A stretch of DNA of 27,399 nucleotides, taken from Acidimicrobiia bacterium (GTDB lineage Bacteria > Actinomycetota > Acidimicrobiia > IMCC26256 > PALSA-610). The stretch lies in assembly GCA_040513235.1 (NCBI GenBank), contig JBEVDP010000157.1, positions 1-27,399 on the forward strand. Reading direction: 5' to 3'. Every line of letters begins with the position of its first letter. Position 1 is the first letter of the stretch. Both the position numbers and the translations under genes were made by a program. The notes under the pieces are model-generated. The model ran no database searches. It was given only the letters and a program-made list of their open reading frames with translations, and was not told the origin of the DNA. Shown here one piece after another: positions 1 through 27,399 of the stretch.

Positions 1-235
1 TTGGCGGTGACGGCGGTCAGGAGACGGACGCATCGAAAGCGCTGCCCCTTCCACCGGCATCCCGGGGCAGATGGCGAGGTCGAGGGCTGCGCTGACCGAA
101 CAATGAGCGTCCGCGCGTTGTTGGACCAGGGGCGGCGCGCGACAATGGCCGCGGGCCGACCAGCCGGCGGATTGTGGCTAGCCTGGCGGCCGAACTCCCA
201 GCACCGGCGCCAGCCCTCATTGCAGTAGGACGCAC

Positions 236-616
236 ATGCCGCTCTCCGAGGAAGAGCAAAAGATCCTCAAGGAGATCGAGGCGCAGCTCAACGCGACCGA
301 TCCGGGTCTCGTCGAGCAGGTGTCGCGTACGACCCTGTACCGGCACTCCGCCCGCATGATCCGCTGGGCGGCGCTCGGGTTCCTCGGCGGCCTCGTCCTG
401 TTGGTGTTCACGTTTGCGAACAACCTGTTCGCGGGCGTGGTCGGCTTCGCGATCATGCTGGGCTGCTTGATCGTGATCGAGCGCAACGTCCGCAAGCTCG
501 GCCGGGCCGGCATGCAGACGCTCACCGGCGGGTGGAAGGCGGGCGGCGGCGTCCGCGGGTTCTTCGGCGAGCACGGCCGCACCTGGCGCGAGCGCTTCCG
601 CCGCGACGATCCCTGA
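236..616 (+). CDS. DUF3040 family small membrane protein
   Basis: N-terminus MPLSEEEQKILKEIEAQLNATDP matches the DUF3040 pattern (MPLSExEQRxLxxIExxLxxxDP). Two hydrophobic helices and a WRERFRR C-terminus. AGGA SD at 227-230. Confidence 0.85.
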   Translation: MPLSEEEQKILKEIEAQLNATDPGLVEQVSRTTLYRHSARMIRWAALGFLGGLVLLVFTFANNLFAGVVGFAIMLGCLIVIERNVRKLGRAGMQTLTGGWKAGGGVRGFFGEHGRTWRERFRRDDP

Positions 617-623
617 CCCGTCC

Positions 624-1097
624 GTGGCCTACACGGTCGCCCAAGCCGCTCGGTTGTCCGGGTGTACGCCGTCGCAGTTGCGCCATTGGGCGCGTCGCGG
701 GCTCGTCAGTCCGGCTGACGGCTACGAGTTCCGCGATCTCGTCGCCCTCCGGCTCGTTCGCAGCCTGCTCGACGCGGGCCTGTCTTCCCAACGCGTGAGC
801 GCGGCGCTGCGGCCACTCATCGAAGCGGGCGACGACCTCGCCAGCGTCCGGCTCGTCACTGATGGCCGCACCGCGTGGATCTGCCACGACGACGGTCAGA
901 TCCTCGACGCGCTGCGCTCGGGTCAGCTCGCCCTGTTCGTCGCCGTCGACCAGCTCGCGGCCGAGGTCGAGGCCGAGGTCGTCGCGTTCGATCGAGAACG
1001 CGCCGCGTTCGTCGAGCACTTGCTTTCCGCTCAGAGGGCCGCTCGGGCCCCGGACCTAACCCCACCGAAGCTTCGCTTCGGCGGGGACCCCAAATGA
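624..1097 (+). CDS. MerR-family HTH regulator, Rv1830/McdR-like
   Basis: YTVAQAARLSGCTPSQLRHWARRGLV HTH followed by FRDLVALRLVRSLLDAGLS and RLVTDG...ILDALRSGQ, which parallels the actinobacterial Rv1830-type C-terminal domain. GTG start 7 nt after the DUF3040 stop. Confidence 0.75.
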   Translation: MAYTVAQAARLSGCTPSQLRHWARRGLVSPADGYEFRDLVALRLVRSLLDAGLSSQRVSAALRPLIEAGDDLASVRLVTDGRTAWICHDDGQILDALRSGQLALFVAVDQLAAEVEAEVVAFDRERAAFVEHLLSAQRAARAPDLTPPKLRFGGDPK

Positions 1098-1100
1098 CGG

Positions 1101-1123
1101 GCGACGCACGATACGTGCGCCGC
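1101..1123. terminator. Hairpin between convergent genes (possible bidirectional terminator)
   Basis: gcg-a-cgcacg-ata-cgtgcg-c-cgc stem-loop just after the MerR stop, facing the convergent transglutaminase gene. No U-tract. Confidence 0.35.
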
Positions 1124-1161
1124 TGATCCTCGCCTCAGGCGCGACACAGAATCCGGGTAAC

Positions 1162-3420
1162 TCAGGCGTCGACGGTTTCCAGGGTGCGGCGCGGGTCGAG
1201 GCGACGGAACCAGCGGGTCGTTCTCGGCACGGAGTGCTTGAGCGCGGCGTTGACCGCGTCCGCGTTGCGCCAGGCCGTGCGGGCTTCTTCGTCGCTCGGC
1301 GGATCGGGTGCGAACAGCGCCGCGGTCTGCAATTGGGCCAGTTCCATCAGCGGCGGGCCTGCGTCACCGGCACCGTGCGCAGGTGCGTGCCGCAACGCAA
1401 ACTCGACCGGAGTCGCCGACGGGCGGCGCTCGACCCCGGCTTCGGCGAGGTGGTCGAGCGCGTAGGCCCAGGCCCCGAGCACGCGGTCACGCGGATCGGG
1501 CGCGTGGCGGCGCTGCCGAGTACGCCGCACCGCGCGCACGACGAGGCATGCGAGGCCGACAGTCGCGAACACGAGGAGCGTCCCCGCGACGAACACGAAC
1601 CCGATGAAGATCTGGCCGAACGGGTTCGAAGTGCCGGTGCTGTCGCCGGCCGATTCCCCGGCAGTGAGCGTGAGGTTCTGGTCGGGATCACGGGTCGGAA
1701 AGGTGAGGTCCGGAAAGGTGCCGGGCGCAACTGTCGTGGTGGTCACCTCGGCACCGGGATCAACCGCGGCCGCGGGCGCGGGTGCGGCTTGCGGATCGCC
1801 GGTGCCGCTCGCATTGTCGAACCGCTGCGGTGTCGGCTCGAGCGAGATCCAGCCCAGTCCCGTGAAGTACACCTCCGGCCAGGCGTGCGCATCGCGATTG
1901 CGCACGATGTACGAGCCGTTGAACTCGGTGCCGTACGTGTAGCCGACCGCGACGCGGGTCGGGAGCCCCACCGAGCGGGCCATGGCGCCGAAGGCCGACG
2001 CGAACTGCTCGCAGTAGCCCTCCTTGGTTTCGAACAGGAACTCCTCGAGCCGGTCGATGTCGTGCTCCCTCGCGACGTTGAGGTTGTACGTGAAGCCGCC
2101 GTCGCGCCCGAGGTAGTTCGCGATTGCCTCGGCCTGGTCCCATGGTGTTTCGGCGCCGGCGGTGACGTCGGCCGCGAGGTCGTGCACGTCCTGGGAGAGC
2201 CCGCTGGGAAGCTCGAGGTACTGCTCCCATTCGTCGGGGTCGACGGGCGGTGCCGCGCGGCGCTCGGCGACGTCGGTCACCGGAAGCTCGGACGTCACGT
2301 CGTAGCTCAGGTTGACGATCGGCGTTTCGCTCTTCAGATAGAGCGTGGCCGAGTCCTCGACCGCGAGCGCGTTGTCGAGCGACACCGACGTCGGTCGGTA
2401 GGCGGCCGGCAGCCAGTGCGGGTCGGCCGCGGTGATCGTGAACCGCTGGTCGAGTTCCTCGGTCGTCGGCGGCTCACTCGGCGGATCGAGCTCGTCGGCC
2501 GGCTCGCCCGTGTCGTTCAGCTTCCAGACGTTGCCGTCGTACTCGTCGAGCGCGATGACGCGCCAGTAGCGCGGTTCGGCGTCGCCGATGTCGACTGTGA
2601 AGACCTGGCGATCAGGGTCGAGCTGCAACTTCGCCTGGATCGAGATGATCGGCGTCTCCGCGTTGAGCAGCCCCCCGCCGTCGCCGTCGCCGAGCGCCCG
2701 GTAGTCGATCCACGGCTCGCTGCGCGCACCGGGAACTCCCGGCCCGATGATCGCCGCGCCCGCAACGATCACCGCGGCGGCGATCACGCCGCCGACGAGT
2801 GTGTTCGACCGGCGCGGTTCGGTCGCGTGGAACCAACTGCGCCGTTCGCGGACCTCGTCGTGGTGCAGTGCAAGGAGATAGAGCGTGCCGGCGAGCGTGT
2901 ACAGGATCGTGATTGCGACCCACGACCCGTCGCCGAGGGCCGCGATGGTCACGAACATGACAAGGCTTGGCCCGATGGCGCCGAGCGTCGCGTCGAGCCG
3001 CCGTGCCGACCATTCCGCGATCGCGCCAGCACCGAAAAGGGAAGCGAGCGCGAGCAGCAGCGCGCCCCGTTCGGCTGCGACCGGCACCACGGCGGTGCGC
3101 AAGACGTGCGGCGCATCGCGGAGGTCGTCGAAGAAGCTGCTGAACGTGGCCTGTGTCGGGAGGGCGGACGAGATCGTGTGTGCCTCGACGACGTAGAGCG
3201 TGAGGAGGAACAGCGCGCCGACGAGTGCTGCGAGTGTTGTGAATGTGTTCCACCGCCGGCGGTCGGCGACACCGATGATGACGTGCGGCGCGATCGCGGC
3301 GACGAGCGCGGCGGTCAGCCACGCCCGCTCGGCGAAGACCGCGGTCAGCCCGACGGCGACCGCGACGGTCAGGCCCGCGCGGGTGATGCTGACAAGGGAA
3401 GACGGACGCTGCGCTGCCAT
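1162..3420 (-). CDS. DUF3488/transglutaminase-like membrane protein (TgpA-like)
   Basis: Multiple N-terminal TM helices, transglutaminase core GYCEQFASAF...AHAWPEVY...WISLEPTP, then a TM helix and DUF4129-like C-terminus. Start placed at ATG 3420 (MAAQRPSS), overlapping the DUF58 3' end. The upstream extension in the ORF track is a shadow of DUF58. Confidence 0.85.
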   Translation of the reverse strand: MAAQRPSSLVSITRAGLTVAVAVGLTAVFAERAWLTAALVAAIAPHVIIGVADRRRWNTFTTLAALVGALFLLTLYVVEAHTISSALPTQATFSSFFDDLRDAPHVLRTAVVPVAAERGALLLALASLFGAGAIAEWSARRLDATLGAIGPSLVMFVTIAALGDGSWVAITILYTLAGTLYLLALHHDEVRERRSWFHATEPRRSNTLVGGVIAAAVIVAGAAIIGPGVPGARSEPWIDYRALGDGDGGGLLNAETPIISIQAKLQLDPDRQVFTVDIGDAEPRYWRVIALDEYDGNVWKLNDTGEPADELDPPSEPPTTEELDQRFTITAADPHWLPAAYRPTSVSLDNALAVEDSATLYLKSETPIVNLSYDVTSELPVTDVAERRAAPPVDPDEWEQYLELPSGLSQDVHDLAADVTAGAETPWDQAEAIANYLGRDGGFTYNLNVAREHDIDRLEEFLFETKEGYCEQFASAFGAMARSVGLPTRVAVGYTYGTEFNGSYIVRNRDAHAWPEVYFTGLGWISLEPTPQRFDNASGTGDPQAAPAPAAAVDPGAEVTTTTVAPGTFPDLTFPTRDPDQNLTLTAGESAGDSTGTSNPFGQIFIGFVFVAGTLLVFATVGLACLVVRAVRRTRQRRHAPDPRDRVLGAWAYALDHLAEAGVERRPSATPVEFALRHAPAHGAGDAGPPLMELAQLQTAALFAPDPPSDEEARTAWRNADAVNAALKHSVPRTTRWFRRLDPRRTLETVDA

Positions 3421-4565
3421 CTCAGTACGGCCTGGTTCCACGACTCGACGAACGGTTGATCGGGTCCGAACTCCACGACGATCGGGCGGTAGCGGCGACT
3501 GCGGACCCAGACACCGGAACCTTCGGGCAAAGTGGTGACCGCGGCGAGCATGCCGCCGCCACGGATGAGGACGTTGAGGGCGCCGCTGTCGTCGCCGCGC
3601 ATCTGGCCCATGCACGCCACGAGTGCACCGGTGCGGCGGCGCGTCGAGGCGACGACGATGCGGTCGGGACCGTGGGGCTGCACCACCGCGAGTTCGTCCA
3701 TCACGCTCGCGAGATGCCGCCGGCCGGCTGCGCCGACGATGACGCCGGTGCTCAGCACAACTTCGCACGGACGGCCCACACGGTCGCACGCGGTCACGAC
3801 CGATGCGCAGGCTTCGACCGCGCGCTCGAAAGACAAGCGGTCGTGCGCATTCGGTCGCACGTCGAGCATGACGAGCACGGGCGTACGGCGGCGCGCTTCG
3901 TTCTGGCGCACCATCAACCGCTGGCGGCGGGCGCTCGAACGCCAGTGCACCCGGCGCAGGTCGTCGCCCGGTTCGTAGTCGCGCAGGGCGAGGAACTCAC
4001 CGCCGGGATCGAGGCGCCCGTGCGCCCGAGGCTGGTCGCGGTCGAGTTCGTCGCCACCCGTCTCGGGCAACGACATGATCTCGTGCACGCGCGGGAAGAT
4101 GATGACCTCTTCGGCGCCGAGCACGCGTCGCGCGCGGCTCGCGAGTCCGAACGGATCAGCGACCGTGGCGCGCAACGGCCCGAGATCAAAGCGGCCGCGC
4201 CGGTCGGTGGGGATGCGGTAGGCCGCGCGCGCCGACTCGCCGGGTGCCAGTGGCGCGAGCAGGAACCGCGCCGAGCGCCGGCCGCGGTCGAACGCATCAG
4301 ACACCGTCACGGTCGGGAGCCGCCGCGGCGCCGTCGACTCGACCGTGAGATCGACCCTGCCCTCGACACCGACCTGCAATCGCTCGCGGAGGTGACGGGT
4401 AGCCCGGAGTTCGAGTGGGTGGATGCGCACCCAGATGGCGGCGCCCAGGAGGAGCAGGGCTCCAGCCGCGGCGAGGACGACGAGCTGCACCAACCCCAGC
4501 ATGCGCGACCCGATATAGAGGCCTGTACACGCTCCGAACAGGGACCAGCCGCGTCGCGTCAGCAT
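3369..4565 (-). CDS. DUF58 family protein
   Basis: N-terminal TM helices (MLTRRGW...), DPFGL motif and EFLALRDYEPGDDLRRVHWRSSAR...LMVRQ signature. Lies between MoxR and the transglutaminase. Confidence 0.9.
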   Translation of the reverse strand: MLTRRGWSLFGACTGLYIGSRMLGLVQLVVLAAAGALLLLGAAIWVRIHPLELRATRHLRERLQVGVEGRVDLTVESTAPRRLPTVTVSDAFDRGRRSARFLLAPLAPGESARAAYRIPTDRRGRFDLGPLRATVADPFGLASRARRVLGAEEVIIFPRVHEIMSLPETGGDELDRDQPRAHGRLDPGGEFLALRDYEPGDDLRRVHWRSSARRQRLMVRQNEARRRTPVLVMLDVRPNAHDRLSFERAVEACASVVTACDRVGRPCEVVLSTGVIVGAAGRRHLASVMDELAVVQPHGPDRIVVASTRRRTGALVACMGQMRGDDSGALNVLIRGGGMLAAVTTLPEGSGVWVRSRRYRPIVVEFGPDQPFVESWNQAVLRWQRSVRLPLSASPARA

Positions 4566-4572
4566 CGAGTGT

Positions 4573-5544
<972 letters not shown>

Positions 5545-5572
5545 GTGAAGACCTCCGTCCCAGGGGCCGCTT

Positions 5573-6004
5573 GTGTCCGAGGGGTGCCCGACCGGCGCCA
5601 AGCCGCCCACCCCCGAGGTGGCGTCGGCGCCCACGCTACCGTCCGGGGCGCTGGATCCGAACCGCACGTCTGCCACTGAGATTTCCCCTCCGCACGCGAG
5701 TGGGACGCAAAGTCGCGCCGTTTGGTTCAATGTCGTCTCGGCGGTGGCCATGCGGCCGCGACTCTGGCCGACAGCGGTCCGCCAGATCAGTCGGCTCGCG
5801 GCACCGGGGTGGTGGCGACGTTCGCCCCACCTGCCCGTGCCGCCCCCGGAGTACCTCGCGTTCCGGATGCAGACCGCGTACGGTCCCGATGCCGGGACGC
5901 GCGCCGGCGACGTCCTCGCGTATCTCGAGTGGTGCCGGACGATGCAGCGGGCCGGGCATCGCGCCTCGAACGGACTGGCCGTTCGGCCGCGAACGCGCCG
6001 GTAG
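5573..6004 (+). CDS. Small Trp/Pro/Arg-rich hypothetical protein (start uncertain; likely core about 5720-5945)
   Basis: Segment RPRLWPTAVRQ..RLAAPGWWRRSPHLPVPPPEYLAFRMQTAYG...DVLAYLEWCR looks like a real folded protein and resembles small hypotheticals I recall from Acidimicrobiia. In-frame starts at 5573, 5618, 5744 and 5750; none has a clear SD. Confidence 0.55.
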   Translation: MSEGCPTGAKPPTPEVASAPTLPSGALDPNRTSATEISPPHASGTQSRAVWFNVVSAVAMRPRLWPTAVRQISRLAAPGWWRRSPHLPVPPPEYLAFRMQTAYGPDAGTRAGDVLAYLEWCRTMQRAGHRASNGLAVRPRTRR

Positions 6005-6075
6005 ACTCCACCCCAACCGACGCGCGCCGGGCCGTGCCGTTCCCCGGGCCGATCGGCAAGGAGGTGGACACGGCC

Positions 6076-6585
6076 GTGGCTCGGGCGCTGTTGCTGAACG
6101 CCAGCTTCGAACCGCTCTGCGTCGTGTCGTCGCGCCGCGCCGTCGTTCTCGTGCTCAAGGAGAAGGCCGAGATCGTGCACCGCAACGGTGCCGAGTTCCG
6201 ATCGGAACGGCGCTCGGTGCCTGTGCCCTCGGTGATCCGGCTCGTCCACTTCGTGCGGGTCCCGTACCGTGCCGCGGCGCCGTTGTCGCGCCGAGCCGTG
6301 TTCGCCCGTGACGGTCACCGCTGCCAGTACTGCGGGAACAACGCGGAGAACCTCGACCACGTTGTGCCCCGCTCCCGGGGCGGCACGCACACGTGGGACA
6401 ACGTCGTTGCGTCGTGCCGGAGCTGCAACTCCCGCAAGGAGGACCGGCTGCCGTCGGAGTGCTCGATGTCATTGCGGCACGCGCCCCGCGCCCCGCACGC
6501 GACGACGTCGCTCATCGCCTCGGCCGGCCCCGTCGACCCCGACTGGGGTCCTTACCTGTCCCGCATCGAGGCCGTACCTGCGTAA
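6076..6585 (+). CDS. HNH endonuclease (LLLNASxEPL N-terminus, McrA-like/HNH_5 type)
   Basis: ALLLNASFEPL...RDGHRCQYCG...LDHVVPRSRGG...WDNVVASCRSCNSRK with two CxxC pairs. GTG 6076 preceded by strong AAGGAGGTG SD. Confidence 0.9.
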   Translation: MARALLLNASFEPLCVVSSRRAVVLVLKEKAEIVHRNGAEFRSERRSVPVPSVIRLVHFVRVPYRAAAPLSRRAVFARDGHRCQYCGNNAENLDHVVPRSRGGTHTWDNVVASCRSCNSRKEDRLPSECSMSLRHAPRAPHATTSLIASAGPVDPDWGPYLSRIEAVPA

Positions 6586-6649
6586 GCAGGACGCTCGCGC
6601 CGCGGGACGTGGCGGGTCCGGGGCGAAACGGGTGGGGCAGGGGTGACTG

Positions 6650-6716
6650 GTGGGGCGCATTGGGTTGACGTGGTGGGGTCTCGTGGCATAGTGTGGCGCC
6701 AGGTGGTGGAAAGGGG
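6650..6716 (+). promoter_or_regulatory. MraZ-binding box array (GTGG, 10-bp period)
   Basis: GTGG at 6673, 6683, 6693 and 6703, plus GGGG at 6713, in exact 10-bp phase. A second phased set is GTGG 6650, TTGG 6660, GTGG 6670. MraZ is known to bind such repeats upstream of its own gene. Confidence 0.8.
6665..6694 (+). promoter_or_regulatory. Sigma70-type promoter of the mraZ/dcw operon
   Basis: TTGACG (6665-6670) followed by CATAGT (6687-6692, 16 nt spacer) or TAGTGT (6689-6694, 18 nt spacer), overlapped by the GTGG boxes. Confidence 0.65.
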
Positions 6717-6758
6717 AGTCAATCCCCACACCGAGGGCCGACAGGTGGTGTCCGGCGG

Positions 6759-7184
6759 ATGTTCTTGGGGGAGCACAGCCACTCCCTCGACGCGAAGGGA
6801 CGGGTCATCCTCCCGGCGCGCTTCCGGGACCAGTTGGAGGGGGGAGCGGTGATGGCCAGGTCTTTGGACGGATGCCTCGCCGTGTACCCGCGCGCCGAGT
6901 TCGAGCGCACCGCCTCCAACCTCCAAGAGATCCGCTCGCGTGGCATGACCGAGCGCAATGCGTCCCGCGCCTATTTCAGCGGCGCGGTCGACATCACCCC
7001 CGACAAGCAGGGTCGGGTGGCGATCCCGCAGAACCTGCGCGAGTACGCGGCCCTCGACCGCGACGTGATCGTCGCCGGCAACTTCGACCACGTCGAGATC
7101 TGGGACGCCCAACGCTTCCGCGTGGCCAACCGCGCGGGCATCGCGTCCCTCGAAGAAGGAGTCGGCGTCAGCGACTTCTTGTAG
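6759..7184 (+). CDS. mraZ: Division/cell wall cluster transcriptional repressor MraZ
   Basis: MFLGEHSHSLDAKGRVILPARFR and second repeat DKQGRVAIPQNLREYA...EIWD. ATG 6759 with AGGTGG SD. Confidence 0.97.
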   Translation: MFLGEHSHSLDAKGRVILPARFRDQLEGGAVMARSLDGCLAVYPRAEFERTASNLQEIRSRGMTERNASRAYFSGAVDITPDKQGRVAIPQNLREYAALDRDVIVAGNFDHVEIWDAQRFRVANRAGIASLEEGVGVSDFL

Positions 7185-7204
7185 TGCACGTCATTTGACA
7201 TAGA

Positions 7205-7330
7205 GCCCGGTTTTCCGGGCCCGACTCCAGCCCCCCGGCCGGCGCGGTTGTTGGCCCCTACTCCGCCCGCTGTCAGCCGATGCCGACCCGGGGAGAAATC
7301 CTGGGCGGCGCCTGTCGTTCGGGGGGCTGC
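7205..7330 (+). ncRNA. Candidate structured cis-regulatory RNA upstream of rsmH (mraW-motif-like)
   Basis: By-eye helices: 7205-7210/7215-7220; 7228-7238/7319-7329; about 7240-7255/7269-7285 with C-rich loop 7256-7268; 7287-7293/7299-7305 with AGAAA loop. Same position as the known actinobacterial mraW RNA motif. Not confirmed by a covariance model. Confidence 0.5.
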
Positions 7331-7400
7331 AGCCGGGCACGGCGAACGGAAGTGGCTCGGCAGAGCAAGAGACCCGAGAACACAGAAGTAAGGAGCAGAT

Positions 7401-8360
7401 GTGGAGGAGGGGTTCTCGCACCTCCCCGTCATGGGACGGGAGGTGGTGGAACTTCTCTCGCCGGTTCCGGCCGGGATGATCGTCGACTGCACGGTGGGTG
7501 GTGGGGGCCATGCCGCGTTGCTGCTGGACGCCCGGCCCGACATCACGCTCCTCGGGATCGACCGGGACGCCGACGCCATCGCCGCCGCGCGCGCCCGGCT
7601 CGCAGCCTTCGGGTCGCGAGCGCAGGTGGTGCACGGAGGGTTCGAGATGCTCGGCGAGGTGGTTGCCGAGCACGGCGAGGGGAAACCGGTCATGGGGATC
7701 CTGATGGATCTGGGAGTCAGCAGTCCGCAGTTGGACCGCGGCGAGCGCGGCTTCTCGTACCGCTTCGACGCCCCGCTCGACATGCGCATGGACGCCCGCC
7801 AGGAGCTGACCGCGGCCACCGTCGTCAACACGTATCCCGAAGAGGAACTCGCGGATGTGATCGCGCGCTACGGCGAGGAACGCTTCGCCCGCCGGGTCGC
7901 CCATGCGATCGTCGCGGCCCGCCCGATCGCATCCACCCGCGAGCTGGCCGACCTCGTGCGCGACGCCATTCCGGCTGCCACCCGCCGGCGCGGCCCGCAC
8001 CCGGCGCGCCGCACGTTTCAAGCCATTCGCATGGAGGTGAACCGCGAGCTTCCAAATCTCGCGGACGGCCTCGACGAATCGGTGTACCTCCTCGGCCCGC
8101 ACGGCCGGGTGCTCGTGATCGCGTATCACTCGCTCGAGGACCGGATCGTGAAGCAAACCTTCGCACGATGGGCCGGGGAGGACGCTGACGCGCGGACCCC
8201 GCCAAAGTTGCCGGTCGAGCCTGCGCGCCGCCGGCCCCTCGTGCGACCAGTGACGCGCCGGCCGCTGCGGCCGACTGCGGCGGAAGTCGACGCCAATCCG
8301 CGTGCCGAGAGTGCGCGATTGCGGGCCGCCGAGCGGCTCACACCTGCCCCGCCCCTCTGA
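7401..8360 (+). CDS. rsmH: 16S rRNA m4C1402 methyltransferase RsmH (MraW)
   Basis: HLPV, DCTVGGGGHA, GIDRD, DLGVSSPQLD...RGFS, PLDMRMD, RTFQAIRMEVNRE, YHSLEDRIVK, NPRAESARLR. AAGGAG SD. Confidence 0.97.
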   Translation: MEEGFSHLPVMGREVVELLSPVPAGMIVDCTVGGGGHAALLLDARPDITLLGIDRDADAIAAARARLAAFGSRAQVVHGGFEMLGEVVAEHGEGKPVMGILMDLGVSSPQLDRGERGFSYRFDAPLDMRMDARQELTAATVVNTYPEEELADVIARYGEERFARRVAHAIVAARPIASTRELADLVRDAIPAATRRRGPHPARRTFQAIRMEVNRELPNLADGLDESVYLLGPHGRVLVIAYHSLEDRIVKQTFARWAGEDADARTPPKLPVEPARRRPLVRPVTRRPLRPTAAEVDANPRAESARLRAAERLTPAPPL

Positions 8361-8397
8361 TCCCCAACCCCAGACCCCGAACCCTGACCAGCAGCCC

Positions 8398-8859
8398 ATG
8401 AACGCAGTTCCCTCCCACCGCCAATCCTCCTCCGCGCCGCTCACGGCTCCGCCGCGCGAGGAAACGACGCGTCCATCGCACCTGCGCGTCGCGCCCCGGC
8501 CGGCCGGGCGCCGGCGGGCCCGGGTCGCGGTGTGGGTCACCGCGCTCGTCACGGCGGTCGCTTTGTTCGCGCTCGTCGCATTCCACGTGCTCGCAGTCCA
8601 ACACGCGTTCGAGCTCGACCGGCTCGACGCACAGCGCAAGGCGGAGGAGCTGCGATACGAACGCTTGCGTTCCGAGGTCGCGACGCTTTCGGCACCGGAG
8701 TCGGTCGTCGACGCGGCCCGTGCGCTGGGCATGCTCCCGGCGAGCGATGTCGACTACATCGAGGCCGAAGCCGCCGCGCCGAGTGAAACGGCTCCCGACG
8801 CGACGTCCTCGACGCTCGTCGAGGTGTACGGGGAAGCGAAGCGCAGCCTTGACCCCTAG
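8398..8859 (+). CDS. ftsL: Cell division protein FtsL
   Basis: Position between rsmH and ftsI. Basic cytoplasmic N-terminus, one TM helix, coiled coil and LSAPESV..AARALGM motif. Start at ATG 8398 is tentative (no SD). Confidence 0.8.
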   Translation: MNAVPSHRQSSSAPLTAPPREETTRPSHLRVAPRPAGRRRARVAVWVTALVTAVALFALVAFHVLAVQHAFELDRLDAQRKAEELRYERLRSEVATLSAPESVVDAARALGMLPASDVDYIEAEAAAPSETAPDATSSTLVEVYGEAKRSLDP

Positions 8860-10915
8860 CGGAACGAAGTCTCCGGCCCGCGCGCGCGGGGCACCGGCAT
8901 CGCGCTCGCCTCAACCCGCGCGTCGCCGAACGCATGGGACTCCGCCGGCGGCTCGGCCGCCGGCGGTCTCGCGCGCGCGACCGCGACCGCTGCTCCGGCG
9001 CCGGCTGCGCGTCGCTCGCCCGGTGCGGCGACTCGGATTCTGCACGGTCGTCGTCGTGATCGTGTTCGGCGTACTCGCGGCACGCGTCGTGCAGCTGCAG
9101 GTGATGAGTGGCGATCGCTTCCGCGCGATGGCACTCGACCAACGGCTGCGCACGGTTCCGATCGCGGCCGCGCGCGGCAGCATCTTCGACCGCAACGGGC
9201 GCGACCTCGCGATGTCGATCGAGCGGTCGTCGGTGTACGCGGATCCCACCCTCGTCACCGATCCGGCGATGTACGCCGCGCAGCTCGCGCCGATCGTCGG
9301 CGGCGACGCCGCAATGCTGGAGACACGACTCTCCGACCGCGAACGCCGCTTCGTCTATGTCGCCCGCACGGTGACCGACGAGGTCGCGGACCAGATCCGA
9401 GCGCTCGGGCTCCCGGGCGTGTCGTTCGTGCCCGAGCCGCAACGCGAGTACCCGGCCGGCAGCGTCGCGGCGGCGGTCGTCGGCCGCGTCGGCGGCGAGG
9501 GCTACGGCCTCGATGGCCTCGAGGCGCTCTACGACGAACTGCTCACCGGGACTCCCGGCGAGTTCGTGGCCGAGCAGGACCAGCACGGGCGGGAGATCCC
9601 CGACACCGAACGGCGGCGCGTCCCTGCCGTCGCCGGCACCGACCTCGTGCTGACCCTCGACCAGGCCTTGCAGTACCAAGTCGAGCGGTCGCTCGTCGAT
9701 CAGGTCACCGCGACCGCCGCGCTCGGTGGCATGGCCGTGGTCGTCGACGTGCGCACCGGCGACGTCGTCGCGATGGCGACCGTGCAAGGTGCGACGGCGA
9801 CCGAACCGGTCCGGCCCGCCCGCTCGGGCGAGAACAACAAGCCGCTCACCGACCTGTTCGAGCCGGGCTCCACCAACAAGCTGATCACGGTCGCGACCGC
9901 GATCGAGAACGGCATCGTCGGTCCGCAAACGCCATTCGACGTTCCGACATATTTGCAGGTCGGCGACAAGACATACACCGACACGCATCGGGAGAACGCG
10001 ATGGAACGGTGGTCGACGACCGACATCCTGCGCGAGTCGTCGAACATCGGCACCATCATGATCGCCCAGCACGTCGGCAAGGAGAAGCTCGCGCAAGCAT
10101 TGCGCGATTTCGGCTTCGGTGAGCGGACCGCGATCGACTATCCCGGGCAGCCGAACGGCTTGCTGCTCGATCCGGCGGAGTACTACACCACCGGCCTCGC
10201 GTCGTCTGCGATTGGCTACGGCATCGCGGTGACGGCCATGCAGATGGTCGACGTGTACGCAACGATTGCCAACAACGGGATGACGGTGCCTCCGCGCTTG
10301 CTCGCGGGAACGATCGACGCCGACGGCGACCGCACCGAAGTCCCTTCCGAGCCGGGCAAGCAGGTGATCTCGGCCGAGACTGCGCAGACGATGACGACCA
10401 TGCTCACGCAAGTCGTGCGCGGCGGCACCGGCGCGTGTGCGGCCGTCGAGGGCTACACGGTGGCCGGCAAGACCGGGACGTCGCGCAAGCCCGCGCCGGG
10501 CGGTGGCTACTCCAGCTCGACGATGGCGTCGTTCGTCGGATTCGCGCCGGCCGAGGACCCCCGCTTCGCAGCGATCGTCGTGCTCGACGAGCCCGTCACC
10601 GAGTTCGGTGCTCGCGCCTCGGCGCCGGTGTTCTCCGAGATCGTGCGGGCCGCGCTCACGCAATACCGCGTGCCGCCGACCGATACCGACGACGACCGGC
10701 AGTTCGACGCCGCGCGGGCCAAGGCGGCCGAGGAGGCCAACGACTGCTCGGTCCCGCACGGCGACGCGCTCACGGAGTTCGTGGCAGAGCGGGATGCGGC
10801 CGCGGCTGCAGCGGCCGCAGCGACAAGCGCGGCGGATGCGGACGACGGAGGCTCGACCGAGGACGAAAGCGGCGAGCCCGATACCCTCGCCGCCGAAACG
10901 TCCGCTGAAGAGTAG
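8849..10915 (+). CDS. ftsI: Class B penicillin-binding protein FtsI/PBP3
   Basis: RGSIFDRNG, REYP, GLE, EPGSTNK (SxxK), SSN (SxN), KTG motifs. TTG start at 8849 overlapping the ftsL end is inferred. Confidence 0.92.
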   Translation: MTPSGTKSPARARGAPASRSPQPARRRTHGTPPAARPPAVSRARPRPLLRRRLRVARPVRRLGFCTVVVVIVFGVLAARVVQLQVMSGDRFRAMALDQRLRTVPIAAARGSIFDRNGRDLAMSIERSSVYADPTLVTDPAMYAAQLAPIVGGDAAMLETRLSDRERRFVYVARTVTDEVADQIRALGLPGVSFVPEPQREYPAGSVAAAVVGRVGGEGYGLDGLEALYDELLTGTPGEFVAEQDQHGREIPDTERRRVPAVAGTDLVLTLDQALQYQVERSLVDQVTATAALGGMAVVVDVRTGDVVAMATVQGATATEPVRPARSGENNKPLTDLFEPGSTNKLITVATAIENGIVGPQTPFDVPTYLQVGDKTYTDTHRENAMERWSTTDILRESSNIGTIMIAQHVGKEKLAQALRDFGFGERTAIDYPGQPNGLLLDPAEYYTTGLASSAIGYGIAVTAMQMVDVYATIANNGMTVPPRLLAGTIDADGDRTEVPSEPGKQVISAETAQTMTTMLTQVVRGGTGACAAVEGYTVAGKTGTSRKPAPGGGYSSSTMASFVGFAPAEDPRFAAIVVLDEPVTEFGARASAPVFSEIVRAALTQYRVPPTDTDDDRQFDAARAKAAEEANDCSVPHGDALTEFVAERDAAAAAAAAATSAADADDGGSTEDESGEPDTLAAETSAEE

Positions 10916-10923
10916 GAACCCAC

Positions 10924-12399
10924 GTGCGCATGCGCGACCTGCTCGACGGGCTCGACGTCGTTTCGGTGCGCGGAGATGTCGACGTCGATGTGCGGTCCGT
11001 CGTGCACGACAGCCGCGATGTCGCGCCGGGTGCATTGTTCGCGTGCATCCGGGGTGCCGTCACCGATGGCCACACGTACGCGGCTGCCGCGGCCGGCGCG
11101 GGCGCCGTCGGATTGCTCGTAGAGGAGCCGATGGCCGTCGACGTCGCGCAGGCTCGGGTCCCGTGGGTGCGCGGCGCGCTCGGTCCGGTCGCCGCTCGTT
11201 TCCACGATCATCCGTCTGCCGCGCTGCGGGTGCTCGGCGTGACCGGTACCAACGGTAAGACCACCACGACCTATCTCCTCGATGCGATCGCGCGCGCTGC
11301 CGGCGAGGTGACGGGCGTCATCGGGACGGTGGCAACGCGCGTTGGTGGTACTGAACGCCCTCCCGGGCGCACCACGCCGGAGGCCGACGACCTCCAGGCG
11401 TTGCTGGCCGAGATGCGCGCGGCGGCGGTGACAACCGTTGCGCTGGAGGTCTCGTCCCACGCGCTGGATCAGCACCGCGTCGACGGCACGCGTTTCGCCG
11501 CGGTCGGGTTCACGAACCTTTCGCAGGACCACCTCGACTACCACGGCACGATGGACGCGTACTTCGCGGCCAAGGCCCGCTTGTTCACGCCCGCGTTCAC
11601 TCCCGCCGCGGCCATTTCGATCGACGACCCGCGTGGCCGCGCGCTTGTCGCGCCGGCGGCGGAGGCCGGCCTCGACGTCTGGACGGTGTCGGTGCACGAC
11701 GAGACCGCCGCACTGCATGCGACGGCGATCGAACTCGCGCCCGAGCACACTCGTCTCACGGTCGAGTTCCGTCGCGACGACGCCCGCGTCGCGCTCGAAT
11801 CCTCGCTCGTTGGCGCGTTCAACGTGGCGAACGCGCTCACCGCGGCCGCGATCGCTCGCGCCGGCGGGTTCTCGGTCGAGGAGATCGCGGCCGGACTGCA
11901 GGCGCCGCTCGTCGTCCCGGGTCGATTCGAGCGTGTCGACGCCGGCCAAGACTTCACGGTCCTCGTCGACTATGCGCACACCCCGGATGCACTCGAGCGC
12001 GCCCTCGTTGCCGCTCGCGAGCTCGTGTCACGAAACGGGCGGCTCGCAGTCGTATACGGCTGTGGTGGCGACCGCGACCGGGCCAAGCGACCCCTGATGG
12101 GTGCCATCGCGGCCGCGCATGCGGATACGGCCTACCTGACGTCCGACAACCCGCGCTCGGAGGATCCGGCCGCGATCGCAGCCGCGGTGCTGGCGGGCGT
12201 CCCCGCCGACCGCGCGCCTGTCGTCGAACTCGACCGGCGCGCCGCGATCAGGGCGGCCGTCGCGGCCGCTCGCGCCGGTGATGTGATCGTGATCGCGGGC
12301 AAGGGTCATGAGCCCGGCCAGACGGCGGCGGGTGTCACGGTTCCGTTCGACGACCGCACGGTCGCCCGCGAAGCGCTGGAGGGTGAGCGATGCGGCTGA
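10924..12399 (+). CDS. murE: UDP-MurNAc-Ala-Glu--meso-DAP ligase MurE
   Basis: GVTGTNGKTTT, TTPEA, MEVSSH-like LEVSSHALDQ, TNLSQDHLDYH, VDYAHTPDAL, GCGGDRD..KRP, TSDNPRSE (DNPR = meso-DAP-type specificity), AGKGHE. Start GTG 10924 or ATG 10930. Confidence 0.97.
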   Translation: MRMRDLLDGLDVVSVRGDVDVDVRSVVHDSRDVAPGALFACIRGAVTDGHTYAAAAAGAGAVGLLVEEPMAVDVAQARVPWVRGALGPVAARFHDHPSAALRVLGVTGTNGKTTTTYLLDAIARAAGEVTGVIGTVATRVGGTERPPGRTTPEADDLQALLAEMRAAAVTTVALEVSSHALDQHRVDGTRFAAVGFTNLSQDHLDYHGTMDAYFAAKARLFTPAFTPAAAISIDDPRGRALVAPAAEAGLDVWTVSVHDETAALHATAIELAPEHTRLTVEFRRDDARVALESSLVGAFNVANALTAAAIARAGGFSVEEIAAGLQAPLVVPGRFERVDAGQDFTVLVDYAHTPDALERALVAARELVSRNGRLAVVYGCGGDRDRAKRPLMGAIAAAHADTAYLTSDNPRSEDPAAIAAAVLAGVPADRAPVVELDRRAAIRAAVAAARAGDVIVIAGKGHEPGQTAAGVTVPFDDRTVAREALEGERCG

Positions 12400-13757
12400 C
12401 CGCGGCCGAAGTCGCACGGCGCGCGGACGGCGAGGTCGTCGCCGGCGCGCCCGACGCCGTCATCACGTCGTGGACGTTCGACTCGCGCGCCGTCGAACCC
12501 GGAGCGTGTTTCGTCGCGCTCATGGGCGATCGAGACGGTCACGACTTCGTCGCCGACGCCTTCCGTGCCGGCGCGCGCGTCGCGCTGGTCGAGCGGCCGC
12601 TGCGCGATGTCGACGTGGGCGAAGGACACGCGCTCGTGCTCACCACCGACGTCGTGCGCGGACTGCAAGCCGTCGCCCGGTCGGTACGGCACGAACGGCG
12701 CGACGTGCGGGTCGTCGGCGTTGCGGGCTCGACCGGGAAGACTTCGACCAAGGACCTCCTCGCGGCGACGCTTCGACCTCATCGAGTGCATGCGAGCCCG
12801 GAGTCGTACAACAACGAATTCGGGCTCCCGATCACGCTGCTGAACGCGCCGCGCCCGGCCTCTGCGGTCGTGGCCGAGATGGGCGAGCGCTTCCCAGGCG
12901 ACATCGCAGCCTTGTGCGACATCGCGAAGCCCGACTTCGGCATCATCACCAACGTCGGACTCGCCCACGCCGAATACCTCGGCGGTGAGGAAGGCGCGGC
13001 CGCGGTGCTCGCAGAGCTGCTCGAGGCGCTGCCGCGGCGGGGCCTGGCCGTGCTGAACGCCGACGACCGGTGGACGCCGTGGCTTGCAGAGCGCACCGAA
13101 GCCCGCGTCGTAACAGTGGGCTTCTCCGACGCCGCCGATCACCGCATCACCGACGTAGAACTCGACCGGTCGCTGTTCCCGACGTTCTCGATGGGTGTGT
13201 GGCAATTCCAGGTGCCGATCCGAGGTGCCCACCAAGTTGCGAACGCGGCCATGGCGGCGGTGCTCGCCAATCACGCGTTCGGCATGATGTGGGACGACGT
13301 CGCGTTCTGGTTGCGCCACGCCCGCGCGTCTCGGTGGCGCATGGAACTCACGAAGACCGAGTCGGGTATCACAGTCCTCAACGACGCATACAACGCCAAC
13401 CCCGCGTCGATGGAAGCGGCGTTGCGCGCGCTCGCGGAGCTCGACGTCGAAGGGCGCCGCATCGCGGTGCTCGGCGACATGCGCGAGCTCGGAGACCGCG
13501 GACCGGAGGCCCACGCCGCGATCGGCGACCTGGCGCGCGAGCTGCGCATCGACGTCGTCGTCGGTGTCGGGACGGGCGGCGCGGAGATTGGGCGCCGCGC
13601 CGGCTCCGACGCGTTCACCGCGGGCGACGCCGCCGCCGCAATCGCAATGGTCGACGGCCTCGTGCAGCCCGGCGACGCCGTGCTCGTGAAGGCGAGCCGC
13701 GCGCTCGGGCTCCAGGTCGTGGCCGAGCACCTCACCGATGCGAGCGTCGACCGTTGA
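12390..13757 (+). CDS. murF: UDP-MurNAc-tripeptide--D-Ala-D-Ala ligase MurF
   Basis: FDSR, GSTGKTSTKD, YNNEFGLP, EMG, TNVGLAH, NDAYNANPASM, LGDMRELG, VKASR. GGAGGG SD. Confidence 0.97.
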   Translation: MRLTAAEVARRADGEVVAGAPDAVITSWTFDSRAVEPGACFVALMGDRDGHDFVADAFRAGARVALVERPLRDVDVGEGHALVLTTDVVRGLQAVARSVRHERRDVRVVGVAGSTGKTSTKDLLAATLRPHRVHASPESYNNEFGLPITLLNAPRPASAVVAEMGERFPGDIAALCDIAKPDFGIITNVGLAHAEYLGGEEGAAAVLAELLEALPRRGLAVLNADDRWTPWLAERTEARVVTVGFSDAADHRITDVELDRSLFPTFSMGVWQFQVPIRGAHQVANAAMAAVLANHAFGMMWDDVAFWLRHARASRWRMELTKTESGITVLNDAYNANPASMEAALRALAELDVEGRRIAVLGDMRELGDRGPEAHAAIGDLARELRIDVVVGVGTGGAEIGRRAGSDAFTAGDAAAAIAMVDGLVQPGDAVLVKASRALGLQVVAEHLTDASVDR

Positions 13758-14797
13758 TCGCGATGCTCATGGCCGCCGCGGCGGCCTTCGGGGTCGTCGT
13801 GTTCGGTACCCCGTTCCTCATCAACGGGCTGCGGCGCCGCGAGATGGGCCAGCAGATCCGCGACGACGGCCCGATCGAACACCCGCACGTACACAAGGCG
13901 GGCACCCCGACGATGGGCGGTCTCGCGATCATCGCCGCGACCGGTGTCGGGTATCTCTTCGCGCACCTCCGCCGCGGCGAGATCGCGTTCGCGACCGCGG
14001 GCTGGACGTTGTTGGGCTTGATCGTCGGCCTCGGCATCGTCGGCTTCATCGACGACTACCTCGGGATCCGCAAACGCAGAAACCTCGGCCTGCGCAAGCG
14101 CGGCAAGACGATCGGAATCGTCGGGATCGCACTTGTCTTCGGCGTGCTCTCGATCGAGTGGGTGAAGGTTCCGACGACGCTCTCGTTCACGCGGCCGCTC
14201 GACGTCGACCTCGGGTCAGCCGGCTTCATCGTGTGGACGATCCTGATCGTCTATGCGGCCGCAAACGCCGTGAACCTCACCGATGGTGTCGACGGCCTCG
14301 CGGCCGGATCGTCGGCGCTGACCTTCTCGGCATTCGTCGTCATCTGCTTCACCGAGTTCCGCCATCCCGAGATCTACCCGGGGCGCACCGCGGCGCAGTC
14401 GCTCGACCTCGCGATCATCGCGGCCGCGATGTTGGGTGCCTGCGCCGGCTTTCTCTGGTGGAACGCGGCCCCGGCCAAGATCATCATGGGCGACACGGGT
14501 TCGCTCGCGATCGGCGGCGCAATGGCCGGCCTCGCGCTGTTGAGCCGGACGTCGTTGCTGTTGCCGATCCTCGCGGGCCTGCCGTTGATCGAGACGTTGT
14601 CCGTGATCGCGCAAGTGATCTCGTACCGCGGCTTCCGCAGGCGCGTGCTGAGGATGGCGCCCATCCACCATCACTTCGAGGTGGGAGGCTGGTCGGAATT
14701 CACGGTGATCGTGCGGTTCTGGCTGTTCTCCGCGATCTGTGTCGCGGCCGGCATCGCCATTTTCTATGCCGACTTCCTGCGGTTCGGTCTCGAGTGA
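13754..14797 (+). CDS. mraY: Phospho-N-acetylmuramoyl-pentapeptide transferase MraY
   Basis: KAGTPTMGG, GFIDDY, NAVNLTDGVDGLA, MGDTGS, MAPIHHHFE. TTG start overlapping the murF stop (TTGA). Confidence 0.97.
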   Translation: MIAMLMAAAAAFGVVVFGTPFLINGLRRREMGQQIRDDGPIEHPHVHKAGTPTMGGLAIIAATGVGYLFAHLRRGEIAFATAGWTLLGLIVGLGIVGFIDDYLGIRKRRNLGLRKRGKTIGIVGIALVFGVLSIEWVKVPTTLSFTRPLDVDLGSAGFIVWTILIVYAAANAVNLTDGVDGLAAGSSALTFSAFVVICFTEFRHPEIYPGRTAAQSLDLAIIAAAMLGACAGFLWWNAAPAKIIMGDTGSLAIGGAMAGLALLSRTSLLLPILAGLPLIETLSVIAQVISYRGFRRRVLRMAPIHHHFEVGGWSEFTVIVRFWLFSAICVAAGIAIFYADFLRFGLE

Positions 14798-14934
14798 TGC
14801 GCGCGCCGTCGAACACGACCGAACGCCGTGTCCGGCGGGTGGGCCCGGAGCGCGCAACCATGCGCCACTGCGTAGCAATTGTCGGCGAGCATGGTGCCGT
14901 GCGCGCAGCCGGCGAGATGGACCGAACGCGATGA
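14797..14934 (+). other. 45-codon mini-ORF occupying the murD slot (possible murD relic or translational coupler)
   Basis: ATG 14797 overlaps the mraY TGA (in-frame GTG at 14794 too), and its TGA 14932-14934 overlaps the ftsW ATG 14931. Encodes MRAPSNTTERRVRRVGPERATMRHCVAIVGEHGAVRAAGEMDRTR. No Mur-ligase motif. Confidence 0.4.
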
Positions 14935-16199
14935 CCGCGGTTACGCCGCGCATCGGCACACGCTTCAGCGTGCCACGCCTCGGCCGCCAGCTCGCGGAAA
15001 AGACGCGCGCCCGCACTGCGACGACCTTGCCCCGCCCGCCCGCGTACGTCGTGGTGTGCGCGACAGTGACGGTGCTGAACGTCGTCGGTCTCGTCATGAT
15101 CCTGTCGGCGTCCTCGGTCGCGGCGCTGAGCAACTACGGCTCGTCGTGGTACTTCTTCAACCGGCAGCTCGCGTGGGCGCTCGTCGGCGCAGTCGCGTTC
15201 ATCATCGCCGCGCGCGTCGACTACCACGCCTGGCGCAAGCTCGCGCCCTGGCTCCTCGGTATCTCGGTCGCGCTCTTGGTCGCCGTGCTCCTGCCGGGTA
15301 TCGGGATCATGGTCGACGGCTCGCGGCGTTGGCTCGGATACGGCCCGATGCGCATGCAGCCGAGCGAGTTGGCCAAGGTCGCGTTGCTGGTCTTCGGTGC
15401 CGACCTGCTCACTCGGCGCGCCGAACAACTCCACGCCAACTGGCGTGCGTGGCGGCCGGTGTTGCTCGTCTTCGGCGCGTTGTCGTTCCTCGTGATCCTC
15501 GAGCCCGACCTCGATTCGACGATCGTGTTCGCACTGATCGCCGGCTCGCTCCTGCTCGTTGCCGGCGCGCGGGTCAAGCATTTGTCGGTGCTCGGTGGCT
15601 CGATGGTCGCAGTCGCGGCGGTACTCGCCGTTGCCGCGCCCTATCGCCGCGCGCGCGTGTTCGCATTCCTCGACCCGTGGTCCGATACGTCGAACACCGG
15701 TTACCAGATCGCGCAGTCCCTCATCGCGCTCGGTTCCGGCGGCGTCGACGGCGTCGGCCTCGGCGCGGGCCGGGCCAAGTGGTTGTTCCTGCCCAACGCG
15801 CACACCGATTTCATCTTCGCGATCATCGGCGAGGAGCTGGGCCTGATCGGGTGCCTGCTCGTCCTCGGGCTGTTCGCGGGATTCGGGCTCGTCGGGTATC
15901 AGGTCGCCCGCTCGGCGCCCGACCGCTTCGGCATGCTGCTCGCGGCTGGTATCACCACGTGGGTCATCGGGCAGGCCGCGATCAACCTCGGCGGCGTTGT
16001 CGGCCTCCTCCCAGTGTCGGGCATCACCCTGCCGTTCCTCTCCGCGGGGGGATCGTCGCTCGTGTTCACGATGGCCGCCGCCGGGATGCTCGCCAACGTC
16101 GCGCGCCAGGCCGCGGTGCCGCGTCAGGCCCGAACGGCGCGCGCGTCCACACCACGCCCGGTCTCTGAGCGCCCCGTGGGGCGCCGTCCGGACCGGTGA
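14931..16199 (+). CDS. ftsW: SEDS peptidoglycan glycosyltransferase FtsW
   Basis: VMILSAS, RRW...QPSELAK, GYQIAQSLIALGSGG, LPNAHTDFIFAIIGEELG, GITLPFLSAGGSS. Confidence 0.95.
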   Translation: MTAVTPRIGTRFSVPRLGRQLAEKTRARTATTLPRPPAYVVVCATVTVLNVVGLVMILSASSVAALSNYGSSWYFFNRQLAWALVGAVAFIIAARVDYHAWRKLAPWLLGISVALLVAVLLPGIGIMVDGSRRWLGYGPMRMQPSELAKVALLVFGADLLTRRAEQLHANWRAWRPVLLVFGALSFLVILEPDLDSTIVFALIAGSLLLVAGARVKHLSVLGGSMVAVAAVLAVAAPYRRARVFAFLDPWSDTSNTGYQIAQSLIALGSGGVDGVGLGAGRAKWLFLPNAHTDFIFAIIGEELGLIGCLLVLGLFAGFGLVGYQVARSAPDRFGMLLAAGITTWVIGQAAINLGGVVGLLPVSGITLPFLSAGGSSLVFTMAAAGMLANVARQAAVPRQARTARASTPRPVSERPVGRRPDR

Positions 16200-17284
16200 G
16201 CGAAGGGGTGTTCGCGCTGCTGGCCGGAGGCGGCACGGGCGGTCACGTGTATCCCGCCTTGTCGCTGGCCGAGGAGTTGGTCGCGCGTGGGCACGCACGC
16301 CCGTCGATCCGATTCGTCGGCGGCCGGCGCGGACCCGAGGGCCGCGTGGTGCCGGATGCTGGATTCGGCATCGACCTGTTGCCGGGCCGCGGCCTCCAGC
16401 GCCGGCTCACGTTGGAGAACGTCGGTGTCGTGTGGCAGACGTTCACCGCCTTCGTCCGGGCGCTCGGCATCGTGCGCCGCACGCGCCCGCGCGTCGTCGT
16501 CGGCTTCGGTGGCTACGCGTCGCTTCCGTGCATCGTCGCCGCGTGGGTCTGGCGCATTCCCCGAGTCGTCCACGAACAAGACGCAGTCATCGGGCTCGCG
16601 AATCGCATCGGCGTCCGACTGGGTGCGCGGGTCGCGAGCTCGTTGCCGGGGATCGAAGTTCCCGGCGCGGTGCTCACCGGCAACCCGATCCGGTCCGAGT
16701 TCCGTGACCTGGAGCGCACGCCGCAATCCCCGCCGCTGGTCGCGGCGTTCGGGGGTGCGCTCGGCGCCGGAACGGTGAACGCGGCGGTGCTCGACCTGTA
16801 CGACCGCTGGCGCGACCGGACCGATGTTGCCGTTCACCTCGTGAGCGGCCCGCGGAATGCGGAAGCGGCGCGAGCCGCGCTCGCGTCGCAGCAGCGCGCA
16901 GGCGATGCGCTGGCATTCGAGCTCGTCGACTACGAAGAGCACATGCCTGCCCTGATGTCGCGTGCAACCGTTGCGGTGTGTCGAGCCGGGGCGGGAACCG
17001 TGGCCGAACTGAGCGCGGCCGGACTTCCGGCGGTGCTCGTGCCGCTCGCCGGCGCGCCGAGCGATCATCAGGCGCGGAACGCCGCGACGCTGGCTGAAGC
17101 AGGAGCCGCCGTCGTCGTCCCCGACGCCGAGTGCGACGGCGCGCGCCTCGACGCGGTGCTCGCAGGATTGCTCTCCGACCCGGCCCGGCTCGACCGAATG
17201 GCTGCTGCCGCGCGCGGGCTCAGCCGCCCCGATGCCGCGGCCCGTCTCGCGGATCTCGTCGAGGAGCGCGACCGTGACCGGTGA
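16196..17284 (+). CDS. murG: Lipid I N-acetylglucosaminyltransferase MurG
   Basis: AGGGTGGHVYPA, FGGYAS, HEQ, GNPIR, RAGAGTVAE, HQARNA. GTGA overlap with ftsW. Confidence 0.96.
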   Translation: MSEGVFALLAGGGTGGHVYPALSLAEELVARGHARPSIRFVGGRRGPEGRVVPDAGFGIDLLPGRGLQRRLTLENVGVVWQTFTAFVRALGIVRRTRPRVVVGFGGYASLPCIVAAWVWRIPRVVHEQDAVIGLANRIGVRLGARVASSLPGIEVPGAVLTGNPIRSEFRDLERTPQSPPLVAAFGGALGAGTVNAAVLDLYDRWRDRTDVAVHLVSGPRNAEAARAALASQQRAGDALAFELVDYEEHMPALMSRATVAVCRAGAGTVAELSAAGLPAVLVPLAGAPSDHQARNAATLAEAGAAVVVPDAECDGARLDAVLAGLLSDPARLDRMAAAARGLSRPDAAARLADLVEERDRDR

Positions 17285-18686
17285 TCGCGCGCACGACGGA
17301 GTCGTCGAAGTCCCCGAACTCGATCTCTCCGAGCCTCGTGAAGTCCACATCGTCGGAATCGCGGGTGTGGCGATGAGCGCGATCGCGCTGCTCCTCGCGC
17401 ACATGGGCCATCGCGTGAGCGGATCCGACATCAAGGACACGCCGCAACTCGGGCGGCTCGAGGCCGCGGGCGTGCGTGTCGCGATCGGGAACCGGGCCGA
17501 GAACCTGCCCGCGCATCTCGACGCGGTGCTGTTCTCCACTGCCATCCCGGCGACGAACGTCGAGATCACGGCGGCGCGCAAACGAGGGATCCCGGTGCTG
17601 CACCGCTCGATCGCGCAGGCCGCGATCGCGGCGACCCGCCGCACGATCGCGATCGCGGGTTCGCACGGCAAGACCACGACGACTTCGATGCTCGCACTCG
17701 TGCTCCGGGAAGCGGGTTGGAGCCCGAGCTTCCTCATCGGGGGCGAGCTGAACGAGGTCGGCACGAACGCGGCGGTTGGCGAGGGCGAGTGGTTCGTCGT
17801 CGAAGCCGACGAGAGCGACGGGACGTTCCTGCGCATTCCCGCCGAAGCCGCGATCGTGACGAACATCGAGCCCGACCATCTCGATCACTACGGCTCCTTC
17901 GACGCGCTCGTCGCCGCATTCGATCGCTTCGTCGACCGCGTGCGCGGGCCCGTGGTCACGAGCCGCGACGACCCGGTGGCCGCGCGGCTGGCACATGCCC
18001 GCCCCCAGGTGCGGACCTTCGGCGAGCACCCTGAGTCCCACTACCGCATCGTCGACTACCGCGGCGCGCCCGATCACTGTCGGTTCGTGCTCGTCGTCGA
18101 AGGCGCGCGGCTCGGCGAACTGGTCGTCCCGCTCGGGGTCAAGGCCGCGGCCAATGCCGCGGCCGCGGCGGCGATGGCGCACGAACTGGGGATCGAATTC
18201 GACGCGACCGCACGGGCGCTGCGGGGGTTCGGCGGCGTGGCCCGCCGGTTCCAGTATCGCGGCGAGCGTGACGGCGTGCAGTTCTTCGACGACTACGCGC
18301 ATCTTCCCAGTGAAGTCGCAGCCGCCATCGCCACCGCACGCGACGTCGGCGCGAGCCGGGTGGTCGTGGTGTTCCAGCCGCATCGCTACTCCCGCACCGC
18401 GTCGTTGTGGGCCGACTTCAAGGACGCGTTCACCGACGCCGACGCCGTCGTCATCACCGACGTGTTTGCGGCGGGGGAGTCCCCAATCGCGGGCGTGAGC
18501 GGCCGGCTCGTGGCCGAGGTGGTCGCCGAGCACCATCCCGACCTCGATGTGACCTACGTGCCCGGCGCGCGCGATCTCGCCGCGGTTCCCGACCGGCTCG
18601 CTCGGGCCGGCGACGTCGTGTTGACGCTCGGCGCGGGCGACCTGACGACGCTGCCTGACGTGTGGCTGACCCAGGGCGACGCGTGA
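17274..18686 (+). CDS. murC: UDP-MurNAc--L-alanine ligase MurC
   Basis: VSGSD, GSHGKTTT, EADESDG, TNIEPDHLDHY, RRFQ, DDYAHLP, FQPHRYSRT, TLGAGD. GTG 17274 with GAGGAG SD. Confidence 0.96.
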   Translation: MTGDRAHDGVVEVPELDLSEPREVHIVGIAGVAMSAIALLLAHMGHRVSGSDIKDTPQLGRLEAAGVRVAIGNRAENLPAHLDAVLFSTAIPATNVEITAARKRGIPVLHRSIAQAAIAATRRTIAIAGSHGKTTTTSMLALVLREAGWSPSFLIGGELNEVGTNAAVGEGEWFVVEADESDGTFLRIPAEAAIVTNIEPDHLDHYGSFDALVAAFDRFVDRVRGPVVTSRDDPVAARLAHARPQVRTFGEHPESHYRIVDYRGAPDHCRFVLVVEGARLGELVVPLGVKAAANAAAAAAMAHELGIEFDATARALRGFGGVARRFQYRGERDGVQFFDDYAHLPSEVAAAIATARDVGASRVVVVFQPHRYSRTASLWADFKDAFTDADAVVITDVFAAGESPIAGVSGRLVAEVVAEHHPDLDVTYVPGARDLAAVPDRLARAGDVVLTLGAGDLTTLPDVWLTQGDA

Positions 18687-19630
18687 ACGGGTCCCGTACG
18701 CGTGTCAGCGCCGACGTGCTCGACGCGCTCGACGCCGCGCTCCCCGGACAAGTGGAGCGCGACGCCCCGAGCGCGGCCCTCACGACGTATCGCTGTGGCG
18801 GGCCGCTCGCCGCGCTGGTGCGGGCGCGAACCGAGGACGACCTGCGGCGGGTTGTCGGCATCGTCGTCGCCACCGAGATCCCGGTGTTGGTCATCGGGCG
18901 CGGTTCGAACCTGCTCGTCGCCGACTCCGGCTTCGATGGGGTCGCGCTCGTCCTCACCGATGCGTTCGAGCATCTGGACGTCGACCGCCGGGGCGGGCGG
19001 GCGTCGGCGGGCGGCGCGGTCGCGTTGCCGGTGTTGGCTCGGCGCGCCGCGGCGGCCGGTCTCGGCGGCCTCGAGTTCTACGTCGGCATCCCCGGTTCGG
19101 TTGGCGGCGCCGTCACGATGAACGCCGGCGGCCACGGCTCGGAGACCAGGGACGTCATCGTCGGTGCCCGGGTCTGCTCGCTGGCCGACGCCCACGTCCG
19201 GGAACTCTCGCTCGCCGACCTCGACCTCGGCTACCGCCGGTCGGCGATCGGACCCGAAGCGGTCGTGGTGTCGGCGGAGTTCACTGGCCACGCCGACGAT
19301 CCCGCGGCGTGCAGCCTGCGTATCGACGAGATCGTCCGCTGGCGCCGCGAACACCAACCCGGAGGTCAGAACGCAGGGTCGGTGTTCACGAACCCGCCGG
19401 GCGACTCCGCCGGCCGGCTCATCGACGTGTGCGGCCTGAAGCAACTCCGGGTCGGTGGCGTCTCGGTCTCGGCCAAGCACGCGAACTTCTTCGTGGCCGA
19501 GCCCGGTGCCCGCGCCAGCGACGTGTATGAACTGGTGCAGGAGGTGCAGCGGCGCGTCGCCTCGTCCACCGGCGTCGCCCTCGAACCCGAGTTGCACCTC
19601 GTCGGCTTCGACGCAGAAGTCGACCGATGA
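18683..19630 (+). CDS. murB: UDP-N-acetylenolpyruvoylglucosamine reductase MurB
   Basis: TTYRCGG, GRGSNLLV, GIPGSVGGAVTMNAG, GYRRS, NAGSVFTNP, SAKHANF, LEPE. GTGA overlap with murC. Confidence 0.96.
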   Translation: MNGSRTRVSADVLDALDAALPGQVERDAPSAALTTYRCGGPLAALVRARTEDDLRRVVGIVVATEIPVLVIGRGSNLLVADSGFDGVALVLTDAFEHLDVDRRGGRASAGGAVALPVLARRAAAAGLGGLEFYVGIPGSVGGAVTMNAGGHGSETRDVIVGARVCSLADAHVRELSLADLDLGYRRSAIGPEAVVVSAEFTGHADDPAACSLRIDEIVRWRREHQPGGQNAGSVFTNPPGDSAGRLIDVCGLKQLRVGGVSVSAKHANFFVAEPGARASDVYELVQEVQRRVASSTGVALEPELHLVGFDAEVDR

Positions 19631-20370
19631 CGACCGTGATGGACCCGAGGATCGAGGAGCGACGCAACGAGGTGGCGGGCGCGAGCCGGACCCGTCGGCG
19701 CCGGATCGCATTGCTCGTCTGCGGTGCGTTCATCGTCGTCGGCTTGGTGGTCTTGGCGATCGGTTCGTCGTTGCTCGATGTCGACGTCGTGCGCGTGGAC
19801 GGCACCGCGAGCCTCGATCCCGACGCGGTACGGGACGCGGCTGCAGTCGAGGAGGGCGAGCCCCTGTTGCGGGTCGACACCGACGCGGTTCGCCGCCGGG
19901 TGGAGGCATTGCCGTGGGTCGCGAGTGCAGACGTCTCGCGCAGCCTGCCCGGCACCGTGACGATCACCGTGCACGAGCACGAGCCCGTCGCGTTTACGCG
20001 GCGCGCCTCGACAGTGGCGTTGCTCACGGCGAATGGCGTCGTCGTCGCCGACGTCGCGGTCCCGCCGGAGGGCCTCGTGGAGATCGTTGGTGTACGGAAC
20101 GTGCCCGGGATCGGCAAGCTGCTCTCACCGCCCGAAGCACCGGGTGTCGTGCGCGAGTTGCCCGAAGCCCTCGCCGCGCGTGTGACCGCGATCGATCTCG
20201 GCGGTGAGGGCGTCACCCTCGATCTCACAGGCGGGGGATCGGTGCGGCTGTGCACGGTCGACGACATCGAGGCCAAGGCCGCAGCCGCGCTCGCGGTGCT
20301 CGAGCGGCTCGGCGACGACGCGTTCACCTATGTCGATGTCTGCGCGCCCCAGAATCCCGTCGCGCGATGA
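19627..20370 (+). CDS. ftsQ: Cell division protein FtsQ/DivIB
   Basis: DPRIEERR, single TM helix, POTRA domain (VRRRVEALPWVASADVSRSLPGTVTITVHE), YVDV..P C-terminus. ATGA overlap with murB. Confidence 0.92.
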   Translation: MTTVMDPRIEERRNEVAGASRTRRRRIALLVCGAFIVVGLVVLAIGSSLLDVDVVRVDGTASLDPDAVRDAAAVEEGEPLLRVDTDAVRRRVEALPWVASADVSRSLPGTVTITVHEHEPVAFTRRASTVALLTANGVVVADVAVPPEGLVEIVGVRNVPGIGKLLSPPEAPGVVRELPEALAARVTAIDLGGEGVTLDLTGGGSVRLCTVDDIEAKAAAALAVLERLGDDAFTYVDVCAPQNPVAR

Positions 20371-20371
20371 G

Positions 20372-20400
20372 TAGACCGAGCGCGCGCAGTTCGCTACAGT
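20372..20400 (+). promoter_or_regulatory. Candidate internal promoter for ftsZ
   Basis: TAGACC (20372-20377), 17 nt spacer, TACAGT (20395-20400). Confidence 0.5.
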
Positions 20401-20414
20401 CTCGACGCACACCA

Positions 20415-20453
20415 CAGGTTGACATAGTTCTCAACCTGAACTTGAGGTCGAGA
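20415..20453. promoter_or_regulatory. Overlapping inverted repeats upstream of ftsZ (FtsR/Rv1828-like MerR operator candidate)
   Basis: CAGGTTGA-N8-TCAACCTG (20415-20438, perfect) and TCTCAACCT-N7-AGGTCGAGA (20429-20453, 8/9). TTGACA at 20419-20424. Confidence 0.6.
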
Positions 20454-20583
20454 GTCGCGGGAATCCACGATCCGGCCGCCCGAACCAGGCATGCTCACGC
20501 CAGGCAGATTACGCATGAGCTCTTCATTCGATTCCGAACCCAGGCCGGTGAGATCCGGTGACGCCAAGTTAGAAAGGTCGCTC

Positions 20584-21666
20584 ATGCTCGGCGCTCCGCA
20601 GAACTACCTCGCGGTGATCAAGGTCGTCGGCGTCGGCGGCGGCGGATGCAATGCCGTGAACCGCATGATCGACGCGGGACTCAAAGGCGTGGAGTTCATC
20701 TCCATCAACACCGACGCGCAGTCGCTGTTGCTTTCCGACGCGGACGTGAAGCTCGATATCGGCCGGCAACTCACGCGCGGGCTCGGTGCGGGTTCCGATC
20801 CCGACGTCGGCCGGCAAGCCACCGAGGATCACCGCCAGGAAATCGAAGAGGTGCTCAAGGGCGCCGACATGGTCTTCATCACCGCAGGCAAGGGTGGCGG
20901 TACCGGCACCGGTGGCGCGCCGCTCGTCGCCGAGATCGCGCGTGGGCTCGGCGCGCTGACCATCGGCGTGGTGACACGTCCCTTCGGCTTCGAGGGCCGG
21001 CGCCGTTCGGTACAAGCGGAGTCGGGCATTCAGAAGCTCAAGGAAAAGGTCGACACGATCATCATCATCCCGAACGAGCGCCTGCTCCAGGTGAGCGACG
21101 AGCGCACGTCGATGCTGAACGCGTTCAAGATGGCCGACGAAGTGTTGCTCCAAGGCGTCCAGGGCATCACGGACCTCATCACGACCCCCGGCCTCATCAA
21201 CACCGACTTCGCCGACGTGAAGATGATCCTCACGAGCGCGGGTTCCGCGCTCATGGGTGTCGGCTACGCATCCGGCGACGGGCGCTCCGTGGCTGCGGCG
21301 CGCGCCGCGATCTCGAGCCCACTGCTCGAAGCGAGCATCGAGGGTGCCCGCGGCATCCTGATGAACGTGAGCGGTCCGTCGGATCTCGGTCTGTTCGAAC
21401 TCAACGAAGCGGCCGAGATCATCGGCCAGGCCGCACACCCCGACTCGAACATCATCTTCGGTGCAGTCATCGACGACGCGCTCGGCGACGAGGTGCGGAT
21501 CACCGTGATCGCGGCCGGGTTCGAGCGCTTCGAGGGCGAAGGCCGCGGTGCGCGAGCGCTCAACGTCGATCGGACGCTTGGTCTCGACGACGAAGACTCG
21601 CTCGTGGGCGACGACGCGCTCGATCTCGGCGACGACGACTTCGACGTCCCCGAGTTCTTGCGCTGA
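20584..21666 (+). CDS. ftsZ: Cell division protein FtsZ
   Basis: [31 protein letters not shown] tubulin motif, [14 protein letters not shown]-terminal peptide [12 protein letters not shown] 20584 with GAAAGGT SD. Confidence 0.99.
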
Positions 21667-21676
21667 CCACCGGATC

Positions 21677-22387
21677 GTGCTGACCGCACGCATCGGCGGG
21701 GTCTCCATCTGGTGCAGCGATCGGCGGGGCGGGGTGTCGCGCGCTCCGTACGACTCCGCCAACGTCGGCGACCACGTCGGCGACGACCCGGACGCAGTCG
21801 CGGCCAACCGGCAGCGACTCGCCCGGACGCTCGGAGTCACGTCGCCCGAGGGCTGGGTGTGGTTGCAGCAGGTGCACGGGTCCGCCGTCCACGTCGCGAC
21901 GACCACGCCCGCCATACCGCCGGTCGCCGACGCCGCGATCACCAGGATTCCGCGTCTGCCGCTCGCGATTCTCACCGCCGACTGCGCACCTGTAGTCATC
22001 GCGAGCGCCGATGCGGTCGGCGTCGTGCACGCCGGCCACCGCGGGCTGCTCGCGGGCGTGATCGAAGCGACGGTCGAGCAGCTCCGCGCGATCGGGCACG
22101 GCGCCGTGCGTGCGTATCTCGGTCCGTGCATCCGCGCCGAGCACTACGAGTTCGGCGGCACCGACCTCGAGCCATTGGTCGCCCGGTACGGACCCACGGT
22201 CGCGTCGCGCACCGTCACGGGGACGCCCGCGCTCGACATCCCCGCCGGCGTGCGGAGCGCGCTCGCGTCGGTCGGCGTCGAGGACCTCGATGACAGCGGC
22301 GTGTGTACCGCGGCCACGCCCGAACTCTTCTCGTACCGCCGCGATGGTGTCACGGGCCGGCAAGTGACTGTTGCGGTGTTGCAGTGA
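21677..22387 (+). CDS. pgeF: Peptidoglycan editing factor / purine nucleoside phosphorylase PgeF (YfiH/YlmD)
   Basis: GGVS.APYDS.N.G.HVGDD, QVHG, ADA, TADCAP, HAGHRG, GPCI, CT, FSYRR. Follows ftsZ. Confidence 0.93.
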   Translation: MLTARIGGVSIWCSDRRGGVSRAPYDSANVGDHVGDDPDAVAANRQRLARTLGVTSPEGWVWLQQVHGSAVHVATTTPAIPPVADAAITRIPRLPLAILTADCAPVVIASADAVGVVHAGHRGLLAGVIEATVEQLRAIGHGAVRAYLGPCIRAEHYEFGGTDLEPLVARYGPTVASRTVTGTPALDIPAGVRSALASVGVEDLDDSGVCTAATPELFSYRRDGVTGRQVTVAVLQ

Positions 22388-23052
22388 GCGACCTCGTACA
22401 ACGCCTTTCCGTCGTGCGCGAGCGGATCGCGGCCGCCGCCGTCGCCACCGGGCGCAAGCCCGACGCGGTCACGCTGGTCGCGGTGGGCAAGGAAAAGCCG
22501 GTCGCCGACCTCGAAACGGTCCTCGCCGCCGGTCAGCTCGACCTCGGCGAGAACAAGGCGCAGGAGCTGGTGGCCAAGGCCGAGGCCCTCGCTCCACACG
22601 GGACCGCGCCGCGCTGGCACTTCATCGGGCGTCTGCAGCGCAACAAGGTCCGGGCGCTTGCGCCCCACGTGACGCGTTGGCACTCGATCGACCGGGTGGA
22701 GCTCTGTGCACTGCTGGCCCGCCACGCCCCCGGCGCGAACGTGCTCGTCCAGGTCGACGTCGCGGGTGAGCCGCAAAAGGGCGGCTGCGCGCCCGCGGAC
22801 ACACCGGCCCTGGTCGAACAGCTGCGGACGGCCGGCTTGGTCGTCGACGGGCTCATGACCGTCCCACCCGCCGGGAGCGATCCGAGGCCGCACTTCGCGG
22901 CGCTGGCGCGGCTGGCGGAGCGTCTGGAGTTACCCGAGCTGTCGATGGGAATGACGGAAGACTTCGAGGTCGCGATCGGCGAAGGAGCCACGCTCGTTCG
23001 CGTGGGGAGCGCGATCTTCGGAGAACGGTTTCAGAAGCATCCGAGGCGTTAG
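22384..23052 (+). CDS. yggS: PLP homeostasis protein YggS (YlmE)
   Basis: LVAVGK, GEN.AQE, WHFIGRLQRNK, GLMT, LSMGM, EGATLVRVGSAIFG. GTGA overlap with pgeF. Confidence 0.95.
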   Translation: MSDLVQRLSVVRERIAAAAVATGRKPDAVTLVAVGKEKPVADLETVLAAGQLDLGENKAQELVAKAEALAPHGTAPRWHFIGRLQRNKVRALAPHVTRWHSIDRVELCALLARHAPGANVLVQVDVAGEPQKGGCAPADTPALVEQLRTAGLVVDGLMTVPPAGSDPRPHFAALARLAERLELPELSMGMTEDFEVAIGEGATLVRVGSAIFGERFQKHPRR

Positions 23053-23102
23053 GGTGTTCGCGACCCAACGCGCCCGTAATTCCACGTGGGCGAGGAGCGA
23101 GC

Positions 23103-23651
23103 ATGTCGGTGTTCCGTAAGGCGATGGTCTATCTGGGCCTCGTCGACGACGAGGAGTACTACGGGGACGACGAGTATTACGAGGACGACGTTCGGCCCGA
23201 GGACACCGAACCGGCCCCGCCTGCACGTTCGTCGCGCGCCGCCGCGCCGACCGCGTCGAGTAGCGACGGCAGCCCCGTGACCGTGATCCGGAGCCGGCGC
23301 GACCAGCCCGACGTGCCCCCGGCGCCCGTGCCGCGGCCCACCACGGTGCGGCCGGTGGCGATGCCGGCGACCCGGGTGCACGTCATGGACCCGCGCGGGT
23401 TCAACGACGCCCAGGAGGTCGGGGACCGTCTGAAGGCAGGACAACCCGTCATCCTCAACCTTCAAGGCGTCGACCGCGATCTCCAACGCCGGCTGATCGA
23501 CTTCTCGAGTGGTCTCGCGTACGCGTTGAACGGGACGATGTCGAAAGCAGCAGATCAGGTGTTCTTGCTCACGCCCTCGAACGTCGAGGTGTCAGAGGAA
23601 GAGAAGGAGCGCCTGCAGGCACGAGGGCTGTACCGAGCCGCCCGCACGTGA
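23103..23651 (+). CDS. sepF: Cell division protein SepF
   Basis: MSVFRKAMVYLGLV amphipathic helix, acidic/Pro linker, PRGFNDAQEVGD...VILNL...RRLIDFSSGL.Y...FLLTP. GAGGAG SD. Confidence 0.96.
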   Translation: MSVFRKAMVYLGLVDDEEYYGDDEYYEDDVRPEDTEPAPPARSSRAAAPTASSSDGSPVTVIRSRRDQPDVPPAPVPRPTTVRPVAMPATRVHVMDPRGFNDAQEVGDRLKAGQPVILNLQGVDRDLQRRLIDFSSGLAYALNGTMSKAADQVFLLTPSNVEVSEEEKERLQARGLYRAART

Positions 23652-23887
23652 GCATCATCTGCGCGTTCATCTTCGTGTACATCTTCGTGCTGATCGTGCG
23701 CGCGGTCCTCACGTGGTTCCCGATCCGGCCGGGCACTCCCGTCGCGTCGGTTGCGGTTCTGCTGCGCGACGTGACCGAGCCCGTGCTCGCGCCCGTCCGG
23801 CGGATCATTCCCCCGATCTCCAACATCGACATCTCTTCGTTGATCGTCGTGATCGCGCTGATCGTCGTTCAGCGGATCCTCTGCTGA
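23648..23887 (+). CDS. yggT: YggT/YlmG (SepG) family membrane protein
   Basis: RAVLTWFP...VTEPVLAPVRRIIP...IDIS motif. GTGA overlap with sepF. Confidence 0.92.
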   Translation: MSIICAFIFVYIFVLIVRAVLTWFPIRPGTPVASVAVLLRDVTEPVLAPVRRIIPPISNIDISSLIVVIALIVVQRILC

Positions 23888-23935
23888 CCAGGACTTTCGC
23901 GGCGACGTATGCGCGCCGCGCTCGAAGCTCGGGCG

Positions 23936-23941
23936 TACACT
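23936..23941 (+). promoter_or_regulatory. -10 element for a probably leaderless divIVA transcript
   Basis: TACACT exactly 7 nt before the ATG at 23949, with no SD in front of the ATG. Confidence 0.55.
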
Positions 23942-23948
23942 CGTCGGC

Positions 23949-24941
23949 ATGGAGATCACCCCTCGAGAACTGCGTGACGTCGAGATCGCCGAGGCGTTTC
24001 GTGGCTACCACCGCGACGTCGTCAACGACCTCCTCGAACGAGCAGCTGCGACCATCGATGCCGCGAACGAACGGGTGCGCGAGCTCAGCGACCGGCTGAA
24101 CAGCGCGCAGCTGGAGTCCGCCCGCAGCCGCGAGACGGAAGACATCCTGCATCGCACCCTCTTGCTCGCGCAGCGCGCCGCCGACGAAGCCGTCGCCGAA
24201 GCGCAGCAGAAGTCCCGTCAGTTGATGGAGGACGCCGAGCTGCATTCGCACAAGTTGCTCGCCGAGGCCGAGTCGAACGCGCGCCAGCGGGGCGAGTCCG
24301 AACGGCGTCGCCTCGAACAGGAAACACTCGAGCTCGCCGACCGGCGCGCCGCGTTGCTCGCCGACGTCGACGCGCTCGGCCGCTTTGAAGGCGAGTTCCG
24401 CGAACGCATGGTGCGCGCGCTCGAGGCCGACCTCTCGGCGTTGCAGAGTCGGCCGTCCGCGAGTCCCGGCCCGGTGCCCGAACCGCAAGAGGTCGAGCTT
24501 CCCGTGCTCGCTGAAGCGATTGCGCCGCGTCCAGAACCGGCGACCCCGGCGCCGGCCGTCGAGGTCGAGCGCTCCGACCCGGCTGCGACCGGGGAGGTCG
24601 ACATGGCCGCGCTGTTCGAGTCGGCGGCTCCCGCGCCGACCCCGACCCCGGAGCCGAGTGCGATGGCGATGCCGCGCGCGGCCGCGACCCCACCGCCGGA
24701 GCCGCCCGCACCCGAGCCCCTCGAGGTCGCGCGCGATTCGTCACCCATCGATCTGCTCGGCGATGACGCGCTGGATGCCGACGTGCTCGACGACGACGCA
24801 TTCTTCGCGACGTTGCGCGAAGCGGTACACGACGACACACCGCTCGGACCGCGCGACGAAGACGACGACAATCTCGACTTGTTCAACGACGACAACGGCG
24901 ATCGCTCGGGTTTCCGCGACGTCTTCCGCCGCCGGCGCTGA
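23949..24941 (+). CDS. divIVA: DivIVA (Wag31) polar growth determinant
   Basis: MEITPRELRDVEI...RGY...V..LL N-terminal domain, long coiled coil (TLLLAQRAADE), Pro/Ala-rich linker and acidic C-terminus. Confidence 0.92.
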   Translation: MEITPRELRDVEIAEAFRGYHRDVVNDLLERAAATIDAANERVRELSDRLNSAQLESARSRETEDILHRTLLLAQRAADEAVAEAQQKSRQLMEDAELHSHKLLAEAESNARQRGESERRRLEQETLELADRRAALLADVDALGRFEGEFRERMVRALEADLSALQSRPSASPGPVPEPQEVELPVLAEAIAPRPEPATPAPAVEVERSDPAATGEVDMAALFESAAPAPTPTPEPSAMAMPRAAATPPPEPPAPEPLEVARDSSPIDLLGDDALDADVLDDDAFFATLREAVHDDTPLGPRDEDDDNLDLFNDDNGDRSGFRDVFRRRR

Positions 24942-25037
24942 TTCGCGCCCTGCCGTGGGAATGCGGCCCGAAAGGATCGATCCGCGAGCGCCCTGATAGC
25001 CTCCGGACTCGTTTCCGCCAGGCCAGGAGATCTCCCG

Positions 25038-26522
25038 GTGCGTATCCCGACCACCGCCTGGCGACGGGCTGCACTGTGCATGCTCGCCGCCGTCGCCCTG
25101 CCCGTCGTGGGTATCACGACGCCGGCCGCGGCCGCGTCCACCGGTTCCGACGGCGTCGTGTTCGCGTTCGGTTCGGCGACCTTTCACGGCTCGACCGCGA
25201 ACCTCGCACTCTCCTCGCCTGTCGTTGGCATGGCTCAGACTGCCGACGGCGGCGGCTACTGGATGATCAGCGACGACGGCGGCGTGTTCTCGTTCAACGC
25301 GCCGTTCTTCGGGTCGCTCAAGGGTTGGCCGCTGCCCCTCCCGGTCGCCGCGATGGCCGCGACGGTCGACGGCGGGGGCTACTGGATCGTCACCGAAGAC
25401 GGCGCCGTGTACCCGTTCGGGTCCGCGAAGGCGCACGGCAACATGTTCGGCCTCCGGTTGCAAGCGCCGATCACGGACATCGTGCCCACGCCTGACGGGG
25501 GCGGCTATTGGCTCGTGGCCGAAGACGGCGGCGTGTTCTCGTTCGGCAGTGCGCAGTTCTACGGCTCGATGGGCGCGACGCGTCTGAACGCGCCGATCTT
25601 GAGTATGGCGCCGACCGCCGGCGGCGGCGGCTACTGGCTGATCGCCAAGGACGGCGGCGTGTTCAGCTTCGGTAACGCGGTCTTCCGCGGTTCGACCGGC
25701 GCGATGCGCCTGAACGCGCCGGTCATCGGCATGGCGGTCGCCGGCAACGGCGCCGGCTACTGGCTCGTCGGCGAAGACGGCGGCGTGTTCACGTTCGGCG
25801 ACGGCCTCCAGTTCTTCGGCAGCGCGGCCGGACAGGTGCCCGCAGGTCGACGCGTCACGCAGTTGGTCGGCATGCCGAACGGCGACGGCTACCGCATGCT
25901 CGCGCTCGACAACGTCTCCGACGTCGCGCTCGTCGGCATGGGGGCCCGCGGTGCGGGCGTCACCGACCTCCAGGCGCGGCTCGAATCGATGGGCTACTGG
26001 ACCGGCGGTGTCAACGGTGTCTACGGCCCGCTCACCCAACAAGCCGTCTGGGCGTTCCAGAAGGTGAACGGGATCCCGCGCACCGGCGTCGTGGATGCGG
26101 CGACCCGGGTCGCGTTCCGCACCGCGCGTCGCCCGACACCGCGTTCGACGAGTGGCTACGTGATCGAAGTCGACAAGGCCCGCCAGGTGATCATCGTGGC
26201 GCGCGACGGCCGGGCCGAATGGACGATCAACACTTCGACGGGGACCGAACGGCCCTACACGTGGGAAGGCCGCCAGTACATGGCCGACACCCCGGTGGGG
26301 CGGTTCACGATGAACCGTCAGATCGACGGGGTCCGCGACGGCGAGCTCGGCACGTTGTTCCGGCCCAAGTACTTCCACCCCGACGGGATTGCGTTCCACG
26401 GGTACCCGAGTGTTCCGCCCAACCCGGCGTCGCACGGCTGCGTGCGAATGACGAACGCGGCGATCAACTGGGTCTGGGACAACAACATCATCCCGCTCGG
26501 TACGAGCGTTTGGGTCTATTAG
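25038..26522 (+). CDS. Secreted L,D-transpeptidase (YkuD) with N-terminal repeat domain and PG-binding domain
   Basis: Signal peptide ending PAAAA, about 42-aa YWLVxxDGGVF repeats, PG-binding-1 motif (V..LQ.RL..MGY...V.G.YG..T..AV..FQ..NG...TG.VD), and IAFHG...ASHGCVR YkuD catalytic motif. AGGAG SD. Confidence 0.9.
   Translation: MRIPTTAWRRAALCMLAAVALPVVGITTPAAAASTGSDGVVFAFGSATFHGSTANLALSSPVVGMAQTADGGGYWMISDDGGVFSFNAPFFGSLKGWPLPLPVAAMAATVDGGGYWIVTEDGAVYPFGSAKAHGNMFGLRLQAPITDIVPTPDGGGYWLVAEDGGVFSFGSAQFYGSMGATRLNAPILSMAPTAGGGGYWLIAKDGGVFSFGNAVFRGSTGAMRLNAPVIGMAVAGNGAGYWLVGEDGGVFTFGDGLQFFGSAAGQVPAGRRVTQLVGMPNGDGYRMLALDNVSDVALVGMGARGAGVTDLQARLESMGYWTGGVNGVYGPLTQQAVWAFQKVNGIPRTGVVDAATRVAFRTARRPTPRSTSGYVIEVDKARQVIIVARDGRAEWTINTSTGTERPYTWEGRQYMADTPVGRFTMNRQIDGVRDGELGTLFRPKYFHPDGIAFHGYPSVPPNPASHGCVRMTNAAINWVWDNNIIPLGTSVWVY
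25150..25905 (+). repeat. Six 41-44 aa YW(L/I/M)xxxDGGVF(S/T)FG repeats (probable beta-propeller)
   Basis: YW-to-YW spacings of 41, 42, 42, 42 and 44 aa. The first unit lacks the YW strand, and a lone YRML strand follows the last unit. Boundaries approximate. Confidence 0.85.
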
Positions 26523-26554
26523 CCCCGGTCGGTACGAGCGTTGGGGTCTCCTAG
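26492..26554 (+). repeat. 32-bp-period tandem duplication of the LDT gene 3' end
   Basis: 26492-26522 (cccgctcggtacgagcgtttgggtctattag) versus 26524-26554 (cccggtcggtacgagcgttggggtctcctag): 27/31 identical, both ending in TAG. Confidence 0.85.
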
Positions 26555-26567
26555 CAACGAGACCCTT
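26543..26567 (+). terminator. Hairpin downstream of the LDT gene (possible terminator)
   Basis: gggtctc-ctagcaac-gagaccc 7-bp stem followed by tt. Confidence 0.35.
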
Positions 26568-26595
26568 CGGTGAACGAGACGCTTGACGCCCGGGC

Positions 26596-26601
26596 TACAA
26601 T
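26596..26601 (+). promoter_or_regulatory. Candidate -10 element for the DksA-like gene
   Basis: TACAAT about 85 nt upstream of ATG 26687. No properly spaced -35 (TTGACG lies only 7 nt upstream). Confidence 0.4.
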
Positions 26602-26686
26602 CCGGCGCCCTCGGGGGGCCGTTGCGGCCCCGCCCCGTTCGCGAACGACGCGAAGCGGGACATTCCCTCGCCGTTGAAAGGATGCC

Positions 26687-27399
26687 ATGGCCAAGGCGAC
26701 GCCGGCCGGCGCGGCCAAGACGAGCGCGAAGAAGGCGGCCAAGAAGCCGCCCGCGGCCAAGAAGCCGCCCGCGGCCGGGAAGACCACGAAGAAGGTCGTG
26801 CGGGCCACACCGGCCAAGAAGGCGGGGAAAAAGGCCGCGCCCGCGAAGAAGGTCCCGGCCCAGGCGACCAAGAAGGCCGTGCCCGTGAAGAAGGCGGCCC
26901 CCGCCAAGGCCGCCAAGGCGGTGAAGGCGGCACCGGCGAAGAAGGCGACCCCCGCGAAGAAGGCGGCGCCCGCCAAGGCGGCACCGGCGAAGGCGGCCAA
27001 GCCCGAGAAGGTCGTGAAGGCCGCGCCCGCGCCTCCGCCGCCGAAGCCGAAGAAGTTGCCTCCGCCGCTCGCGCCCAGCACGCTCGAGAAGTTGCGTGAG
27101 CGCCTCGAGGAGGAGCGGGATCGGCATCGCCGCCAGGCCGACGAGTTGCTCGCCGAAGCCGAAGCGCTTGCGTCCGAGCGCGAGCAGGGCGACACGCAGT
27201 TCGACGAGGAGTCGGGCGAAGGCGACACGGTCAGCGTCGAACGCGAGCGCGACCTCACGCTGTCCGCCACCGCGCGCCAGACCGTCGACGACATCGAGCG
27301 GGCCTTGGCGAAGATGAACGACAACAGCTTCGGACTGTGCATCACGTGCGGCGATCGCATCCCGGTCGCACGCCTCGAGGTGATCCCGTGGGCGGAGCA
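26687..27399 (+). CDS. DksA/TraR C4 zinc-finger protein with N-terminal histone H1-like Lys/Ala/Pro domain (DdbA-like); 3'-truncated by the window
   Basis: Not in the ORF track; translated by hand from ATG 26687 (AAGGA SD). MAKATPAGAAKTSAKKAAKK... has 36 Lys in the first 123 aa, followed by a coiled coil (LRERLEEERDR...DIERALAKM) and FGLCITCGDRIPVARLEVIPWA, the first CxxC and RLE.IP motif of DksA/TraR. Confidence 0.9.
   Translation, partial: MAKATPAGAAKTSAKKAAKKPPAAKKPPAAGKTTKKVVRATPAKKAGKKAAPAKKVPAQATKKAVPVKKAAPAKAAKAVKAAPAKKATPAKKAAPAKAAPAKAAKPEKVVKAAPAPPPPKPKKLPPPLAPSTLEKLRERLEEERDRHRRQADELLAEAEALASEREQGDTQFDEESGEGDTVSVERERDLTLSATARQTVDDIERALAKMNDNSFGLCITCGDRIPVARLEVIPWAE

Follow-up and report, generated by a model that had tools for sequence, protein, structure and literature searches.

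The dcw cluster of an uncultured soil member of the Acidimicrobiia raises two questions: how the organism carries out the MurD step of peptidoglycan synthesis with no murD between mraY and ftsW, and what the small open reading frame that stands in its place might be. The window analysed here is the entire 27.4-kb contig C157 of a MAG (G000; 3.48 Mb in 609 contigs, 78% complete, 3.9% contamination, approximately 70% GC), and it carries on its plus strand ftsI, murE, murF, mraY, ftsW, murG, murC, murB, ftsQ and ftsZ, in that order, all of them with complete domains. Homologous proteins and loci bear names that assign the genome to the class Acidimicrobiia. The features on either side of the junction, and the junction itself, are as follows.

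10924 to 12399, plus strand: murE, with Mur ligase domains, upstream in the chain of overlapping genes
12390 to 13757, plus strand: murF, with Mur ligase domains, upstream in the chain of overlapping genes
13754 to 14797, plus strand: mraY (347 amino acids; TIGR00445, 285.7 bits, cut-off 192), its TGA stop at 14795-14797 overlapping the start of the mini-ORF
14794 to 14934, plus strand: mini-ORF of 46 codons from GTG at 14794 (45 from ATG at 14797), its TGA stop at 14932-14934, with overlaps onto the stop of mraY and the start of ftsW
14931 to 16199, plus strand: ftsW (422 amino acids; TIGR02614, 394 bits), its ATG overlapping the stop of the mini-ORF (ATGA) and its own stop overlapping the start of murG
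16196 to 21666, plus strand: the remaining dcw genes murG, murC, murB, ftsQ and ftsZ, each intact and with Pfam domains

The original prediction held that murC, murE, murF, murB, murG and mraY are intact and that the mraY-ftsW junction leaves no room for murD, and both points are upheld: all six genes have full domains, the slot measures 133 bases, and a Pfam domain search of the window finds no Mur ligase between mraY and ftsW. The end of mraY at 14797, the start of ftsW at 14931 and the frame between them are exact on re-check; the ATG at 14931 is also the start in the public gene call (422 amino acids), and the N-termini of relatives align with it from residue 1. All 133 bases of the gap lie within the single frame of the mini-ORF, which is often called as a 45-amino-acid gene in independent assemblies, is intact and of equal length in six close relatives, and has no family match at the protein level in a profile search. 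Overlapping stop and start codons (ATGA, TGATG) are the classic arrangement for translational coupling in bacterial operons, and the mini-ORF resembles such junctions in ending with overlaps of 4 or 5 bases. The likeness to the other junctions of the operon, which had also been pointed out, is genuine, the operon being a chain of overlaps of 4 to 10 bases (10 between murE and murF and 4 between murF and mraY, from their coordinates). The openness of the frame does not go beyond chance, because the frame, which shadows mraY in DNA of 70% GC, is open over 1197 bases (13738-14934), and the overlaps (TGATG and ATGA) need no selection of their own, because they are fixed by the mraY stop and the first two codons of ftsW.

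A gap of this kind could be an artefact, if an assembly collapse had removed murD. The MAG is fragmented and contains some contamination, as stated above, which would suit such an explanation; yet mraY, the 133-base gap and ftsW recur identically in eight independent assemblies from different samples, three of them on contigs of 475-577 kb and the other five on short contigs, all of which came from the 90% protein clusters of the FtsW and MraY of the window. Approximately 12 soil metagenome studies contain the mini-ORF stretch, and in two of these studies contigs span the junction without indel or joint. In two rhizosphere metatranscriptome libraries, where DNA carry-over is possible, contigs tile mraY, the gap and ftsW (e.g., 14703-14916 and 14840-14941). 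With FtsW as the query, a metagenome scan gave matches of at most 68% identity, none of them a close relative. The gap is therefore not an assembly collapse of the kind against which the original prediction had warned, the eight assemblies and the contigs of other studies being in agreement. The MraY of the window is 79-81% identical to those of the related genomes G001, G002, G021 and G011, and 57-65% identical to those of other lineages that possess MurL, which places the window contig in this family and not in a distant lineage.

The same four relatives, G001 and G002 from the same genus and G021 and G011 from the same family, indicate what the mini-ORF once was. Their dcw clusters are canonical, with the same gene order as in the window, MraY and FtsW 73-81% identical, and the same string at the mraY stop and murD start, but with the slot occupied by a MurD of approximately 447 amino acids (approximately 390 bits with TIGR01087) and with murI elsewhere in the genome. 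Two stretches of the mini-ORF correspond to parts of that gene.

14794 to 14808, plus strand: murD start relic, GAGTGATGCGCGCGC (counted from 14792), all 15 bases of which are shared with G021 where its mraY stop meets its murD start
14845 to 14904, plus strand: core relic of murD, PERATMRHCVAIVGEHGAVR, still in the frame of the ancestral gene, corresponding to approximately residues 302-322 of the 447 of MurD, with the E. coli counterpart LPHRFEVVLEHNGVR

The mini-ORF is evidently a collapsed, in-frame murD stump. In G021, the same 15-base string opens MurD as (V)MRALVIG, and the ATGA found at the start of ftsW is the overlap that ends murD, both overlaps of the mini-ORF being inherited from murD. 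The core aligns in frame with the conserved MurD segment ...TMPHRVALVGEHGGV, that is, the "HR..VGEHGGV" segment at the start of the MurD C-terminal domain, just before the DSKATN motif. It is identical at 40 of 46 bases to the murD of L175, which is the closest murD at hand; in local DNA alignments to the murD genes of L175 and G011 it scores 52-56, versus a shuffle maximum of 34-39, and the whole mini-ORF scores 35.5 with the L175 gene, where shuffled sequences reach at most 22. Beyond the 15-base start and the core of approximately 50 bases, neither the 5' nor the 3' flank scores above shuffles with any of four full-length murD genes. An alignment of the entire stump to murD in which long gaps cost little was dropped, as it overfits to many tiny blocks. 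The original prediction of a murD relic is thus borne out by the start string and by in-frame core homology above shuffles, and its MRA start does equal the murD start of G021, but the residues EHGAVRA, which had been taken for the C-terminal end of MurD, actually lie in the middle of the protein, at approximately residue 305 of 447.

L175 itself encodes an FtsW that is 92% identical to that of the MAG and still preceded by murD. It was considered as proof of a very recent loss of murD and set aside: its identity to the MAG jumps from approximately 50% to approximately 96% near 15060-15090, which makes L175, possibly a recombinant or chimeric contig, unusable for dating.

If murD is a stump, the step that it catalysed must be sought elsewhere in the genome. 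No canonical MurD over the TIGR01087 cut-off is found by profile search in the contigs of the MAG (78% complete). In Xanthomonas oryzae, MurD2 (XOO_1320) adds L-Glu and MurL (XOO_1319) epimerises the product with ATP, and MurD2/MurL orthologues of Micromonospora and Salinispora have been assayed (Feng et al. 2017; reviewed in PMC8788868). This route was one branch of the original prediction, and it is the one that a whole-genome profile search recovers, as a murL-murD2 pair on contig C357.

C357, 3845 to 5164: murL (439 amino acids; NF041275, E 6.3e-87, 291.9 bits, with residues 12-432 on profile positions 9-445 of 447)
C357, 5161 to 6411: murD2, with an ATGA overlap with murL (TIGR01087, 183.9 bits, below the cut-off of 211.95)

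As in X. oryzae, murL is followed by a tightly coupled murD2, the MurL homologue is full-length, and a glutamate racemase and a murD in the dcw cluster are both missing. Unlike that of X. oryzae, the MurL homologue is distant, by profile score alone (292 bits versus the 700-bit equivalog cut-off of NF041275); the model was built from Xanthomonadales only, and every actinobacterial match to it in the order is also below 700 bits. A MurL homologue 94% identical to that of the MAG has the Pfam domains MurL_N and MurL_epimerase_C, and JGI annotates it as this epimerase; the local Pfam scan gave no MurL match, the MurL families existing in newer Pfam. The putative epimerase has the invariant PP-loop-like motif GGGKDS, which is consistent with adenylation chemistry. 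A MurD-like gene is adjacent to murL, or in some lineages fused with it, at 78 of the 79 MurL loci that have enough flanking sequence.

The contig that carries this pair could have been mis-binned from another organism, and it is true that G001 and G002, which belong to the same genus as the MAG, have no MurL. The genes that flank the pair argue otherwise, as they show the phylogenetic signal and the synteny of the family. The cassette lies between a class I fumarase gene and a histidine phosphatase/MGMT pair, and the fumarase shares 86-87% identity with its counterparts in G001, G002, G021 and G011, genomes in which the fumarase gene directly abuts MGMT; murL-murD2 is therefore an insertion of approximately 2.6 kb in a contig that is native to the lineage. 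The same insertion, in the order fumarase-murL-...-His_Phos-MGMT, is found on a 260-kb contig from another sample, the GC and GC3 of the cassette match those of its flanks on C357, and the bin contains no MurD-like gene other than its murD2, which is of the type linked to MurL. That an artefact of either assembly or binning accounts for the arrangement is extremely improbable. With 609 contigs and 78% completeness, the cassette, the junction and the murI slot described below are linked by binning and phylogenetic signal, rather than by being on one molecule.

The original prediction included the absence of murI, should the MurD2/MurL route be in use, and the bin (78% complete) indeed has no match to TIGR00067 or PF01177 that would indicate an Asp/Glu racemase. 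In G001 and G002, murI is located between the genes for Sua5 on one side and an MBL-fold hydrolase and RNase PH on the other. Both sides of this slot align with contig C79 of the MAG, where they are separated by 167 bases, versus 884 where murI is present. The absence of murI is thus apparently due to deletion, the conserved slot being intact but empty.

The identity of the C357 ligase was examined by aligning 72 MurL-linked ligases with 16 canonical MurDs in E. coli MurD numbering; the signature positions were taken from this numbering and from published substitutions, no validated MurD2 sequence being in the alignment. At four positions the two groups compare as follows.

K348: K in 16 of 16 canonical MurDs; R in 70 of 72 MurL-linked ligases; R in the MAG
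K319 (DSKATN motif): K in 16 of 16; L or I in 65 of 72; L in the MAG
A414: A in 16 of 16; P in 64 of 72; P in the MAG
D182: D in 16 of 16; E in 53 of 72 and D in 18 of 72; D in the MAG

At the position of L416, the MurL-linked ligases mostly have Y, P or F, and the ligase of the MAG has P. A single branch of the tree, with support of 100/99, separates the 72 MurL-linked ligases from the 16 canonical ones, and by its sequence the C357 ligase belongs to the MurL-linked MurD2 group. X. oryzae MurD2 has R358 at K348, E197 at D182, P433 at A414 and F435 at L416; the substitution E197D is reported to alter its stereospecificity, P433A and F435L leave specificity unchanged, and in E. coli MurD the substitution K319T reportedly lets the enzyme accept L-Glu (PMC8788868). 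The ligase of the MAG shares with X. oryzae MurD2 the Arg at K348 and the Pro at A414, and differs from it in having Asp, not Glu, at D182/E197 and Pro, not Phe, at L416/F435. Because of these last two residues, the specificity of the C357 ligase for L-Glu is something that we infer: the enzyme presumably uses L-Glu.

The alternative is that the C357 ligase is a relocated enzyme that still adds D-Glu, drawn from an unrecognised source, and that the MurL homologue does something else. The Asp at D182 is what such an enzyme would have, and it is found in all 18 members of the Acidimicrobiia-type clade to which the ligase belongs, this clade being the MurL-linked group nearest to canonical MurD in the tree. 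A source of D-Glu might be sought among the class IV aminotransferase homologues of the MAG, but these score 120 bits, far under the D-amino-acid aminotransferase cut-off of 277, and the search for a racemase, like the deleted murI slot, offers no other. The adjacency or fusion to murL at nearly every locus would also be unexplained, as would R, L and P at K348, K319 and A414. A D-Glu ligase is on these grounds very unlikely, and an enzyme of the MurD2 type, working with MurL, is the preferred reading. With Asp at D182, this large clade of MurL-linked ligases allows the published model of stereospecificity to be tested directly.

Very probably, then, murL-murD2 was gained, murD and murI were afterwards deleted, and the mini-ORF is what is left of murD. 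An ancestor of this lineage of Acidimicrobiia would have acquired the cassette that is now on C357, with which the cell would no longer have needed MurD or the glutamate racemase MurI, and the genes for these two would then have been lost: murI by excision from the slot between the Sua5 gene and the genes for the MBL-fold hydrolase and RNase PH on C79, and murD by deletions that would have collapsed it to 138 bases, retaining its start, approximately 20 central codons and its stop. The stump would still be an open reading frame in the ancestral frame because the net deletion was a multiple of three and because its start and stop overlap mraY and ftsW. It would be co-transcribed with the operon and is probably still translated, passively continuing the chain of overlapping stops and starts. 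The replacement is recent, as the genomes of the same genus retain MurD and MurI (G001 and G002 have murD, at 391 bits with TIGR01087, right after mraY, as well as murI) and as three scars, namely the cassette, the empty murI slot and the stump, are still readable.

The exchange is not confined to this genome. Among 41 genomes of the order, MurL is found only in G000, G003, G030 and G033, and all four lack canonical MurD, a murD between mraY and ftsW, and MurI. MurI is present in 32 of the 37 other genomes, and canonical MurD matches are located directly after mraY. Wider sampling places MurL in G000, in G003, in genus g26 (four of the six genomes in family f7) and in genus g29 (seven of seven), and every examined genome of the order that has MurL lacks murD between mraY and ftsW. 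The MurL of the MAG is 37-47% identical to those of g26 and g29, and a ligase fragment of G003 is of another subtype (E, I, R); these differences point to at least four apparently independent replacements of murD and murI within the order, with different MurD2 subtypes. MurL is widespread more generally: species representatives contain at least 582 loci, among them loci of Geodermatophilus, Aquihabitans and Solirubrobacterales, and the best 80 of these at least 582 loci are from other Actinomycetota.

The MurD2/MurL pathway was already known; what is new is a case in the Acidimicrobiia in which all three scars of the exchange can be read. To our knowledge, proof of the route is limited to a few genera; the route has also been proposed as a target for narrow-spectrum antibiotics. 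Reviews of the route in the searchable literature do not list Acidimicrobiia among its hosts; the MAG thus differs from X. oryzae in representing an uncultured soil lineage of a class that is missing from the published list, and in the recency of its exchange. MurD and MurI have been replaced within one genus of soil Acidimicrobiia whose sister genomes keep the canonical state, and at least four such exchanges in one order suggest that horizontal transfer exchanges essential steps of peptidoglycan synthesis more readily than one would gather from the published list.

There remains the question of whether the stump does anything. By default it may be regarded as a young relic that is still translatable. 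Approximately 18 variant sites are known in the mini-ORF, too few for dN/dS to be estimated, and their distribution over codon positions 1/2/3 (4/6/8, versus 6/5/26 in ftsW) indicates that the peptide is unconstrained. A population variant, 14798 T>C, removes the ATG and leaves the GTG as the only start. None of approximately 10 haplotypes has a frame-breaking variant, which is expected by chance, as the haplotypes differ by 4-5% and only 2% of possible substitutions create a stop; the six relatives with an intact frame are near-identical, too similar for its conservation to be informative.

A more interesting possibility, though a doubtful one, is that the stump serves as a ribosome relay, selected as a translated spacer: ribosomes leaving mraY would restart on it and terminate at the ATGA where ftsW starts, so that its frame would matter and its peptide would not. 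The peptide-neutral pattern of substitutions is what this explanation predicts, and the lack of frame-breaking haplotypes fits it as well as it fits chance. That the deletions spared both overlaps and left the ancestral frame intact is somewhat unexpected under neutrality (the chance of the overall frame and the core both being in phase is roughly 1/9), but the overlaps are in any case held by the mraY stop and by the start and second codon of ftsW, and the loss of the ATG in the 14798 variant counts against a relay. The chain of overlaps along the operon favours a relay, as does the lack of a strong Shine-Dalgarno sequence before ftsW (-5.8 kcal/mol, where the background has its median at -3.3 and its 10th percentile at -7.3).

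Comparison of lineages that lack murD gives points on both sides. The independent cases G003 and G030 also have doubly overlapping open reading frames in the gap between mraY and ftsW (27 and 38 codons, respectively). The metagenome contigs L112, L116 and L131 resemble the MAG in passing from mraY to ftsW by overlap with no murD, which suggests that coupling is favoured, but in these three lineages the overlap is a direct TGATG, whereas the MAG keeps its stump of 138 bases between the two genes. Against a relay, G030 is the only member of genus g26 with a double overlap, G172, G173, G174, G175 and L110 sharing a conserved non-coding motif instead, and the gap in the genomes of family f10 that were examined is AT-rich and has no open reading frame. 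The conservation of frame and overlaps across lineages without murD, on which the original prediction of a relay depended, is thus seen in G003 and G030 but fails in the rest of g26, in f10 and in the three contigs with a direct overlap; an open reading frame of this kind can evidently be dispensed with. We would only tentatively suggest that selection has kept the stump as a translated spacer for coupling mraY to ftsW, with in-frame collapse being a general route of gene loss and the TGATG overlap its end state. If this were true, tightly coupled operons could lose an internal essential gene by in-frame collapse with downstream expression unbroken. The stump also provides a natural setting in which to ask whether translational coupling limits the loss of genes from operons.

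Alternatively, the gap may have been kept as a promoter or other regulatory element for ftsW-murG, and not as an open reading frame. The shared motif of g26, TTCCACC..N..CAGGCTGG, is promoter-like and occupies the mraY-ftsW gap of that genus, and in the MAG the core of the relic is better preserved than its flanks. The g26 motif is missing from the gap of the MAG, however, and a scan of 14500-15200 finds no sigma-70-like promoter or terminator, and the contigs from the RNA libraries run from mraY into the gap. A regulatory role is accordingly unlikely, and less likely than a relay.

The frame of the mini-ORF between mraY and ftsW (14794-14934), the collapsed remnant of murD, is open for 398 codons (window 13738-14934) and spans all of mraY. 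Such a long open stretch, a shadow frame in GC-rich DNA, could be a source of gene-caller error; a 390-aa MraY-stump product has been called in one long-read assembly (L171). A population variant in one contig (run X5), T>C at window position 14798, converts the ATG of the stump to ACG, leaving GTG 14794 as the sole remaining candidate start.

The genome under study (G000) was compared with L175, a contig on which murD is still present upstream of an FtsW 92% identical to that of G000. The two are ~96% identical from ~15090 on through murG. Upstream of ftsW and over its first ~130 bases, identity is just 50-80% and indels occur. The sequence comparison places the change here:

Window 14931-15090 versus L175:575-740: region of identity change.

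Either alleles with and without murD have recombined at this point, or the metagenome contig is a chimera.

In genus g26, the mraY-ftsW gap where murD was is 130-215 bases long, and a promoter-like motif in it, GGGTTCCACCA..N..GGTCAGGCTGGTG, is non-coding and conserved (L059, L083, L084, L086, L087 and L110); the ORF structure flanking the motif is not conserved among these six loci. In G000, the slot from which murI was deleted now holds this stretch:

G000 contig C79:8008-8174 (L261:2509-2675): remainder of the deleted murI slot, 167 bases, flanked by Sua5/TsaC and an MBL-fold hydrolase.

MurL and MurD2 form one open frame of 861-913 aa in family f10 (genus g29), whose fusion carriers are low-GC genomes of 1.5-1.8 Mb (loci L064, L065-L070), among them G033, which has no murD between mraY and ftsW:

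L064:1954-4536, minus strand: MurL-MurD2 fusion of G033, a single open frame.

Open frames of ~880 aa that cover the ligase and MurL at Blastococcus and Trujillonella loci (L194, L195, L211) are read as putative fusions, judged by frame length only. L237 and L242, whose labels assign them to Bifidobacterium breve MAGs, each have a murL-murD2 pair that is almost the same as the one in Actinobacteria bacterium IMCC26207; these two are probably wrongly labelled or contaminant contigs. The murD gene of G011, a genome of the same family as G000, looks frameshifted after ~110 codons in its assembly (L057:1095-2470), probably due to long-read indel errors, and was therefore left out as a protein reference. 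Between murC and ftsQ, the window has murB (18662-19630) instead of ddl, as do the dcw clusters of close relatives.
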